IMG/VR virus record: IMGVR_UViG_3300044695_004869
Reading direction: 5' to 3' (one strand)
Length of the DNA: 64,000 nucleotides
Source of the DNA: a virus
Lineage: Duplodnaviria; Caudoviricetes
Part shown: positions 1 through 64,000 of the stretch, piece after piece
How positions within the stretch are numbered: position 1 is the stretch's first letter
How the letters are laid out: each line of letters opens with the position of its first letter
Translations under genes and position numbers: made by a program
The notes under the pieces: generated by a model
The model's input: only the letters and a program-made list of their open reading frames with translations
Told to the model about the DNA's origin: nothing
The model's database searches: none

Positions 1-2684
1 TGTACTGTTATATCAAGATTAGTAAAACAATCCAAATTGGCCTCTGTTGTACCACTTGCCCCTGTTGAAGTATATGTTATACCATTAATTATAATTGCTT
101 GAAGAACTGGGGTATATTGTCCGGCCGGTAAAGGTGGCGATCCTGCACCTGTTAATGGGTGTGTAACAGTGTATGGTGTGAAACCAGCAATCAAAGGTCC
201 AAATCCACTTACAAGTTGGATATTACCTAAAGAATCGTACCAATAAATAACATATGATGTAATAGAACCACAACCACCTGTTATACTACCCACAACTAAT
301 TGACCAACCGTATTTGAACTATATGTGTCAAACCCTAACCCACATGGTGGTCCACATAAATTATTTGTGTTGTTTGGTGATAGTGTAATTGTTGGAGTTG
401 GAGTATTAGTTGGTGTTTTTGTTGGGGTTGGGCTAACAATTTGAGTATTTGTTGGGGTTGGTGTTGGTGTTATAATAATATCTGAAATAAAATTATCCAC
501 AGGACAAATGTAAGTATTACAATCAGGGCAGTCAGGGTCGAACATATTGAATCTGTCTTTTAATATTTTGAAATTGTGTTTTACTTCAGACGCATCTAAT
601 GGATCAATATACATTCTGAATTGTGAAATGCCACCTTCAAAAGTACCACCAAAATTTTGTTCTAATAATATATTAGTTCTCATTCCTGCCAATGTTGTCC
701 CACTAAGAACATTCGGTGGGAATAATTCGGGGTCTTGAATATAATCAGTGTAAGGTAAAGTACAAGATGAGAAAACTAAATTTTCTCGTAACCCTTGAGT
801 TCCCCCACCCCAAGATATATTAAAAGGTACACCAATTTGTCTTTCTTTATCAGTATCTAATGGTCTTGGTATAATTTCCTCAAAGTTTTCAATCGTAAAG
901 AAAGGTTTTCCATTTACGTAGATTTTTAATCTACCCATTCTAAACTCTAAATCATTTAACCATTTTTGGTTAAGCTTTACTAATTCTATTTGTTCAGGAT
1001 CAATACTACAATTTTCGTGAGTGTACGGAGGTTTTATTAATTTTGTGGTATCATTTACTAATGAATCCAAATATTTTATTTCTGTTATATCTCCTAACCC
1101 TCCTCTCCATTGTAGATCACAAGTATCTAACCAAGTATAACGTCTCCAAACGACATCAACCATCAACCATTTTTCAACATCAAAAAATTCATTACATTTT
1201 GTTAAACAATAATCATATATCCCATTTGGAGAGCAATATGTGTCGATTGTGTATCCTGTCATATGTGTTATACCTGTTGTAGCACAACTTCCTGTTGTAA
1301 CACAGTCACCGGTAAATCTTAATGCTTTTACACATATTCTTGGGTTTCTTGGATCCCCTGAAAATTTAACAGAAAATGCGTTAGACAATGAATCCCATAA
1401 AGGATCTTTTTCACAAGTATCTTCTATTGAGGTATACCCTGTGGTTGCACAAGTAATACAATCGATACATTCATCACACGTATCACAATCAGGACATTCA
1501 TGTTCACATACCGGTGTGGTTTCACAATAAATAGGTGTAGGTGTTGGGGTAGGTGTTGGGGTAGGACTTGGTTCACATGGTTTACACAATAATGGTACAA
1601 TTGGCATTGGTGTTGGTGTAACACCTGTTATTAATGCACATGGGTGAGTTTTACATTCCCATCCACAAGTACCGCAAGGTTCCTCACCACAATCACAACC
1701 ACAATAACGTTTTTGTTCTTTACAAACGTCACATCCATAATTAAGGTGGTAATCATGAATTCCATCAACAGATCTTGGTGGATATACAAATATACATCTA
1801 CTATTTGTTACTCCTGTATTACAACAAGCACAAGTTACTAAACAATCTGCTAAATCAGAAGTAACTCTTGTATATCCCGTGAAACATTTTGGGTGACCAT
1901 CAGCGTGATGATAAAATTTATTTTCCGCTCTCGTACCTAAATAGAAAAAAGTATTTTTATTATCGGGATAAATTTCATTAAGTGTTGTTTCTCCCGTTGA
2001 AATAATTTTGTCGTTTAAAATTCTCGGTTTCAATAACATTTCAACTGACCAACCCTTGTTGGTTCTTTCAGGTAAAACTTCATAATCATAACCAAATAAT
2101 TTGTAAAACCCTTGATAAAACCCACCATATAACTTATGAAACTTTCCAACATTTGGTTCTGTTGCACTTTCTATTTCATATAATGTAGTTTTAGAGATAC
2201 CTGAAAATCTATTATATTGCGAAGTATATCCCGTAACTTGGAACATCTTCATTCTTCTATCAAAATAAGTTCTTTGGAATTTTTCAGTTTGATTAAATAA
2301 TCCATTAGTAAATGTGATTGTTTGACCAACTAAAGATGTTACCAAACCATTGTCCATTCCGACTAAACCTATATCACAAGCACTTTGAGCACTAAAACAA
2401 GTAAGATCTAAATTATCGGGGTTATAATAGTTTTCAGAAACAACTAAATTTCTAAAATCATATTGACCATAAGTGAGTGTTAAATTTTGTCTGGTGTTTG
2501 AACTATTTAAATCATAATAAACAGGTAATCTATTACCATATGTTTGTGCAATAAGATACGGGGAAAACACAACCTCTTGGTTGTAGTCCACCTCATCAGA
2601 CGCTAAAGACATATCTGACGAATCCAACGCAAAACTTATTTTTAGTTTCGAGTACACATATTGATTAATGTTCTGTTGTGCCAT
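1..2684 (-). CDS. Large Cys-rich, Pro-Thr-repeat virion structural protein (3' end runs off the window)
   Basis: ATG at 2684 (MAQQNINQYVYSKLKISFALDSSDMSLASDEVDYNQ...), preceded by TATTTATT. The same frame reads open at the left edge. It is absent from the ORF track, consistent with no stop in the window. Contains TPTPTPT tracts and CxxC clusters. Confidence 0.75.
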   Translation of the reverse strand, partial: MAQQNINQYVYSKLKISFALDSSDMSLASDEVDYNQEVVFSPYLIAQTYGNRLPVYYDLNSSNTRQNLTLTYGQYDFRNLVVSENYYNPDNLDLTCFSAQSACDIGLVGMDNGLVTSLVGQTITFTNGLFNQTEKFQRTYFDRRMKMFQVTGYTSQYNRFSGISKTTLYEIESATEPNVGKFHKLYGGFYQGFYKLFGYDYEVLPERTNKGWSVEMLLKPRILNDKIISTGETTLNEIYPDNKNTFFYLGTRAENKFYHHADGHPKCFTGYTRVTSDLADCLVTCACCNTGVTNSRCIFVYPPRSVDGIHDYHLNYGCDVCKEQKRYCGCDCGEEPCGTCGWECKTHPCALITGVTPTPMPIVPLLCKPCEPSPTPTPTPTPTPIYCETTPVCEHECPDCDTCDECIDCITCATTGYTSIEDTCEKDPLWDSLSNAFSVKFSGDPRNPRICVKALRFTGDCVTTGSCATTGITHMTGYTIDTYCSPNGIYDYCLTKCNEFFDVEKWLMVDVVWRRYTWLDTCDLQWRGGLGDITEIKYLDSLVNDTTKLIKPPYTHENCSIDPEQIELVKLNQKWLNDLEFRMGRLKIYVNGKPFFTIENFEEIIPRPLDTDKERQIGVPFNISWGGGTQGLRENLVFSSCTLPYTDYIQDPELFPPNVLSGTTLAGMRTNILLEQNFGGTFEGGISQFRMYIDPLDASEVKHNFKILKDRFNMFDPDCPDCNTYICPVDNFISDIIITPTPTPTNTQIVSPTPTKTPTNTPTPTITLSPNNTNNLCGPPCGLGFDTYSSNTVGQLVVGSITGGCGSITSYVIYWYDSLGNIQLVSGFGPLIAGFTPYTVTHPLTGAGSPPLPAGQYTPVLQAIIINGITYTSTGASGTTEANLDCFTNLDITV

Positions 2685-2734
2685 CTTTTTTTTAATAAAT
2701 ACAGCAAACGAAGTATTTATTGTAAAAAATACTT

Positions 2735-3694
2735 ATGATGAGTAAAATTACTGACGAACTTAAAAAATACAAAAACGCGGCAACTAGTGAGGCGAAAGAA
2801 ACTAGATTGTTGGTTAAGATATTGATGTCAGCGGCGAAAGAGTATAAAAAGGATAAAAAGTTTAAATTAGATAATGAGGATGTACAATTTATAAAAGATC
2901 AATCACAAGACCTTTTAAAATTAATTCCTTTAATTGTTATTCAAATTTTACCCGGTGCTACCATCGCCACTCCATTTATTGTTGAACTAAGTAAAAAATT
3001 AGGAATTAAATTAAATAGTAAAATTCCTGAAAAACACAAAGAAAAAAAATCGGGAGGTGAGATTGATGAATTAGTAAATTCTGATGGGTCTATGATTGGA
3101 AAATCAACACCAATGTTAGATTTAGGCATGCATCCAAGAAAAACAATGGACCAAACGGTTATTGCCACAAGACAAACAAATAACCCTGCCGTTAGAGGTT
3201 ATAGAGTTTACTATGGTGAATCTGAAGAAAAAGATGATGAAAAAATGTTAGATGAATATAATTTGAAACCTACGTTTGCTTATGATGAAACAGAAGATGT
3301 TTCAACATATGAGAAAGCGGATGAAGTATTAATTGATTTAGGGATAGAAGATGATTGTGAAAGACATGAAAGATTGGAAGTTTTAGGTTTTGATCCTGAG
3401 TTAGACGATCAACTAGAAGATGAAAAGGAACACGGTGAATGTGAAGATTGTTTCACTAAAAGAAGATTGGCCGAATTAGAAAAACAAAAGATGACCAAAA
3501 TGATTGATGAAATAATAGTTGGTAAAAAAAGTAACGATAATGATTTCGTAAAAAAAACAAAAGAAGAAGAGGATGAGGATAAATCTCCAATTAGTAAAAT
3601 ATTAATGAGAAACATTGAATCAATTAAAAAAATTGCAGAAAAAGAAGGTATATCATTGAATAAACTATTTAAACATTTTAGACAAAGTGAATAA
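2735..3694 (+). CDS. Hypothetical protein
   Basis: 319-aa ORF with TATTTATT at 2714; no recognisable family. Confidence 0.6.
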   Translation: MMSKITDELKKYKNAATSEAKETRLLVKILMSAAKEYKKDKKFKLDNEDVQFIKDQSQDLLKLIPLIVIQILPGATIATPFIVELSKKLGIKLNSKIPEKHKEKKSGGEIDELVNSDGSMIGKSTPMLDLGMHPRKTMDQTVIATRQTNNPAVRGYRVYYGESEEKDDEKMLDEYNLKPTFAYDETEDVSTYEKADEVLIDLGIEDDCERHERLEVLGFDPELDDQLEDEKEHGECEDCFTKRRLAELEKQKMTKMIDEIIVGKKSNDNDFVKKTKEEEDEDKSPISKILMRNIESIKKIAEKEGISLNKLFKHFRQSE

Positions 3695-4154
3695 GGAATT
3701 ATACGGTAAAATGATACCACTACCTAAAGAACTTTTAGAATATCTAGGACAATGTTTTGATCAGGTACCTAATTCTGACGCTTCAGTAGAAGGTCATAAA
3801 AGAAATGAATTTTTAAGAGATAGAGGACAAGCGTCTTTCCAACAATTAGAAAGAATTGAAAATTGGTTTAACTATTATGACGGAGAAAAAGAATCCGCAC
3901 CATATATTTTAAATGGTGGTGATTATATGAGAAGTTGGGTAACTCAAACAATAGATGGTTTAAGAAGAGGAACAACAACTCCCGAAATAACAAATGATGT
4001 TATGCCTGACGATGTTAATGACGATCTTATTGATGACATGGGATGGTTGTCAAATATGAATAGAGATGTGAAATCACATAAAGATGTGAATGATGATATA
4101 AAAATCACAGAAGCCTTAAGAAGGATAAACGACATAATGAAAAAAATAATTTAA
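3687..4154 (+). CDS. Hypothetical protein with scaffold-like C-terminal motif
   Basis: 155-aa ORF overlapping the upstream stop; ends ITEALRRINDIMKKII. Confidence 0.6.
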   Translation: MNKELYGKMIPLPKELLEYLGQCFDQVPNSDASVEGHKRNEFLRDRGQASFQQLERIENWFNYYDGEKESAPYILNGGDYMRSWVTQTIDGLRRGTTTPEITNDVMPDDVNDDLIDDMGWLSNMNRDVKSHKDVNDDIKITEALRRINDIMKKII

Positions 4155-4155
4155 T

Positions 4156-4443
4156 ATGCCAGTTACAGAACCACTTAATTTTAGTCAACCGGATAATGAG
4201 TTGTCTCAAATTGCCGTACAACAAAGATCAAAATTATTCCCAAAGAATGATTATAAAGATACGAATAAATACTCTTCAACTAACCCTGATGCAATTGCCG
4301 ATGGTGATGAATTAGGAAAAGGTACTGGTGTATTTTTAGATACCGTTAATGGAGGATCTTCAATAGATGCCCTTGAGAGAAAAAATGGTATTAAAGTAAA
4401 TGAATATCAAGCTAACAAACCATATACAACTCCTTCGGCGTAA
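4156..4443 (+). CDS. Hypothetical protein
   Basis: 95-aa ORF tightly packed between its neighbours. Confidence 0.6.
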   Translation: MPVTEPLNFSQPDNELSQIAVQQRSKLFPKNDYKDTNKYSSTNPDAIADGDELGKGTGVFLDTVNGGSSIDALERKNGIKVNEYQANKPYTTPSA

Positions 4444-5096
4444 TGAAACTTTACAATACTTTAAAAGATATTATTCTTGAGGTAGTTGCCGTTAATTCAG
4501 TTACAGACACAATTAAAAAGAAACAAAAAATTGTGGTGTACTATGATGGTGATGAACCAGGAGGTAAAGGTTTGCGTTTAATTGAACCTGTATGTTTTGG
4601 GTATAGTAAAGCCGATAACCCTGTTTTAAGGGCTTGGGATTTAGAAGGAGCGTCTCACACCGCATATAAAGGAGAACAACCTTTACCGGGATGGAGATTA
4701 TTTAGGTTAGATAAGATATTAACTTACAAACCATCAGGTGAAAATTTTGATTCACCAAGACCCGGATATAACCCAAGAGGTGACAGAAGTATGAACAGAG
4801 TTATTATTAACGCTGTTTTTGATGAAGGAGTGGAACCAACAATAGAAAGCTCAATAAATGATATTGTTGCTACTGTTGTTAATTCAATGATAAACAATAT
4901 TATTCAAAAAGAAGGAGAAGAATATTTGGTAAATGTTGATCTATCTAAGGCGGCAGAATCTTATAGACAAATTTATCAAGAATTAGAAAGAAGATTAAAT
5001 AGAAAATTAACACCCGAAGATAGAGATAACTTCAGAAGTCAAATACAAGATTTAATTCGTCAGTCACAAGATTTAGTAATAAATAATATAAAATAA
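4443..5096 (+). CDS. WYL-domain-like protein (no HTH)
   Basis: VYYDG...RLIEPVCFG...LRAW...WRLFRLDKI matches the WYL pattern Y..R.IEP..L...A....R.FRLDRI. Confidence 0.6.
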   Translation: MKLYNTLKDIILEVVAVNSVTDTIKKKQKIVVYYDGDEPGGKGLRLIEPVCFGYSKADNPVLRAWDLEGASHTAYKGEQPLPGWRLFRLDKILTYKPSGENFDSPRPGYNPRGDRSMNRVIINAVFDEGVEPTIESSINDIVATVVNSMINNIIQKEGEEYLVNVDLSKAAESYRQIYQELERRLNRKLTPEDRDNFRSQIQDLIRQSQDLVINNIK

Positions 5097-5099
5097 AAA

Positions 5100-5693
5100 A
5101 TGGGAGCAGAACAAGATTTAATACAAAAATTAATGATTTCTAAACAAATTATGGATAAACATAATGGTATGAGCAGAAATCAAACTCAAGGTAATGTATT
5201 GTCTTCACCTATGGTAGAAGAATTTTCACCAGTACAAGCCAATTATAATTTACCACCCGATTTGTTATCAGAAACAAATACGGCACCAACTAAAATTAAT
5301 ACAGAATTACCAACATCAGATAGAATTCTTAATTCAAGATTACCCGATGAAATTAAAAAATTAATGATGGAACATCCAATACAACAACCAAATATGGGTG
5401 TTTCCACGGGTTCTGTTTTATCTAATGAACTAGTTGAAAAGGCATCAAGATTAATGAATACAAATGCGAAGGGAGACACCATTCAACAACGTAAACCACA
5501 ACAACAAATTAACGAAAGTATCCCAACCAACAATAATTTAAAAAATATTATTAGAGAAACAATGGAAGAAGTTTTAAAAGAGAACGGTCTACTTGTTGAA
5601 TCAGAATCAAAAAGTAATGATCTTTTTAAATTCAGAGTTGGTGACCATATCTTTGAGGGTAAGATTGTTAGAGTTAAAAAAGTTTCCAAATAA
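5100..5693 (+). CDS. Hypothetical protein
   Basis: 197-aa ORF with I/L-x-E motifs near the C-terminus; followed by a terminator. Confidence 0.6.
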   Translation: MGAEQDLIQKLMISKQIMDKHNGMSRNQTQGNVLSSPMVEEFSPVQANYNLPPDLLSETNTAPTKINTELPTSDRILNSRLPDEIKKLMMEHPIQQPNMGVSTGSVLSNELVEKASRLMNTNAKGDTIQQRKPQQQINESIPTNNNLKNIIRETMEEVLKENGLLVESESKSNDLFKFRVGDHIFEGKIVRVKKVSK

Positions 5694-5716
5694 AACAATT
5701 CATAATTTAATTTATT

Positions 5717-5750
5717 TCCCCATTCTCTTTGAGTTTGGGGTTTTTTATTT
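5717..5750 (+). terminator. Intrinsic terminator candidate
   Basis: CCCC..GGGG imperfect hairpin followed by a T-run, downstream of the 5100-5693 gene. Confidence 0.5.
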
Positions 5751-5807
5751 TTGGGGTTGATATTAATCTATTAATTGATTATATTTCTAATAAATTTATA
5801 TTTTATT

Positions 5808-7022
5808 ATGACAAAAATTAATGTATTAGTTCTCCCAAGTGACAAATCTGGTGTAGGAAAGTTTAGGTCAGTTGACCCCCATGTTATGTTACAAAATATG
5901 TATCCTGAAGATTTTCATATAGACATTGACTACGAACCAAAAGTTATGGATCAAAACTATTGGAAAAAATATCAAATTGTACACGTACATAGAAATATTG
6001 GGCAGACGTATGAAGAGACACCAAAATTGATTGAGTGGTTAAAATCAAATGGTATTATAGTAATTGTTGATATTGATGATTATTGGTTACCGACAAAAGA
6101 ACACCCAATACACCAATTAATTATACAAAATAAAATTCATCAAAAAATTATGGATAATTTAAAGGTTGCATCTTATGTTACAACTACAACTAAATTATTT
6201 GCAGATGAGATTAGAAAATATAATAAAAATGTTGAGGTATTTGCTAACGCCATTAACCCGAAAGATCCACAGTTCAATGAACAAACATTATCATCTGACA
6301 AAATAAGAGTTGGTTGGTTAGGTGGGTCATCTCACCTTCACGATTTAAAATTGATGAGTGGGTTTGTTTCAAAATTATCTCCACTACAAGATAAATTACA
6401 ATATTATGTTTGTGGTTTTGATACAAGAGGTACGGTTACGGAAATTAATAAGGAAACAGGTCAACAGACACAAAGAGCAATTAAACCTGAGGAAACTGTT
6501 TGGGCAAGATATGAAGAAATTTTCACCGACAATTATAAAATTGTAACACCAAAATATAAGGAATTCTTAAGTAAGTTTGAAGAAAAAGAATTTTTTGGGT
6601 GGGAAAATGAAAACTATGTAAGAGTATGGACAAGACCTGTTACAACTTACGCAAAAAACTACGCTAAATTTGATATCTCATTGGCCCCAATCCAAAACCA
6701 CATATTCAATAGAATGAAATCTCAATTAAAAGTTATTGAGGCAGGATTCTATAAGAAAGCATTAATTGCTTCTAATGTGGGTCCATATACGATTGATTTG
6801 AAACACGCATTACACCAAGGTCAATTTACGGATGGAAATGCATTATTAGTAAATGAATCAAACAACCATAGTGATTGGGCAAAAAATATAAAAAAATTAG
6901 TAGAAAACCCAAGTATGATAGTTGATTTGGGTGAACGATTATATGAAACAGTTAAAGATAGATACGATCTTAATAACGTAACAAAAGAAAGAGCAGAATT
7001 TTACAAATCCTTAATTAAATAA
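5808..7022 (+). CDS. GT-B (GT4-like) glycosyltransferase
   Basis: DIDDYW, RVGWLGGSSH, FDISLAP..N..N..KS.LK.IEAG motifs. Start moved to ATG 5808. Confidence 0.75.
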   Translation: MTKINVLVLPSDKSGVGKFRSVDPHVMLQNMYPEDFHIDIDYEPKVMDQNYWKKYQIVHVHRNIGQTYEETPKLIEWLKSNGIIVIVDIDDYWLPTKEHPIHQLIIQNKIHQKIMDNLKVASYVTTTTKLFADEIRKYNKNVEVFANAINPKDPQFNEQTLSSDKIRVGWLGGSSHLHDLKLMSGFVSKLSPLQDKLQYYVCGFDTRGTVTEINKETGQQTQRAIKPEETVWARYEEIFTDNYKIVTPKYKEFLSKFEEKEFFGWENENYVRVWTRPVTTYAKNYAKFDISLAPIQNHIFNRMKSQLKVIEAGFYKKALIASNVGPYTIDLKHALHQGQFTDGNALLVNESNNHSDWAKNIKKLVENPSMIVDLGERLYETVKDRYDLNNVTKERAEFYKSLIK

Positions 7023-7025
7023 AAA

Positions 7026-7745
7026 ATGATTAACGTACCAATTACAAAAATTTTATTCCTTGATATTGAAACAGTTGGAATATCAAAAGATTATGACACT
7101 TGTGTAAAAGAATATCCAAGATTAGGTGAACAATTTGACAAATACTTTGATTGGTTCTTAAAAAGATTTCCGGAAGACCAATTGATTGGTAAGAATGAAA
7201 ACGAAAGAAAGAATTTAATCTTCTCAACAAGAACCGCATTGGTCCCTGAATTTGCTAAAATTGTTTGTGTGAGTGTTGCTTTCGTAACAGATAAGAATGA
7301 AGTTAAAAAACAAACATTCTCAAACGATAATGAAGAAACACTTTTAAGTGAACTTCAAACATTGTTAAATCGTTGTGGTAAATTAGATTTCCATTTATGT
7401 GGTCATAACTTAAAGAATTTTGATATTCCAATGATTGCTAAACGTATGATTATTAATGGATTAAAACCATCATCAATTTTACCATCATATGATACTAAAC
7501 CTTGGGAGATCAAAGCAATTGATACTAAAGATGTTTGGCAATATGGTGCATATACCGCAATCGGATCATTGGACTTAATGTGTTCGGCGTTAGATATTCC
7601 AACACCAAAAGGTGGGGAAGTAACGGGAGATAAAGTTCATGATTGTTATTGGAACAAAGGTATGTTAAAAGAAATTGGGGAATACTGTGAACGAGATGTT
7701 GAGGTTCTGATTGATGCAATCATAAAATTAAAACAATTAAAATAA
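7026..7745 (+). CDS. 3'-5' exonuclease, PolB-exonuclease-like DEDDy family
   Basis: ExoI FLDIETV, ExoII GHNLKNFDIP, ExoIII YCERDV. Confidence 0.8.
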   Translation: MINVPITKILFLDIETVGISKDYDTCVKEYPRLGEQFDKYFDWFLKRFPEDQLIGKNENERKNLIFSTRTALVPEFAKIVCVSVAFVTDKNEVKKQTFSNDNEETLLSELQTLLNRCGKLDFHLCGHNLKNFDIPMIAKRMIINGLKPSSILPSYDTKPWEIKAIDTKDVWQYGAYTAIGSLDLMCSALDIPTPKGGEVTGDKVHDCYWNKGMLKEIGEYCERDVEVLIDAIIKLKQLK

Positions 7746-8353
7746 TGAACGATAATAAAGTTGATGAGTTTGAGGAAATGCTCAAACGAGTTAGTACTCT
7801 TGAGGCAGCGTTAGATGATGATGGTGAAATAGAAATTGATTATGATTCCATAATCCAAGAATTTGGTTTAGATGTTGAGGAATTGGAAAGAGCAATGGAA
7901 TCCATGCAACCCACAATTAAATTACATTATAGTAAATCTAATTCAGGATCAACATCCCCATCATACGCATACCAAACAGATTCGGGAATGGATTTATTTT
8001 CTACCGAATCAATCACATTAAAACCTTTTGGTAGAGGTTTGATCCCAACGGGAATACATTTTGATATACCTGAAAATTATGAAATACAAGTTAGATCAAA
8101 AAGTGGTTTGGCATTAAATCAAGGATTGATGGTTTTAAATTCTCCCGGCACTGTAGATCAAGGATATACTGGTGAAATAAAAGTTATAATGTTTAACACG
8201 ACTAGTAATCCCGTAGAAATTAAACAAGGTCAGAAAATTGCTCAAGCAGTTATGACACCTGTAGTTTGTGGTAAATGGATTGAATTAACTGAAGTGGATA
8301 ATGTTACCTCGAAAGATAGAGAGGATAAAGGGTTTGGAAGTACAGGAATATGA
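7745..8353 (+). CDS. dut: Trimeric dUTPase
   Basis: DSGMDL, QVRSKSGLA, PGTVDQGYTGEI and REDKGFGSTG motifs. Confidence 0.92.
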   Translation: MNDNKVDEFEEMLKRVSTLEAALDDDGEIEIDYDSIIQEFGLDVEELERAMESMQPTIKLHYSKSNSGSTSPSYAYQTDSGMDLFSTESITLKPFGRGLIPTGIHFDIPENYEIQVRSKSGLALNQGLMVLNSPGTVDQGYTGEIKVIMFNTTSNPVEIKQGQKIAQAVMTPVVCGKWIELTEVDNVTSKDREDKGFGSTGI

Positions 8354-9741
8354 TTACGATTGGATATAGTACAAAATCAACAAAACCAAATTTTATAAGT
8401 CACATAAAAGAAACTTGTGGTTTAGACAATGTCCAAATCATTGAGAAAATTAATAATGGTGATAAATGTTTATCTGCAACTTATAATGAAATTTTGTCCG
8501 AAAGTTTAAATGATATTGTTGTTTTATGTCATGACGATATAATATTTGAAAAACCATATTGGGCAAAAAGAGTTATTGAACATTTCACAAAGAGACCTGA
8601 ATTTGGGGTTCTTGGAGTTGCGGGAACAAGATACTATCCTTCTACTGGTATGTGGTGGGAAATTACTTCTGAAATGGTTGGTCAGGTTTACCACAAACAT
8701 AATGGTAAAAAATGGTTATCATCATATAACGATCCTTTTGGAAACAAAGTTATTGACACCGTTATTATTGATGGTGTTTTTATGATGATAAATAAGAAAA
8801 AAATATTTACAACATTCAATGAAGAAGTTGAGGGGTTTCACTTTTATGATACCACATTTTCATTTGAAAATCATATTAACGGAGTTAAGGTTGGTGTAGT
8901 TTCAAATATCCCAATTACTCACCTATCAATAGGTATGACGAACGATCAATGGAATAAAAATAGAGAAAAGTTTATTGAAAATTATAAGGATCACTTACCT
9001 AATATTTTAGAGAATAACCTACCGGTTAATCCCCAAAACAAAAAACTTCCTTTGGTCTCTGTAATTATGCCAGTTTATAATTATGGAAAAATGTTTCAAA
9101 AATCTATTGAGTCGGTATTCAACTCAACTTATAAAAACTTTGAACTAATCATTGTTAATGATGGGTCTACAGATGAATATATTATAAATAAATTAAATTC
9201 TCTATCTAACCACCCTAATATAAAAATTATTAATCAAGAAAATGGTGGTCCGGCAAACGCAAGAAATAACGGAATAAAAAATTCAAATGGAGAATATATT
9301 TTACCATTAGATTCTGATGACATGATCTCCGCAGAATATATTCAAACTTGTGTTAATATTATTAGAAAAGATAAAAAAATTAGTCCTGTATATTGTGATA
9401 CAAATCATGTTGGTCAAATAAGTGGGGTTGAGAATAGACCTGAATGGTCAAAAGAAAGATTAATACAAGGTCCATTTATTGTTAATTGTTCAATGTTTAC
9501 AAGAGAATCTTTTGAAATGTGTGGAGGATATGATGAGGAAATGAAAGGATGGGAAGATTATGATTTATGGGTTAGAATGATGAATAATGGTTTTGTTGGT
9601 AAAAGAATACCAAAACCATTGTTTACCTACTATCACCACGAAAAAGATGGGACCGTGTCAACAGAAGCAAATAAAAATACGAAAGAATTATATGAATATA
9701 TAATGTCTAAAAATAATATATTTAAAAATGAAAATAACTGA
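8350..9741 (+). CDS. Two-domain GT-A glycosyltransferase (GT2-like fusion)
   Basis: N-terminal LCHDDI and FHFYD; C-terminal SVIMPVYN, IVNDGSTD, ARNNG, LDSDD and EDYDLW. Confidence 0.85.
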   Translation: MITIGYSTKSTKPNFISHIKETCGLDNVQIIEKINNGDKCLSATYNEILSESLNDIVVLCHDDIIFEKPYWAKRVIEHFTKRPEFGVLGVAGTRYYPSTGMWWEITSEMVGQVYHKHNGKKWLSSYNDPFGNKVIDTVIIDGVFMMINKKKIFTTFNEEVEGFHFYDTTFSFENHINGVKVGVVSNIPITHLSIGMTNDQWNKNREKFIENYKDHLPNILENNLPVNPQNKKLPLVSVIMPVYNYGKMFQKSIESVFNSTYKNFELIIVNDGSTDEYIINKLNSLSNHPNIKIINQENGGPANARNNGIKNSNGEYILPLDSDDMISAEYIQTCVNIIRKDKKISPVYCDTNHVGQISGVENRPEWSKERLIQGPFIVNCSMFTRESFEMCGGYDEEMKGWEDYDLWVRMMNNGFVGKRIPKPLFTYYHHEKDGTVSTEANKNTKELYEYIMSKNNIFKNENN

Positions 9742-10357
9742 TTTTTTTGATAAAACATTTTGCATTAATTTAGAAAGAAGATCTGATAGATGGGAAGAAT
9801 GTCTTATAGAGTTTAATAAATACGGATTAACAAATATTAATCAATTTAATGCTGTTGACGGTAAAGAATTACCACAGGTCATATCAGGGTTTGTTACACC
9901 ATCAAGATTGGCATTAGTTTTAACTAATATGAAAATACTAGAAGAAGCGTTAGAAAATAATTATAAATCAATATTAATTTTAGAAGATGATGTTGAATTT
10001 AACCATCAAGTTATTGATATGGAAGATTATTTTAAAATGTTACCCGATGATTGGGATATGTTATATTTTGGGGGCAACCATAATACTCACATGAATGTAA
10101 AACCCCCAATTATAGTTAATGAAAAAGTTTGTAAATTACATAAAACATATAGTACTCATTGTGTTGCAATTAATGGTAAATCAATTAGTAAAGTGTATGA
10201 TAGAATAAAAAAACGTGATAATGCTCTTGATGTTATTTATGTTGAGTTACAAAATACGTTAAACGTCTATTCATTTTATCCTATGATTGCAACTCAGAGA
10301 GTTAGTTTTAGTGATATTGAAAATAGAGTAACTGATTATAAATGGTTAATAAAATAA
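9728..10357 (+). CDS. GT25-family glycosyltransferase
   Basis: CINLERRSDRW, AVDG, ILEDDV and DWDMLYFG motifs. Confidence 0.75.
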   Translation: MKITDFFDKTFCINLERRSDRWEECLIEFNKYGLTNINQFNAVDGKELPQVISGFVTPSRLALVLTNMKILEEALENNYKSILILEDDVEFNHQVIDMEDYFKMLPDDWDMLYFGGNHNTHMNVKPPIIVNEKVCKLHKTYSTHCVAINGKSISKVYDRIKKRDNALDVIYVELQNTLNVYSFYPMIATQRVSFSDIENRVTDYKWLIK

Positions 10358-10359
10358 TT

Positions 10360-11055
10360 ATGAAAGTTTCAATTTGTATACCATCATATGATAGTGATGG
10401 CAGTAACCTACATTTATTAAGTAAAAATATACAATCTTGTATATCTCAAGATTATAATGACTATGAAATTATTGTATCAGATCATTCACCTGGTGACAAT
10501 GTAAAAAATTTAATTTATAATTTTAAAAGTGATAAAATAAAATACATTAAAAACTCAAACAATATTGGATATCCCGCACACAATACAAATAATGCAATTT
10601 TAAATTCAAGTGGGGAATTTATTAAAATAATGAATCAAGATGATTATTTTAATAATAATTCTGTTTTAAGAAATATGATGTTGTTAACTAAAACCCATAA
10701 GTGGGTCCTTAATGGTTTTACACATTTAAAATCGGGAACTGATATTTTTTATAACCCAAAAATACCAAGAATAAATGGAAATGGAATTCATTTATTGGAC
10801 GGTATAAATACAATAGGATGTCCTAGCGTTGGATTGATTCCAAAGGGAGAGCTAATTGATGTGGATGTTACATATATGATTGATTGTGAGTTATGGTATC
10901 GGTTATTTATTAAATATGGATATCCGGGAGTTGTTAATGATCATAATATTATTATTGTTATGGGGGACCATAATTTGAGCACTAAACTAATAAATGATAG
11001 TAAATCTATGATTTTAAAAGATAAAGATTATTGTTATAAAAAATATAAACTATGA
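10360..11055 (+). CDS. GT2-family glycosyltransferase
   Basis: SICIPSY, IVSDHS, IMNQDD and IDCELW motifs. Confidence 0.75.
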   Translation: MKVSICIPSYDSDGSNLHLLSKNIQSCISQDYNDYEIIVSDHSPGDNVKNLIYNFKSDKIKYIKNSNNIGYPAHNTNNAILNSSGEFIKIMNQDDYFNNNSVLRNMMLLTKTHKWVLNGFTHLKSGTDIFYNPKIPRINGNGIHLLDGINTIGCPSVGLIPKGELIDVDVTYMIDCELWYRLFIKYGYPGVVNDHNIIIVMGDHNLSTKLINDSKSMILKDKDYCYKKYKL

Positions 11056-12203
11056 AAAATTTAAATTTATTTGTACCTAAATTCAGAAATGATGAAATTA
11101 TTGAACATATAACAGAATGTTTAGATAAAGGATGGACAGGTCTTGGATTCAAAACCGTTGAGATTGAATCCAAATGGAAAGAATATACTGAACTACCTCA
11201 CGCCCATTTTATAAACTCAAACACATCTGGGCTTCACTTGGCAATTAAAATACTTAAAGATTCAAATAAATGGAATGATGGTGATGAAATCATCACAACA
11301 CCTATGACATTTGTTTCCACAAATCACGCAATAAATTATGAAAATCTAAATCCTATTTTTGCGGATGTTGATGATAACTTATGTTTAGATCCAAAATCGG
11401 TTGAAAGTTTAATAACTAAGAAAACAAAGGCGGTTATTTTTGTCGGTATAGGAGGTAATACCGGTCAATTAAATGAAATTATTAATTTATGTAAAAGAAA
11501 AAAACTTAAATTAATACTTGATGGAGCTCATATGGCTGGGACATTTATGAATATAGATGGAGAAGTAAAACACGTAGGTCATAATGTTGACGTGTCAGTT
11601 TTTAGTTTCCAATCAGTAAAAAATTTACCTACGGCGGATTCAGGAATGATCTGTTTTAAAAATGAGGATTACGATACATTAGTACGAAAATTATCTTGGC
11701 TTGGTATAGATAAGGATACATATCAAAGATCTAATGATAAAGGAACATATAAATGGGAATATGATTTAGTTGATGTTGGATTTAAATATCACGGTAATTC
11801 TATTATGGCATCAATGGCCTTAGTAGGTTTAAAATATTTAGAAGAAGATAATTCACGTAGACGAGAAATTTGTAAAATGTATGAAGAAGGATTTAAAAAC
11901 ACAGATATTAAATTTATTTCTACCCACAAAGATTGCATTAAACCTTCAAGACATTTATTTCAAATTGTTGTTAACAATAGAAATAAAATGATGGAACTCT
12001 TAAATGGATATGGTATTTACCCTGGAGTACATTATAGAGACAATATGTTATATAAAATGTATAAAAGTAATTACGGTTCTTGCCCAAACTCACATAAATT
12101 ATCCGAACAAGTAATATCATTACCATTACATATGTTTTTAACAAATGATGATATTAAATATATTATTGAGATGGTAATATTATCAAATAAAAATTTAAAT
12201 TAA
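11052..12203 (+). CDS. DegT/DnrJ/EryC1/StrS PLP sugar aminotransferase (catalytic Lys present)
   Basis: NSNTSGLHLA, TPMTFVST, DGAH, FSFQSVKNLPTADSG (Schiff-base Lys) and VHY motifs. Confidence 0.85.
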   Translation: MKNLNLFVPKFRNDEIIEHITECLDKGWTGLGFKTVEIESKWKEYTELPHAHFINSNTSGLHLAIKILKDSNKWNDGDEIITTPMTFVSTNHAINYENLNPIFADVDDNLCLDPKSVESLITKKTKAVIFVGIGGNTGQLNEIINLCKRKKLKLILDGAHMAGTFMNIDGEVKHVGHNVDVSVFSFQSVKNLPTADSGMICFKNEDYDTLVRKLSWLGIDKDTYQRSNDKGTYKWEYDLVDVGFKYHGNSIMASMALVGLKYLEEDNSRRREICKMYEEGFKNTDIKFISTHKDCIKPSRHLFQIVVNNRNKMMELLNGYGIYPGVHYRDNMLYKMYKSNYGSCPNSHKLSEQVISLPLHMFLTNDDIKYIIEMVILSNKNLN

Positions 12204-12204
12204 T

Positions 12205-12846
12205 ATGGAAACTTTAGTTATTTTAGGATCGGCCGGTTTAGCAAAAGAGTTTTTTTTATATATAAAAAGATCTCAACCTCAGATTAAAAATTTTATTTTT
12301 GTTAATGATCTTAATGATGGTCAAAATGAAATTGTAATATCCGGAATTTCATATCCTGTTGTTAAAGATTGGAAATTTGATTCAAATTACTTTTTTACGG
12401 TTGCGGTGGGAAGTCCTAAAATAAAAAATCTTTTAGTTCAAAAAGCATTAGATAGTGGGTTAATTCCCGCACCAACTTTTGTTGATATAGACGCCAAAAT
12501 ATTAGATAACACTATTAAGCTGGGTGTTGGGGGAATTATCTCACCCGGATGTATTTTAACTACAAATATAAGTATCGGAAATTATACGACATTAAATTTA
12601 AATACAACAGTAGGTCATGACACAGTTATTGGTGATTTTGTGACAACTAACCCCGGTGTTCATATTTCAGGACATTGTAATATTGGAGATATGAATGAAT
12701 TTGGTACAGGATCAATAGTAAGAGATAGGTTAACAATTGGTAGTAATAAAATGTTTGGGGCTCAAAGTGCAGTTGTAAAATCTTTATTAGATGATAACCC
12801 TGAAATTTTTGTAGGTGTCCCAATTAAACTTTTAAATAAAAAATAA
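12205..12846 (+). CDS. Hexapeptide-repeat sugar acetyltransferase (NeuD/PglD/PerB family)
   Basis: N-terminal ILGSAG, then left-handed beta-helix repeats and VGHD; ends VGVP. Confidence 0.8.
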   Translation: METLVILGSAGLAKEFFLYIKRSQPQIKNFIFVNDLNDGQNEIVISGISYPVVKDWKFDSNYFFTVAVGSPKIKNLLVQKALDSGLIPAPTFVDIDAKILDNTIKLGVGGIISPGCILTTNISIGNYTTLNLNTTVGHDTVIGDFVTTNPGVHISGHCNIGDMNEFGTGSIVRDRLTIGSNKMFGAQSAVVKSLLDDNPEIFVGVPIKLLNKK

Positions 12847-13628
12847 TGGGATTTGTAAGTGTTAAACTTATGGGTGGATTGGGAAATTATTTATTTCAAA
12901 TTGCATCTTCATATTCTAAATCAATTGACGATAATTTAAATTTTATACTAGATATAAATGACATTACAATTGTACATTCAAATCCAAACAACTATAAAAA
13001 TAATATTTTTAGGAAATTAAATTTCCAACCATTAAATGAATCTTATTCACATTATAAAGAACCATCTTTTAATTATAATGCCATACCAAAATTTAATAAT
13101 AACACAAAAATGGTTGGGTATTTTCAAAGTGAGAAATATTTTTTAAATAACCAAGAAAAAATACTTAACATTTTTTCTATTGATGATTTAACCAATAATT
13201 TACTCGAAACAAAATATGGTGATATATTAAATCACAATACTTGTTCTATACACGTAAGAAGAGGTGATTATGTTAGATTAAATCAATATCATCCACCACA
13301 ATCAATTGAATATTATAAAGAATCGATTAAAATTATTGGTGAGGATTCTCATTACTTAATTTTTTCGGATGATATAAATTGGTGTAAAGAAAATTTATCA
13401 TTTATAAAAAATAAAACTTTTATTGAGGGTAATGATGATTATCAGGATTTATATTTAATGTCCATGTGTAAAAACAATATTATTGCAAATTCTTCATTTT
13501 CTTGGTGGGGGGCATGGTTAAATAAAAATGAAGATAAAAAAATCATATCACCAAAATTATGGTTTGGTGAAAAAAATAAACATTTAAACAGTAATGATAT
13601 ATACTGTAAAAACTGGATTGTGATATGA
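12846..13628 (+). CDS. GT11 alpha-1,2-fucosyl/colitosyltransferase
   Basis: GGLGNYLFQ, GYFQSEKYF, HVRRGDY, FSDD..W and ANSSFSWWGAWL motifs. Confidence 0.88.
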   Translation: MGFVSVKLMGGLGNYLFQIASSYSKSIDDNLNFILDINDITIVHSNPNNYKNNIFRKLNFQPLNESYSHYKEPSFNYNAIPKFNNNTKMVGYFQSEKYFLNNQEKILNIFSIDDLTNNLLETKYGDILNHNTCSIHVRRGDYVRLNQYHPPQSIEYYKESIKIIGEDSHYLIFSDDINWCKENLSFIKNKTFIEGNDDYQDLYLMSMCKNNIIANSSFSWWGAWLNKNEDKKIISPKLWFGEKNKHLNSNDIYCKNWIVI

Positions 13629-14413
13629 AAGAAATTAAACCAACTCTAATAGGAGGTATTCCAAATAAATTAGGAGATTTAGAAAAAAAAGTTATTGTAT
13701 ACGTAGACCAATATGGTATTAATTTAGACCATTATAATCATAATGATTACGATTATAAAATTTATTGGCAAATTGAGGGTCAAGGAGTAATACCTAGAAG
13801 AGAAAATAATATAAGTTTCCCAATACAACATAAAAATAAATTTGATCTTATTATTGCAAGTGACCCGACAATATTAAATGAGTGTTCAAACTCAGTTGTT
13901 TTCCCATTTGGGGATTGTTGGATTCCATTAGATGATCAAAAAATACATGATAAAAATAAATTACTTTCAATTATCGCATCTTCAAAAAATGAATTGCCAG
14001 GTCATAAATTAAGACATTTAACAATAAATAATATTGGTAATAAAATGGACATTTATGGTAGATGTTGTAATTATGTGGAAAATAAGACGGACGCTTTAAA
14101 AGATTATATGTTTTCAATATGTACAGAAAATTTACAAATTGAAAATTGGTTCACCGAAAAATTAATTGATTGCCTTAGAACGGGAACAATTCCTATATAT
14201 TGGGGATGTCCAAATATTGGAAAGTATTTTAACCTTAATGGTTTTATAATTGTTAATTCAATAGAAGAAATTATTGATGTTGTTAACAATTTATCCGAAG
14301 ATCAATATTTTTCTAACTTAAAATATGTGGAGGAAAATTTTATTAAATCCGCTCAATATGGTAGTAATTTATTTGAAAGAGTTGATAACGAAATAAAAAA
14401 AATAGTGAAATGA
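13625..14413 (+). CDS. GT10-like (alpha-1,3/4) fucosyltransferase
   Basis: YMFSICTEN...WFTEKLIDC...GTIPIYWG is the GT10 motif. Confidence 0.7.
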   Translation: MKEIKPTLIGGIPNKLGDLEKKVIVYVDQYGINLDHYNHNDYDYKIYWQIEGQGVIPRRENNISFPIQHKNKFDLIIASDPTILNECSNSVVFPFGDCWIPLDDQKIHDKNKLLSIIASSKNELPGHKLRHLTINNIGNKMDIYGRCCNYVENKTDALKDYMFSICTENLQIENWFTEKLIDCLRTGTIPIYWGCPNIGKYFNLNGFIIVNSIEEIIDVVNNLSEDQYFSNLKYVEENFIKSAQYGSNLFERVDNEIKKIVK

Positions 14414-15321
14414 ATAAAATAGTAGTAACAGGAGGATCTGGATTAGTTGGTAAATATTTAAAAAAATATCTACCTGAGGCAATTTATTTATCATCAAAGG
14501 ATTTTGATTTAACTACTGAAGTGGGAGTTAGAAATATGTACCTAAAGTATAAACCGGATGTCGTTATTCACTTGGCGGCAAAAGTTGGTGGAATTATAGA
14601 TAACATTAATAAACCCGCGGAGTATTATACTGAAAATGTAATGATGAATACATTATTAGTTGATTACGCATATAAAATGGATGTAAAAAGATTTATCGGT
14701 ATTTTAAGTACTTGTATTTTTCCTGATGTAATGGAGACATATCCAATGAAAGAGGAAGATTTACATTTAGGTCCGCCAACGTTAACTAATTTTTCATACG
14801 GATATGCGAAAAGAAGTTTAGCGGTTCAAATAGATGCGTACAACAAACAGTATAATACTAAATACCAATACTTAACTCCATGTAATTTATATGGTGTTGG
14901 GGATAAAGATCATGAATCTAATAGTCATTTCATAACGGCATTGGTAAAGAAAATATTTGACGCCAAACAAAATGGTGAAAAATCAATAACTTTATTTGGA
15001 GATGGATCTCCATTAAGACAATTTATGTTTGCCGATGATTTCGCCAAAATAATTTATCATGTTATCTCTGATGAAATTTATGATAGTTTTAATGTTGCAG
15101 GAAATGAAAATTTAACAATTAAAGATATGGCTAATATTGCATTAAATTCATGTGATTCAGAATTTTTAGAAATTAATTGGGATTTATCTAAACCAAATGG
15201 ACAACATAGAAAAGACGTATCCATAGAAAAATTAAAATCTTTACTACCTAATTTCAATCCCTTATCATTAACGGAAGGAATAAAAATAGTATATAATAAT
15301 TATTATGATAAAATTAGTTAA
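14410..15321 (+). CDS. fcl: GDP-L-fucose synthase / GDP-colitose synthase (Fcl/ColC) epimerase-reductase
   Basis: TGGSGLVG, HLAAKVGGI, STCIFP (Cys), YGYAKR, NLYG, SHF (His) and RQF motifs. Confidence 0.88.
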   Translation: MNKIVVTGGSGLVGKYLKKYLPEAIYLSSKDFDLTTEVGVRNMYLKYKPDVVIHLAAKVGGIIDNINKPAEYYTENVMMNTLLVDYAYKMDVKRFIGILSTCIFPDVMETYPMKEEDLHLGPPTLTNFSYGYAKRSLAVQIDAYNKQYNTKYQYLTPCNLYGVGDKDHESNSHFITALVKKIFDAKQNGEKSITLFGDGSPLRQFMFADDFAKIIYHVISDEIYDSFNVAGNENLTIKDMANIALNSCDSEFLEINWDLSKPNGQHRKDVSIEKLKSLLPNFNPLSLTEGIKIVYNNYYDKIS

Positions 15322-16465
15322 TGACACAATAAATAAAGATGATGTAAAATCCCTATGTGAATGGTTATTACAAGATGAAATACCTCGTTTAACTAAAGGT
15401 GATTTAACATTGAATCTAGAATCAAAATGGGCCGAAAAAATTGGTACAAAATATTCTGTTTATGTTAACTCAGGGTCTTCGGCAATACTTTTAACTTTAG
15501 CGGCATTACAACACACCAATCGTCTAAAAAATAATAAAATTATTGTCCCTGGTTTAAGTTGGGCAACCGATGTGAGCTCACCAATGTTATTGGGTATGGA
15601 ACCAATATTATGTGATTGTAATTTAGAGGATCTATCTTGTGACTTAACTCATTTAGAAAATTTATTTATTGATTACTCCCCATCATCATTTATTTTGGTT
15701 TCACCATTAGGTTTAGTGCCCGATATGGAAAGAATAATAAATCTTTGTGAGAAGTACGATGTTATATTGTTAGAAGATGTATGTGAGAGCATGGGATCTA
15801 AATATGAAAATAAATATTTAGGGTCTTTTGGATTTGCATCATTTTTCTCTATGTATTTTGGTCATCATTTAAGTACTATTGAAGGTGGTTTTATAAACAC
15901 TAACGACACAGATTTTTATCATGCATTATTGATGATGAGAAGTCACGGTTGGGATAGAGATTTACCAAAAAGAATCCAAAATAAATTACGAAACGAAAAT
16001 GGAATTAGTGAATTTGATTCACTATATACATTCTATTTACCGGGATTTAATCTAAGATCAACGGATCTACAAGCATTTATTGGGTTAAGAGCGATTGACA
16101 AGTTAGATAATTATACTGAAAAAAGAAATAAAAATTTTCGATTATATAGGTCAACTATAAATGATAACCAATTAAACATTACAGATACCGAGAATAATTT
16201 CATTTCAAATTTTGCATATCCAATTGTAAACAAAAATAGGGAAATCATTATAAAGAAATTAATTGATAATGATATTGAAGTTAGACCTTTAATTGCTGGT
16301 GATATGTCTAAAAAACCTATGTGGATTAAAAATTATGGAGAAGTATCATTACCTAATTGTCAATTAATTAATGAGTATGGATTTTACATACCTAACCATC
16401 AGGATTTAACTTCTAAAGATATAAATATTATTTGTGATATTATTAATAATGTACAGATTGTATAA
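15305..16465 (+). CDS. colD: ColD-like GDP-4-keto-6-deoxymannose 3-dehydratase (PLP, His in place of Lys)
   Basis: NSGSSA, EDVCES, SMYFGHHLSTIEGG (His at the catalytic Lys position), RSHGW, PGFNLRS and RPLIAG; lies between fcl and gmd. Confidence 0.72.
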   Translation: MIKLVNDTINKDDVKSLCEWLLQDEIPRLTKGDLTLNLESKWAEKIGTKYSVYVNSGSSAILLTLAALQHTNRLKNNKIIVPGLSWATDVSSPMLLGMEPILCDCNLEDLSCDLTHLENLFIDYSPSSFILVSPLGLVPDMERIINLCEKYDVILLEDVCESMGSKYENKYLGSFGFASFFSMYFGHHLSTIEGGFINTNDTDFYHALLMMRSHGWDRDLPKRIQNKLRNENGISEFDSLYTFYLPGFNLRSTDLQAFIGLRAIDKLDNYTEKRNKNFRLYRSTINDNQLNITDTENNFISNFAYPIVNKNREIIIKKLIDNDIEVRPLIAGDMSKKPMWIKNYGEVSLPNCQLINEYGFYIPNHQDLTSKDINIICDIINNVQIV

Positions 16466-17228
16466 ACCCGCCAGATCTAAAGAGGCGTATAGAGGTTTAT
16501 TTTCTTATTTAACAGAATCTGTTTTAAACATGGTAAACTTCATAAAATTAAATGGGGATGATGATATAAAATATTATCATGATTTATTTAACATACCGGG
16601 ATATGGTAATCAAAATTTATATGATATCTATTTAACACAAGATGAAAATGATTATAAAATAAATAACCATCTTTATAAAAATATAGAATCATTTGAAAAT
16701 ATTTTAAATATTGATTGTTATGGTTTTGAAAAATATAATCAGGATCTTAGGTTAATTAGTGAAAAAGTTATTAATAAGTTTTTTATACCTAATAAAACTT
16801 TAAATGAATTAATTAGTAAAAGACACCATGAAATTAATTTTAATACAACAATTGGGGTTCATAGAAGATCAACCGATATAGGTACCCACCATAATATTAT
16901 AAAAATGCATGATATTTTTAATGAAATTGAATTTAATGATTTTGATAATATTTTTTTAATGTGCGATAACATATATGATACAAATAAATTTAAACAAAGA
17001 TATGGAAACAAACTTATAACATATGATGAGTTTACTTCCAAAGATATGAATTTACCTTTTTTTAAAATTAATAATTCAGTTGAAGATATAGATAACCATA
17101 TTAAAGAATTACTATTCGGTGTTTTTACATTATCAAAAACAAAAAATTTTATATGTACAAAATCTAATATATCTTCTTTCTGTGTTTTGTCCAATTCTAA
17201 ATTAAACTATAAATTACTTAACAAATAA
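16449..17228 (+). CDS. NodZ/GT23-like fucosyltransferase
   Basis: GLFS near the N-terminus, IGVHRRSTD, IFLMCD and SNIS..C motifs. Confidence 0.55.
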   Translation: MYRLYKPARSKEAYRGLFSYLTESVLNMVNFIKLNGDDDIKYYHDLFNIPGYGNQNLYDIYLTQDENDYKINNHLYKNIESFENILNIDCYGFEKYNQDLRLISEKVINKFFIPNKTLNELISKRHHEINFNTTIGVHRRSTDIGTHHNIIKMHDIFNEIEFNDFDNIFLMCDNIYDTNKFKQRYGNKLITYDEFTSKDMNLPFFKINNSVEDIDNHIKELLFGVFTLSKTKNFICTKSNISSFCVLSNSKLNYKLLNK

Positions 17229-17229
17229 A

Positions 17230-18201
17230 ATGAAAAAAGCATTAATTACCGGCATAAATGGTCAAGATGGTTCATATTTAGCCGAATTTCTTTTAGATAA
17301 AGGTTATGAGGTTCACGGAACTTTAAAAAGAAATTCAGTGTCTGAAAATCAAACATCTAGATTAGATAATGTATTTGAAAAAATAAAATTTCACTATGCC
17401 GACCTAACCGATCTTTCATCGTTAATTAGGATTATAAGTGAAATAAACCCAGACGAAATATATAATTTAGCGGCACAATCTCACGTTAGAATATCTTTTG
17501 ATCAACCAATATATACCGCAAACGTAACTGGCTTAGGAACATTAAATGTTTTAGAGGCGGTTAAATTAATTAACCCAAAAATAAAAATTTATCAGGCATC
17601 ATCTTCAGAAATGTTTGGTAATAATATTGATGAAGACGGTTACCAAAGAGAGTCAACACCAATGAGCCCTGTTTCACCTTACGGATGTGCTAAAGTTTTT
17701 AGTTATAATATATCCCGTAATTATAGAAATTCATATGGGATGTTTATCTCTAACGGAATATTATTCAACCATGAATCACCAAGACGAGGTACAAATTTTG
17801 TTACTAACAAAGTTTGCAAAGAAGCCGTTAAAATTAAATTAGGGTTAAGTAACGAACTTAAGTTGGGTAATTTAGACGCAACAAGAGATTGGGGTCATGC
17901 TAAGGATTATGTTGAAGCAATGTGGATGATTTTACAATTAGATAAGTCGGATGATTTTGTGTGTTCTACAGGTATATCCCACTCGGTTAAAGATCTAGTT
18001 GAATACGTTTTTAATAAATTAGAATTGGATTGGACAAAATATATTAAACAAGATGAGAAATTTTATAGACCTGAAGAACTTAACGATCTTAAAGGCGACT
18101 CAAAAAAATTAAGAGAATTCACTAATTGGTCACCAAGATATACATTTGAAACTATGTTGGACGAAATGATAGAATATTGGTTAAATATCTTAAATAAATA
18201 A
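17230..18201 (+). CDS. gmd: GDP-mannose 4,6-dehydratase
   Basis: ALITGINGQDGSYLAEFLL, YNLAAQSHV, QASSSEMFG, SPYGCAK, NHESPRRG and RDWGHAKDY motifs. Confidence 0.95.
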   Translation: MKKALITGINGQDGSYLAEFLLDKGYEVHGTLKRNSVSENQTSRLDNVFEKIKFHYADLTDLSSLIRIISEINPDEIYNLAAQSHVRISFDQPIYTANVTGLGTLNVLEAVKLINPKIKIYQASSSEMFGNNIDEDGYQRESTPMSPVSPYGCAKVFSYNISRNYRNSYGMFISNGILFNHESPRRGTNFVTNKVCKEAVKIKLGLSNELKLGNLDATRDWGHAKDYVEAMWMILQLDKSDDFVCSTGISHSVKDLVEYVFNKLELDWTKYIKQDEKFYRPEELNDLKGDSKKLREFTNWSPRYTFETMLDEMIEYWLNILNK

Positions 18202-18214
18202 TAAATAAAAATTA

Positions 18215-18952
18215 ATGGCAACAAGAAGAAAAACACCTCAGACAACTGAAGAAACAACAAATCCTTTGATATCAAGAAAGGACTTTATTAATTCAGTTAT
18301 TAAGAAAAAACAAAAAAACAAATTTTTATCTGATCATCAAGAAGAGTATTATAACATATTAAAAAATAATCAGATAACTGTTGCGTCAGGACCTGCGGGT
18401 GTTGGAAAAAGTTACATTGCAATGAAAGCTGCGGTTGATTTACTTATGGACCCAAATAACTCATATGAGAAGATTATCATTGTAAGACCTGCGGTTGAGG
18501 CCGAAGAAAAGTTAGGTTCTTTACCGGGTAACCTTGAGGAAAAATTAGACCCATACATTTTTCCATCATACTATCTATTAAATAAAATTATTGGTAAAGA
18601 TGCTAGAGAAAAATTAAAAGAGGCTGAGGTTATTGAGGTATTTGCGTTAGCATTTATGAGAGGGATGAATATTGATAATTCAATACTAGTATTTGAAGAA
18701 GCTCAGAATTCAACACCAAATCAAATGAAACTTTTGTTAACAAGAATTGGTTTCAACAGTAAATTCTTTATCTCAGGTGACCTTGAACAAACTGATAGAT
18801 ATAAAGACAAAAAACAATCAGGTCTTTACGATGCAATCCAAAGATTTAAAGATGTTAGAGATATTGGAGTATATGATTTTAGAGACGCTAAAAACGTAAG
18901 AAATCCATTAATTAGTAAAATCCTTAGTAAGTATGATGAGAATAGGGATTGA
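18215..18952 (+). CDS. phoH: PhoH-family ATPase
   Basis: GPAGVGKS, LGSLPG, FMRG, EAQN and GDLEQTD motifs. Confidence 0.92.
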   Translation: MATRRKTPQTTEETTNPLISRKDFINSVIKKKQKNKFLSDHQEEYYNILKNNQITVASGPAGVGKSYIAMKAAVDLLMDPNNSYEKIIIVRPAVEAEEKLGSLPGNLEEKLDPYIFPSYYLLNKIIGKDAREKLKEAEVIEVFALAFMRGMNIDNSILVFEEAQNSTPNQMKLLLTRIGFNSKFFISGDLEQTDRYKDKKQSGLYDAIQRFKDVRDIGVYDFRDAKNVRNPLISKILSKYDENRD

Positions 18953-19586
18953 GATTAATGGGGTGTTAAGAGACACCATTGGTAAGTTCACGCAACTTTA
19001 CGAAAAACATTTAATTGATGAAATTGAATCTAATAACCCAACGTATTTAATGGATCTTTCAGGTAATACTGAGGTTACACTATTAGACGATCCATTTAAA
19101 TATGAAAAATTAAGTGATGTTACATCGTTAAATTTGTTAGATCATTTTTCCTTCCCATCTAAAGATGAATTATATAGTTTTATGTATGAAGAATATACAA
19201 TGGAACTTTTTGGCCACGCACCATCTACAGAAATGATGACTTTTAATATTTTAAATGATATTTATCACAACCTAAGAGATAAATACGATTTAATGATTGT
19301 GTCGGACGAAATAGGTAGATCAAAACCATCTTCATTATTTTTCTTATCTAAATTTGGTTGTTTACTTGAAAAAGTATTTTTTTATAGTGAAGTAACAAAA
19401 AATGATATGTGGAATGGTGTAGACATTTTACTTACCGCTAATCCTGACCTATTATTAAATAAACCTTCTAATAAGATAGTGATAAAATACGAAACAGAAT
19501 TTAATAAAAATGTTGAATCCGAACACACAATTAAATCATTATCAGAATTTGAAGATAAATTAACAAAAATTATTGAAAATGTTTAA
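18933..19586 (+). CDS. 5'(3')-deoxyribonucleotidase-like HAD-fold protein with degenerate motif I
   Basis: IGIEINGVLRDT occupies the place of the IxxDxDGV motif. Confidence 0.45.
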   Translation: MMRIGIEINGVLRDTIGKFTQLYEKHLIDEIESNNPTYLMDLSGNTEVTLLDDPFKYEKLSDVTSLNLLDHFSFPSKDELYSFMYEEYTMELFGHAPSTEMMTFNILNDIYHNLRDKYDLMIVSDEIGRSKPSSLFFLSKFGCLLEKVFFYSEVTKNDMWNGVDILLTANPDLLLNKPSNKIVIKYETEFNKNVESEHTIKSLSEFEDKLTKIIENV

Positions 19587-19848
19587 AGTATTTGGAGATC
19601 ACTATTACCTTGATTTAGATGTAATAGAAGAGTATACTAAAATTGTCCCTGATATGACGACAACGGGAGAAACCGAAAATCATATCCATATTGTTAAGTA
19701 TGAAACAATTAAATATTTAATTGAAACCATAATGACAGAAAATGAAACGATAGACGAAAAATTAGGGATGAATTCATCAGAAGCATCTCTACCATTTAAA
19801 ATTGCGTTTAATACACTATTATTCAAAAAAATAATAAATAAATTATAA
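19579..19848 (+). CDS. Hypothetical protein
   Basis: Short ORF in operon context; ATG at 19579. Confidence 0.55.
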   Translation: MFKVFGDHYYLDLDVIEEYTKIVPDMTTTGETENHIHIVKYETIKYLIETIMTENETIDEKLGMNSSEASLPFKIAFNTLLFKKIINKL

Positions 19849-19852
19849 ATAT

Positions 19853-20914
19853 ATGAATCAAGAACAAATATCAAAGTTAGAGAGGTCAATCCAAAATATG
19901 AAGGATAAAACCTCAAGAATTTATTTTGTGGTACAAGATACCAAAGGTAATGCAAGAGCATCCATTAGATACATTTATCAAATGGCAATGGCTCTTAAAA
20001 CAGACGGATACAACCCGATCATCTTACATGAAAAACCTGAATACTTTGGTGTGTCAGATTGGTTAGGAGATACCTATATGACAGAATTACCACATAAAGC
20101 AATTGAGGGAAGTAACTTAGAAATTTCACCTGACGATCTAATTGTCATTCCTGAAATTTTTGGTTTTGTTATGGACCAAATTACTAAATTACCTTGTGGT
20201 AAAGTTGTGTTGTGTCAAGCTTATGATCACATATTTGAAACATTACAACCTGGTCAAACATGGTCTCAATTAGGTTTCTTTAAATGTATTACAACTTCTG
20301 AAAAACAAAAAGAATATGTTGGGTCAGTTATGAGAAACATCTCATCTAGTGTAATTACACCTGTTATTTCAGATGTGTTTAAAAAACAAGAATTCCCACC
20401 AAAAACAATTATTTCAATTCACACTAGAGAACATAGAGATACTGTTAATTTAATTAAAACATTTTATTCAAAATTCCCACAATATAGATGGATTACATTC
20501 CGTGATATGAGAGGTTTATCTGAAAGTGAATTTGCAAACGCAATGAATGAAAGTTTTGTATCAGTTTGGGTAGATCAAACAAGTGGATTTGGAACATATC
20601 CATTGGAATCAATGAAAATGGGAATTCCTGTAATTGGTTTGGTCCCTAATTTAGTACCAGAATGGATGAACGAAGATAATGGTATTTGGATTAATAACCC
20701 TAATATGTTGACTGATGTTATTGCGGACGTTGTTCAAAATTGGTTAGAGGATAATTTAAATCCAGCATTATATACCGAAATGGAAAAAACAATTTCTAAT
20801 TACACTGATTTAACAAAATTCAATGAAGAAGTTATTAAAACATTTAGTGACATGATAAACACTCGTCTTGAAAATTTTGAAGACCAATTATCTAAATTTA
20901 TAACAATAGAATAA
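19853..20914 (+). CDS. GT-B (GT4-like) glycosyltransferase
   Basis: DLIVIPE and SGFGTYPLESMKMGIPVIG, a GT4 donor-binding E-x7 motif. Confidence 0.65.
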   Translation: MNQEQISKLERSIQNMKDKTSRIYFVVQDTKGNARASIRYIYQMAMALKTDGYNPIILHEKPEYFGVSDWLGDTYMTELPHKAIEGSNLEISPDDLIVIPEIFGFVMDQITKLPCGKVVLCQAYDHIFETLQPGQTWSQLGFFKCITTSEKQKEYVGSVMRNISSSVITPVISDVFKKQEFPPKTIISIHTREHRDTVNLIKTFYSKFPQYRWITFRDMRGLSESEFANAMNESFVSVWVDQTSGFGTYPLESMKMGIPVIGLVPNLVPEWMNEDNGIWINNPNMLTDVIADVVQNWLEDNLNPALYTEMEKTISNYTDLTKFNEEVIKTFSDMINTRLENFEDQLSKFITIE

Positions 20915-20915
20915 T

Positions 20916-21722
20916 ATGAAAAATAAAAACACAATCTCAGTAATTTTACCAATTAAATCAGCGGTGTCTGGTTTCTTTGAGGAATATTTAAATAAAGCAA
21001 TTGAATCTATTAAAGTACAAAAAGAACAATTTGATGAATTAATTATCGTACACACAGATGAAAATTTATTAACTAAAGTTTTAAAAGATTTTGACTTTGG
21101 TGACTTAAATGTTAAATTAGAATCTTGGACAAAAGAAGCAAATTTTGCAGATCAGATTAATCATGGTGTTAGTTTGGCAACATCTAATTGGATTACTATT
21201 TTTGAATTTGATGATGAATATGCAAACATTTGGGTTAAAAATGTTAAAAACTATATGGACATCTATCCAAATGTTGGGGCATTTTTACCTATTGTTGTTG
21301 ATGTTGACGACAAAGGTGTATTTGTTGGATTCACAAATGAAGCCACTTTTGCGGCTAATATTTCTGAAGAAATGGGGGTATTAACAAACGAAACATTACA
21401 CACATATCAAAATTTCCAAATTGCGGGAATGGTAATTAGAAAAGATCTTTTTGTGGAATATGGAATGATTAAAAGTAATTTTAAATTAACATTTGGTTAT
21501 GAATTTTTATTAAGAATGACTCAAAATTCAGTTAAATTTATGACAGTACCAAAAATTGGTTATAAACACAGTAACTTACGTGAAGGATCTATTTTTTGGA
21601 ATTATAAAAATGGGGAAGATCGTCTTTCCGAAGATGAAGTTAAGTTTTGGATAGATTCGGCCAAAAAGGAGTATTTCTTTAATACTCAAAGAGAAATAAA
21701 TTACGAACCCCAAGAAATTTAA
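20916..21722 (+). CDS. GT2-family glycosyltransferase
   Basis: SVILPI, FEFDD and YEFLLR motifs. Confidence 0.65.
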   Translation: MKNKNTISVILPIKSAVSGFFEEYLNKAIESIKVQKEQFDELIIVHTDENLLTKVLKDFDFGDLNVKLESWTKEANFADQINHGVSLATSNWITIFEFDDEYANIWVKNVKNYMDIYPNVGAFLPIVVDVDDKGVFVGFTNEATFAANISEEMGVLTNETLHTYQNFQIAGMVIRKDLFVEYGMIKSNFKLTFGYEFLLRMTQNSVKFMTVPKIGYKHSNLREGSIFWNYKNGEDRLSEDEVKFWIDSAKKEYFFNTQREINYEPQEI

Positions 21723-22468
21723 TGTCTGAAAATGAAAATGTATTAGATAATATTGATGGATCGAAAAAGAAGGGTAGAAAACCAAAATCAAATAATTATT
21801 TTGATGAAGTTGAGGAAAATGCGGTTAGAGAATATCTAACCGCAACCACAATGGATGAGAAAAATAGAATATATAACAATTATTTAAGAATACCCTTAGA
21901 CAAAATGATATCGTCAATTATAAGACGATATAAGTTATATAGGAAAGATATGAATTTTGAGGAAATTCATATAGACACACATTCATTTTTAATGACAAAA
22001 ATCGATAAGTTTAAACCGGCAAAAGAAAAAAAGGCCTATTCTTATTTTGGTACTATTTGTAAAAATTATTTGATGGGTCAAATAATGAAAGATCAAAAAG
22101 AAACCAATAGAAAAATATCCTATGAAGATATATCTGCCGATTTACAACATAGTCCTGATATGATATATCATATTGATGACGACACTCTTACAACAGAAGA
22201 AATAATTAAAAAGTTTTTAATAAAACTAAAAGATTCAATGGGCGAGAAAGCAATCACAGAACAGGAAGTTAAATTAGGACAAGCGTTATATGATATATTT
22301 GAAAATTATAATGATATATTTTTAGATACAAGTAATAATAAATTTAACAAAAATGTCATCTTGTTTGAATTAAGGGAAATGACAAATTTAAGTACGAAAG
22401 AAATAAGAACTTCGATTAAAAGATATAAGAAAGTTTACTTTCAAATGGTTCAGGAATTGTTAAAATAA
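21722..22468 (+). CDS. Phage RNA polymerase sigma factor (gp55-like late sigma candidate)
   Basis: KIDKFKPAKEKKAYSYFGTICKNYL resembles sigma region 2 of phage sigma factors; immediately precedes structural genes. Confidence 0.7.
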   Translation: MSENENVLDNIDGSKKKGRKPKSNNYFDEVEENAVREYLTATTMDEKNRIYNNYLRIPLDKMISSIIRRYKLYRKDMNFEEIHIDTHSFLMTKIDKFKPAKEKKAYSYFGTICKNYLMGQIMKDQKETNRKISYEDISADLQHSPDMIYHIDDDTLTTEEIIKKFLIKLKDSMGEKAITEQEVKLGQALYDIFENYNDIFLDTSNNKFNKNVILFELREMTNLSTKEIRTSIKRYKKVYFQMVQELLK

Positions 22469-22488
22469 AAAAACAAATATTTATAAGT

Positions 22489-22857
22489 ATGCCAAGACCA
22501 AGTAAAAAAACAATTAATTTAACTAAGGACTCAATGTTATCCTTAATGCAGGAAATCTACAATGAATTAGTAGAACAAAGAAATACTGCAATTAGAATAC
22601 AAAACAAGATGTTGACAATGATGAAAGAACCGGAAGACATGACTCTTATTGGACCTGTTATTGAAAAACAACAAAAAATTATTAATGATTGTGTTGAGAA
22701 AAAATTATCACTATCAAAATTACAGGCTCAAATTTGGCAAAAATCAACGGAAAAAGAAGATGATTTTACTTTATCCGATATGGATCTTGATGACGAAACA
22801 ATCCAAAATTTAATACATAAAGATATTTCTGATGATAAAAATTATAAAATGAAATAA
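22489..22857 (+). CDS. Hypothetical coiled-coil protein
   Basis: 122-aa ORF with TATTTATA at 22478. Confidence 0.6.
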   Translation: MPRPSKKTINLTKDSMLSLMQEIYNELVEQRNTAIRIQNKMLTMMKEPEDMTLIGPVIEKQQKIINDCVEKKLSLSKLQAQIWQKSTEKEDDFTLSDMDLDDETIQNLIHKDISDDKNYKMK

Positions 22858-22859
22858 TT

Positions 22860-24791
22860 ATGCCATTAGATATAGATGACGGATATAAAAAAATTAAGAA
22901 AGAAGTAACCACAAAACAAAAGTATAATCAAGTAAAAAAAGATATTAAAAAACTTGAAAAGAAAGCTGGTGATTCATTTGAAGATTGGGGTGGTGGTTTA
23001 GAAAGTAAATTTGGTAAATTCGCCAATAAACAATTATCATCCGCAGAAAAGGCAAAACAAAAATTCCAAAAAGATTTTAAAACTCAATTTGATCAAATGT
23101 TAGAAATTAAATTTCTAACTCAAAAAAGTGGAGACACAAAAACAACAAAATATTTAAAAAAAACATTTGTTACCGCAATTGAACAAATAAAACCTCAAAT
23201 ATTTGATATTGTTTCAGAATTAGGTGTAAAGGCGGTTGGGTGTGAATCAGAACAAGAGTTTCCCGCAAATAGCACATTTTATATAAAAGTGGGAGCCGTT
23301 GATTTTGTTGGTCTTTTAAAAGAAGATCCATCTAATATGGTTGGTAAAGTATCTTATGAAAAAGATCCAATAACATATAATACAACTCCATTTTCAATGA
23401 ACAAAGAGTTGTATAATAGAATACAAAATATTAACGTACCGTATTCTTCACCGTCATTTGCCGGAGTTGATTATAAAGGCCCATCTACTCAGGACTTATT
23501 TGATATAACTTATGTGGAAAATTATAATGATATTAATGGTAACTTGGTTGTGGGTAACTTTTTTAAAATAGATTTAAAACCAAGATCAAATAATACTAAT
23601 AAAGTATCGGAGTTCTTCAAAGATTATTATTCCTCAATAGATATAATTGATTATAAGTATTTATTCACAAATTTAATAAATCAATTAACAGGTGCGATCT
23701 CAATAGAGAAAAAAGATGGTGATAAAAAACTGATTGACTTTACGAAATTTTTAATGGTTATGAAACGTATATTTGGGATGTGTTTTGATGAAACCAAAGA
23801 AATTGATGTCTCCGGTGTTGCAAAAATATCTCAAACAGATGTGGTTGACGATGCATTTTTTGAATTTACTGAAGTTGATTTAAGATATATTGATTCTGTA
23901 GTTTCTGACATTAAATTAGGTGTTGTTGAATTTGAGGAATGTGGGTCTGTTAAATTACCTGTTGAGGTGAATTCGGTGTTAGACACATTGGATAGTTTAA
24001 TATTTAACCCTGGTACAAATAATAATAATGAAATTAATAATGCGGCAGAAAATATTACAAAAACATTTGAAAGGAAGGGTCTTAATTTAGATCTTAGTTT
24101 CCTAAAAGAATACCCAAGAGCTTTATTAATGACAATATTATCCCCAAAAACAATTCTACCAATAATGATTATGGCTAAATCATTAGGTCAGGACACTGTA
24201 GATTCGGTTAATTCTTTAATGGAATTTGCGAAAAAATTTAAAACATACATAGTCCAATTAGCATCTAAAGTAATGGCACTTTTTGTAAAGATACTTTTTG
24301 ACATAATAAAGGCCGATATTATTGCTTTAACTCAATCAATATTGGCGGATATAAAAGATGAATCGATTGTAAAAAAATCATTGTTGGTTTTATCTTTAGT
24401 TGCATTAATAACAAAAATGGTAACAGATTTTAGACAATGTAAAAGTGTAATAGATGATTTACTATCTGTTTTAAGTTTAGTTGAAAAGTCACTAAAATCA
24501 CAAAAAAAACCTTTACCATATGCTTTGTTGGTTGCAAGTAGGGTTTTAACGGGGTTTTCAAAAACAAGAGCAATGTTAAAAGTTATAGAGAAATTTGATG
24601 AGTTAGGATTACCCACAGGACCTATGCCAGATGGAAGTCCAAATTTATTTTTAGCTGCGGCAGATGCAATAATTGGGGCAATTGATGAAGAAGAAACAAA
24701 AAATGGTCAGGTACAAATTGCGGTGGATCCATTAAGTGTTTTACCTATTGGTATAACAATACCCCAAGTAGTTTACGGAAAAAAATTATAA
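22860..24791 (+). CDS. Hypothetical protein (probable virion/baseplate-associated)
   Basis: 643-aa ORF in the late operon, before the gp5-like gene. Confidence 0.55.
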   Translation: MPLDIDDGYKKIKKEVTTKQKYNQVKKDIKKLEKKAGDSFEDWGGGLESKFGKFANKQLSSAEKAKQKFQKDFKTQFDQMLEIKFLTQKSGDTKTTKYLKKTFVTAIEQIKPQIFDIVSELGVKAVGCESEQEFPANSTFYIKVGAVDFVGLLKEDPSNMVGKVSYEKDPITYNTTPFSMNKELYNRIQNINVPYSSPSFAGVDYKGPSTQDLFDITYVENYNDINGNLVVGNFFKIDLKPRSNNTNKVSEFFKDYYSSIDIIDYKYLFTNLINQLTGAISIEKKDGDKKLIDFTKFLMVMKRIFGMCFDETKEIDVSGVAKISQTDVVDDAFFEFTEVDLRYIDSVVSDIKLGVVEFEECGSVKLPVEVNSVLDTLDSLIFNPGTNNNNEINNAAENITKTFERKGLNLDLSFLKEYPRALLMTILSPKTILPIMIMAKSLGQDTVDSVNSLMEFAKKFKTYIVQLASKVMALFVKILFDIIKADIIALTQSILADIKDESIVKKSLLVLSLVALITKMVTDFRQCKSVIDDLLSVLSLVEKSLKSQKKPLPYALLVASRVLTGFSKTRAMLKVIEKFDELGLPTGPMPDGSPNLFLAAADAIIGAIDEEETKNGQVQIAVDPLSVLPIGITIPQVVYGKKL

Positions 24792-24794
24792 ATT

Positions 24795-25022
24795 ATGGAA
24801 TACAATAGTGAAAATATTAAAGTTACCGCTAGTGAGATTGCGGAAATAATTAAAGAACATAAAACAAGATCTAATAAAGATTTGGTGGTTGCCTTGGAAT
24901 TTGTTAAAAAAGATTTTGAATTAACTAAAGAAAGTTTAATAAAAATGACCGAACATTTAGATAAATTAGAATTTGCGTATAATAAAATATTAAAAGAGTA
25001 TAAATCAAGAAATGGAAAATAA
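24795..25022 (+). CDS. Hypothetical coiled-coil protein
   Basis: 75-aa ORF in operon context. Confidence 0.55.
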   Translation: MEYNSENIKVTASEIAEIIKEHKTRSNKDLVVALEFVKKDFELTKESLIKMTEHLDKLEFAYNKILKEYKSRNGK

Positions 25023-26550
25023 TAAAATGATATTTTTTGGTAGGGTCAAAGATATTGATGACCCATTATTAATTGGTCGTATTAGGGTTGAACCTAAAGA
25101 TGAGGTAGAGGCATTTATATATCCTGAAAACTTTAACCCAAAAACCGATAAGTGGAAACAAAACGACCCGTTAATTTTTACCCCATTAATACCTTATTAT
25201 TTTAATCAAATTCCCCAAGTTGGAGAATATGTTCATATATTCTATTCCAATAAGGCAGAACCTATTGATGCAAACAAATTTTATATTCAAGGACCAATAA
25301 GTCGTCCATGGAATAATAAAAAAGAAGATTATAATAACGCCCAATCAGTATTAGCGAGTGGTGAAAAATTACAACAAGCATTTTCACCAATAGATCCAAC
25401 AACAGGTAAAGTTAATGTTTCATTAACTGGTGTTTATCCATTACCGGGAGATAATGCTGTTTTAGGTAGGGGAACTGCTGATATTGTTGTAAAAGAAAAT
25501 GAAGTTTTAATAAGAGCGGGTAAAACATTATCATCAGGTAATAATAATATACCTGTAGTTAGAAACGATTTAAGAAGTTTCTTACAGATATCAAGTTTTG
25601 AATTAGAGAATGTTAATAATGGAACTGAAACGGTTACCTCAGAAACGTTTGAAGACATCTCAACAAAAACATATGTACAATGGTCGGTAACTAATTTAAA
25701 TTCGGTATCCACAACATATGATGGTAAAGTAAGTGTGTATTCATTACCCGGTAATAATGATAATTACAAAGTATCTGTTATTAATCAAAGTATTGATTTA
25801 CTTGCCGGTCAAACAATAAGTCCCATTTACGAAATTACATTTATAGGTAAATCGTTAAGTGAGGCCTCCACTATTATTAATGAATTAATAAGAGGAGTGA
25901 ATGAAGGTGAGATTTCTTGGGATCCATCTTTAGGGTATCCAAATCAAACGATTAGTAATCAGTTTCCGTTTTTTTATGGTCCTGATCAAACAACTTATGA
26001 ATACATTGTCACAGGATTTGCGTCATTAGCAAACGCATCATCCAATATATTACAATCAAGTAAAGTAATGTTACTAAACAACAAAGTATCTTTAAGTTAC
26101 GCATATGATGAAAGAGGTTTTGGATTAGTGTGGAAAAGATCTCCCGAAAAATTAGGAATATTACCTGAACTTAAAAGTATTGATATTGAAAAACGTGACT
26201 ATTTAGTACAACCCGTCACTTACTCAGTATTAGGTGGTGACAAATTATATTTATTAACAAATAAATCCAAAGGTAAATTTGAGATAGATTTAAAAGACAC
26301 TCTTTATGGCATCCCCCAACCTAAATTAGCAATAGAAATATATAAGAAAACAAACTCAATGGTAAGGGGGGAAGAACTTATGGATCTATTAAATCAGATA
26401 GTTGACTTCATGTTAACACACGTACATCCATTCCCTGGCTTACCACCAATTAAAGAATACCCAAATGCGGGAGTTTCGGGTAGAAAAATTCAAGAAACAA
26501 TTAATAACGCTGAAAATAACATTCTAAATCAAAATATCCGAATTAATTGA
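25012..26550 (+). CDS. Baseplate hub/central spike protein (gp5-like OB fold)
   Basis: N-terminal GRVKDIDDPLLIGRIRV with a P..G..V motif; C-terminal THVHP metal-binding tip motif. Confidence 0.6.
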   Translation: MENNKMIFFGRVKDIDDPLLIGRIRVEPKDEVEAFIYPENFNPKTDKWKQNDPLIFTPLIPYYFNQIPQVGEYVHIFYSNKAEPIDANKFYIQGPISRPWNNKKEDYNNAQSVLASGEKLQQAFSPIDPTTGKVNVSLTGVYPLPGDNAVLGRGTADIVVKENEVLIRAGKTLSSGNNNIPVVRNDLRSFLQISSFELENVNNGTETVTSETFEDISTKTYVQWSVTNLNSVSTTYDGKVSVYSLPGNNDNYKVSVINQSIDLLAGQTISPIYEITFIGKSLSEASTIINELIRGVNEGEISWDPSLGYPNQTISNQFPFFYGPDQTTYEYIVTGFASLANASSNILQSSKVMLLNNKVSLSYAYDERGFGLVWKRSPEKLGILPELKSIDIEKRDYLVQPVTYSVLGGDKLYLLTNKSKGKFEIDLKDTLYGIPQPKLAIEIYKKTNSMVRGEELMDLLNQIVDFMLTHVHPFPGLPPIKEYPNAGVSGRKIQETINNAENNILNQNIRIN

Positions 26551-26570
26551 TATTTATATAAAAAAGTATA

Positions 26571-28034
26571 ATGTCAATTAATAATTCATATTTTAGTAGG
26601 AATAACACTATAATATATAATAATCTAACAAATACAGGTAGAAACCCTGTAATGGAATTATATTATGGTGAGGATGGTATTGTTAACCCAAGAGGGTTTA
26701 GCAGATTTATTTTTGATATTGATCTAAGTTTACTAACTCAAAAAATTAATGATGGTACAGTATCAACAGGATGTACGTCAGCAATGACACATACCTTAAA
26801 TATGACTAACACATCATATTTTGATAAGGACTTCTTAAATACGTCAACATCTCAAGGAAGATATAGGGCAACATCATTTGATTTATTCTTATTTAGAATA
26901 CCACTTAATAATAGTACAATACCTGGTACCCCACAAAATTGGGATGAGGGAGTTGGGTATGATTATATCCCAACAACAACTGTGGTATTTGAAGATAAAA
27001 ATTATTCAGATAGACCATCAAATTGGTCAGCAACCACAACAATAGATAGTTGGCAAGAACCTGGAATATATAGTAATACTAATACGGGATTATTTAATTA
27101 TAATCAATTACAAATTATAGATACCCAACACTTTGAGTTTGGGGATGAAAATATTGAGTTTGATATGACAAATGAAATCAACTCAATATTAAACGGTTCT
27201 ATTAGTGATCCGGTTGGTTGGGGTATTGCTTATCTACCACAAGTAGAAAACATCTCAGGGACCACCGGAACGTATTCTGTGGGGTTCTTTACAAGACATA
27301 CTCAAACATTCTACGAACCTTTCTTACAAACAAACTATGATGACCTAATTGAGGATGATAGAAATTTATTTGTATTAGGTAAAGTTAACAAATTATATCT
27401 TTATGTTTATGAAGATGGTGACTTCCAAAATTTGGATTTTGATCCTGTTGTGGAAATTAGAGATACTTCTTGTACTGCTATACCAGGGTTAACAGGTTTA
27501 ACAACTTGTCGTAGAGCAAAAGGTATATATGAAGTTGTTATTCCCCCACTGATTGGATATAAAACACCTTGTTTATTTAATGATGTTTGGAGTAACCTTT
27601 ATTTGAATGGATTCCCGTTACCAAATGTTACCAATGAGTTTGCAATATACCCATTACAGAAATCTTTACAGATTGGTACATTGTCTCAGGAACCATCAAT
27701 TTATGGTTTTGATTTTTATGGTATTAAACAAGATGAAAAAATATTAAATACCGATGTTCGTAAAGTAGGTGTGGTCATTAAAAAGGCATACACAACTAAT
27801 CAACTTTTACTTAAAGTAGATGCTTCTTATAGAGTTTATGTGAAAGAAGGTTCTACTGAAGTACAAGTACAAGATTGGACCAAAATTAATAGAACCCCTA
27901 ATGAATATTACTTTATATTTGATACAAGAGATAAAATACCTAACGAATATTTTATTGATATAAAAGTGTTAAGTAGTGGTGAGGTTAATACTTATAAGAA
28001 ACAGATTAAGTTTCAAATCGTAAATAAAAAATAA
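26571..28034 (+). CDS. Virion structural protein
   Basis: 487-aa beta-rich ORF (SRFIFDID, WDEGVG); TATTTATA at 26551. Confidence 0.5.
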   Translation: MSINNSYFSRNNTIIYNNLTNTGRNPVMELYYGEDGIVNPRGFSRFIFDIDLSLLTQKINDGTVSTGCTSAMTHTLNMTNTSYFDKDFLNTSTSQGRYRATSFDLFLFRIPLNNSTIPGTPQNWDEGVGYDYIPTTTVVFEDKNYSDRPSNWSATTTIDSWQEPGIYSNTNTGLFNYNQLQIIDTQHFEFGDENIEFDMTNEINSILNGSISDPVGWGIAYLPQVENISGTTGTYSVGFFTRHTQTFYEPFLQTNYDDLIEDDRNLFVLGKVNKLYLYVYEDGDFQNLDFDPVVEIRDTSCTAIPGLTGLTTCRRAKGIYEVVIPPLIGYKTPCLFNDVWSNLYLNGFPLPNVTNEFAIYPLQKSLQIGTLSQEPSIYGFDFYGIKQDEKILNTDVRKVGVVIKKAYTTNQLLLKVDASYRVYVKEGSTEVQVQDWTKINRTPNEYYFIFDTRDKIPNEYFIDIKVLSSGEVNTYKKQIKFQIVNKK

Positions 28035-28049
28035 TAAAAAACAAAAGTC

Positions 28050-28244
28050 ATGGGAGACGGAGAATTAACAACAATAAGCGCTGGAACACTATCAACGATT
28101 TGTGTTCAAATATGTACTACGGGAGCCACCGGTTCTACTGTAGTATCTGTAAACCCACCTCATCCAACTTGGAGTTCTCAAGATGGTGGTGATGTGGTAC
28201 AATTAAACATGGTACTCCTTGGGGGTAACGGATTAAATGGATAA
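28050..28244 (+). CDS. Small hypothetical protein
   Basis: 64-aa ORF with an A-rich leader. Confidence 0.55.
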   Translation: MGDGELTTISAGTLSTICVQICTTGATGSTVVSVNPPHPTWSSQDGGDVVQLNMVLLGGNGLNG

Positions 28245-28247
28245 ATT

Positions 28248-28814
28248 ATGAAAAAAATAATTAAACTAAAAGAATCTGATCTTAGTATGATCATTAAAAA
28301 AATCCTTAGAGAAAATGAGGATAGAGGAAATAGATATATGTTTTTTTCTAATTTAGAGCAAATGAGAAGACAATGTGATTTATTATTAGATTTAGATCCT
28401 GAAATGGTTGAATCTATTTTAGAAAATGGTCACGATTGGGCTCAAGATCATATTGCAGAAGCAAAAAACAATATGGATCAAGTTTTTGATTTCATTATGA
28501 ATGAATCAAAAAAAGATGGTATGGAATTGTCTATGAATATTGATGATAAAGATATGATAATGTCAGAAGAAGATGATATTATTGATGATTTGGCGATGAC
28601 AGAAAAAGATCCTGATAAAGCATTGGCTTTATATCAGATGAATGAAGGAAGAAAAAAAACAGGAACACCACTTTGTGCTAGAGGTAAAGCATCGGCCAAA
28701 GCAAAATATGACGTATATCCAAGTGCTTATGCTAATGGACACGCAATACAAGTATGTAAAGGAGAAATTAAGGGTCTTGACGGTAAAAAACAATGTTCGG
28801 GGACTTATTGCTAA
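28248..28814 (+). CDS. Hypothetical protein with N-terminal IKKILRE motif and basic Cys-containing C-terminal module
   Basis: MKKIIKLKESDL..IKKILRE; C-terminal LCARGKASAKAKYDVYPSAYAN..VCKG. Confidence 0.6.
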   Translation: MKKIIKLKESDLSMIIKKILRENEDRGNRYMFFSNLEQMRRQCDLLLDLDPEMVESILENGHDWAQDHIAEAKNNMDQVFDFIMNESKKDGMELSMNIDDKDMIMSEEDDIIDDLAMTEKDPDKALALYQMNEGRKKTGTPLCARGKASAKAKYDVYPSAYANGHAIQVCKGEIKGLDGKKQCSGTYC

Positions 28815-28878
28815 TAATTTAATAAAAAATTTTTTTATTTAATTTTTATAAATATCTTTGTACCATAAATTAAAAAAT

Positions 28879-29298
28879 ATGTGGATAAAAAAATTAATAA
28901 AAAGAATAAAAGTTAGATGGATTCTTTGGACAAAAAGATCATCTATGATGAAAACATATCAAGAAGAGATAGTTTCTTATGAGAAAACTTGTTTTAAGAT
29001 ATGTCTAAAGTTAATTTCAAATCCTAATTCAGAATTTATGATTGCACCAATGTCTCAAAAAAGATACATTGTAAATAATATATTTGGGATTTTTATTGTA
29101 ATGGATTATGGTAGAGTTGAAATAACTAACCATGTTTTTAATTATAATGTAAAATTATCTGAAAGAGATTGGCAAAGATTAATTTACATATTTGATATTG
29201 AAACAGAAAAAAGACGTACTCAAACAGAAAGTGATGTTAACTCAAGGATAACACATTCGTTAGATATGGTTTTAGAACGTATTTCTAATCTCAAATAA
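28879..29298 (+). CDS. Hypothetical protein with host-type promoter
   Basis: TATCTTTG at 28853-28860; ATG at 28879. Confidence 0.55.
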   Translation: MWIKKLIKRIKVRWILWTKRSSMMKTYQEEIVSYEKTCFKICLKLISNPNSEFMIAPMSQKRYIVNNIFGIFIVMDYGRVEITNHVFNYNVKLSERDWQRLIYIFDIETEKRRTQTESDVNSRITHSLDMVLERISNLK

Positions 29299-30030
29299 AA
29301 TTTTATCAACTAAGGAATCTACGGATTCCTTTTTTGTTTTGTATGAAGTCATAACTGGTTTTTGACCCTTTCCTGTTTGTGTGTCATTTTTTTCAGCCTT
29401 TCTTTTTTGTTGACAAGCGGCCTTTTTTTGTGAATCACTCATTTTACCTGCAACACCTGCAGCTCTACATTTTGGGTACGAACCTTTAGATGTGTCTTGT
29501 CTTCCGCATGGTGGATGTTTACCATCAACTTTACGACAAATATCAACCCAAGGTCCTTTAGGTTGTTTAGATCCTTTTGGTTTCTTCTTTGTACCAAACC
29601 AAACAGCTAAATCTTCAGAAATAACATCATTGTTTAATTCATCCCATTCATCTAATTTAGTTACGGTTTTTTTTGTGTTAAAATTTTTAATTGGTTTTGC
29701 GTCAGTATTTTTTCCCGGTAATTCATTCATAACACCCGCATCGTCAGCCCACGCAAATGAATCGGGATTATTTTTCATATAAGCGGCAATTTTTTCCGCC
29801 ATTTTTTCTTTCTTTTTAATTGTTTTTGGGTCTGTTGACATTTTACCATCTAAACTATCATGGTCTAAAGATGCGTCATCCCAATCAGTCACATATTCTG
29901 TAAATGGGGCCATTTGATTTTTATCAAATTGTCTATATCCAGGTAATAAAGGAGAAACATATGATCCTCTAGTTGACTTTTCCGAAGTCGCCTCTCTTAA
30001 TATTTTCTTTATAAAATTATCGGTTATCAT
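29272..30030 (-). CDS. Hypothetical protein with IKKILRE motif and basic Cys-containing module
   Basis: MITDNFIKKILRE; LAVWF...GPWVDIC...PCGR...YPKC. Confidence 0.6.
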   Translation of the reverse strand: MITDNFIKKILREATSEKSTRGSYVSPLLPGYRQFDKNQMAPFTEYVTDWDDASLDHDSLDGKMSTDPKTIKKKEKMAEKIAAYMKNNPDSFAWADDAGVMNELPGKNTDAKPIKNFNTKKTVTKLDEWDELNNDVISEDLAVWFGTKKKPKGSKQPKGPWVDICRKVDGKHPPCGRQDTSKGSYPKCRAAGVAGKMSDSQKKAACQQKRKAEKNDTQTGKGQKPVMTSYKTKKESVDSLVDKILFEIRNTF

Positions 30031-30052
30031 TACTATAATAAATATTAGGAAT

Positions 30053-30277
30053 ATGGAAAAAAATGAAGAAACTAATAAATTATTTGGAACATTATTTGGG
30101 TCAATAGATCTATTAAATGAAAGCCATTTAGATGCGATATTATTGACTATGGATAAAGACCATGCAATACACTATTTGGTTGAATCTGTTAAATCTGCAC
30201 ATCAAAGAGGTGCTTTCACCATAGGTGAATCCGAAGTTATTTCTAAAGCCATACGAACATTATCAAAAAATGAATAA
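30053..30277 (+). CDS. Hypothetical protein
   Basis: 74-aa ORF ending at the bidirectional terminator. Confidence 0.55.
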   Translation: MEKNEETNKLFGTLFGSIDLLNESHLDAILLTMDKDHAIHYLVESVKSAHQRGAFTIGESEVISKAIRTLSKNE

Positions 30278-30281
30278 ATAA

Positions 30282-30309
30282 AAAAAGGTCAGATTTCTCT
30301 GACCTTTTT
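30282..30309. terminator. Bidirectional intrinsic terminator
   Basis: AAAAAGGTCAGA-tttc-TCTGACCTTTTT between the converging MCP and 30053-30277 genes. Confidence 0.85.
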
Positions 30310-30329
30310 CGTATTCGGTTTTTAATTGA

Positions 30330-32210
30330 TTATCTCAATTCTCTCAAGTCGAATGTTCTAACTCCATCAACTGTGATACGTCCGTAGAAACGGTTGTTAA
30401 CCATTTTCTTAGCGTATCTTGTCATAATACCTTTGATAGGTGTGAAGTTGAATGGGTTGTACATTGTAGGTGTCAATTGTAGAGGTACATACGGTGCGTA
30501 GATGTAACCTGTGTCTAACAATGATGTTCCTTTGTGTCCAATCAAAACTTGGTTTGGTGGGAAGTAAGGATCACGGTACACTTGGTAACGTCCTGCTAAA
30601 GTACCAACTCTTTCGATACCCATGTTATACTGATCTTGCTCAGGAGATGCGTTAGATACGTGGAAGTATTCTAAATCATCAAAGATTGCTGAAACCTCAG
30701 AAGATACAACGATCCAGTTAGCTCCACCTCTCAATGTAGATTTGTGGATTTGTGCTGACAATTGGTTGATTGCTGTAATCAAAGTTTGGTTCCAATCTTT
30801 TTGAGTGTAAGATGTAGTTTGAGAAATTCTTCTCCATCCGTTGTAGTCCCAACGTAAGTTCCAAGCCGCTCCTTTTCTCAAGTCACGTAAGATCTCACGG
30901 TCAATCTCTGCTGCTACTTGCTCAGATAACAATGCTGTTAACTCAGCCTCAGCGTCGATGTTATGGAATGCTGCAACGTCTTGAGCTAACTCAGGAGACC
31001 ATTGTGCTCTTAATTTTCTTTCGGTTACAGAAACAGTTACTGAATCTAAATCGAAAGAAACCTCTCCAATTTTATCTTCGAATTCCATTTCTTCATATCT
31101 TCTGAATACAGCTACGAAAGAAGTTGCAGAAGTCGCAGAGAAAATAGTAGTACCTGTGTAACCATCTAAAGATGTAGAATCACAATCAGCACATACTGGA
31201 CAAGATAAATCAACTTCTAAGTAGATACATCCATCTGCAGAACAGATATTTTTGAATGAACCACCGTTACCATCAGTTGGCCAAGTTGTAGTCACAGTGT
31301 TACCGTATTGAACGATACCTTTACCGTATTGTTGAGTAACAACTCTAAATAATAGAGGAACTGCAACACCAGCACCTGCACCTACAACATCACAAGGAGT
31401 AGTTGAAGAAGAGAATGTACTTAAATTAGTAAAGATTTTAAGATCAGAAAGGAAAGATTCTGAATCCATTTCGTTTCCATCAGGTCCGATTAATTTACCC
31501 GCTCCTGTATCAGCAAAACCACACATTTTAATAATTAATTTTCTTTGGTTACCTGCCGCAATTTGAACTCCTCCTGCCGGTACACCACCAGCAACAGTTG
31601 CGTCAACTAATGATCCACTTGACCATGCTTGAAGAGTTGTAGTTGCAGTAACTGCCGACCAACGACCTTTAGAGTAGTCAAATAATCCTGGAGGATCTAA
31701 ACCTGCCTCACCACCTTCGTAGAATAAATCGTAAAGATTTTTTCCGAATGCTCCTGCATTGTCAGGATATCCTGCTCCTGGTCCTGAGTTACCTGTACCA
31801 CCTGCTGTAGGTCCGTTAGGTGCTCCGATTGGTGCGTAGTGGTCACCTGATGCGTTTGCAGTACCACCATTATATCCTTGGATACGAGGTACAAAGTAGA
31901 ATAATTTACCGATCGGTAAGTTCATTGCTTGTACAGAAACGATATCGTTAGCCAACAATTTAGAGAAAACTCTTCTTACGATAGGGAAAACAACTGTTTC
32001 GAACGCTCCGTTAGAACCTTCAGATGTTGCTTCGTTAATCAAGAAAGAAGCTTGGTTTTCATACAACTGTGCTACGTTTTCTTTTAGGTGGCCTCTAAGA
32101 CCTTCAAGGAATCCTAATTTATCCCATTTGTTAATAGTATCTTCTTTGATAACTTTAAGGTGTTTTAAACCGATGTTACCAACAAGACCTGATTCTAATA
32201 ATGCTCCCAT
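30330..32210 (-). CDS. Major capsid protein, T4 gp23-like, with a large insertion
   Basis: PIVRRVF..L.A.DIVSVQAM..P.G, RKLRAQWSPELAQD, E..AEIDREI, GYIYAPYVPL and KGIMTRY motifs. Confidence 0.95.
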   Translation of the reverse strand: MGALLESGLVGNIGLKHLKVIKEDTINKWDKLGFLEGLRGHLKENVAQLYENQASFLINEATSEGSNGAFETVVFPIVRRVFSKLLANDIVSVQAMNLPIGKLFYFVPRIQGYNGGTANASGDHYAPIGAPNGPTAGGTGNSGPGAGYPDNAGAFGKNLYDLFYEGGEAGLDPPGLFDYSKGRWSAVTATTTLQAWSSGSLVDATVAGGVPAGGVQIAAGNQRKLIIKMCGFADTGAGKLIGPDGNEMDSESFLSDLKIFTNLSTFSSSTTPCDVVGAGAGVAVPLLFRVVTQQYGKGIVQYGNTVTTTWPTDGNGGSFKNICSADGCIYLEVDLSCPVCADCDSTSLDGYTGTTIFSATSATSFVAVFRRYEEMEFEDKIGEVSFDLDSVTVSVTERKLRAQWSPELAQDVAAFHNIDAEAELTALLSEQVAAEIDREILRDLRKGAAWNLRWDYNGWRRISQTTSYTQKDWNQTLITAINQLSAQIHKSTLRGGANWIVVSSEVSAIFDDLEYFHVSNASPEQDQYNMGIERVGTLAGRYQVYRDPYFPPNQVLIGHKGTSLLDTGYIYAPYVPLQLTPTMYNPFNFTPIKGIMTRYAKKMVNNRFYGRITVDGVRTFDLRELR

Positions 32211-32241
32211 TTTTTTGGTTTTTATTTTATTTGTTTATTTT

Positions 32242-33687
32242 TTATTTTATTTTTGACATTAAATCTTTCATTCTTAAGAATTGAGGATTTTCATAAGTTT
32301 TAGATTCAATTAAATTAACTGCAGATCCAGATGATGGAGTTTTTTCAACAGTTCGTTCAAATGATTCACTAATTGTATTATTTTCCTTAGAACTTGAGTT
32401 TGAAAGTTCGTCTTTTACAATTCTATACAAATTTTTAGATTCTTTAAGAGTTTCAACGCTATCAAATCTTTTTAAGATGTTGATTTTTTCTTGTTTTGTA
32501 GTTGAGTGTTCTGTAAACAAACGTGTAGCGTAAGCCAAGTTTGAATTGAATACCGCAACCTCATTCAATTTGTCTCTAAATACATTTAATGCATTTCTAT
32601 ACTCTTCATTTTTTTCTCTAAGAACTTGTAATTCTCTATTGTCAACACTTTCTTTTTTAATTGCCGTGTTTGCTTTTGAATGTGCTCTTGGTTTAGGTAA
32701 ACCACCTTTTCTAAAATTAGAACCATTACCTAACGTACGAGACGCTTCTTTGGTTTCCATTTTTTTAACGGTTGTGTTTTTACCTTTCTCCATGTTTTCA
32801 CCTTCCTTATATTCAAATTTCGCTTTACCCATACCAACTCCTCTGGTTCCTTGTTTCATTTTTGTTTTGAAACCTTGTCCTTGATTTGGTTTTTTGTCGT
32901 ATTTGAATTTTGATGCGTTACCCATACCAACTCCTTTTGCCTTGAAATTAGATTTTGATTCAATAACAAATTCCTCATCTAAATCTTCTTCTAATTGAGA
33001 CCAATCTGTTTCAAAATCAAGATCCTCATCCTCATCTTCAGGGTCATTACGGTGTCTGCGACCCATATGATAACGCTCTTCCATTTCACCACCTAAGTGT
33101 TTAGAGTATTCTTCACCATCATCATCATCTTCTTCATCTAACATGATTTCATAGATTGTTTCGGTAGTACCATCCTCTTCTTCCATCCAAGATTCTCCAA
33201 TCTCATCGTTTTTCATCATTTCGATTTCATCTTGCTCTTGTTCGGACTCACTTAATTGGATAAAATAGTCAACATCGTTATTTTCATCAGATAAATGTAT
33301 CATATCATCTTCTTTTTTAACAATGACACCATCTTCAGGTCCCATAGCCTTGAAAACTTTTAAAACGTCTTCTGAGGATGCTCCCGTTAGGTCAAGTGTG
33401 TCATCATCTTCGTCTTCGTCGTCGAAGTCAGCATCAATAGATAGCCCATCTTCGTCTCCGTCGTCGAAATTATCAACATCATCATCAGATACGTCAGTAT
33501 CGTCAAACTCAGCATCTACATCAATCTCCTCGTCGTCGTCTTGCTCGTTAAGGGACTCTTTTACTAATGATCTGATTTCTTCCTTCATTGTAGAAGCAAG
33601 TATTCCTTTTGCGTTTTCGTTAATAACTTCTTCCAAATTTCTCATTTGTAAGAAAGTATCTTCAACCAATGATTTTTCTTTGCTCAT
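32242..33687 (-). CDS. Prohead core scaffold protein (gp22-like)
   Basis: Highly acidic, directly upstream of the MCP; NEVAVFNSNLAYATRLF coiled coil; many L/I-x-E sites. Confidence 0.75.
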   Translation of the reverse strand: MSKEKSLVEDTFLQMRNLEEVINENAKGILASTMKEEIRSLVKESLNEQDDDEEIDVDAEFDDTDVSDDDVDNFDDGDEDGLSIDADFDDEDEDDDTLDLTGASSEDVLKVFKAMGPEDGVIVKKEDDMIHLSDENNDVDYFIQLSESEQEQDEIEMMKNDEIGESWMEEEDGTTETIYEIMLDEEDDDDGEEYSKHLGGEMEERYHMGRRHRNDPEDEDEDLDFETDWSQLEEDLDEEFVIESKSNFKAKGVGMGNASKFKYDKKPNQGQGFKTKMKQGTRGVGMGKAKFEYKEGENMEKGKNTTVKKMETKEASRTLGNGSNFRKGGLPKPRAHSKANTAIKKESVDNRELQVLREKNEEYRNALNVFRDKLNEVAVFNSNLAYATRLFTEHSTTKQEKINILKRFDSVETLKESKNLYRIVKDELSNSSSKENNTISESFERTVEKTPSSGSAVNLIESKTYENPQFLRMKDLMSKIK

Positions 33688-33820
33688 TATAGTTTTGTTG
33701 TTTTTACAATATAAATAGTATGTTAATTGAAAAAATTCACATTTTTATAACAATGAGGCAAAAAAAAATGGAGATATTAAAAAATACCCCCATTTTAATA
33801 AAATGTAATTAAATTAAAAA

Positions 33821-34036
33821 TTAGTCGATAACCTCATCAATTTTACTTTCTGTAATTGAAGTAATTCTCCAATCCATTGTGTAATGTTCATATACTTTGG
33901 TTACTTTAGCCTCAACATCAGTAGGGGTATAACCCATAACTAACTTCTCTTCTCTAACTTTTCTAACCTTTCCTGATTCGCTGTCTAACAAATCTGATGT
34001 GATTTTAGCCACAAAATACTTTTCTCCTTGTTCCAT
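33821..34036 (-). CDS. Small hypothetical protein
   Basis: 71-aa ORF in the head module. Confidence 0.55.
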   Translation of the reverse strand: MEQGEKYFVAKITSDLLDSESGKVRKVREEKLVMGYTPTDVEAKVTKVYEHYTMDWRITSITESKIDEVID

Positions 34037-34073
34037 AATTTTTTAATTTTATTAAATCATAGAACTTATTTTT

Positions 34074-34811
34074 TTATTTGTCAAGAAATGAACTTAATTT
34101 ATCCATTAAACTTTTTGTTTTCTCAATAGATGAGGATTCCATTCCAGTTGCTCTTTCTAAATTCATTTTTTTATCCTCATCTAAATTCTCCTCATATTTT
34201 AATCGGTCATTTTTATCTAAGAATAAATAAGCCCCCGGTGTAGACGGAGAAGATACAAGGTCAAAACAAATTAATTCAAAGTCATCTTGTACTTCATTTT
34301 GGTCCCCCACTTTTTTAAGTGATCCTACCCCACGAGAAGAAATACCTAAAGTAACTCCTTGTCGTAAATAGTTTGCTGCTAAATCCCCCTTTGTGGAAAC
34401 AATACCACTTTCATGAAAACCAGGACTTGTAAGTAATTTTATTTTACCTAACAATACATTACCATCCCACCATACTTCTGTGATAATGTGAGAAACACGA
34501 TCCAAATCAATCAATGATGATTCAGGGTGATTTAATTCAGAGAGAGCGGTTCCCTTTTCAATCATCTTTTTGTAGTTTTCCGACTCTCTCTTTAATATTT
34601 TCTCAGGATAAACTCTACCATTTCTATTAGGGGTATTGTACTTCTGTAATACCGCATAAAATTCAAATGGTTTAGAGTGGTCAAGCATATTTCTTGACTC
34701 TTTTAATATATCTAAATTACGACCCTCATTAGGATTAATATATCCCGCATCATATTCAATAAGAATACCTTTACCCGAATCTTGGGGTCCTAAAATTTTA
34801 TAACCGCTCAT
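34074..34811 (-). CDS. Prohead protease (T4 gp21-like)
   Basis: NRNGRVYP, ELNHP, SHII, GISSRGVGS and FDLVSSPSTPGA motifs. Confidence 0.92.
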   Translation of the reverse strand: MSGYKILGPQDSGKGILIEYDAGYINPNEGRNLDILKESRNMLDHSKPFEFYAVLQKYNTPNRNGRVYPEKILKRESENYKKMIEKGTALSELNHPESSLIDLDRVSHIITEVWWDGNVLLGKIKLLTSPGFHESGIVSTKGDLAANYLRQGVTLGISSRGVGSLKKVGDQNEVQDDFELICFDLVSSPSTPGAYLFLDKNDRLKYEENLDEDKKMNLERATGMESSSIEKTKSLMDKLSSFLDK

Positions 34812-34832
34812 AGTATTTTTTTATTATAAATA

Positions 34833-35300
34833 CTAAACTTTTTCGGTTTTTACTTTAATTGGTTTAACATTCCCATTTTTTGTTAGGTAAAATTTGAAAT
34901 TATCATTCTTATGTAATACGTCATTATATAATCCCTTAACAATTTCCTTTAATTTACGTTTGAGTTTTAAATCTTTGAAATCCACCTCATCAATAAGATA
35001 GAGATTAATTTCTAAATTCATAAATGATTTCTTTTTTAGTGATAATCCACTTGTTCTTAGATCCATATCCACAATAAACTTATCGTCAAACATTTGTTTA
35101 TCTATGTGGTTGAATACTGAGTGTTTAATTGATCGGTTCATATTTAATACGAGCCTTGTCCAGTTCTCTACTTCTATTTTTGGTTCCGCCCATGTTTGGA
35201 GGTTCAAATACAATGACTTGAAATTTTTTGAATCTACTGTTCCGTAGGTAATTTTTGAGTTTCTAAATCCACTCAGTTTTGAGGTTTTCCCTTTTTTCAT
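34833..35300 (-). CDS. Hypothetical protein
   Basis: 155-aa ORF divergent from bS21. Confidence 0.6.
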   Translation of the reverse strand: MKKGKTSKLSGFRNSKITYGTVDSKNFKSLYLNLQTWAEPKIEVENWTRLVLNMNRSIKHSVFNHIDKQMFDDKFIVDMDLRTSGLSLKKKSFMNLEINLYLIDEVDFKDLKLKRKLKEIVKGLYNDVLHKNDNFKFYLTKNGNVKPIKVKTEKV

Positions 35301-35391
35301 TTGATATTTCCATAATACAATGTTTATTTTATGAAAAAATAGTTAATTTTGTGATATATATCAAATATAAAATAAAATCTTAAAATATATT

Positions 35392-35580
35392 ATGTTAATA
35401 GTACACGTAACCAAAAATGGGGGGATTGAAAGAGCCCTTAAAGAGCTGAAAAGTAAGGTGATTAAAACAAGACAAAACTCTCACCTAAATGATAGGAAAG
35501 AGTTTACTAAAAGGTCTGTTAAAAATAGAGAAATCCTTAATAAGGCTATTTATCGTCAAAAAATTAAAAGTAACGATTAA
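35392..35580 (+). CDS. rpsU: Phage-encoded ribosomal protein bS21
   Basis: MLIVHV...IERALKELKSKVIKT...L.DRKEFTKRSV.NR....KAIY matches Bacteroidota-type bS21. Confidence 0.85.
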   Translation: MLIVHVTKNGGIERALKELKSKVIKTRQNSHLNDRKEFTKRSVKNREILNKAIYRQKIKSND

Positions 35581-36293
35581 AGATTATTATTTAATTCTTG
35601 TAGTTTTAAATAAGTCAACTTATCAAATGATTCAGAACTAACTTTTTCAATTGTTTCATTGATTGCATTTCCTACTTCTTTATCTTGCTCACTCTCTTGG
35701 ATTTTCTCTAACTTGGAGATTACACTCTCTTTTAAAGAGTTATATTTTTCTTTTAATTCATCTTCATTAGAAGACAAAATAGTTTTTAATTTTTTCTGAT
35801 CAGATTCACTTAGATTACTTACGTAATTACTAATAGTTTTGTTTGCTATTCCCACCATAGTTTTTAAAGGTACATTAATAACTTCTTTATTCTCTTTCGG
35901 GGATTTTGTAATTGTTTCCAAAATTGTTTTTTTACTTGTAATTTTTTCTTCTAACTTTGTAATACCCGTTGAGAATAAATTATCAACGACATCATATTCA
36001 TTACCATATTCTGATCCCTCAACCCAATCATTTAAAGGTTTTAAATCTTTTGGTGAAATTTTGTTTATTGAATTTTCATAAGCGGTAATACTTTGATTAA
36101 TATATTCGTTTGCAATGGATTCATTTAGACCTTTATTCGTTGTTAATTCATCATATAGATAAAAAAGTTTAGAAACATTTTTATTCTTTAACACCAAAGA
36201 GTTAAATTTAGACATATCAGTTTTAATTGTATCATTTTTGTATGATTCAACTAATTTGTTTTCTATTTTTGATTTTAATTTACCGAATTTCAT
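35577..36293 (-). CDS. Hypothetical protein
   Basis: Start moved to ATG 36293, downstream of TATTTATA at 36306-36313. Confidence 0.6.
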   Translation of the reverse strand: MKFGKLKSKIENKLVESYKNDTIKTDMSKFNSLVLKNKNVSKLFYLYDELTTNKGLNESIANEYINQSITAYENSINKISPKDLKPLNDWVEGSEYGNEYDVVDNLFSTGITKLEEKITSKKTILETITKSPKENKEVINVPLKTMVGIANKTISNYVSNLSESDQKKLKTILSSNEDELKEKYNSLKESVISKLEKIQESEQDKEVGNAINETIEKVSSESFDKLTYLKLQELNNNL

Positions 36294-36313
36294 AATCTTT
36301 TTTATTATAAATA

Positions 36314-38215
36314 TCAATCTCTTAATAATTTGCTCAGTTCATTTTCAATTGAACCTAAAGAATTTCTACCTTTAGATAAATCAATGTACTTATCACCATA
36401 AATATCATCACTTTCTAGTAAGATATTTAAGTTATCATTTTTCTTTCCTTCAGGTAAAGTTTCTTCTTCAGGTGGAGCCCCTGGTGCCGCTGGAGCTTCA
36501 GGTGCCCCACCAACTTCTTCACCCCCTAATGGTGGTAATGGAGGTTCAGGTGAAGTTTCTCCCCCACCTCCGAAGTCAGGTAATGATCCTCCACCTCCGA
36601 ATGATCCTCCACCACCACCTGATGGAGGTGCTCCTCCTGCTGGTGGATTTTCTGTCGAACCTGATTTAGATTTATATAATCTATCCACAACATCAAACAT
36701 ACCTGTATGTGTAATAACAGTTGCGGTATTTGCTAATTCAGCGGCAACCGCTCTTTCTAATCTTTGTTGTTGTGTGTCTAATTTAATATCCTCATCTGAG
36801 AAACCAAAAATATGTTTCTTAGCCCAAGTTGCCGAAGTTGGGGCCAAACTATTAGGTATTTCTGACACTAAATCTTTATATAATAATACTTTTTCTTTCC
36901 AAACATCAATCATTAATAAATCAGCTTGTTTCGAAGGATTGGTTAACCCTAATGTAAAGTTTTGTAGATCATCCTCAAAACCTAAAATAAATAAGTGAAT
37001 GATTGCAATTTTATTCATTTCTGCAATCATTGCTTTTTGTATTTTATTAATAGTTCTTGCAAAACGAATATCTTGTAATGATAAGTTCTTACCATCACCA
37101 ACCACTTCCTCAAACCCTAAGTATGCTTTTGGTACACGTAATGCGGTCACTAATTTCTTTTGGATGTATTCAATATCCGCTATTTCAGATAAGTTCTGAG
37201 CTCCTGGTAATGTCTCAATCGGCATTGTTTGTGTAACATCACGTACAGGAACAAAATAATCCTGATCCACAGCCATTTGGTTAAATCTCATATCCACGTT
37301 TCCTGTTTTATTATCAACGATTTGATCACGCTTAAATTTGTTTGCAACACGTTGTACGTAAGGTTCAACATCTTTATCATCCATATTACCAACAAACACT
37401 TTAAACACTCTTCTTTCAGGTGCTCTTGATGTCCTATAGATTAACATCGCATCTTCCGATAATAATAATTGTTTCCAAATTCTTCTTGCTTTCTCCAACA
37501 TGGAAGTTCCGTAAGGTAGTTTTCTATCATCACCAAGTAATCTAAAGTGAGCAACCTCCCAACTATTAAATTCCATGTCTTTTACTTTCCATTTGAATCT
37601 TAACCCTTTTTCTTTTGGGTCAACTTCGGCATTTACTGATTTTGCTGCCATTCCTCTTTCTAATCGTTCAATCTCAATGTTTGGTAATTGCATACAACCA
37701 ACAATACCCTTTTCGGGGTCTAATTTTAGATACACAAAATTGTCACCATATTTACAGGTATTTCTTGTCCACATCTGTAAATTGGTATTAACATCCAATA
37801 CATTATTAAATAAATCAGTTAAAATACCTTTTACCCTTTTTGATTCGGAATATATTTGTAAAATAAAACCATCTTGATTTGGAGTTGTTGATTCTTCAGC
37901 ATATATATCTAATGCGGTTGATATCTCAGGTGTAAATTCCATTGATTCATAATCATAAAATGCCGCCAATCGTGTTGGTTCATAGTAAATTGCTTGAGTA
38001 TAAAGATTGTTTTCAATTTTTGCCCATTGACCCGATAAATACATGGATTGTTGAGCCTGTAATTTTTCCTTTTCATACTCTTGTTTATTTGTAGTTTTAA
38101 GTAACTCTTTTTTATCTAATGAGTATGTGGGTAAATCTTGACCCAATAAGGAGTTCGGTCCAAATGTTTTGGATAACCTTTGCCAAATTGTTAGATTTTG
38201 ATTATTATTTTCCAT
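36314..38215 (-). CDS. Portal protein (T4 gp20-like)
   Basis: KYGDNF, PYGTSMLEKARRIWKQL.L.EDAMLIYR..RAPERRVF, IETLPG and ALRVP motifs. Confidence 0.93.
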   Translation of the reverse strand: MENNNQNLTIWQRLSKTFGPNSLLGQDLPTYSLDKKELLKTTNKQEYEKEKLQAQQSMYLSGQWAKIENNLYTQAIYYEPTRLAAFYDYESMEFTPEISTALDIYAEESTTPNQDGFILQIYSESKRVKGILTDLFNNVLDVNTNLQMWTRNTCKYGDNFVYLKLDPEKGIVGCMQLPNIEIERLERGMAAKSVNAEVDPKEKGLRFKWKVKDMEFNSWEVAHFRLLGDDRKLPYGTSMLEKARRIWKQLLLSEDAMLIYRTSRAPERRVFKVFVGNMDDKDVEPYVQRVANKFKRDQIVDNKTGNVDMRFNQMAVDQDYFVPVRDVTQTMPIETLPGAQNLSEIADIEYIQKKLVTALRVPKAYLGFEEVVGDGKNLSLQDIRFARTINKIQKAMIAEMNKIAIIHLFILGFEDDLQNFTLGLTNPSKQADLLMIDVWKEKVLLYKDLVSEIPNSLAPTSATWAKKHIFGFSDEDIKLDTQQQRLERAVAAELANTATVITHTGMFDVVDRLYKSKSGSTENPPAGGAPPSGGGGGSFGGGGSLPDFGGGGETSPEPPLPPLGGEEVGGAPEAPAAPGAPPEEETLPEGKKNDNLNILLESDDIYGDKYIDLSKGRNSLGSIENELSKLLRD

Positions 38216-38254
38216 ATTACAATTTTAAGTATAACAATAAATATCTAAATAGTT

Positions 38255-39103
38255 CTATTTAGTATTCGTAGGGGTTACAGTTGGAGTAGGAGTTATTGTT
38301 GTTGTGTTAGTATTCGTTGGAGTATTTGTTGGTGTTTCAGTGTTAGTTGGTGTTGGGGTTGGAGTTATATTAGAAATCTCACAATCATTACATCCACCAT
38401 ATCCAAATGATGCGGTAAACGCATCGTCTATCGGAGCATTTATCTTACCAATGACTGAATAACATCCACTTGGTGTTGCTCCTGTGAATGTGTAATAGTT
38501 TACATCTCCAGGAACTATAAATCCTGGTCCTAAATCAACAACTAAAACATTTAGATTAGTACATCCTGAAATACTGTATGTAGTTATTGAACTCAAATTA
38601 GTTGAAGTTGGTGTTTGAGTTAATGTTGGTGTAACTGATGGTGTTTGAGTATTTGTTACACTTGGCGTAGGTGTAATTGTATTAGTTGGTGTTTGAGTAT
38701 TAGTTGGAGTTACAGTTGGTGTAGGTGTGTTAGATGGGTCCGGTTCTCTAGATATTGTTGGGGTTGGGGTTAATGTTTTAGTTGGTGTAATAGTATTAGT
38801 TGGAGTTATTGTTGGTGTGGGAGTTTTTGTGTTAGTTGGTGTAGGTGTAATCGCTCTTTGTGATTCGGTTATTGTAGGTGTTATCGTTGGTGTAATACTA
38901 GGAGTTGGAGTGTTAGTTGGTGTTGGTGGTATTGTTGTTGTGGTTGTTGTAGTTGGGGATTCTCTATGCTCGTTAGGTAAAGAACCTATTTTTCCATCAA
39001 AATTTGGATCAAATACTTTTGCAGTTAGAATTTGCTGACCCTCAACAATCAATCTTGATCCCGCAAATATTTTCCCCGACCTTTTTCTTAAACTTAATCC
39101 CAT
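38255..39103 (-). CDS. Mucin-like Pro/Thr-repeat protein with a Cys-containing domain
   Basis: Long TPTPTNT/TPSITPT tracts flanking a YSISGC...GCYSV...GCNDC module. Confidence 0.7.
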   Translation of the reverse strand: MGLSLRKRSGKIFAGSRLIVEGQQILTAKVFDPNFDGKIGSLPNEHRESPTTTTTTTIPPTPTNTPTPSITPTITPTITESQRAITPTPTNTKTPTPTITPTNTITPTKTLTPTPTISREPDPSNTPTPTVTPTNTQTPTNTITPTPSVTNTQTPSVTPTLTQTPTSTNLSSITTYSISGCTNLNVLVVDLGPGFIVPGDVNYYTFTGATPSGCYSVIGKINAPIDDAFTASFGYGGCNDCEISNITPTPTPTNTETPTNTPTNTNTTTITPTPTVTPTNTK

Positions 39104-39122
39104 TTTATTTTAATAATAAATA

Positions 39123-40886
39123 TTATCTTCCCCCAAATAACCATCCGTATTTTTCATAATCACCTCTACTTGGACCACTACTATCTCTTCTTGAGTCATA
39201 ACCAATATTTGGCATTGTAGGATTAAAACTAATAATATCTTTTACCGATTCATTGCTAGTGACAGTCCACGATTCAATCATAGATTTTGTATGTTCCGTA
39301 ACTTTCTCTAAACTTGAGAACGAAGATTCTCCCACGTATAAAGCCATTGCTATAGACATGATTAAATCATCGTGATGTCCTTTTTGATGGTCAGGTCTAC
39401 CGTTAATATAAACGAACGTATTCATTTCGTTATACAATCTAGAACTATACATTCTAAATCCGTGTCTCAGGCCTTCTTCAAATGCCGCAATGATCTGAAC
39501 ACGTTTGGCATTAAAGTTAATACCCGGTATTTTGTCTACCGTTCTTGATGCGGATCTCCAAATGTTATTTTGATCTACGCCATCAATATATAAATTCTTA
39601 TAATCAAATTCTTGTAGTTTACGAACTGTGGTAATACCCATACCACCGGTAATATCCACAACAACAAATGCCGAATACATATTTGCCCATTTAAAGGCAA
39701 CCTCAGCCAATGTATCGGGTGGAATTTTACCAATATATTCTAATACCTGTTCTCTCGTGTCAAAATCAATAATTTGAATAGTACTAAAGTCCTCACTATC
39801 CCCACGAGAAACGTCAATACCCATAATGTATTTGTGACCCACTTCAGGTTCTTTCCAAATCCATAATGAATTACCCATCATTTTATTTTGAGGGCCCTTC
39901 AACATATTCTCACGAATTTTTTGTAACAGATTAGAATCAAAGACATTATCCCCCGATCCTAAGAAGTTACATTCCAACTCTTGTGATACTTTTCTCTTAT
40001 CGTATTTAAGTTTTTTTACCATTCCCTCAAACCAAATAGAACAAGCCTTATAACCTGTATCCATAATTGCTTTAAGGTCATCATAATTTCTTTCGGCGAA
40101 TGGAATACCTTCCCAACTTAATATATCATCATCGGTATATTCCTCTTTATTTAACAAATAATGAATAATATCCTGTGTTTTAACTAAATATAAATCTTTG
40201 GTATATCTTGGGTCTCTAAACCAATACATTTCAGAAATTTTGAAGTCATTCATATTTCTTAAAGCTTGATCATATATCTCATAATAAATTGGATCATAAC
40301 CATTTGGTGTTGAAACCACAATTACCTTACCCCCTGTGGATAAGGATGCCATACAAGCCGCCCAGAAATCACTGTCGGCTTCAATAAACGCCGCCTCATC
40401 AAATACTAATATTGTAGGGGTAAATCCACGTAAGGCATCTTTTGATGTTGCTACCGCTTTAACCTCAGATCCGTTATTTAATTTGTAATGTTTTTGTGAG
40501 TTCTTTTCTGGTGAAAAATCTACACCAACCCATTTAGGCCATTGACCGATAAATGCTCTTACCTTATTTGCCATCTCTAATGACGTATCAAGTTTGTTGG
40601 CAATAATAAGGATTTTTTCAGGTTTGTTTTTCTTAGCAAATGCCAATCGTTTTGATGCCCACGCCGCTGTAACCGTAGATACACCCGCCTGACGATATTT
40701 TAACGCAATATTCTCATTAAAATTTTCGTAATCTTGTAATAAAGATATTTGATCGGGAAATAACTCTAACGGAACATATTGTGAAACCGTGTTATCATAT
40801 GTCTGTAAATAAGTTTTTAATGCGTAAGTTGTGTCCTTCATACACTTCACATACTCAAGCATTACTTGTTCTTTAGATAAACCCAT
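39123..40886 (-). CDS. Terminase large subunit (gp17-like)
   Basis: LKYRQAGVST (Walker A), ILVFDEAAFI (Walker B), STPNG, QELEC.F, GIDVSRG and HDDLIM motifs. Confidence 0.93.
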   Translation of the reverse strand: MGLSKEQVMLEYVKCMKDTTYALKTYLQTYDNTVSQYVPLELFPDQISLLQDYENFNENIALKYRQAGVSTVTAAWASKRLAFAKKNKPEKILIIANKLDTSLEMANKVRAFIGQWPKWVGVDFSPEKNSQKHYKLNNGSEVKAVATSKDALRGFTPTILVFDEAAFIEADSDFWAACMASLSTGGKVIVVSTPNGYDPIYYEIYDQALRNMNDFKISEMYWFRDPRYTKDLYLVKTQDIIHYLLNKEEYTDDDILSWEGIPFAERNYDDLKAIMDTGYKACSIWFEGMVKKLKYDKRKVSQELECNFLGSGDNVFDSNLLQKIRENMLKGPQNKMMGNSLWIWKEPEVGHKYIMGIDVSRGDSEDFSTIQIIDFDTREQVLEYIGKIPPDTLAEVAFKWANMYSAFVVVDITGGMGITTVRKLQEFDYKNLYIDGVDQNNIWRSASRTVDKIPGINFNAKRVQIIAAFEEGLRHGFRMYSSRLYNEMNTFVYINGRPDHQKGHHDDLIMSIAMALYVGESSFSSLEKVTEHTKSMIESWTVTSNESVKDIISFNPTMPNIGYDSRRDSSGPSRGDYEKYGWLFGGR

Positions 40887-40910
40887 AAAAGTATTTATCT
40901 ATAAATATAG

Positions 40911-40945
40911 AAACCCCCAGTTATTTTCATAAAAGGGGGTTTTTA
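40911..40945 (-). terminator. Intrinsic terminator candidate
   Basis: CCCCC/GGGGG hairpin with flanking A/T runs, between 40962 and terL. Confidence 0.55.
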
Positions 40946-40961
40946 GTTATTTTAATTGATT

Positions 40962-42326
40962 TTAGAGTCCTAATTGTGAAAGGATATCATCGTCTTCTTC
41001 TTCATCCTCTTCTTCACCATTATTGTATCTATCGTATTCTTTTTTTGCTTTTTGTAAGATTTCTTGAAATTTACGTCTTGCTTTGTCATTGTCAGAATTA
41101 TCGTCAGAAACAACATTTGCCATAATATCTCTTAAGAATTCTTCGGCTGGAATACTATAAAGGATTTTTGAAAAATAAGGTTTATATTTTCTACCTTCTT
41201 CGTCAACTGTAATTTCATCAGGTAAAAGAGTTCTTAATTTTCTTACCAACTCACCCCCAACTCTAAATTGCATAGGTTCATTTGAAAATACGTCGGTTTG
41301 ACCCATAACATCTTGAGCCATTGACGGATCCATATCCCTCCACTGCTCTCTTGATGGGATCATTTCAAATGTTTTACCTAATTCATGTAATAAAATTGGA
41401 AATATTAAACCGTTTCCGTAGAAAGTTTCAACACCATCATCTTCTTGATTTTCTTCTCCTCCACCTTCTTCTTCGTCGTCATCTTCTTCAGCTTGACCAG
41501 ATGATCCAGCTGCATTTCCACCCAACATTTCAATAAGTTGTTCGTCGGTAAAATACATTAAATCATTTGCCGACATTATTTTATTATAAATTGAATATAA
41601 TCTTGGGTCAATTTCATCTAACCTATCTTTATATGCTTGATATGCAAACTGAATTCGTTTACCCGTACCTTGAATTATTGCATTAATAACATTACGTTTT
41701 TCAATCTCAAGTTGTCTAATTTCATCCGGAGTTAATTCATCAACATCAAATGAAAAATTTGGAGGTAACTCCAATTTCTTTTTTTCTTTTTTTTCCATTT
41801 GGAATTTTGACGGGTCCACTTTTTGTTCACCTAAAAATGTAAGAAGGTTAAAAAAGTCATATTCATATATTGCACCACCTTCTTCACTTACTCTTTTAGT
41901 TATCAAACCTTGTTCTAACGCCTCTTCCATTGTAATATTGGGTGACATCCATCCAGATTCTTTAGACGCAATCTCTACCGCCAAATTTCTTAATGATTCC
42001 CTATGTGATGGTTCAATCATCATTGCCTGTCTAACAGAATTCATTTGTTCCATTTGAATGGCTCTTTTGACTGATGGGTCAGTCACATTTTCTTCGGTAC
42101 CGTAATATCTTTTTACGTAATCAACAATTTCTTTGAATCGTTTTCCCGTAATTCTTTCAACGTCACTTACCCCTTTTCTAAATGCCCTATTTTTTGCATA
42201 TAAACCTTCAGGATCCTCAATTTTTGCTTGAGACCTTGGGTCCATTCTTTCAGGGTAATCACCATAATCAACAGGTGCTTCCTTAACAATTTTTCTAATT
42301 AAATTTTCTAAATCTTTATTTCCCAT
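40962..42326 (-). CDS. Hypothetical acidic protein
   Basis: 454 aa; N-terminal LIRKIVKE; HELGK motif. Confidence 0.6.
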   Translation of the reverse strand: MGNKDLENLIRKIVKEAPVDYGDYPERMDPRSQAKIEDPEGLYAKNRAFRKGVSDVERITGKRFKEIVDYVKRYYGTEENVTDPSVKRAIQMEQMNSVRQAMMIEPSHRESLRNLAVEIASKESGWMSPNITMEEALEQGLITKRVSEEGGAIYEYDFFNLLTFLGEQKVDPSKFQMEKKEKKKLELPPNFSFDVDELTPDEIRQLEIEKRNVINAIIQGTGKRIQFAYQAYKDRLDEIDPRLYSIYNKIMSANDLMYFTDEQLIEMLGGNAAGSSGQAEEDDDEEEGGGEENQEDDGVETFYGNGLIFPILLHELGKTFEMIPSREQWRDMDPSMAQDVMGQTDVFSNEPMQFRVGGELVRKLRTLLPDEITVDEEGRKYKPYFSKILYSIPAEEFLRDIMANVVSDDNSDNDKARRKFQEILQKAKKEYDRYNNGEEEDEEEDDDILSQLGL

Positions 42327-42331
42327 CGTTA

Positions 42332-43450
42332 TTATAATGCTTGGTTAATTAATCCAATGAAATCTTTTTTCATATCTTCCTTACTTTTCTTTTGACCTCT
42401 TGGATCTTCCTTAACACCTGGGTTAGGATTTTTAAAAGGATTACCTCTTCTCTTAGGCGTCGTACCTGGTTTAGTAGGCGCATCCTTCTCTTTAGTTCTT
42501 TCTTTTTCTTTAGTTTCGTTTTCTTCCATTGTTCCCATAATTGGCATCATTTGACTTGGTTTTTTCATTCTTTTACTTTCAATTCCTGATTCGTCAGCAA
42601 ACATACTCATTTTTTTTGGGTTTCTCAAAATCATTGAGTTATTTTTTTCCATTTTTTCTGAAATTGTTTTTAGAATGTCAGCCTTTGTCATTTTAGGTTC
42701 AATTCGTTTTTCAATCATTTCAACAATACGATCTTCCAAAAGTTTCTCAAATTCTTCATTAGTTTTTTCTTTTTTCTTCTCAAACAATTTAGTAAAAAGT
42801 TCTTTGGCTCTTTTATTGTGAGTACTTCCATGTTTTGACATATCAGCATATCCCTTAATCTGATCTATTATTTTTTTGTCAGACCAATCTTCAATACCTG
42901 ATTCAATATCTTTTATTTTTGAATATTTAACAATAAAATTTTTAAACTCGCTCTTTAATTTAGAATCATTAATTTGATTGGGTATTTTTTTTCTAAATAA
43001 ATCATAAAAACCTTCAGAAACCTGATCTGGCATATTTTCATAATCTTTTTTAGTGGTTTTATCAGAAAACTCTCTCGCTAATTCACACCATTTCTTTTTC
43101 TTTACACCTTTACTTGTGTTACACTTTGCCCAAAAGAATCCTTGTTGTGCTTTTGATTCAAATTTCTCACTCATTTCACCGGTTTCTTTTAATGGGGTTA
43201 CAACAGTTTTACCTCCAGTTGTATCTACTTCAACACCATTAACCATAGTTTTAGAATTAGGGTTAACTTGGTATGATGGTGGTGCCGGTTTTGATACTAC
43301 TGTTGTGTTTTGAGGTATTGATTGTTCTTCAATAACATTCTTACTAAATCTATCAATTAATGACTTCATTTGTGAGTCATTTAATTTAGCAACAAAAGCG
43401 GATGATAGTCCGCTTTCTAATAACATTTGTATGTCTTTTTTAGTTCTCAT
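42332..43450 (-). CDS. Hypothetical protein
   Basis: 372 aa with many I/L-x-E motifs. Confidence 0.6.
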   Translation of the reverse strand: MRTKKDIQMLLESGLSSAFVAKLNDSQMKSLIDRFSKNVIEEQSIPQNTTVVSKPAPPSYQVNPNSKTMVNGVEVDTTGGKTVVTPLKETGEMSEKFESKAQQGFFWAKCNTSKGVKKKKWCELAREFSDKTTKKDYENMPDQVSEGFYDLFRKKIPNQINDSKLKSEFKNFIVKYSKIKDIESGIEDWSDKKIIDQIKGYADMSKHGSTHNKRAKELFTKLFEKKKEKTNEEFEKLLEDRIVEMIEKRIEPKMTKADILKTISEKMEKNNSMILRNPKKMSMFADESGIESKRMKKPSQMMPIMGTMEENETKEKERTKEKDAPTKPGTTPKRRGNPFKNPNPGVKEDPRGQKKSKEDMKKDFIGLINQAL

Positions 43451-43847
43451 ATACTACTTTTTTTTCAAACTCAAGAACAATGTCTCGTTCGTATAATTTA
43501 TCTTTTACTTCCTGTTCTGATTCACCGAACTTAAAAACAAGTCGTTTTATAACGGAAAAATCAAGTTCATCATTTTCTTTTTCCCAACCTAACGATAACA
43601 CACCATCCATTGAATCTAACATTGAGAACACATCCGAATCTTGAACTAAGTCCAACCCTATTTCTCCATTTGTCAATATACCTACTTTTTTAATATATTC
43701 AACATCTGGTGGGGTTGGGTATCCGTTTGCCGGTTTTGATTCCCAATTGTCTCCCCAAACTTCTAATGTGTCTGAGAAAATAAATTCATAAATGTTGTCT
43801 CCCTTATAATTGGGTCCCATTCCATTTATGTAAATTAATTTATTCAC
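43440..43847 (-). CDS. Hypothetical protein
   Basis: 135 aa, overlapping both neighbours. Confidence 0.6.
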   Translation of the reverse strand: MNKLIYINGMGPNYKGDNIYEFIFSDTLEVWGDNWESKPANGYPTPPDVEYIKKVGILTNGEIGLDLVQDSDVFSMLDSMDGVLSLGWEKENDELDFSVIKRLVFKFGESEQEVKDKLYERDIVLEFEKKVVYEN

Positions 43848-45214
43848 AGAATAGATCCGTTTGGTGTAATTTTAGTTTCGGTAATACCGTCTTTAAAAAT
43901 TAAATTCTTTTTGTTTGTGATACCAACTAAAGAAGAGTTTGGATTTTTCTCCATGAAGCTTAAAGCTGATCTTTCTTGTCTGATAGTTTCTGATAATCTT
44001 TTAACTTCTGATTTATCAAATTCTTTCATTTCACGTGACATCATTTTATTTTTTTCTTTTCTTAATTCATCTTCTTCATTGATATTAAAATATTTTGAAA
44101 TAATTTTATCAATTTTAGATTCACCAAATGTGCCGTGAGTTAAATGTGGGTAAGATCTTTGTTTTAATTTCGATCCATGTCTTGGATAGTCATTTTCAAA
44201 ATCAGATTCCATTGGATCGTATCCCATATTTAATTCTTTTTTCATACCTGAAGCGTATGCCGATGGAATTTTTTCATTAAGCGCGTCTTCTAAACTCATA
44301 ACTTCTTTCACCTCACCTCCTTCTGCCGGTGGGGGAGGTAACTCTTCACCACCCATTTCAGGTTCATCACCCATAGACAGTTCATCATCATCCATATTAG
44401 GTTCTTCACCCATTCCTTGTTCGTCCTCTTCAACACCTTCTAAACGATCAATAATCTCATCAATATCATCATCATTTAATGTTGTTAAATCCAATGCCGA
44501 TAAAATTGAATTAATAACGTATTTAACGTCATCTCCAATCATTTCTTCATCTTCATTGTTAAAGTTTCTAATTTTTTGTGCTAATTTACCTGTTAACTTT
44601 TGAATAACCTTCATTGTTACAGGTTCGTTGTCATCGTCTTCTTCTTCATCTCCACCCATTTCATCAAAATTAGGTTCATCCTCAGGTGCCGGTAATGCCT
44701 CAGGTTCCGGTAGATCTTCAGGTGCGGGAGCCGGTGAAGGTACTGCAGCGGGTGGTGCCGCAGCTGGTGCTGGTGCCGGAGCGGGTGCCGACTGTTCGTC
44801 AAGTTCAATGTCATTAGTCATCATCTCATTAGTTGGTTTTCTTTTGAGAATATATTTTTTATTTTCATTAAATAATGAGGTCCCTTCCTCATTCTCAAAT
44901 AAAGTATTAAATTCTTTAGCCATCAAATTCATTCTTTTGAATGCTTGAGAATAAGAAGAAAAATATTGTCTATTTTTCATAGGTGCAATATAATCGTTTT
45001 CAGATTCATTAATAGTTTTCTTTATAATATAACCCGCCTTTTCTTTAACGATTTGGTATCTATTACCATCGGCTAAATCAATAGAATATTCTGTGGATTT
45101 AGATTCGTTAACAGGATTTGGTGTGTTTTCGTTGTAACGAGAAATTTCAATAATTCGTCTAATTTTATCCATTCCCTGTAGTTTTTCACTACCAATTGGT
45201 CTTAAGTTTCCCAT
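43844..45214 (-). CDS. Acidic Pro/Ala-rich hypothetical protein (prohead core-like)
   Basis: PAPAPAAAPP linker, acidic tracts and NE/IE motifs; TATTTATA at 45246. Confidence 0.55.
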   Translation of the reverse strand: MGNLRPIGSEKLQGMDKIRRIIEISRYNENTPNPVNESKSTEYSIDLADGNRYQIVKEKAGYIIKKTINESENDYIAPMKNRQYFSSYSQAFKRMNLMAKEFNTLFENEEGTSLFNENKKYILKRKPTNEMMTNDIELDEQSAPAPAPAPAAAPPAAVPSPAPAPEDLPEPEALPAPEDEPNFDEMGGDEEEDDDNEPVTMKVIQKLTGKLAQKIRNFNNEDEEMIGDDVKYVINSILSALDLTTLNDDDIDEIIDRLEGVEEDEQGMGEEPNMDDDELSMGDEPEMGGEELPPPPAEGGEVKEVMSLEDALNEKIPSAYASGMKKELNMGYDPMESDFENDYPRHGSKLKQRSYPHLTHGTFGESKIDKIISKYFNINEEDELRKEKNKMMSREMKEFDKSEVKRLSETIRQERSALSFMEKNPNSSLVGITNKKNLIFKDGITETKITPNGSIL

Positions 45215-45288
45215 TTTTTTGTTTTTTTAAAAATATTATTTTAATTATAAATATATTAATACTTATGTTTATTTTTTGTTTTATTAAA

Positions 45289-46023
45289 TTATTGCTTCAT
45301 TGTAAGGTTTTTATCCAGTATTTCTGTAGATAAGTTGTGTAATTTTTCAATATAACCATTACGTCTTAAAATCTTAAACACTAAATTTTCAGTTGAGTAC
45401 TCCCCGTCTTTTTCTAAACCACAGGTTCTATACTTTTTAAGTTTTTTCTTATATTTATCAACCAATTCTTTTGCGGTGTCCAAATCCTCATCTTCAATAT
45501 TTTCAATAACACCGTCAATTATATTCATCCATTGTCTGGACTTTTCTTTTAATAGATCCTTATCAACAACAAATTCTTCTTTTTCGGGTTCATTAGACCA
45601 TTCATCAAAAAGTACTGAATATACACCACTACTGAAATGAGTTTCAACTTCATTTTGAACATATAACTCAACCTCATACCCAAAGATAGTTATGTCGTGA
45701 TTTTTGTTAAAAATTATTTTTTTTAAATTAAATAACTTCTCATATAATTCTATTTGATTTTCAGGATACTGTGAGAAATTAGCAACAATGTGTAAATCAA
45801 AATCAGAATATTTTGACCAATTGTAATTTGATAATGATCCTGTTAATATTATATCAGTAACAACAATATCAATATCTAAAAAATCTATAAATTCATATGC
45901 AATCTCTAATAACCTTTCTCTAACTTCAGGTTTCATAGTTGCATCACTACCACTTAAATCCCACACTTTAGAATTTAATTCTTTCTTTGGTTCAAAACTT
46001 TTTAAAATTTCATTGTTATCCAT
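45289..46023 (-). CDS. Pol-beta-superfamily nucleotidyltransferase
   Basis: LTGSLSNYNWSKYSDFDLHI (GS...DxD) and ELYVQ motifs. Confidence 0.8.
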   Translation of the reverse strand: MDNNEILKSFEPKKELNSKVWDLSGSDATMKPEVRERLLEIAYEFIDFLDIDIVVTDIILTGSLSNYNWSKYSDFDLHIVANFSQYPENQIELYEKLFNLKKIIFNKNHDITIFGYEVELYVQNEVETHFSSGVYSVLFDEWSNEPEKEEFVVDKDLLKEKSRQWMNIIDGVIENIEDEDLDTAKELVDKYKKKLKKYRTCGLEKDGEYSTENLVFKILRRNGYIEKLHNLSTEILDKNLTMKQ

Positions 46024-46049
46024 TACCTATAAATATAATGGTTTTCAAA

Positions 46050-46295
46050 TTACGACAATTTTGCGAATTTAAACGTCTTTGATATTTCTTTACTGAAAAA
46101 ACTACCCTGAGATTTGGCGGATCTAAATTGAGTATATGTAAGGTGAGGCACATCATCATATTCATACTTCAAACCATGTTTAAACTCAACAATCATCTTT
46201 TTAGTTGCGGTATCGTATTCTGTTCTTACGATATTACTTGACTCAATCTCATTTAAGATTTTTGTCCCTCTGATTTCTTCTTTAATAATTCCCAT
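46050..46295 (-). CDS. KTSC-domain protein
   Basis: SSNI...YD......VEF..G..YEY.DVP...Y..F..A.S.GSFF...I; start moved to ATG 46295. Confidence 0.85.
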   Translation of the reverse strand: MGIIKEEIRGTKILNEIESSNIVRTEYDTATKKMIVEFKHGLKYEYDDVPHLTYTQFRSAKSQGSFFSKEISKTFKFAKLS

Positions 46296-46389
46296 AATCT
46301 TTTCTTTTAAATATATTTTCAAAAAAATAAAAATACAGGTTATATACTTTATTAAAAAAAAATACTACCTTTACAAAAAAATATAACTT

Positions 46390-48453
46390 ATGATTGAATT
46401 TCAAGACGAAAACGAAAAAGGAAAAAAGAAACCAGAAAGTAGTGGGGGAACTCCTGTTTTGGATAACTTTAGTAAGGATTTAATTAAAATGGCAGAAGAA
46501 GGGAAATTAGATCCCGTAATCGGTCGTGAGAAAGAAATCCTACGAATTGCTCAAGTTTTATCAAGACGTAAAAAGAACAACCCTATTATTATTGGTGAAC
46601 CAGGAGCTGGTAAAACAGCTATTGTTGAGGGATTAGCAATGATGATCTATAACGGGGATTGTCCTAAAAATTTGGTTGATAAACGAATTGTATCTTTGGA
46701 TATTAATTCAATTGTTGCAGGTACCAAATATCGTGGTCAATTTGAAGAACGTATGAAAGTTATTATTGAAGAGTTACAAGCAAACCCAAATATTGTTATC
46801 TTTATTGATGAGATTCACACAATGGTTGGGGCCGGTAATAGTTCAGGATCTTTAGATGCTTCTAATATCTTCAAACCGGCGTTATCTCGTGGAGAAATTC
46901 AATGTGTCGGAGCAACAACTTTGGATGAATACCGAAGACATTTTGAAAAAGACGGAGCATTAGAGAGACGTTTCCAAAAAGTGATTGTAGATCCTTCTAC
47001 CAAAGAGGAAACATTTGAAATCCTTAAACAAAGTAAATCTAAGTATGAGGAACATCACAAAGTTAATTATACTGACGAGGCTCTTTTGGTTTGTGTTGAA
47101 CTAGCTGATCGTTATATTACGGATCGTGAATTCCCTGACAAAGCATTTGATATTTTGGATGAGGTTGGCGCAAGAATGCAAATTGACATCAAGTTACCTG
47201 AAGTAATTGAGAAACTTAAAGTTGAAGCTCAAGACATTAAGAAAGAAAAACTTGAGGTAATTAAAAAACAAAATTACGAGCAAGCGGCTGAGTTACGCGA
47301 TAAAGAACGTACCGTATTGGCTAACCTTGAGATGGAGAAGAAAAAATTTGAAGAGTATCTTAGAGTTAGTAAACGTAGTATTCCTGAAGAATTGATTTAT
47401 GAAGTTGTTTCAAACATGACCAAAATTCCGGTTTCAAAATTAAACTTGGATGAGAAGAATACGTTGGTTAATTTGGAATCATCATTATCATCTACAGTAA
47501 TTGGTCAGGAAGAAGCGGTTATGAAAATCTCCAAATCTATCCGTAGAAATCGTGTAGGTATTAAGGACCCAAATCGTCCAATCGGATCGTTCATTTTCTT
47601 AGGATCAACAGGTGTTGGTAAAACATTCTTGGCTAAACAATTGGCGAAAGAAATCTTTGGTAACGAAGAAAACTTAATCCGTGTTGATATGTCTGAATAC
47701 CAAGAGAAACACACGATCTCAAGATTAATTGGTTCTCCTCCAGGATATGTGGGTCACGAAGAAGGTGGACAACTTACCGAACAAGTGAAAAACAAACCTT
47801 ACTCTGTTATCTTGTTTGATGAGATTGAGAAAGCAAACAAAGACATTTTCTCAACACTATTACAGATGTTGGATGATGGTCACTTAACTGATGGTTTAGG
47901 TAGAAAAATTAACTTCAAAAATTGTCTAATCATTATGACATCTAACATTGGAGTTAAAAAACTACAGGACTTCGGTGCTGGTGTTGGTTTCAAAAGCAAT
48001 AGTGATATTGTTAAAGAAGAACACAAACGAGATATCCTCAAAAAAGAATTAGGTAAGTTTTTCGCACCTGAATTCCTTAATCGTATTGATGATGTTATTA
48101 TCTTCAATTCTTTGAAAAAAGAGAACATTGATAAAATTGTTAAGTTGGAGATTGATCGTTTAATGAAACGATTGACCAAAATGAAATACAACTTTACTTA
48201 CGAACCAACGGTTATTGACTTGATCTCTAAAGTTGGGTTTGATGAAACGTTTGGAGCTCGCCCACTAAAAAGAGCACTACAAGATAAAGTTGAGGATCTA
48301 ATCTCAGAAAAAATACTTCTTAATGAGGTTGTTGAGGGAACTGAATATATGTTATTAGTAAAAGACGGTGAGGAGATAGTAATTGAAACCCGTACGGTTC
48401 AAGAACCAAAGAAACGTGGTAGAAAGAAGAAAGAGGATCAACCCTCAATCTAA
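46390..48453 (+). CDS. clpC: ClpC/ClpA-family AAA+ unfoldase lacking the N-terminal Clp_N domain
   Basis: Two Walker sets ([12 protein letters not shown]; [15 protein letters not shown]), UVR-like M-domain [15 protein letters not shown]; the protein starts just before D1. Confidence 0.85.
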
Positions 48454-48456
48454 AAT

Positions 48457-48520
48457 AAAAAGGAAGAGAAATCTTCCTTTTTTTATGCCCAATAAAAAAG
48501 GGGGATTAAAAATCCCCCCT
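48457..48520. terminator. Pair of terminator hairpins between converging genes
   Basis: AAGGAAGA-gaaa-TCTTCCTTTTTTT and GGGGGATT-aaa-AATCCCCC. Confidence 0.75.
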
Positions 48521-48543
48521 AAAAACAAATAGAAAATTAAACA

Positions 48544-49329
48544 TTAATGTTTAGTATAACCAAGACCCTCTATCATTAGTTTACCAACCTTAATTCCATT
48601 ATATGTATCCTCAACCACAACGTATTCATTTGCGGTGTGATAACGATAATACCCTATTGATATATTAAAACATGGGATATTAAATAACTGATTAACCATA
48701 TAAATGTCTGTATATGGATGTTTGTGATACTTTGTGTCTGATGGAAAATGTTCGGTAATTAAACGACCCCCAACATTAAAGAATTCACTATCACGATCAA
48801 ACATTTGTCTATTCATAAGGAACTCTGAAATCATGTTGTTCTCAGGGGCATCAAATTGGATACCATACCCTACATTCTTAAAAAACTCAGGATCTGCCTT
48901 TCTTGACCCATGACAACCTGTTTCTTCAGATACGAAAAATGCTGCCTTCAGGTTTGGTAATTCTTTTAACAATTCCAAACAACCGTACACACCACATTTA
49001 TCATCTCCACCAATACCTGTTGGGTCTCCTTCGTCATTATACGCTTTAAGAGATAATTTGATCTCTCCCTGAGCATTAGGTAACATTTCCTCAACAACGT
49101 TAATTGTGTCGATCGTATGTACCGTATCGGTGTGAGCAATTACACACGGGAAGTATTCAATATCTTCATCGGTTTGTTTAGTTGCGTAGATGTTATACAT
49201 CTCATCAACATAAAACGGAATATTGTTTTCGGTTAACCAATCAGCAATAAATTGGATCATCAAATCCTCTTTATATGTCTTTGTTGGTACGGACAATACT
49301 TCTTTTAGTAATTCATAGTTTCTTTCCAT
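48544..49329 (-). CDS. M20/M28-family zinc peptidase
   Basis: AHTDTVH, GGDDKCG and EETGCHGS metal-ligand motifs. Confidence 0.75.
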   Translation of the reverse strand: MERNYELLKEVLSVPTKTYKEDLMIQFIADWLTENNIPFYVDEMYNIYATKQTDEDIEYFPCVIAHTDTVHTIDTINVVEEMLPNAQGEIKLSLKAYNDEGDPTGIGGDDKCGVYGCLELLKELPNLKAAFFVSEETGCHGSRKADPEFFKNVGYGIQFDAPENNMISEFLMNRQMFDRDSEFFNVGGRLITEHFPSDTKYHKHPYTDIYMVNQLFNIPCFNISIGYYRYHTANEYVVVEDTYNGIKVGKLMIEGLGYTKH

Positions 49330-49347
49330 AGCACAAATGTACGGAAA

Positions 49348-50745
49348 TTATTTTAATATACCAACTATTCTTTTGATTTGTTCAAATAATTCGTATTGGG
49401 TTTCAATTCTTTTTAGATCTTCAAAATCTACAGACCTTTTTTGTTCCCGTTCATCACTCATGTTATTTCTAAAAGTAACAATGATCTTATTTGTTCCAGG
49501 ATCAATTTTATTTATTTTGAAAAATGTGTTCTCATCTGTTTTAACTGGTATCCATTTATCAAAACCATATTCTTGATCAATCTTTTGTTGTAATTCTATG
49601 AATTCATAAAAATTAACAAATCTTTCATCTTCTTCGTATTTCTCAATAATTTTATCTAATTTATCGGAAACATAAGTTTGATAAGCCTCATATCCCTCAT
49701 TATTCCAATCAGGACAATCACCATTATATCTTAGTTCACCCCAATTACCTCTATAGTTATTTCCATCAAATTTATCAATTAATCCTTTTAATAGACCACC
49801 AAGATCAACGTCTTCAGATTTTAGTTGTTTATACCACGTTAAAAGGACCCCTACGGTTGACTCATATTTATATGCTAATGATTTTTGTTTAATACCAAAT
49901 TTAACAAATGGATTATCAAGTTCAGATCTTATTTCATCCCTTGCATTATTGTATATACAGTTTTCCCATTCTGACGCATATTCATCCACAACCCTATCAA
50001 CGAAATCGGAGTCAATTTCAATTGCCAATTCTGATATTTTTTTTGTGTCAGTAATGTCAGTAGAAGGAAAAAATGTTCTAACGATATTAATCAATTTTTC
50101 TTTATTCTGATCATTAAACGCATACTGGAAAAAATCACCTTCACTCCAATCTTCAGTATATCTATAATCGTCATAATCAACGTTTGAATAGTCAGACATA
50201 TAATATCTCCATTCATAGATATCATCACCGTCAAGATCAAAAATATTTAAAAAATCTTCATCATCATTAAACTCAATAACAACAATTGAATTATTTGGGT
50301 TACTACGATTAAATTTGATTTCACCTATGATCTTATCTCCACCATTTTCACTCCATCTTGGTTCATACCCATTATAAACACTTTTTAAGAATTCATATGT
50401 TTCACCAAATCTTATTATTGGGTTTAAAACTTTAACCGATTTAGGGAAGTATTTTTTTAGATCGTCAGCATTTGCAAATCCATTTCTATCGTACCCATAT
50501 CTTACAACACTTGCATCCTGATTATCTCTATTATGAATAGAGAATACTTGAACATCAGGATCAGTACTAATTAAAAAATACAAATCACCGTCTCTGAAAT
50601 TATCATCCCAACTTTGACTATATAAATCCCCACCAAAATAAAATGCAGCATCTTTAGATAATACCTTTACTATCTTTAAATTTTCGTCTTCACTAACAAT
50701 TTCTACGTCACCAGATTCGTATGGATTATATTTCCCGTAATTCAT
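49348..50745 (-). CDS. Hypothetical acidic protein
   Basis: Start moved to ATG 50745, after TATTTATT; the longer track start would overlap the tmRNA. Confidence 0.6.
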   Translation of the reverse strand: MNYGKYNPYESGDVEIVSEDENLKIVKVLSKDAAFYFGGDLYSQSWDDNFRDGDLYFLISTDPDVQVFSIHNRDNQDASVVRYGYDRNGFANADDLKKYFPKSVKVLNPIIRFGETYEFLKSVYNGYEPRWSENGGDKIIGEIKFNRSNPNNSIVVIEFNDDEDFLNIFDLDGDDIYEWRYYMSDYSNVDYDDYRYTEDWSEGDFFQYAFNDQNKEKLINIVRTFFPSTDITDTKKISELAIEIDSDFVDRVVDEYASEWENCIYNNARDEIRSELDNPFVKFGIKQKSLAYKYESTVGVLLTWYKQLKSEDVDLGGLLKGLIDKFDGNNYRGNWGELRYNGDCPDWNNEGYEAYQTYVSDKLDKIIEKYEEDERFVNFYEFIELQQKIDQEYGFDKWIPVKTDENTFFKINKIDPGTNKIIVTFRNNMSDEREQKRSVDFEDLKRIETQYELFEQIKRIVGILK

Positions 50746-50824
50746 ATAAAATAAATATCCTAAATGCTTGGAATATTGTTTTTTTGTATTATCTTTGTAT
50801 TTATAAATTAGTTCTTTAACATAT

Positions 50825-51222
50825 GGGGGTAACTTGGAATCGACTGACATAGTTGGTTATTCGGGGCACGCAGTGAGAGGGTTCCTATCACTTTAATCTA
50901 TGGAGTCAACAATTAGACGGCAACGTTCTAGACAAAATGGCGGCAATCGGTCTTATCCGTGAAGACGCTGCGGTAGTAGCCTAACAGTTAGGAAACACCA
51001 ATCGGGTCGGTGGACATACAACCTAGGAACAGAAGTCCCTACAAAGATGTGGTTTCTATCGTAAAAGGAATAAGTGGAGGATTAGTTCTCAGTAAAACGA
51101 ACCACTTTAAAAATAAGGGAATTGTGAGATTTCGGAACATTAGATTAAATGTTGACCTAAGCGTGTAGTCCTTAGTAGTCAAGATGGACAACACGAGGGT
51201 TCGAATCCCTCTACCTCCACCA
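50825..51222 (+). ncRNA. ssrA: tmRNA
   Basis: 5' GGGGGTA pairs with 3' TACCTCC-ACCA including G3-U; 5' TCGAC motif; T-arm GAGGG-TTCGAAT-CCCTC; tag ORF at 50919-50984; convergent with smpB. Confidence 0.93.
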
Positions 51223-51225
51223 ATT

Positions 51226-51253
51226 AAACCTCATCTAACGATGGGGTTTTTTT
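51226..51253 (+). terminator. Terminator after tmRNA
   Basis: AAACCTCATC-taac-GATGGGGTTTTTTT. Confidence 0.8.
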
Positions 51254-51317
51254 ATGCGGTAAAATTATAGATTAGTGTTGTATGATTATTATATTTTAGA
51301 GCACAAAAAAAGAGGTA

Positions 51318-51752
51318 TTAATTACCTCTTTTAATATCACGATCAATATCTCTTAATTTGATCGATTGTCGTTTATCGTAAAGTTTCTTACCACGAGCCA
51401 GAGCGATCTCAATTTTGATTAGATCCCTATCATTAAGGAATAAACGATAAGGAATTATTGTTAAACCATTTATTAACTGATTTTCCAAATTACGTAACTC
51501 TCTATTCTTAAGTAAGAGTTTACGATCTCTTATTGTTTCATGTGTTGACCCATATCCATAATCAGTTATATTCATACCTTTGATGTATAGCTCCCCATTG
51601 TTAAAATAACAATACCCTTCAGAGATGGACGCTTTACCCATTCGGATCGCTTTCACTTCTGACCCCAAAAGTTTTATACCGGCAATTTCTACCTGAATAA
51701 ACTCATATTCAAATTTAGCCTTCTTGTTGATTATGTTTACAGATTTTTTCAT
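51318..51752 (-). CDS. smpB: SsrA-binding protein SmpB
   Basis: NKKAKFEY, AGIKL.GSEVK.IR, RKLLL, LTIIP..L and GKKLYDKR motifs; start moved to ATG 51752. Confidence 0.95.
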   Translation of the reverse strand: MKKSVNIINKKAKFEYEFIQVEIAGIKLLGSEVKAIRMGKASISEGYCYFNNGELYIKGMNITDYGYGSTHETIRDRKLLLKNRELRNLENQLINGLTIIPYRLFLNDRDLIKIEIALARGKKLYDKRQSIKLRDIDRDIKRGN

Positions 51753-51767
51753 GATACAAATATAAAC

Positions 51768-60112: not shown

Positions 60113-60251
60113 TAACCCCAGTGGGAATCGAACCCACCTTGTAAACTACTTGTAATGTTTGCTTAAACCTTTCGCTCCAATCCTAGTATTAAGGAGTGTT
60201 TAACCAATTTACCATCATTTACCCACTCATAGATTACTCTAATATGGGGTC
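60113..60251 (-). ncRNA. Expanded tRNA-like RNA (139 nt)
   Basis: Acceptor GACCCCA/TGGGGTT, T-arm GTGGG-TTCGATT-CCCAC, internal D-loop-like TGGTAAATTGGTTAAAC and extra hairpins. Confidence 0.6.
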
Positions 60252-60257
60252 ATATTG

Positions 60258-60327
60258 TGGACACTGTGGGAATCGAACCCATACGATCTGATTGCAAATC
60301 AGTCGACCTGCCGTCGGCATCAGGCCC
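60258..60327 (-). tRNA. Atypical tRNA-Ala(TGC)
   Basis: Loop TTTGCAA, G3-U70, bulged acceptor stem and shrunken D-arm. Confidence 0.6.
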
Positions 60328-60337
60328 ATAAAAAAAA

Positions 60338-60527
60338 ACAAATCTTCCGTGATCACCACGGGTTTAGATTTTACCGATGGTTTGTTCCCCATCACCTGTT
60401 ACGTGGCCACGTAGAGCAGGGTCCATTACAGAGTACCTTGGGACATTCAAACTCTCCGTAAAGGTTGCGATCCTATGAGAGCCAAGGTTCCTTTCATCCG
60501 CGCTAATCGGACTTCTGTAAGATTTGT
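60338..60527 (-). ncRNA. Structured ~190-nt RNA in a tRNA spacer
   Basis: 9-bp closing stem ACAAATCTT/AAGATTTGT with nested TTACAGA/TCTGTAA, CCTTGG/CCAAGG, CTCTC/GAGAG, GATGG/CCATC and CCGTG/CACGG helices. Confidence 0.6.
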
Positions 60528-60532
60528 TTTTG

Positions 60533-60605
60533 AGCGGGAGACGAGATTCGAACTCGCGACCTATAGCTTGGAAGGCTATAGCTCTACCAACTGAGCTACT
60601 CCCGC
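60533..60605 (-). tRNA. tRNA-Gly(TCC)
   Basis: ATAGC-CTTCCAA-GCTAT; U73. Confidence 0.93.
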
Positions 60606-60611
60606 TTATTG

Positions 60612-60692
60612 TACTGACGGTTGGATTCGAACCAACGTTTTAAACTTACCGCTACAGGCATAGATGATATAAGCATCCACTGGTACGTCAGC
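60612..60692 (-). ncRNA. D-armless tRNA-like RNA (possible TAT anticodon)
   Basis: Acceptor GCTGACG/CGTCAGT, hairpin GGATG-CTTATAT-CATCT, T-arm GTTGG-TTCGAAT-CCAAC. Confidence 0.6.
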
Positions 60693-60762
60693 ATTTAAGG
60701 GTGAACACGGGCCTAGCAAGCCGTCTTTCAGGAAAGGCCCTTCCACCTATTCACCCTTTTAG

Positions 60763-60835
60763 TAGCGGGAGCAGGACTCGAACCTGCGATCTCGGCTTAT
60801 GAGACCGAGCGGATAACCATCTTCCACATCCCGCG
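60763..60835 (-). tRNA. Initiator-type tRNA-fMet(CAT)
   Basis: C1/T72 mismatch; TCGGT-CTCATAA-GCCGA, with the third G-C pair replaced by U-G. Confidence 0.8.
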
Positions 60836-60853
60836 ATATATTATTTTACTCTG

Positions 60854-60937
60854 TACTCGAAGCGGGAATCGAACCCGCACTCCCGTTGGGGAACAGCATT
60901 TTAAGTGCTGCGTGTCTACCAATTCCACCACCCGAGC
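60854..60937 (-). tRNA. tRNA-Leu(TAA)
   Basis: CAGCA-CTTAAAA-TGCTG; long variable arm. Confidence 0.93.
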
Positions 60938-60955
60938 AAATAATCATTACCATTA

Positions 60956-61016
60956 TGTCAAAGAACCTTTTTCTTTTGTTCCACAAAGATAAGTAGAATT
61001 TTTCAATCCGACAAAC
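60956..61016 (-). promoter_or_regulatory. Bacteroidota-type promoter plus boxA for the tRNA operon
   Basis: TTTG, 19-nt spacer, TATCTTTG (60991-60984), then GGTTCTTTGACA (60967-60956). Confidence 0.75.
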
Positions 61017-61052
61017 ACTTTGTAAAATATTTTTTAAAAAACTTATAAAATC

Positions 61053-61083
61053 AAAAAACCCACCTCTTTTGGAGATGGGTTTC
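61053..61083 (-). terminator. Intrinsic terminator
   Basis: AAACCCATCTC-caaaa-GAGGTGGGTTTTTT. Confidence 0.8.
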
Positions 61084-61104
61084 AAATTTTGTATATACAG
61101 AAAT

Positions 61105-61173
61105 TTACACCATCTCCTTGAAGGTTGTCTCAGCTAAATCGCCCCCTATCAATAATATGTGTAAATTTTTCAT
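61105..61173 (-). CDS. 22-aa micro-ORF
   Basis: MKNLHILLIGGDLAETTFKEMV between TATTTATA (61195-61202) and a terminator. Confidence 0.4.
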   Translation of the reverse strand: MKNLHILLIGGDLAETTFKEMV

Positions 61174-61234
61174 TTGCGTTTTTTAATGTTTTGTTATAAA
61201 TATACGATACTTTTTAAAAGTGTCAAGTTTTTTT

Positions 61235-61573
61235 TTAAGATACATAAATGTTTTTTGGAAAATCCCCAAATACAAATATAGTTACATCACATAACCATAG
61301 TTCCAAATTATATTCAATCCCCTTATATGTTTTCATTAAATACCAAGATCCTTCACCAACTTCAGGGGCTTCTCTTAAAAATTCTAATCTATTGGATCCA
61401 TCAAAATCTTCTGTTGACAATAAAACTTTAATATCGTTTTCACCCTGAGATACAATATCTAACATTATATCGGCACCTGATACCATTGCCAGATCTGCCC
61501 GACTTCCTTCCCATTCGGGCAGATCTACATACCACGTCCCCTCGTCTTTATAGAATTTAAATTGTCTTAACAT
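61235..61573 (-). CDS. Hypothetical protein (DUF6717-like)
   Basis: WYVDLPEW......L.MV.GAD.MLD and LWLC.V..FVFG..P motifs. Confidence 0.55.
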   Translation of the reverse strand: MLRQFKFYKDEGTWYVDLPEWEGSRADLAMVSGADIMLDIVSQGENDIKVLLSTEDFDGSNRLEFLREAPEVGEGSWYLMKTYKGIEYNLELWLCDVTIFVFGDFPKNIYVS

Positions 61574-61588
61574 ATTTACCTTTATTTG

Positions 61589-61662
61589 TACCCCCAACAG
61601 GACTCGAACCTGTAAAATTGTGATCCTAAATCACACGCGTATACCTATTCCGCCATGAGGGC
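61589..61662 (-). tRNA. tRNA-Leu(TAG) with short variable loop
   Basis: TGTGA-TTTAGGA-TCACA; variable region only ATTTT. Confidence 0.8.
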
Positions 61663-61671
61663 ATTTTGTTG

Positions 61672-61742
61672 AGGTCCCGATTGGATTTGAACCAACGTAA
61701 ACGGTTTTGCAGACCGCCTCCTAACCACTCGGACACAGGACC
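61672..61742 (-). tRNA. tRNA-Cys(GCA)
   Basis: GCGGT-CTGCAAA-ACCGT; U73. Confidence 0.93.
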
Positions 61743-61743
61743 A

Positions 61744-62196
61744 TTAACGGCAGTGATGATCTGCCGCTTTAGTTGCTATTTGATTGTCGGGTTTAATGTT
61801 TGTCTTGTAACCAAGAGACATTGCCCACCCAACAACAGGTTGAACAAGTTTTGAACTGAAGTATTTTTCTTGACTATTGTAATCTAAGTCAATTTGAACT
61901 TGAACTTTTACTTTTTGGGTTAACCATTCCGCAACCTCAATAGAATAGTCCGCTTCATTCCATAATCTCGTCCACTTATCCTTAATTTTTTTCATTTTTT
62001 GTTTATGTAAGATGTAATGAACACCTCTGTTACCATATCGGTAAGCAATTACGGTAACGTATACCGTACTTCTTCTGTGGTTCTGTGAATCCGTTCCAAT
62101 ATGAACCTCAACATATGGACATTCGTTTAAAACATCCAAGGTGTGAGATACCACATCTACCGATTCGCCTTGTACCGTTCTAAATACTCTGTTCAT
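61744..62196 (-). CDS. RNase H-like protein (YkuK/DUF458 family)
   Basis: HIGTDSQ, RLWNEA..S, IDLDYN and A..AAD motifs. Confidence 0.7.
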   Translation of the reverse strand: MNRVFRTVQGESVDVVSHTLDVLNECPYVEVHIGTDSQNHRRSTVYVTVIAYRYGNRGVHYILHKQKMKKIKDKWTRLWNEADYSIEVAEWLTQKVKVQVQIDLDYNSQEKYFSSKLVQPVVGWAMSLGYKTNIKPDNQIATKAADHHCR

Positions 62197-62211
62197 ATTA
62201 TTTGGTTTTTG

Positions 62212-62284
62212 TGGACCGGGAGGGAGTCGAACCCCCGACGCTTGGATCTTCAGTCCAACGCTCTACCAACTGAGCTACCAGTCC
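62212..62284 (-). tRNA. tRNA-Phe(GAA)
   Basis: TTGGA-CTGAAGA-TCCAA. Confidence 0.94.
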
Positions 62285-62788
62285 TTACTTTATTTGGAAT
62301 GCGTGTTTCACAATTCTTTTTCTTTTAACCGAATCTTCGTAATTACCGTGAACAATTCCATCTTTAATTGTAAATGCGTGACGGTTAACAAGTATAAAAA
62401 ATGTCCCAATTGGATTTTCTTTTATAAATGTTCCAACGGTCATTTTTCTATTAATTTTTTTACCGTTTATTTTAACCTTATACTCCAAAGAGTACACCAC
62501 ATAATTCCTCATGGTTGTTTTGGTTCCAATTGGTTTAATCTTCTTATGGTTTATTTGAGTTTGTTTTTTAGCCAACTCAACCATTTTAAAAACGGTACCG
62601 TAAGTACCTTTACGATCTACTCTCCCAAATTTTTCTTTAACATATTTGTGAGCCTTATCATAAGGGACCTCAAATGATGTTGCGAAAGCCCTTACAACAC
62701 AATCGTTAGTTTCTCTTTTTGCAATTTCGGAGTCCTGATAACCTATGACCCCAACGTGACTTGAACAGTATGGTAAATTTGTTTTCAT
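62285..62788 (-). CDS. Hypothetical phage protein (NDCVVRA motif)
   Basis: Start moved to ATG 62788, 4 nt after TATCTTTG; Cys and His (RHAF) could form a catalytic pair. Confidence 0.55.
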   Translation of the reverse strand: MKTNLPYCSSHVGVIGYQDSEIAKRETNDCVVRAFATSFEVPYDKAHKYVKEKFGRVDRKGTYGTVFKMVELAKKQTQINHKKIKPIGTKTTMRNYVVYSLEYKVKINGKKINRKMTVGTFIKENPIGTFFILVNRHAFTIKDGIVHGNYEDSVKRKRIVKHAFQIK

Positions 62789-62900
62789 AAGACAAAGATA
62801 CAAATTTATTTTCAATCTGCCAAATTTAATTTCTTCAGGGAGAACTCGGATGAGGTATCCTAACGGTTGTACCCTCACCACTTGTCTCCCGTCCTATTTG

Positions 62901-62972
62901 CGCGCCCCCAAGAACTCGAATCCTGACCGATGGGTTTGGAATCCATCATGCTAACCATTACACCAGAGACGC
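62901..62972 (-). tRNA. tRNA-Trp(CCA)
   Basis: Loop TTCCAAA; G73. Confidence 0.85.
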
Positions 62973-62982
62973 TTATGTTTTG

Positions 62983-63054
62983 TACCCCCTCAGAGATTCG
63001 AACTCCGACCTGACGCCTTAGAAGAGCGTTGTACTTCCGTTATACGAAAGGGGC
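62983..63054 (-). tRNA. tRNA-Arg(TCT)
   Basis: ACGCT-CTTCTAA-GGCGT. Confidence 0.9.
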
Positions 63055-63058
63055 AAAT

Positions 63059-63212
63059 AAAAGATGATGAATGACTTTATCAGGAATCTGGGATTCGTAT
63101 TTCTACGACGCTTCACACACCATTAGAGAGTTGAGCATTATTCTTATCCTTAGTGTGTACCCTTGCGACACGTCTCTCCACGTCTGTCATTCTACGCTTT
63201 GTATCATCTTTT
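63059..63212 (-). ncRNA. Structured ~150-nt spacer RNA
   Basis: Closing AAAAGATGA/TCATCTTTT, inner AATGAC/GTCATT, CACAC/GTGTG and CGTA-GAAA-TACG. Confidence 0.45.
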
Positions 63213-63213
63213 G

Positions 63214-63286
63214 TACCTTCGGCGAGATTCAAACTCACATCTTACGGGTCGTAACCGTAGGTTCTATTCTATTTAACTACGAAGGT
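63214..63286 (-). tRNA. tRNA-Arg(ACG)
   Basis: TACGG-TTACGAC-CCGTA; acceptor ACCTTCG/CGAAGGT. Confidence 0.88.
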
Positions 63287-63418
63287 ATAAATAGTTTTGG
63301 TCAACCACTCGCATCCCACCAATCTCTTGTATCAAACTTTTTGTAGTACAAACGATTATATCTCCTACGACTCATTCTCAACTCACTTGCCTAAGCCTTG
63401 TCCGTTGTAAACTATTTG

Positions 63419-63492
63419 TGTGTATGATGGGGGTCGAACCCATGACCTCTTGAATCACAATCAAGCACTCTGCCAACTGAGCTACATACACC
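63419..63492 (-). tRNA. tRNA-His(GTG)
   Basis: CTTGA-TTGTGAT-TCAAG; encoded G-1 opposite A73. Confidence 0.88.
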
Positions 63493-63498
63493 ATATAA

Positions 63499-63568
63499 GT
63501 CCCGTATAGTGGTATCGAACCACTCTAAAGTCGGATATGAGCCAACTTTGATCCCTGATCATACGGGA
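63499..63568 (-). tRNA. Compact tRNA with CAT anticodon and reduced D-arm
   Basis: Acceptor TCCCGTA/TACGGGA, D hairpin TGATC-AGG-GATCA, extended anticodon stem around CTCATAT. Confidence 0.6.
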
Positions 63569-63572
63569 GTTG

Positions 63573-63661
63573 AGGAAAGCAGTGGTAACGATCCACAATC
63601 GGTTTCTCACCGATCACATTGTTTAGCAAACAAGTCCCGTCGCCTTCAGGGATTACTTTCC
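63573..63661 (-). tRNA. tRNA-Ser(GCT), atypical T-loop
   Basis: Loop TTGCTAA, long variable arm, T-loop ATCGTTA, U73. Confidence 0.78.
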
Positions 63662-63719
63662 ATAGAGTGTGGTACTCCTGCAGTAGTTGGGGCACCCACA
63701 CAAGTTATTCCCCTTTTTG

Positions 63720-63793
63720 TGCTCATAACAGGACTCGAACCTATAACCTCCGACGTATCAGGTCGGCGCTCTCACCAATTGAGCTATATGAGC
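63720..63793 (-). tRNA. tRNA-Ile(GAT)
   Basis: CCGAC-CTGATAC-GTCGG. Confidence 0.93.
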
Positions 63794-63798
63794 GGTTG

Positions 63799-63870
63799 CG
63801 GACAAGGAAGGACTCGAACCTTCAACCACTCGATTAACAGTCGAGGGCTCTACCATTGAGCTACTTGTCC
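63799..63870 (-). tRNA. tRNA-Asn(GTT)
   Basis: CTCGA-CTGTTAA-TCGAG; G73. Confidence 0.94.
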
Positions 63871-63878
63871 ATTTTTTG

Positions 63879-63948
63879 TGGGAGCAAGTGGAATCGAACC
63901 ACTAAGACGATGTTTTACAGACACGATCAGGACCCTGCCGATACTCCC
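63879..63948 (-). tRNA. Atypical tRNA-Tyr(GTA) with short variable region
   Basis: Loop CTGTAAA, non-standard D-arm, no long variable arm. Confidence 0.65.
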
Positions 63949-63953
63949 TTTTG

Positions 63954-64000
63954 TACACTCTACAGGGATCGAACCTGTGACCTGTTGTATGTAAGACAAC
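63954..64000 (-). tRNA. tRNA-Val(TAC), 5' part outside the window
   Basis: GTTGT-CTTACAT-ACAAC plus T-arm and 3' acceptor strand. Confidence 0.85.

Follow-up and report, generated by a model that had tools for sequence, protein, structure and literature searches.

Does a tmRNA gene lying next to a smpB gene in the genome of an uncultured phage form part of a working trans-translation system, and what might be the purpose of the unusually long peptide that it encodes? The pair considered here is found at positions 50825–51752 of IMG/VR record IMGVR_UViG_3300044695_004869, a stretch of 64,000 nucleotides that was analysed in its entirety and is referred to below as the window. To our knowledge, genome surveys are the only source of information on tmRNA and SmpB carried by phages. 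Huge phages have been described that encode tmRNA and SmpB beside many tRNAs and translation genes (Al-Shayeb et al. 2020, Nature 578:425, PMC7162821), and phage tmRNAs have been catalogued for the Bxz1 group and for Bacillus phage G (Hudson, Lau and Williams 2014, PMC4131195).

The source of the window is a large, T4-like, uncultured freshwater phage. Pfam matches to a T4-type portal, a gp23-type major capsid protein and the large terminase among the neighbouring genes mark the DNA as phage. The G+C content of the window is about 31%, an array of tRNA genes is present and a GOLLD RNA directly adjoins smpB (Rfam RF02032, 331 bits). A BLASTN search with 50825–51752 against 50,697 GenBank phage records gave zero matches, with no cultured relative found in that set.

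A complete tmRNA–SmpB pair

The tmRNA gene matches Rfam family RF00023 along the full model (positions 1–374), scoring 77.4 bits where the gathering score is 47 (E 2.5e-28). The neighbouring open reading frame encodes an SmpB protein that matches PF01668 with an E-value of 1.9e-44, residues 8–142 aligning with profile positions 3–139 of 143. The two genes are convergent, with a gap of 95 nt (Table 1). A preliminary description of this DNA had proposed exactly such a complete phage-borne pair, with a 398-nt tmRNA facing smpB, and both database matches bear it out. The tmRNA scan with ARAGORN and Rfam that it had suggested gave a divided answer: Rfam recovered the gene with the full model at 50825–51222, whereas ARAGORN listed 17 tRNAs in the 64-kb window without calling a tmRNA. 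Since the Rfam match and the homologues described below settle the identity of the gene, the ARAGORN result reflects a problem of sensitivity and not absence of the gene.

The glycine hinge and basic C-terminal tail of SmpB (G-K-K...D-K-R) are required for ribosome entry. In the phage protein the hinge/tail motif GKKLYDKR (G121, K122, K123, L124, Y125, D126, K127 and R128) is invariant in an alignment of 14 phage and bacterial homologues and is followed by a basic tail of approximately 16 residues. Terminator-like sites are more frequent around the pair than expected (7 in 2.4 kb versus 1.7); one hairpin with a T-run lies immediately 3' of the tmRNA and another, on the opposite strand, overlaps the end of smpB.

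Table 1. Features of the tmRNA–smpB locus and its ClpC-like neighbour, in window coordinates
Feature	Position	Strand	Details	Basis
ClpC-like double-ring AAA+ unfoldase gene	46390–48453	+	no Clp_N; neighbour and candidate partner	Pfam
tmRNA gene	50825–51222	+	one-piece, 398 nt, CCA encoded	Rfam RF00023; 57 unique homologues
5' acceptor-stem strand	50825–50831	+	GGGGGUA; G3 pairs with U70	pairs with 51212–51218 (UACCUCC), 7 bp
Pseudoknot 1	50872–50907	+	5' of the tag	Rfam alignment marks both stems; covariation
Frame-setting context	50913–50918	+	UUAGAC; U at -5, A at -4	A at -4 in 57/57
Tag open reading frame	50919–50984	+	resume codon GGC (50919–50921), 21 sense codons, stop TAA (50982–50984)	sequence; Rfam; ARAGORN in relatives
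T-arm, 3' acceptor strand, discriminator A and CCA	51195–51222	+		sequence reading; T-stem covariation
Terminator-like hairpin and T-run	51226–51249	+	immediately 3' of the tmRNA	terminator scan
Terminator-like hairpin	51308–51332	-	overlaps the end of smpB	terminator scan
smpB	51318–51752	-	144 aa plus stop, ATG at 51752	ORF; Pfam PF01668

Relatives of the pair were collected by two routes. Using the SmpB protein as query identified 44 IMG/VR loci, and an 18-nt motif from helix 2, which lies outside the tag, matches at least 120 IMG/VR stretches, 80 of which were analysed. At the protein level, the SmpB family comprises more than 120 database clusters at 79–97% identity, mostly of 144–145 amino acids and on contigs of up to 326 kb. 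Exact gene ends could be set for 65 of the tmRNA genes, giving 57 unique sequences of 384–420 nt, and CCA is encoded in 37 of the 65. ARAGORN calls a tmRNA in only 15 of the 80 family members. With around four in five of these genes missed by the program, phage trans-translation is probably under-counted.

Comparison of these sequences shows strong covariation, with the tmRNA under structural selection. The G3:U70 pair, the identity element for alanyl-tRNA synthetase, is present in all 65 family members whose gene ends could be set. RNAalifold analysis of the 57 unique sequences predicted 43 consensus pairs, 21 of them with compensatory changes that span the acceptor stem, the long helix 2, one stem of pseudoknot 1 and the T-arm; in the T-stem all five pairs show such changes. 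The recovered pseudoknot 1 stem is AGUGA/UCACU (columns 51–55 and 67–71), and the second stem also covaries, GGUUCC/GGAGUC in the window being replaced by AUAUCC/GGAUGU in three of the relatives (L002–L004). The region of pseudoknots 2–4 is less clear-cut: the posterior probabilities of the Rfam alignment are low, the length of the region differs among relatives and RNAalifold, a method that is unable to model pseudoknots, gives two local hairpins only.

Transcripts and promoters

The tmRNA is matched by assembled metatranscriptome contigs from four studies (one estuary, one river and two freshwater). Contigs were placed at 90% likeness or more, so that some of these RNA contigs belong to relatives, and such placement is blind to strand, RNA ends and expression level. 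One contig of 344 nt spans 50874–51213 with four differences. The differences listed in tag codons (at 50921, at 50952 together with 50954, and at 50975) are synonymous, changing GGC to GGA, CUU to UUA and GUA to GUU, respectively. Both the tmRNA and the GOLLD RNA are covered by contigs; 50700–50807 and the smpB/spacer region 51240–51779 are without cover, which carries no weight.

Scanning for the sigma-70 consensus revealed no promoter in front of the tmRNA, and the sites detected were fewer than in shuffled sequences. The Bacteroidota-type -7 motif TAnnTTTG occurs in the window about as often as expected by chance (114 copies versus 105.7 expected, with 27 of 100 shuffles reaching 114) and was therefore not used for host assignment. 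Single copies of TAnnTTTG are found upstream of the tmRNA (50790–50797) and of smpB (51757–51764).

Where does translation resume?

The length of the tag depends on the codon at which translation resumes. In the Rfam alignment the consensus resume codon falls on GGC at 50919, from which 21 codons can be read to the TAA stop, giving the encoded peptide GNVLDKMAAIGLIREDAAVVA. The A at -4 is invariant in the 57 unique family members. Its equivalent in E. coli, A86, is nearly universal and essential, and mutation destroys or shifts frame selection (PMC2481249). Among the family genes with ends set, the resume codon always encodes glycine and is found at gene position 93–97. Where ARAGORN calls a family tmRNA at the expected position, it chooses the same frame and the same start, as in L005 (GNVLDKMETLGLVRESEVTVA), L202, L240, L264 and L265.

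That translation might instead resume at another codon, yielding a short tag of the ordinary kind, was the outcome that would have overturned the preliminary description, and it now appears most improbable. Shorter tags are indeed produced by the later starts that ARAGORN calls in some relatives (ATEQVTVA and AKLQAVGLIRTEEVTVA, for example), but these lie in the same frame and are merely truncations of the longer peptide. The other two frames contain stops in every family version compared: the +1 frame, read from GCA at 50920, gives an unconserved product of three residues (ATF, ETF, ETS or ATY) and the +2 frame likewise closes early. Conservation, moreover, begins exactly at G1, four nucleotides after the invariant A. 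These observations (stops, truncation and conservation from G1) led us to discard both shifted frames, +1 and +2, together with the later in-frame starts called by ARAGORN, as candidate resume sites. The resume codon at 50919 and the tag of 21 encoded residues thus stand as originally read.

Conservation of the tag

Seventy-eight of the 80 related loci encode a homologous tag of 21–22 codons, which answers in the affirmative the question, raised in the preliminary description, of whether the tag is conserved in related phages. Thirty-six distinct tags are found, of which 34 are 21 residues long. All 34 of these peptides have G1 and G11; L12 and A21 are shared by 33, V20 by 30, R14 by 29 and V3 by 28, and hydrophobic residues occupy positions 4, 7, 10 and 13 with few or no exceptions. 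The C-terminus is TVA in 15 of the 36 distinct tags, VVA in eight and AVA in six (29 of 36 together), with AA in two. The layout in the window follows this pattern: a hydrophobic N-terminal half (V3, L4, M7 and I10); Gly11, after which come Leu, a hydrophobic residue and, in most of the family, Arg; then an acidic patch and a hydrophobic V-x-V-A end.

The same type of tag, GNVYNNMEVAGLLATSEVAVA, is encoded by a more distant lineage represented by L321, whose SmpB is 55% identical. A complete 482-kb phage (L320) has a 36-codon tag that begins GNVI and follows GUAAAC. The ratio pN/pS is 0.57 in the tag frame versus 0.85 and 1.55 in the shifted frames, and among the closest relatives 8, 5 and 14 columns vary at codon positions 1, 2 and 3, respectively. 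These comparisons suggest that the tag peptide is under selection, the value of 0.57 indicating moderate constraint that is inseparable from constraint at the level of the RNA.

Comparison with Bacteroidota tmRNAs

The best 80 bacterial matches to the phage SmpB alignment come almost entirely from the Bacteroidota, at 42–55% identity, the closest sharing 45–55%. This kinship speaks to the ancestry of the protein and offers a hint to the host, without identifying the host itself. We examined the tmRNAs of 75 genomes assigned to this phylum in GTDB, with tags called by ARAGORN. Three calls (L126, L168 and L176) had odd starts, at 130–221, and were left out as miscalls. The 72 credible tags are 8–10 residues long, start at gene positions 90–103 and all end in (L/M)AA; examples are GENNYALAA, GEYNYAMAA, GNTSYAMAA and ADDYSYAMAA.

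The bacterial and phage RNAs have much in common. Like the phage tmRNA, those of the Bacteroidota are one-piece molecules, of approximately 390–405 nt in many genomes, in which the resume codon is found at around position 95 and the tag often starts Gly-Asn or Gly-Glu (GNTSYAMAA and GENNYALAA, for example). It is the tag that sets them apart. The phage tag is roughly twice as long, at 21 residues, and the family members end in VVA, TVA or AVA; the window tag itself ends in VVA and has no (A)LAA-type degron end. From this contrast the phage tmRNA resembles a Bacteroidota-type molecule in which the tag has been extended by approximately 12 residues and given a new end. That the tag is unusually long, with an odd C-terminus, is therefore upheld relative to the presumed host phylum, presumed, that is, on the ancestry of SmpB only. 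The accompanying statement that typical tags comprise 9–10 residues and end in LAA or AA is accurate for the 72 Bacteroidota tags but fails as a generalisation, the tags of Mycoplasma, Bxz1 and phage G being longer. The LAA end is in any case typical of tmRNA tags and does not define a tmRNA, since the Mycoplasma tag ends in AFA.

What might the tag do?

For this pair, we regard as established the identity of both genes, the frame in which the tag is read, its conservation, the structure of the RNA and its occurrence in RNA libraries. We consider it probable that the two genes form a functional phage trans-translation system in which the tag is a family-specific signal, most likely a degron for an AAA+ protease that carries an extension. 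Charging, ribosome entry, tagging and proteolysis are steps that we infer, as follows. The tmRNA would be transcribed as its own unit, trimmed by host RNase P to the 5' GGGGG end and charged with alanine by the host alanyl-tRNA synthetase via G3:U70. Bound by the phage SmpB, it could then, in infected cells, enter host ribosomes halted on mRNAs that are broken or lack a stop codon. Resumption at GGC (50919) would add alanine and the 21 encoded residues to the nascent protein before the TAA stop frees the ribosome, and the tagged product would most likely be marked for a Clp- or Lon-type AAA+ protease. By analogy with the extended Mycoplasma tag, the extra 12 residues might provide a second determinant, for recognition or for the binding of an adaptor. 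A part in keeping ribosomes recycling when defences cut mRNA or tRNA, the role proposed for the pair in the preliminary description, is plausible.

Two observations on bacterial degrons bear on this proposal. What the RKH loops of ClpX recognise first is a terminal Ala-Ala (PMC9601184); the phage tag has none and its recognition by host ClpX is therefore uncertain. In Salmonella, on the other hand, no degron acts faster than the LVA variant of the E. coli tag, which works in part without ClpXP (PMC11003136), so nothing in a hydrophobic -VA end speaks against degradation.

The protease might also be supplied in part by the phage itself. A gene 2.4 kb from the tmRNA encodes a ClpC-like protein with the Pfam domains AAA, AAA_lid_9, UVR, AAA_2 and ClpB_D2-small, that is, with both AAA+ rings. 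Pfam detected no Clp_N domain in this protein, the first AAA domain beginning at residue ~43–66 of 687. The protein carries VGF in a loop (...GAGVGFKS...) that, on the motif alone, we take to be a putative ClpP-docking (I/V)G(F/L) loop. The long tag could then be a private address that delivers rescued proteins to this N-domain-less unfoldase, working with host or phage ClpP, and not to host ClpX. A tag that lacks the LAA end used by ClpX would suit such a route, as would the presence of a ClpC-like homologue in all 28 of the larger contigs of the tmRNA family and of a true ClpP (PF00574, E about 1e-57) in eight of the 28, including one 96%-complete genome. These 28 contigs form one syntenic lineage, however, so the co-occurrence amounts to approximately one observation and is weak evidence. 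ClpP, moreover, is found in one of two near-complete family genomes, and the 100%-complete relative G170 lacks it. Beyond the family the association breaks down in both directions: two complete phages with long tags, G184 (482 kb, 36 residues) and G187 (158 kb, 25 residues, ending YAVAA), have no ClpC-like gene, whereas G185 and G186 have a ClpC-like gene and SmpB but no tmRNA found above the cut-off. We regard the private route, which the preliminary description had raised, as rather unlikely. A broader version, in which phage tmRNAs as a class encode "orthogonal" long tags with V or VA ends so that rescued products are handled apart (here via the ClpC-like protein, with or without ClpP), draws on the lengths of the tags in the present family (21–22 residues), in the 482-kb and 158-kb phages (36 and 25), in Bxz1 (25) and in phage G (13), and is in our estimation unlikely. 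If it were true, the phage would govern, in the course of infection, not only the recycling of ribosomes but also what becomes of truncated proteins.

It is also conceivable that proteolysis has little to do with the matter and that the pair acts mainly to recycle ribosomes, in which case the tag might have no effect on the protein that bears it, stabilise that protein, or mark it out to be sorted or sequestered. Of the 36 distinct family tags, 34 lack the canonical (L/M)AA end, and in some bacteria, Neisseria among them, it is ribosome release rather than proteolysis that makes tmRNA essential (cited in PMC3985003). Yet a neutral tag would not be expected to hold its length at 21 residues (34 of 36), its G1 and G11 and its V-x-V-A end across SmpB proteins that share only 55% identity, and hydrophobic -VA ends are strong degrons in enterobacteria. 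Rescue without destruction is thus quite unlikely, and escape of the tagged proteins from degradation, which had also been suggested, would by the same analogy not be favoured. Last, the phage pair might interfere with the host by competing with its trans-translation or blocking it, with host SmpB, EF-Tu or ribosomes drawn to a decoy in place of productive tagging. There is a parallel in mycobacteriophage DS6A, which has an RNA that resembles the tRNA-like domain alone, and molecules of this kind inhibit tmRNA (PMC4131195). Here, though, the whole tmRNA has been retained, with its A at -4, a conserved open tag frame and stop, pseudoknot 1 and a full-length SmpB, making interference very improbable. 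Ribosome rescue together with a family-specific, extended degron of two determinants remains the reading that we prefer.

Relation to known systems

Phage tmRNAs and long phage tags are both already on record, and the pair described here is a well-supported new example. As in the huge phages of Al-Shayeb and colleagues, it belongs to a large, uncultured phage that has both tmRNA and SmpB; that survey was based on ARAGORN and left tags undescribed (PMC7162821), whereas here the tag is defined, conserved and extended. The Bxz1 and phage G tmRNAs are likewise one-piece molecules located in or beside a phage tRNA cluster, and have non-canonical tags: ARAGORN gives a tag of 25 residues ending in ALV for mycobacteriophage Bxz1 and one of 13 residues ending in QVA for phage G. 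Public data thus already contain long phage tags of a non-canonical kind, although our literature search found no paper that discusses them. In sequence, the tags of Bxz1 and phage G are unrelated to the GNV...GL(I/V)R...V-x-VA tag of the present family, and their hosts come from other phyla.

Outside phages, the known precedent for an extended tag without an LAA end is that of Mycoplasma. It is much longer than that of E. coli, ends in AFA and has several recognition determinants, and it has co-evolved with Lon and not with ClpXP (PMC3985003). The phage tag is similarly extended, with an end other than LAA, but Mycoplasma is a bacterium that has lost ClpXP and its tag has no sequence similarity to that of the phage.

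A sharply defined and conserved tag that is unlike those of the presumed host phylum makes a clean test of a phage tag as a degron possible. The family that carries it is abundant in freshwater and estuarine data, being represented by at least 120 IMG/VR stretches, more than 120 SmpB clusters and RNA contigs from four studies.

The tmRNA family and its detection

ARAGORN called a tmRNA in only 15 of the 80 related IMG/VR tmRNA loci, and in several of these 15 cases the tag it reported was wrong or truncated. Phage tmRNAs will therefore have been under-counted in surveys that rely on this program, as did a 2020 survey of huge phages (PMC7162821).

In three of the related loci (L204, L243 and L224) a group I intron begins ~19 nt past the conserved helix-2 motif, a position within the T-arm region of the tmRNA gene. 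A fourth locus, L222, is similar in appearance to these three. Clostridium botulinum has been reported to carry an intron in the T-loop of its tmRNA; to our knowledge, there is no report of a phage tmRNA with such an intron.

The longest tag in this analysis, at 36 codons, belongs to the tmRNA of a 482-kb complete phage (genome G184, tmRNA locus L320), where the tag frame follows GUAAAC, starts GNVI and ends LEIA. The complete G184 genome lacks a ClpC-like gene. Of 28 related IMG/VR contigs, eight (G159, G162, G163, G165, G166, G173, G174 and G177) encode a true homologue of ClpP, matching PF00574 at E 1e-52 to 1e-59, and in all eight it is accompanied by the ClpC-like unfoldase; ClpP was not found in the 100%-complete relative G170.

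Features of the window and of related loci
Feature	Location	Strand	Match or note
500-aa ORF	window 49348-50850	-	span from first ATG
Candidate boxA-like sequence GTTCTTTAACA	window 50811-50821	+	
GOLLD RNA	window 51838-52249	-	RF02032, 331 bits
tRNA gene array	window 57632-64000	-	at least 17 genes
Weaker tRNA-like match in array region	window 57711-57812		Rfam
Weaker tRNA-like match in array region	window 63954-64000		Rfam
Group I intron	L204:12856-13082		RF00028, 66-101 bits (range across the three introns)
Group I intron	L243:12727-12953		RF00028, range as for L204
Group I intron	L224:1942-2158		RF00028, range as for L204
tmRNA	L320:1501-1903		RF00023, 101 bits

Genomic surroundings of the tmRNA gene

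A sequence located downstream of a TAnnTTTG motif (50790-50797) and upstream of the 5' end of the tmRNA is, by its likeness to the rrn boxA antitermination element, a candidate boxA-like element. Also at this end is the 500-aa ORF, which has no Pfam family and which, if its first ATG is the start, shares 26 nt with the 5' end of the tmRNA gene; with initiation at an alternative internal Met ~35 residues further on, the two would not overlap.

Directly upstream of smpB, and on the same strand, is a GOLLD RNA. The same GOLLD-smpB order is found in the related loci L001-L009, and metatranscriptome contigs from four studies cover the GOLLD RNA.

Follow-up and report, generated by a model that had tools for sequence, protein, structure and literature searches.

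Within a 64,000-nt stretch of phage DNA (hereafter the window, meaning the whole stretch that was analysed), the minus strand holds a 139-nt element that opens with an acceptor strand and closes with a canonical T arm and a discriminator A, and the question raised by this locus is what kind of RNA wears the frame of a tRNA around so long an interior. A preliminary description had noticed the acceptor GACCCCA/UGGGGUU-A and a perfect T arm enclosing about 105 nt, and this frame is confirmed on the minus strand at 60113-60251. Read from 5′ to 3′, the element consists of the acceptor strand, U8 and A9, a UAGA-GUAA-UCUA hairpin, a linker UGAGUGGGU, a long irregular arm, an AAG junction, the T arm and the discriminator A (Table 1).

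Table 1. Parts of the tRNA-framed element and other features of the window. Coordinates are window positions; position i of the RNA corresponds to window position 60252 - i.
Feature	Coordinates	Strand	Remarks
Whole tRNA-framed RNA, 139 nt	60113..60251	-	Model R1, 135 bits; flanks AAUAU/G and A/CAAAG are those of the neighbouring tRNAs
Acceptor stem, 5′ strand GACCCCA	60245..60251	-	7/7 pairs covary; 99.4% of cells paired (68 distinct sequences)
Variable hairpin UAGA-GUAA-UCUA, D-arm position	60230..60241	-	Relatives have hairpins with different stems at the same place
Conserved GGGU linker	60221..60224	-	GG invariant in the alignment found via the tip motif alone
Helix a, 5′ strand GUAAAU	60217..60222	-	Pairs with 60141-60146; 97.9% of cells paired, compensatory changes
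Internal-loop strand GAUG (family U-G-A-N-G)	60213..60216	-	G and A invariant in the tip-ascertained alignment A2
Helices b and c, 5′ strand	60198..60212	-	Compensatory changes at every tested b/c pair
Tip hairpin, stem CUCC/GGAG and 14-nt loop UUAAUACUAGGAUU (loop 60179-60192)	60175..60196	-	Stem 100% paired, 4/4 pairs compensatory
Purine/A-rich linker CGAAAG, 3′ of tip stem	60169..60174	-	A-rich stretch kept across the family
Helices c and b, 3′ strand	60152..60168	-	Compensatory changes at every tested b/c pair
Internal-loop strand AAGUA (family A-N-G-U-A)	60147..60151	-	A, G, U and A invariant in A2
Helix a, 3′ strand GUUUAC	60141..60146	-	Partner of 60217-60222
T arm GUGGG-UUCGAUU-CCCAC	60121..60137	-	99.7% of cells paired; 4/5 pairs covary
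Acceptor stem, 3′ strand UGGGGUU, with discriminator A (60113)	60113..60120	-	No encoded CCA; C comes next
bS21 homologue	35401..35559	+	62% identical to that of the related 322-kb phage
ClpA/ClpB-type AAA+ ATPase	46390..48453	+	Part of the trans-translation module
tmRNA	50825..51222	+	Trans-translation module; G3.U70 and encoded CCA
SmpB	51318..51782	-	Trans-translation module; 151 bits
GOLLD RNA	51838..52249	-	331 bits; directly beside the trans-translation module, 8 kb from the element
tRNA-framed RNA, 102 nt	57711..57812	-	Acceptor AGUCAGG/CCUGACU-A; Rfam tRNA 36 bits; tRNA-Leu-like D arm, 22-nt 'anticodon loop', long variable arm
tRNA-framed RNA, 84 nt	59813..59896	-	Same acceptor AGUCAGG/CCUGACU-A; unrelated interior with CCUUCC/GGAAGG hairpin
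T-arm element, weakly tRNA-Ala(UGC)-like	60258..60327	-	18.6 bits; no default ARAGORN call
Freshwater-1 RNA (RF02979)	60369..60430	-	71.8 bits, just below the 72-bit gathering score; in the array, about 120 nt upstream of the element
tRNA-like RNA with T arm, 81 nt	60612..60692	-	No default ARAGORN call
T-arm element, 71 nt	63499..63569	-	tRNA-Met only at relaxed ARAGORN threshold

The element is co-oriented with the phage tRNA array that surrounds it; this array comprises at least 17 minus-strand tRNA genes from 57.6 to 64.0 kb, and also contains several further tRNA-like elements and a candidate freshwater-1 RNA (Table 1). Across 26 loci carrying a member of the family described below, the tRNA genes all lie on the strand of the element in 25 and the 26th has no tRNA genes; spacers in these arrays are as short as 3-8 nt. 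The terminase encoded in the window is of the T4 type and about 28% identical to that of Flavobacterium phage immuto, and the window phage is a distant T4-like myovirus. The start regions of 56 open reading frames of the window (G+C about 30%) are A-rich upstream and contain GGAG in none of the 56 cases which, to judge from these letters, is the pattern of hosts that do without Shine-Dalgarno pairing, e.g., Bacteroidota; a Bacteroidota-like host is therefore probable. Taken by itself, the element has an unremarkable minimum-free-energy fold (z = -1.7), and the case for it therefore rests on its relatives.

The first homologue, about 80% identical, came from a contig sharing the neighbouring DUF6717 gene; its acceptor stem already shows a compensatory change and its helix b differs in sequence. 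The conserved 18-mer of the tip, CACUCCUUAAUACUAGGA, led to 35 viral loci, every one of which proved a true member. Viral and metagenome contigs were also scanned with split and scaffold-only patterns (GGGU...UGA.G...GUA...T loop) in order to escape ascertainment by the tip, and these tip-free patterns added viral and metagenome members, marine ones included; the scans fixed GGGU, UGA.G and GUA, so that the invariance of those bases in the late-found members is partly a matter of ascertainment. Model R1 scores 99 matches, which represent 68 distinct sequences, at 87-157 bits, and ordinary tRNAs at no more than 36 bits. Members come from marine-labelled records (TARA, ENA) and from other metagenomes, in both freshwater and marine samples, and sit in the tRNA arrays of T4-like phages whose terminases are as little as about 30% identical. 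Searched for in 185,579 prokaryote genomes, the tip 18-mer gave three matches, none of them a family member; among GenBank phages, matches ran through the T arm only and yielded no member. No family of Rfam 15 matches the element, even at E = 10, and a full-text literature search for the motif returned nothing relevant. A 22-nt identity to the tip motif occurs upstream of tRNA-Ala(AGC) copies at two places (L075 and L076) of an 813-kb contig, CBDBZY010000018.1, which is labelled as a bacterial metagenome-assembled genome yet carries TG microsatellites and looks eukaryotic; this match is probably due to chance and the contig is probably misbinned. The element is a member of an undescribed and widespread family of phage RNAs, made of a tRNA top half and a long conserved arm that replaces the anticodon arm.

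The secondary structure of this family is supported by three alignments. RNAalifold, applied to a MAFFT alignment, recovered the acceptor stem, helices a, b and c, the tip stem and the T arm, with double changes at 21 of 28 pairs. Under a specified structure, 95.2% of the cells of alignment A4 pair, vs. 31-46% when the 3′ partner is slid, and double changes affect 22 of 36 pairs; none of 500 shuffles reaches the observed values. Among the 68 distinct sequences of alignment A6, compensatory changes are seen at 26 of 28 pairs and 97.3% of cells pair, vs. 33-50% when slid, these percentages being inflated by the fitting of A6 to the model. The CUCC/GGAG helix that had been picked out from the window alone, invariant in the first set of relatives, covaries at 4/4 pairs in the set found through the scaffold (UCCC/GGGA, CUCU/AGAG, CAUGC/GCAUG). 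Homologue covariation, which the preliminary description had put forward as a check, comes out in its favour: the element is conserved far beyond chance, and it is real, not a chance fold.

The same relatives overturn most of the earlier parsing of the interior, and leave standing the interpretation of the element as a scaffold. What had been taken for a D-loop-like sequence, UGGUAAAUUGGUUAAAC, is the 5′ strand of the covarying helices b and c; an inner UCCU/AGGA helix is incompatible with CUCC/GGAG and is broken in variants bearing U or A in place of G; a further AAAC/GUUU hairpin is not conserved, its bases belonging to helix a (GUAAAU/GUUUAC) and helix b; and the supposed 30-nt insert is rather a small variable D-position hairpin (UAGA-GUAA-UCUA) followed by a conserved A-N-N-GGGU linker. 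A pairing of GAGUG with CACUC was also considered and rejected, its 5′ partner not being conserved. The D-position insert measures 13-52 nt where present and is absent in three members (L044, L059, and L066), and in 66 of 68 members the 5′ strand of the arm, from helix a to the tip stem with the loop strand and A55 included, spans 19-21 nt and the 3′ strand, from the tip stem to helix a with its linker and loop strand, 25-29 nt. The G residues of the GGGU linker are candidates for contacts with the T loop, which they would make as G18/G19 do in tRNA. An asymmetric internal loop (UGANG / NGUAR) separates helices a and b; it stays invariant even among the relatives that the tip alone had brought in, and may fold as a bulged-G module of the sarcin-ricin or loop-E-like kind.

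These pairings also bear on whether the locus acts at the level of DNA, its palindrome serving as a protein-binding or recombination site inside tRNA-like sequence. Apical palindromes of 8-12 bp would suit such a site, but 26 covarying RNA pairs surround the palindrome, the helices contain G.U pairs and are strand-specific, and the strand is that of the tRNAs, all of which make a DNA-level element extremely improbable.

A more natural suspicion is that of an unusual decoding tRNA, with an intron or an expanded anticodon arm, or of a decayed tRNA gene, as the element lies in a tRNA array between tRNA-like flanks and shares with tRNAs the 7-bp acceptor stem, the discriminator, the 5-bp T stem and the UUCRAUU T loop, both stems covarying across 68 sequences. 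However, the tRNA model RF00005, searched at E <=10, has no match on the element of the window and its gathering score of 29 bits is not reached, while ARAGORN at default settings makes no call in the sequence of any member, whether introns of up to 150 nt are allowed (-i0,150) or not. Relaxing ARAGORN to an 85% threshold produces 29 calls, which are mutually inconsistent, with many different anticodons and intron sites. The element had been judged too large for a tRNA and lacking in intron hallmarks, and on both counts the searches agree: neither ARAGORN nor the Rfam tRNA model calls it, and no intron-containing tRNA can be reconstituted from the members. Moreover, the D arm is variable or absent across members, the element is too short for a group I intron, Rfam shows no ribozyme or intron inside, and conservation is higher in the interior than in the frame, where an intron or a pseudogene would show the opposite. 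The element is neither a decoding tRNA nor intron-bearing, and a tRNA gene in disguise or in decay is a highly improbable reading.

In the alignment of 68 sequences, the discriminator is A in 58, G in 9 and U in 1; mapping by hand the ends of the three members without a D-position hairpin showed a C there. With 35 versions of the acceptor stem and such differing discriminators, a single aminoacylation identity therefore seems unlikely. In the flanks of 66 members, U stands at position -1 in 63, and A at -2 in 58 and at -4 in 62; a C comes right after the discriminator in all 66, and A-A usually follows it. The same flanks are found on the ordinary tRNAs of the window. Together with the array, the T loop and the invariant GG of the linker, they point to cleavage by RNase P, 3′ trimming and CCA addition, i.e., to a putative tRNA-type processing of the element.

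The arm is conserved, and the frame around it is exchangeable. The 35 acceptor versions are found with 17 versions of the tip, and the lengths of the arm strands vary by 2-3 nt vs. 0 to about 50 nt for the D-position insert. The window phage and a 322-kb phage with a terminase 76% identical carry the arm in different frames, only one of which has the D-position hairpin, and the tip is kept almost letter for letter in carriers with terminases only 30-46% identical. At four loci (L040, L058, L061, and L064), a local frame AGUCCUG...CAGGACU-A holds the family arm as well as several unrelated inserts, and AGUCAGG, a related frame whose D arm resembles that of tRNA-Leu, holds many other inserts in other phages and occurs twice in the window. 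An exchangeable frame around a conserved arm is what a scaffold carrying a payload predicts, and supports the first reading of the element, that of RNA domains displayed on a tRNA scaffold: one and the same arm stands in 35 acceptor stems, its strand lengths are fixed to within 2-3 nt and its tip is nearly invariant. As this family shows, RNAs of phage tRNA clusters can have a modular build, a conserved payload being joined to an exchangeable tRNA frame that would give access to the tRNA maturation of the host.

The AGUCAGG frame was observed at seven other loci (L003, L023, L043, L045, L054, L055, and L057). In general, the recurrent frame consists of the acceptor, a GGCGGAAUUGGUAGACGC D arm, an ACAGG-UUCGAAU-CCUGU T arm and a discriminator A, and encloses unrelated inserts in RNAs of 94-151 nt in many arrays. 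Its tRNA-Leu-like top half and A73 raise the question of leucylation without decoding. Given the many other tRNA-framed inserts in the same arrays, such inserts are probably a broader phenomenon than one family.

At the end of the arm lies a nearly invariant tip loop. Loops are 12-14 nt long, and the main one, UUAAUACUAGGAUY, occurs in 48 of the 68 distinct sequences, that of the window included. Variant loops include UAAUGCGCAUUA, AAUGCGCAUU, GAUGCAUC, and AAUACUAGUAUU, whose palindrome lengths are reached by shuffles at P = 0.002-0.055, and the variants found in unconstrained fashion include UUAAUACUAGUAUU, AAAAUGCGCAUUA, GUAAUGCGCAUUA, AUGAUGCAUCUA, UCAACACCGGGAUC, and several others that contain ACUAGU. 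Several variant loops are perfect palindromes of 8-12 nt. The central tetranucleotides CUAG, GCGC, UGCA, and CCGG are palindromic in 4/4 cases (the change from CUAG to CCGG was found in L190), and two adjacent central bases remain complementary across four double changes. Adjacent central bases of a loop cannot pair inside one hairpin, and under a hairpin-only model three such departures from CUAG would have a chance of about (1/16)^3. The palindromic cores and the complementarity of adjacent central bases therefore favour a symmetric loop-loop pairing of two molecules, which suggests that the tip loop may form a homodimer. The loop of the window, which is the commonest one, is an interrupted palindrome with a 4-nt perfect core CUAG and an A.G interruption, and the main-loop self-duplex (-4.6 kcal/mol) is no better than those of shuffles. 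As in a kissing loop, a self-complementary core is retained through sequence change, with the main loop taken alone not being significant. The outer arms of the palindromes also fit an extension of the hairpin within one molecule, and only the central 4 nt speak for contact between two; instead of a dimer, the loop may reflect a symmetric protein or such an extension of the hairpin.

Other roles for the tip were tried and rejected. A mimic of the Shine-Dalgarno or anti-Shine-Dalgarno sequence, or a RegB-type GGAG target, would require the letters of the tip stem to be kept, yet the stem covaries, i.e., the helix is kept and not the letters, and these ideas are therefore removed. A CsrA-type GGA loop is contradicted by the change of the middle G to U or A in several lineages. 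A mimic or complement of the sarcin-ricin loop finds only an 8-nt complement in E. coli 23S, which is at chance level, and in general the duplex energies of the tip against 16S and 23S rRNA are no better than those of shuffles.

The same data can be read in terms of a monomer, a tRNA-scaffolded decoy or sponge whose tip is an intramolecular hairpin; its loop would be recognised by a conserved protein, of the host or of the phage, or base-pair with a conserved RNA of the host. On the one hand, the near invariance of the tip across phages with terminases only 30-76% identical suggests a partner under strong constraint, the outer palindrome arms (AAU/AUU, UAAU/AUUA) can pair intramolecularly, and the self-duplex of the main loop is weak; in that case the palindromes would be due to extension of the hairpin or to binding by a symmetric protein dimer. 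On the other hand, a hairpin loop has no need of palindromic central tetranucleotides, found in four cases out of four. Complements of the loop are not enriched within the window, which contains no complementary target, and pairing with E. coli rRNA does not rise above the level of shuffles. These searches brought out no partner. No gene stands consistently alongside the RNA, no family of open reading frames being common to most loci; a phage bS21 is present in three of five carriers and in the window (Table 1), and is not universal. A monomeric decoy is an unlikely reading, though one with an appreciable chance of being right.

Another rival is suggested by tmRNA, which is matured by tRNA enzymes and whose tRNA-like domain and helix 2 (RF00023) resemble the family: both have an acceptor and a T arm, a D stem that is reduced or missing and, where a tRNA has its anticodon arm, a long irregular helix. 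The element would then be a small tmRNA-like rescue RNA that binds SmpB and enters stalled ribosomes, with the UAA/UAG of its loop as a tagless stop signal. The window phage itself encodes a tmRNA, SmpB and a Clp-type ATPase (Table 1), and some members lack the D stem. However, all 35 acceptor versions lack G3.U70 (C3-G70 stands at this place in the window) and acceptor identity is inconsistent; the family has no tag reading frame and no pseudoknots, and is about 140 nt long vs. about 360 nt for tmRNA. Variant loops are devoid of UAA and UAG, SmpB is encoded in only one of three complete carrier genomes, and the Rfam tmRNA model matches only positions 347-363, i.e., the T loop, at 12.8 bits. 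A rescue RNA of this kind is quite improbable.

The reading that we prefer is that of a phage family of tRNA-framed, non-decoding and unspliced RNAs, with tRNA-like processing and a loop-loop dimer, and taken as a whole we regard it as rather likely to be correct. The element would be transcribed together with the tRNAs of its array, and its acceptor stem, T arm and GGG linker would form a tRNA-like top half, owing to which the host tRNA machinery (RNase P, 3′ trimming, and CCA addition) would excise and stabilise it. A rod of fixed length, made of helix a, the bulged-G-like module and helices b and c, would take the place of the anticodon arm and end in a 4-bp stem with a 12-14-nt loop bearing the self-complementary core, through which two molecules could pair loop to loop into a dimer with a tRNA-like head at each end. 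Our best guess is that the RNA may occupy or bridge factors that read the tRNA elbow and acceptor; the working model is thus a stable tRNA mimic, probably dimeric, that probably engages such factors. A stronger version, of which we are doubtful, is a natural RNA-only homodimer that presents two tRNA heads at fixed spacing, by way of rigid arms and a palindromic kissing loop, and bridges or blocks two tRNA-binding sites; were it true, T4-like phages would produce it from their tRNA arrays and could bridge or block, e.g., two ribosomes, or two tRNA-processing or tRNA-cleaving enzymes, at once. The self-complementary tip makes dimerisation directly testable, and the family, with 68 distinct sequences and very strong covariation, is a good target for Rfam curation and structure determination.

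Several known systems share part of this design. HIV-1 DIS and other loop-loop dimers have a self-complementary apical core flanked by A/U, with GCGC and UGCA types that are also met here; unlike DIS, the family belongs to a tRNA mimic and not to a viral genome, in its commonest loop an A.G interruption leaves a perfect core of 4 nt, CUAG, and dimerisation is predicted. GOLLD and ROOL form RNA-only assemblies (PMC12286853), whereas the family stands in a tRNA-mimic context and is not a cage-forming RNA. A GOLLD RNA is encoded in the window (Table 1), and at locus L048 GOLLD and tmRNA adjoin the tRNA array. The tRNA-like domain of YrlA, a bacterial Y RNA (RF02553), and mascRNA are, like the family, non-coding mimics of the elbow and acceptor that use tRNA enzymes, although the two ends of YrlA RNA lie in its Ro-binding stem and those of the family in the acceptor stem; the YrlA model has no match on the element, and the mascRNA model reaches 14.8 bits against a cut-off of 42.5 bits, through the T arm only. 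In the engineered 'tRNA scaffold' of Ponchon and Dardel, a payload RNA reportedly replaces the anticodon arm of a tRNA, whose top half is said to provide processing and stability in bacteria. The family shares this exchange of the anticodon arm for a payload and can be regarded as its natural counterpart; the laboratory design keeps the D arm, whereas in the natural family the D-arm position is variable and the payload is one conserved arm.

The nearest comparison is with T4 itself. To our knowledge, stable non-tRNA RNAs have been known from phage tRNA clusters since T4, and their role was never found. Like the family, T4 RNA C and RNA D are small stable RNAs of a T4-type tRNA cluster, on the strand of the tRNAs. 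T4 rnaC (NC_000866 70908-71046) is annotated at exactly 139 nt; its 3′ part consists of a canonical T arm, CCGGG-UUCGAAU-CCCGG, and then an acceptor-like strand, hence it is itself tRNA-framed, and its fold is far more stable than those of shuffles (z = -4.6). The element has the layout of this type, lying in a T4-type tRNA cluster, on the tRNA strand, with about 120-140 nt and a tRNA-like 3′ part. On the other hand, rnaC has no detectable homology to the family (R1 gives it 20 bits, the level of ordinary T4 tRNAs), its interior has neither the UGANG/NGUAR module nor the CUCC-loop-GGAG tip, and no self-complementary apical loop is seen in its predicted fold. RNA C (species 1 RNA, rnaC) and RNA D are expressed late, as seen by Northern blot (PMC9697503), and their role is still unknown (PMC3014915, PMC9697503). 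The family is the same kind of object as T4 RNA C, without being homologous to it, and the homodimer, if true, would be a first mechanistic lead on what the stable RNAs of phage tRNA clusters do, a puzzle now 50 years old.

Follow-up and report, generated by a model that had tools for sequence, protein, structure and literature searches.

A T4-like jumbo phage of lakes has, within its tRNA operon, a gene of about 190 nt that probably encodes a trans-acting structured RNA, the full-length form of freshwater-1, which would oligomerise by self-kissing loops. Its extent, strand, secondary structure, linkage to tRNAs and the self-complementarity of two of its loops, L5 and L7, emerge from the comparison of homologous sequences; we infer its expression, its processing, the oligomer with its order, and a partner.

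The window, meaning the whole stretch of 64,000 nucleotides that was analysed (IMG/VR record IMGVR_UViG_3300044695_004869), is part of a T4-like phage, with a major head protein, a T4-type portal and a terminase, and carries 17 called tRNAs, one tmRNA and a GOLLD RNA (ARAGORN, Rfam). All the tRNAs and the RNA described here lie on the minus strand. The GOLLD RNA is found at 51838-52249 (minus strand, 331 bits) and the tmRNA at 50825-51222, which Rfam assigns to the plus strand, against the orientation of its neighbours. The nearest named capsids, from Microcystis phage Mel-JY01 and the Flavobacterium phages immuto, are just 41-43% identical, while the records with the same RNA, which reach 311 kb, have capsid proteins 62-68% identical to that of the window. 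The major capsid protein (30330-32210, minus strand, 626 aa) includes about 330 middle residues absent from named phage capsids. The host is probably a member of the Bacteroidota, since none of 34 open reading frames has a Shine-Dalgarno-like word and a TTTG/TANNTTTG promoter precedes the operon (consensus and host traits from PMC6847099).

The features of the gene and its surroundings are collected in Table 1. The window copy scores 201.8 bits against the comparative model R1, with all 201 positions covered, and its GC content of 47%, against 32% for the window, agrees with the GC-rich spacer of the initial annotation.

Table 1. Coordinates of the RNA gene, its parts and its flanking elements in the window
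Feature	Position	Strand	Basis or remark
tRNA-Gly(UCC), upstream, no encoded CCA	60532..60605	-	ARAGORN, Rfam
Atypical tRNA-Ala(UGC)-like gene, downstream	60258..60327	-	18.6 bits in Rfam against a cut-off of 29; cloverleaf-like fold
Putative Bacteroidota-type promoter (TTTG, 20 nt, TATCTTTG)	60984..61015	-	Consensus from PMC6847099
Terminator-like hairpin just upstream of the promoter	61055-61083		
Full-length RNA gene (extended freshwater-1 RNA), about 190 nt, four-way junction P1/P2/P6/P9	60338..60527	-	Model R1
P1 5' strand (partner 60338-60345); sequence free, pairing kept	60520..60527	-	8/8 pairs compensatory; top-ranked in covariation test
5' arm: P5 hairpin, three-way junction joining P2, P3 and P4, conserved bulge on the 3' side	60427..60519	-	Absent from Rfam
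L3; G60503-C60502-G60501 predicted partners of bulge C60442, G60444, U60445	60501..60507	-	Predicted 3-bp loop-bulge pseudoknot
J3/4 UGAAAG, nearly invariant	60491..60496	-	U, A, A, A 100%; G 97%
Second self-complementary loop, L5 (tip G60468-C60467); window copy of the weaker UCGCAA class	60465..60471	-	Adjacent-base covariation
Conserved bulge A-U-G-n-C between P5 and P4	60442..60446	-	A, G, C invariant; n free
Rfam freshwater-1 (RF02979) portion: P6 5' strand, P7, P8, J8/6	60369..60430	-	71.8 bits
P7, invariant CUC internal loop, palindromic loop L7	60395..60420	-	UGGCCA 60404-60409; perfect 14-nt palindrome 60400-60413
P6 (60422-60425 with 60365-60368), closes second three-way junction	60365..60425	-	Not in the Rfam structure
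P9 hairpin, GUGAN loop; missing from the ~170-nt subfamily	60347..60361	-	Comparison
U tract after P1	60330..60337	-	5 or more of 8 nt are U in 82/100 homologues

Judged by its sequence, the RNA is freshwater-1 at the family level, with a catalogued model that covers one third of the gene. The match spans positions 1-62 of the 62 in the model (E 3.9e-17) and misses the Rfam gathering threshold of 72 bits by 0.2 bit, so that it surfaced in an E-value search; the same cut-off is passed by 11 of 17 homologous copies, with scores up to 86 bits. The hallmarks of the family are present, namely the UGURAUGGAC lead-in and two adjacent hairpins, the first with the CUC internal loop. The remaining 128 nt matched no Rfam family in the window copy or in the homologous loci, and neither the self-pairing loops nor the 5' two thirds have a counterpart there. 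The 5' arm may resemble cobalamin riboswitch motifs and the L11-binding junction of rRNA, a possible lead for which Rfam gave no support. The initial annotation, which recognised no family and proposed the Rfam comparison, hence needs amending for the 3' 62 nt and stands for the self-pairing loops and the rest of the gene. The freshwater-1 motif reportedly goes back to Weinberg et al. 2017. BLAST against 50,697 GenBank phage records returned no real match to the RNA. The literature search, which included the main text of that study (PMC5737381), found no mention of freshwater-1 or RF02979; within the literature so covered, the full extent, the junction architecture, the predicted pseudoknot and the two putative self-kissing loops appear to be undescribed.

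The fold consists of the four-way junction of P1, P2, P6 and P9 and two three-way junctions, P2/P3/P4 and P6/P7/P8. Across 54 homologues, 95.7% of the helix cells of the 51-pair structure are paired and 32 of the 51 pairs change on both sides; none of 500 shuffles reaches this and every slid control falls far below it. A tree-aware G-test on 100 diverse sequences, for which we wrote an R-scape-like script and anchored the alignment partly by hand, gave significant pairs in P1, P2, P3, P4, P7, P8 and P9. P6 is supported by one-sided changes, such as G-C/G-U exchanges, by an A-U change and by a switch from A-U to G-C in locus L462. All helices listed in the initial annotation are present on the minus strand (the closing helix, P2, P3, P4, P5, P8, P9 and the palindrome at 60400-60413), and its perfect 9-bp closing helix is the pairing of 60527-60519 with 60346-60338, which could be extended by A-U pairs into the U tract. 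Its conserved multibranch RNA, co-transcribed with tRNAs, is borne out by homologues, by covariation and by the tree-aware test. Folding energy by itself is not beyond chance for this copy (z -1.65 on the minus strand, -1.47 on the plus strand), the mean over 20 homologues being -2.1, and single-sequence minimum-energy folds are wrong for this RNA, the comparative structure being about 5 kcal/mol costlier. Pairings of L9 with the CUC loop, of L5 with L7 and of L3 with L5 were rejected, as they show no covariation.

In the helices, G-U pairs far exceed A-C pairs (299 against 15), which indicates that the RNA strand in tRNA sense is the one under selection. This strand specificity largely refutes a reading at the DNA level, in which terminal inverted repeats would mark a mobile element inserted at the 3' ends of tRNA genes. 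Such an element would account for the 13 different upstream tRNAs and for ends that are inverted repeats, but the end sequences vary freely with pairing kept, the RNA always lies on the tRNA strand, and five long records hold a single copy per genome; it is thus extremely improbable.

A three-pair pseudoknot, within or between molecules, is predicted between L3 (G-C-R) and the A-U-G-n-C bulge, the complementarity of which is invariant in 100 sequences. In L563-L565, L3 reads G-U and an A replaces the G of the bulge, a C-G to U-A change that surfaced after the prediction and may be a single event; the other sequences have no mismatch at that pair. The 62 columns that are at least 97% conserved cluster at the junctions, a number partly forced by the search patterns. 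Two U-N-A-A-A junction strands are nearly invariant; they recall the double T-loop binders of the tRNA elbow (T-box, RNase P S domain, L1 stalk) and may serve as a lead. J3/4 is T-loop-like by sequence, and we infer its three-dimensional fold.

A position directly 3' of tRNAs, conserved junctions and a pseudoknot would also suit a ribozyme, possibly dimeric, that either cleaves itself, like the theta ribozymes behind phage tRNAs, or processes tRNAs. This is quite unlikely, given that no Rfam ribozyme model matches, that a promoter and not a tRNA precedes five copies, and that P1 locks both ends. Conserved regions CR-I and CR-V of RNase P RNA occur in 0 of 172 sequences, with no Rfam match, and the ACAGA stretch resembling CR-II belongs to a covarying helix of this RNA. 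No self-cleaving ribozyme core was found: the GAAA of the hammerhead is present after P3, but its CUGANGA is found in just 14 of the 172 sequences and unconserved, and HDV-like and theta ribozymes have no Rfam match and a nested double pseudoknot that differs from the comparative topology. A ribozyme with a chemistry of a new kind is conceivable. Other known RNAs were rejected as well. The symmetric loop motif of SRP RNA helix 8 occurs in 0 of the 172, the multi-junction fold is not the rod with a central bubble of 6S RNA (no Rfam match), and neither ARAGORN nor Rfam calls a tRNA or a Y-RNA-like mimic inside 60338-60527. GOLLD, ROOL, OLE, manA and EGFOA models do not match the RNA (E up to 10 in the window and up to 3 in 16 homologous loci), nor do T4 RNA C and RNA D match model R1.

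Homologues were collected with four patterns from separate parts of the RNA, which converge on the same viral loci, and a metagenome scan contributed at least 120 further loci. At least 172 distinct matched sequences were counted, and they put the length of the gene at 170-190 nt. Two loose patterns gave chance matches, with one true locus among the viral ones and none among the 120 matches listed for genome contigs. Apart from those truncated where a contig ends, the copies are full length, with the exception of L054, L333, L395, L404 and L467. The copy at L054:7911-8031 (minus strand), seen once, lacks the whole 5' arm, has P2 capped by a 4-nt loop and is otherwise intact, and may be a natural minimal form or a dead copy; the other four carry insertions of 45-60 nt between P5 and the conserved bulge, in some cases with a GNRA hairpin. 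A scan with P7 only found zero isolated hairpins and yielded full-length divergent members, which include the ~170-nt subfamily without P9 and the remote members L556, L559, L569 and L570. The one at L556:6595-6754 (plus strand) is very AT-rich, adjoins no tRNA, scores 35 bits with model R1, and keeps both palindromic loops, with L8 palindromic too. In L356 there are two copies within one tRNA array (1-145 and 859-1055, plus strand), one of each subfamily.

The genomic context links the RNA to tRNAs. Among the distinct listed copies with upstream DNA, 111 of 134 (83%) start 0-11 nt past a same-strand tRNA, of 13 kinds. Another tRNA follows directly in 60 of 127 copies, whereas in about half of the homologues the 40 nt downstream are free of called tRNAs. 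In five loci (L327, L353, L412, L557 and L558) a Bacteroidota-type promoter lies 3-8 nt upstream of the model start. The covarying P1 amid 13 tRNA contexts, together with these five promoters, argues for RNA ends set by P1 and for a gene in its own right. The spacing behind tRNAs fits the release of the RNA by tRNA processing that the initial annotation proposed, which would not be required in view of the five copies with their own promoter.

An RNA between tRNA genes could also act in cis, as a signal for the tRNA transcript to be processed, stabilised or terminated, and P9 with the U tract is flagged as terminator-like; the U-rich tail in 82 of 100 homologues and the frequent lack of a called tRNA downstream point the same way. 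This is very unlikely for a structure conserved far beyond such a need, as P9 is missing from a whole subfamily, the 60 copies noted above directly precede another tRNA, and stand-alone copies have their own promoter.

Of the two flanking genes in the window, tRNA-Gly(UCC) is as the initial annotation had it. The tRNA-Ala is so only in part: its UGC loop and a G3-U70-like pair are there, while ARAGORN does not call it, its Rfam score is below the cut-off, its acceptor stem is bulged and its D arm is odd. Near-identical copies of this element follow the RNA in L001, L047 and L557. Upstream, the promoter listed in Table 1 would drive tRNA-Leu, tRNA-Met, tRNA-Gly, the RNA and what follows; its call rests on position, because the motif is not enriched window-wide (6 found, 3.2 expected). 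Several other elements were observed in the array, all on the minus strand. Two tRNA-shaped genes at 59815-59895 and 60113-60250 have an acceptor stem, a T arm and long middle arms with UUA in their loops, a triplet that would read the stop codon UAA; neither gene is called as a tRNA. In L039, L339 and L392, a gene of the first kind likewise stands in front of the RNA. A tRNA-like element at 60610-60690, with a GUA loop and sub-cut-off matches to YrlA and tmRNA, has a close copy in L001. Hairpin modules occupy tRNA spacers at 60048-60111, 59903-59968 and 60698-60757 (z about -1.7 to -2.6), and 59659-59808 folds no better than shuffles. An RNase H-like gene (PF04308) lies in the tRNA array at 61744-62196; just 9 of 140 loci have a relative of it close to the RNA.

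As judged from small numbers, the RNA appears to be an accessory gene whose presence goes together with large tRNA arrays. It is single-copy in each of five records of 234-311 kb, which hold 22-40 tRNAs. Three close relatives with near-complete genomes and capsids 79-80% identical yielded no copy and hold 3-5 tRNAs, a contrast of five genomes with three. A constant protein neighbour was sought and none found, at most 10 of 140 loci sharing any. An obligate link to GOLLD found no support, as five other carriers gave no GOLLD match in a search run without a positive control.

The most informative feature of the RNA is the palindrome at 60400-60413, which the initial annotation had listed as an extra. 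In 100 sequences, the central four bases of L7 read UGCA (76), GGCC (12), GCGC (5), UCGA (3), GUAC (1) or CGCG (1), the exceptions being two non-palindromic singletons in L327 and L350; six palindromic tetramers against two such singletons has P ~1e-5 under a uniform null. The tip pair is GC in 90, CG in 8, UA in 1 and AC in 1, and thus complementary in 99 of 100, and the next two pairs are 99% Watson-Crick. A palindrome of at least 6 nt is found in 32 of the 34 distinct L7 variants, compared with a mean of 4.1 and a maximum of 11 in shuffles.

The second such loop, L5, switches its adjacent tip bases between GC (55) and AU (44), with UC once in 100 sequences (E<0.02). With 21-25 changes on the tree, a count that recombination among phages may inflate, this is among the strongest signals of the whole alignment. 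The intermediates AGUU and AACU were absent from 114 sequences. L5 palindromes total four (AAUU, AGCU, CAUG and GGCC), of which CAUG and GGCC come from the divergent members L555 and L559. The window copy belongs to a class with about a quarter of the members that is self-complementary just at the GC tip and outer positions, and isolated L5 hexamer duplexes are weak (-0.4 to -5.1 kcal/mol). The tips of L5 and L7 are the top two of 78 variable adjacent column pairs, at 0.99 each, and nothing comparable was found in L3, L8 and L9. Adjacent bases cannot pair inside one chain, which argues for pairing of the loops between copies. Moreover, L5 and L7 vary independently of one another and of all other columns, so the contacts would be like with like.

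This signature has a structural precedent. In OLE and GOLLD, adjacent-base covariation is the sign of symmetric kissing between loops of different molecules, and it matched the cryo-EM structures at OLE L9.3 and GOLLD L21a, the half-shells of GOLLD being joined via two self-kissing loops (Kretsch et al. 2025, PMC12286853). By the same measure, L5 and L7 each show it in 99 of 100 sequences. It is therefore likely, on these sequence grounds, that the RNA forms a homo-oligomer through L7 and L5.

Palindromic loops can also arise in a monomer. Template switching perfects inverted repeats, and several L7 variants, including the window copy, are perfect long palindromes, as repair of quasi-palindromes would leave them; alternatively, a protein could read alternative loop folds. 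Such a monomeric structured RNA is unlikely. L3, L8 and L9 stand on equal or better stems without self-complementarity, most L7 variants retain arm bulges and G-U pairs while the tip stays perfect, and L5 has no single-change intermediates. A protein reading the loop would not accept six different sequences. The choice of palindrome is also unrelated to palindrome avoidance in flanking DNA (p 0.25-0.73), which leaves restriction-site avoidance unsupported as the driver of the switching.

In the oligomer favoured here, transcription would begin near 60975 and run through the three tRNA genes, cuts behind tRNA-Gly and before the Ala-like tRNA would free the RNA with its U tail, and P1 would protect it; a promoter of its own would be an alternative source. 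The RNA folds into the four-way junction, two arms of which hold three-way junctions, and the predicted L3-bulge pseudoknot would brace it. L7-L7' and L5-L5' pairing would then join copies across a two-fold axis. If both contacts lie on one axis, a dimer with two bridges would result, and with different partners a ring, cage or filament. Assemblies of so small an RNA are plausible because manA and EGFOA, of similar size, form them; RNAs under 200 nt can build cages, as in manA (bioRxiv 10.64898/2026.07.01.735769). This would leave the CUC loop and the invariant strands of the junctions free to fold or to bind a partner.

Such an assembly could act as a multivalent scaffold or decoy in the translation or tRNA economy of the infected cell, a guess based on the joint gain and loss of the gene and big tRNA arrays. 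That its role or partner has to do with translation or tRNAs, including the countering of tRNA-targeting defence, is proposed tentatively and is somewhat less probable than not. A bolder and unlikely version combines the two two-fold kisses with an intermolecular L3-bulge pseudoknot into a ring, cage or filament, with T-loop-like junctions that hold or shield phage tRNAs or soak up host nucleases that cut tRNAs in defence. If true, palindrome switching would keep apart the RNAs of phages that infect the same cell.

Structures of natural RNA-only oligomers exist for just a handful of families. Being small, the present family allows easy transcription and mutation, and it brings natural controls: the six L7 and four L5 palindromes, the subfamily without P9, the insertion variants and the one copy without the 5' arm. 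The interfaces are predicted precisely ahead of any structure. The extent given here also corrects an Rfam entry that covers one third of the gene, because of which standard annotation misses the window copy.

The closest known RNA is freshwater-1 itself, P7-P8 being matched by its 62-nt model over the full length of the latter. The gene has three times the length of the model, which lacks P1-P6, P9, both junction closures, the pseudoknot and L5, and draws L7, palindromic here, as an unpaired tetraloop. HIV-1 offers a parallel for the loops, since its dimerisation initiation site presents a palindromic hexamer, in its commonest variant GUGCAC and often with an unpaired flanking base; unlike this RNA, it is part of a genome, has one such loop and belongs to an unrelated fold. 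T4 RNA C and RNA D (rnaC, rnaD; NC_000866) share the setting, as stable RNAs of small size that are excised from the transcript of a T4-type tRNA operon, but they are shorter, and RNA C has a tRNA-type T arm that this RNA lacks.

GOLLD (RF02032) and ROOL share the location in phage tRNA islands. The GOLLD of the window is separate from this RNA, and GOLLD, ROOL and OLE have no sequence or model match to it, its size being a quarter to a third of theirs. The likeness lies in the adjacent-base covariation of the self-kissing loops OLE L9.3 and GOLLD L21a (PMC12286853), found here from sequence, and in the two symmetric kisses per chain of GOLLD, as would be the case for L7 and L5. manA (RF01745) and EGFOA (RF02955), of less than 200 nt, form 8-, 10- and 60-mers, trimers and dimers (bioRxiv 10.64898/2026.07.01.735769), and are alike in size, multi-helix fold and kissing-loop assembly and, for manA, in phage origin; the kisses of manA join different loops (L5-L7', L8-L9'), whereas those proposed here join like with like, and there is no Rfam match. 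In its putative mechanism, the RNA resembles the OLE dimer and the phage homo-oligomers GOLLD, ROOL and manA, to none of which it is related.
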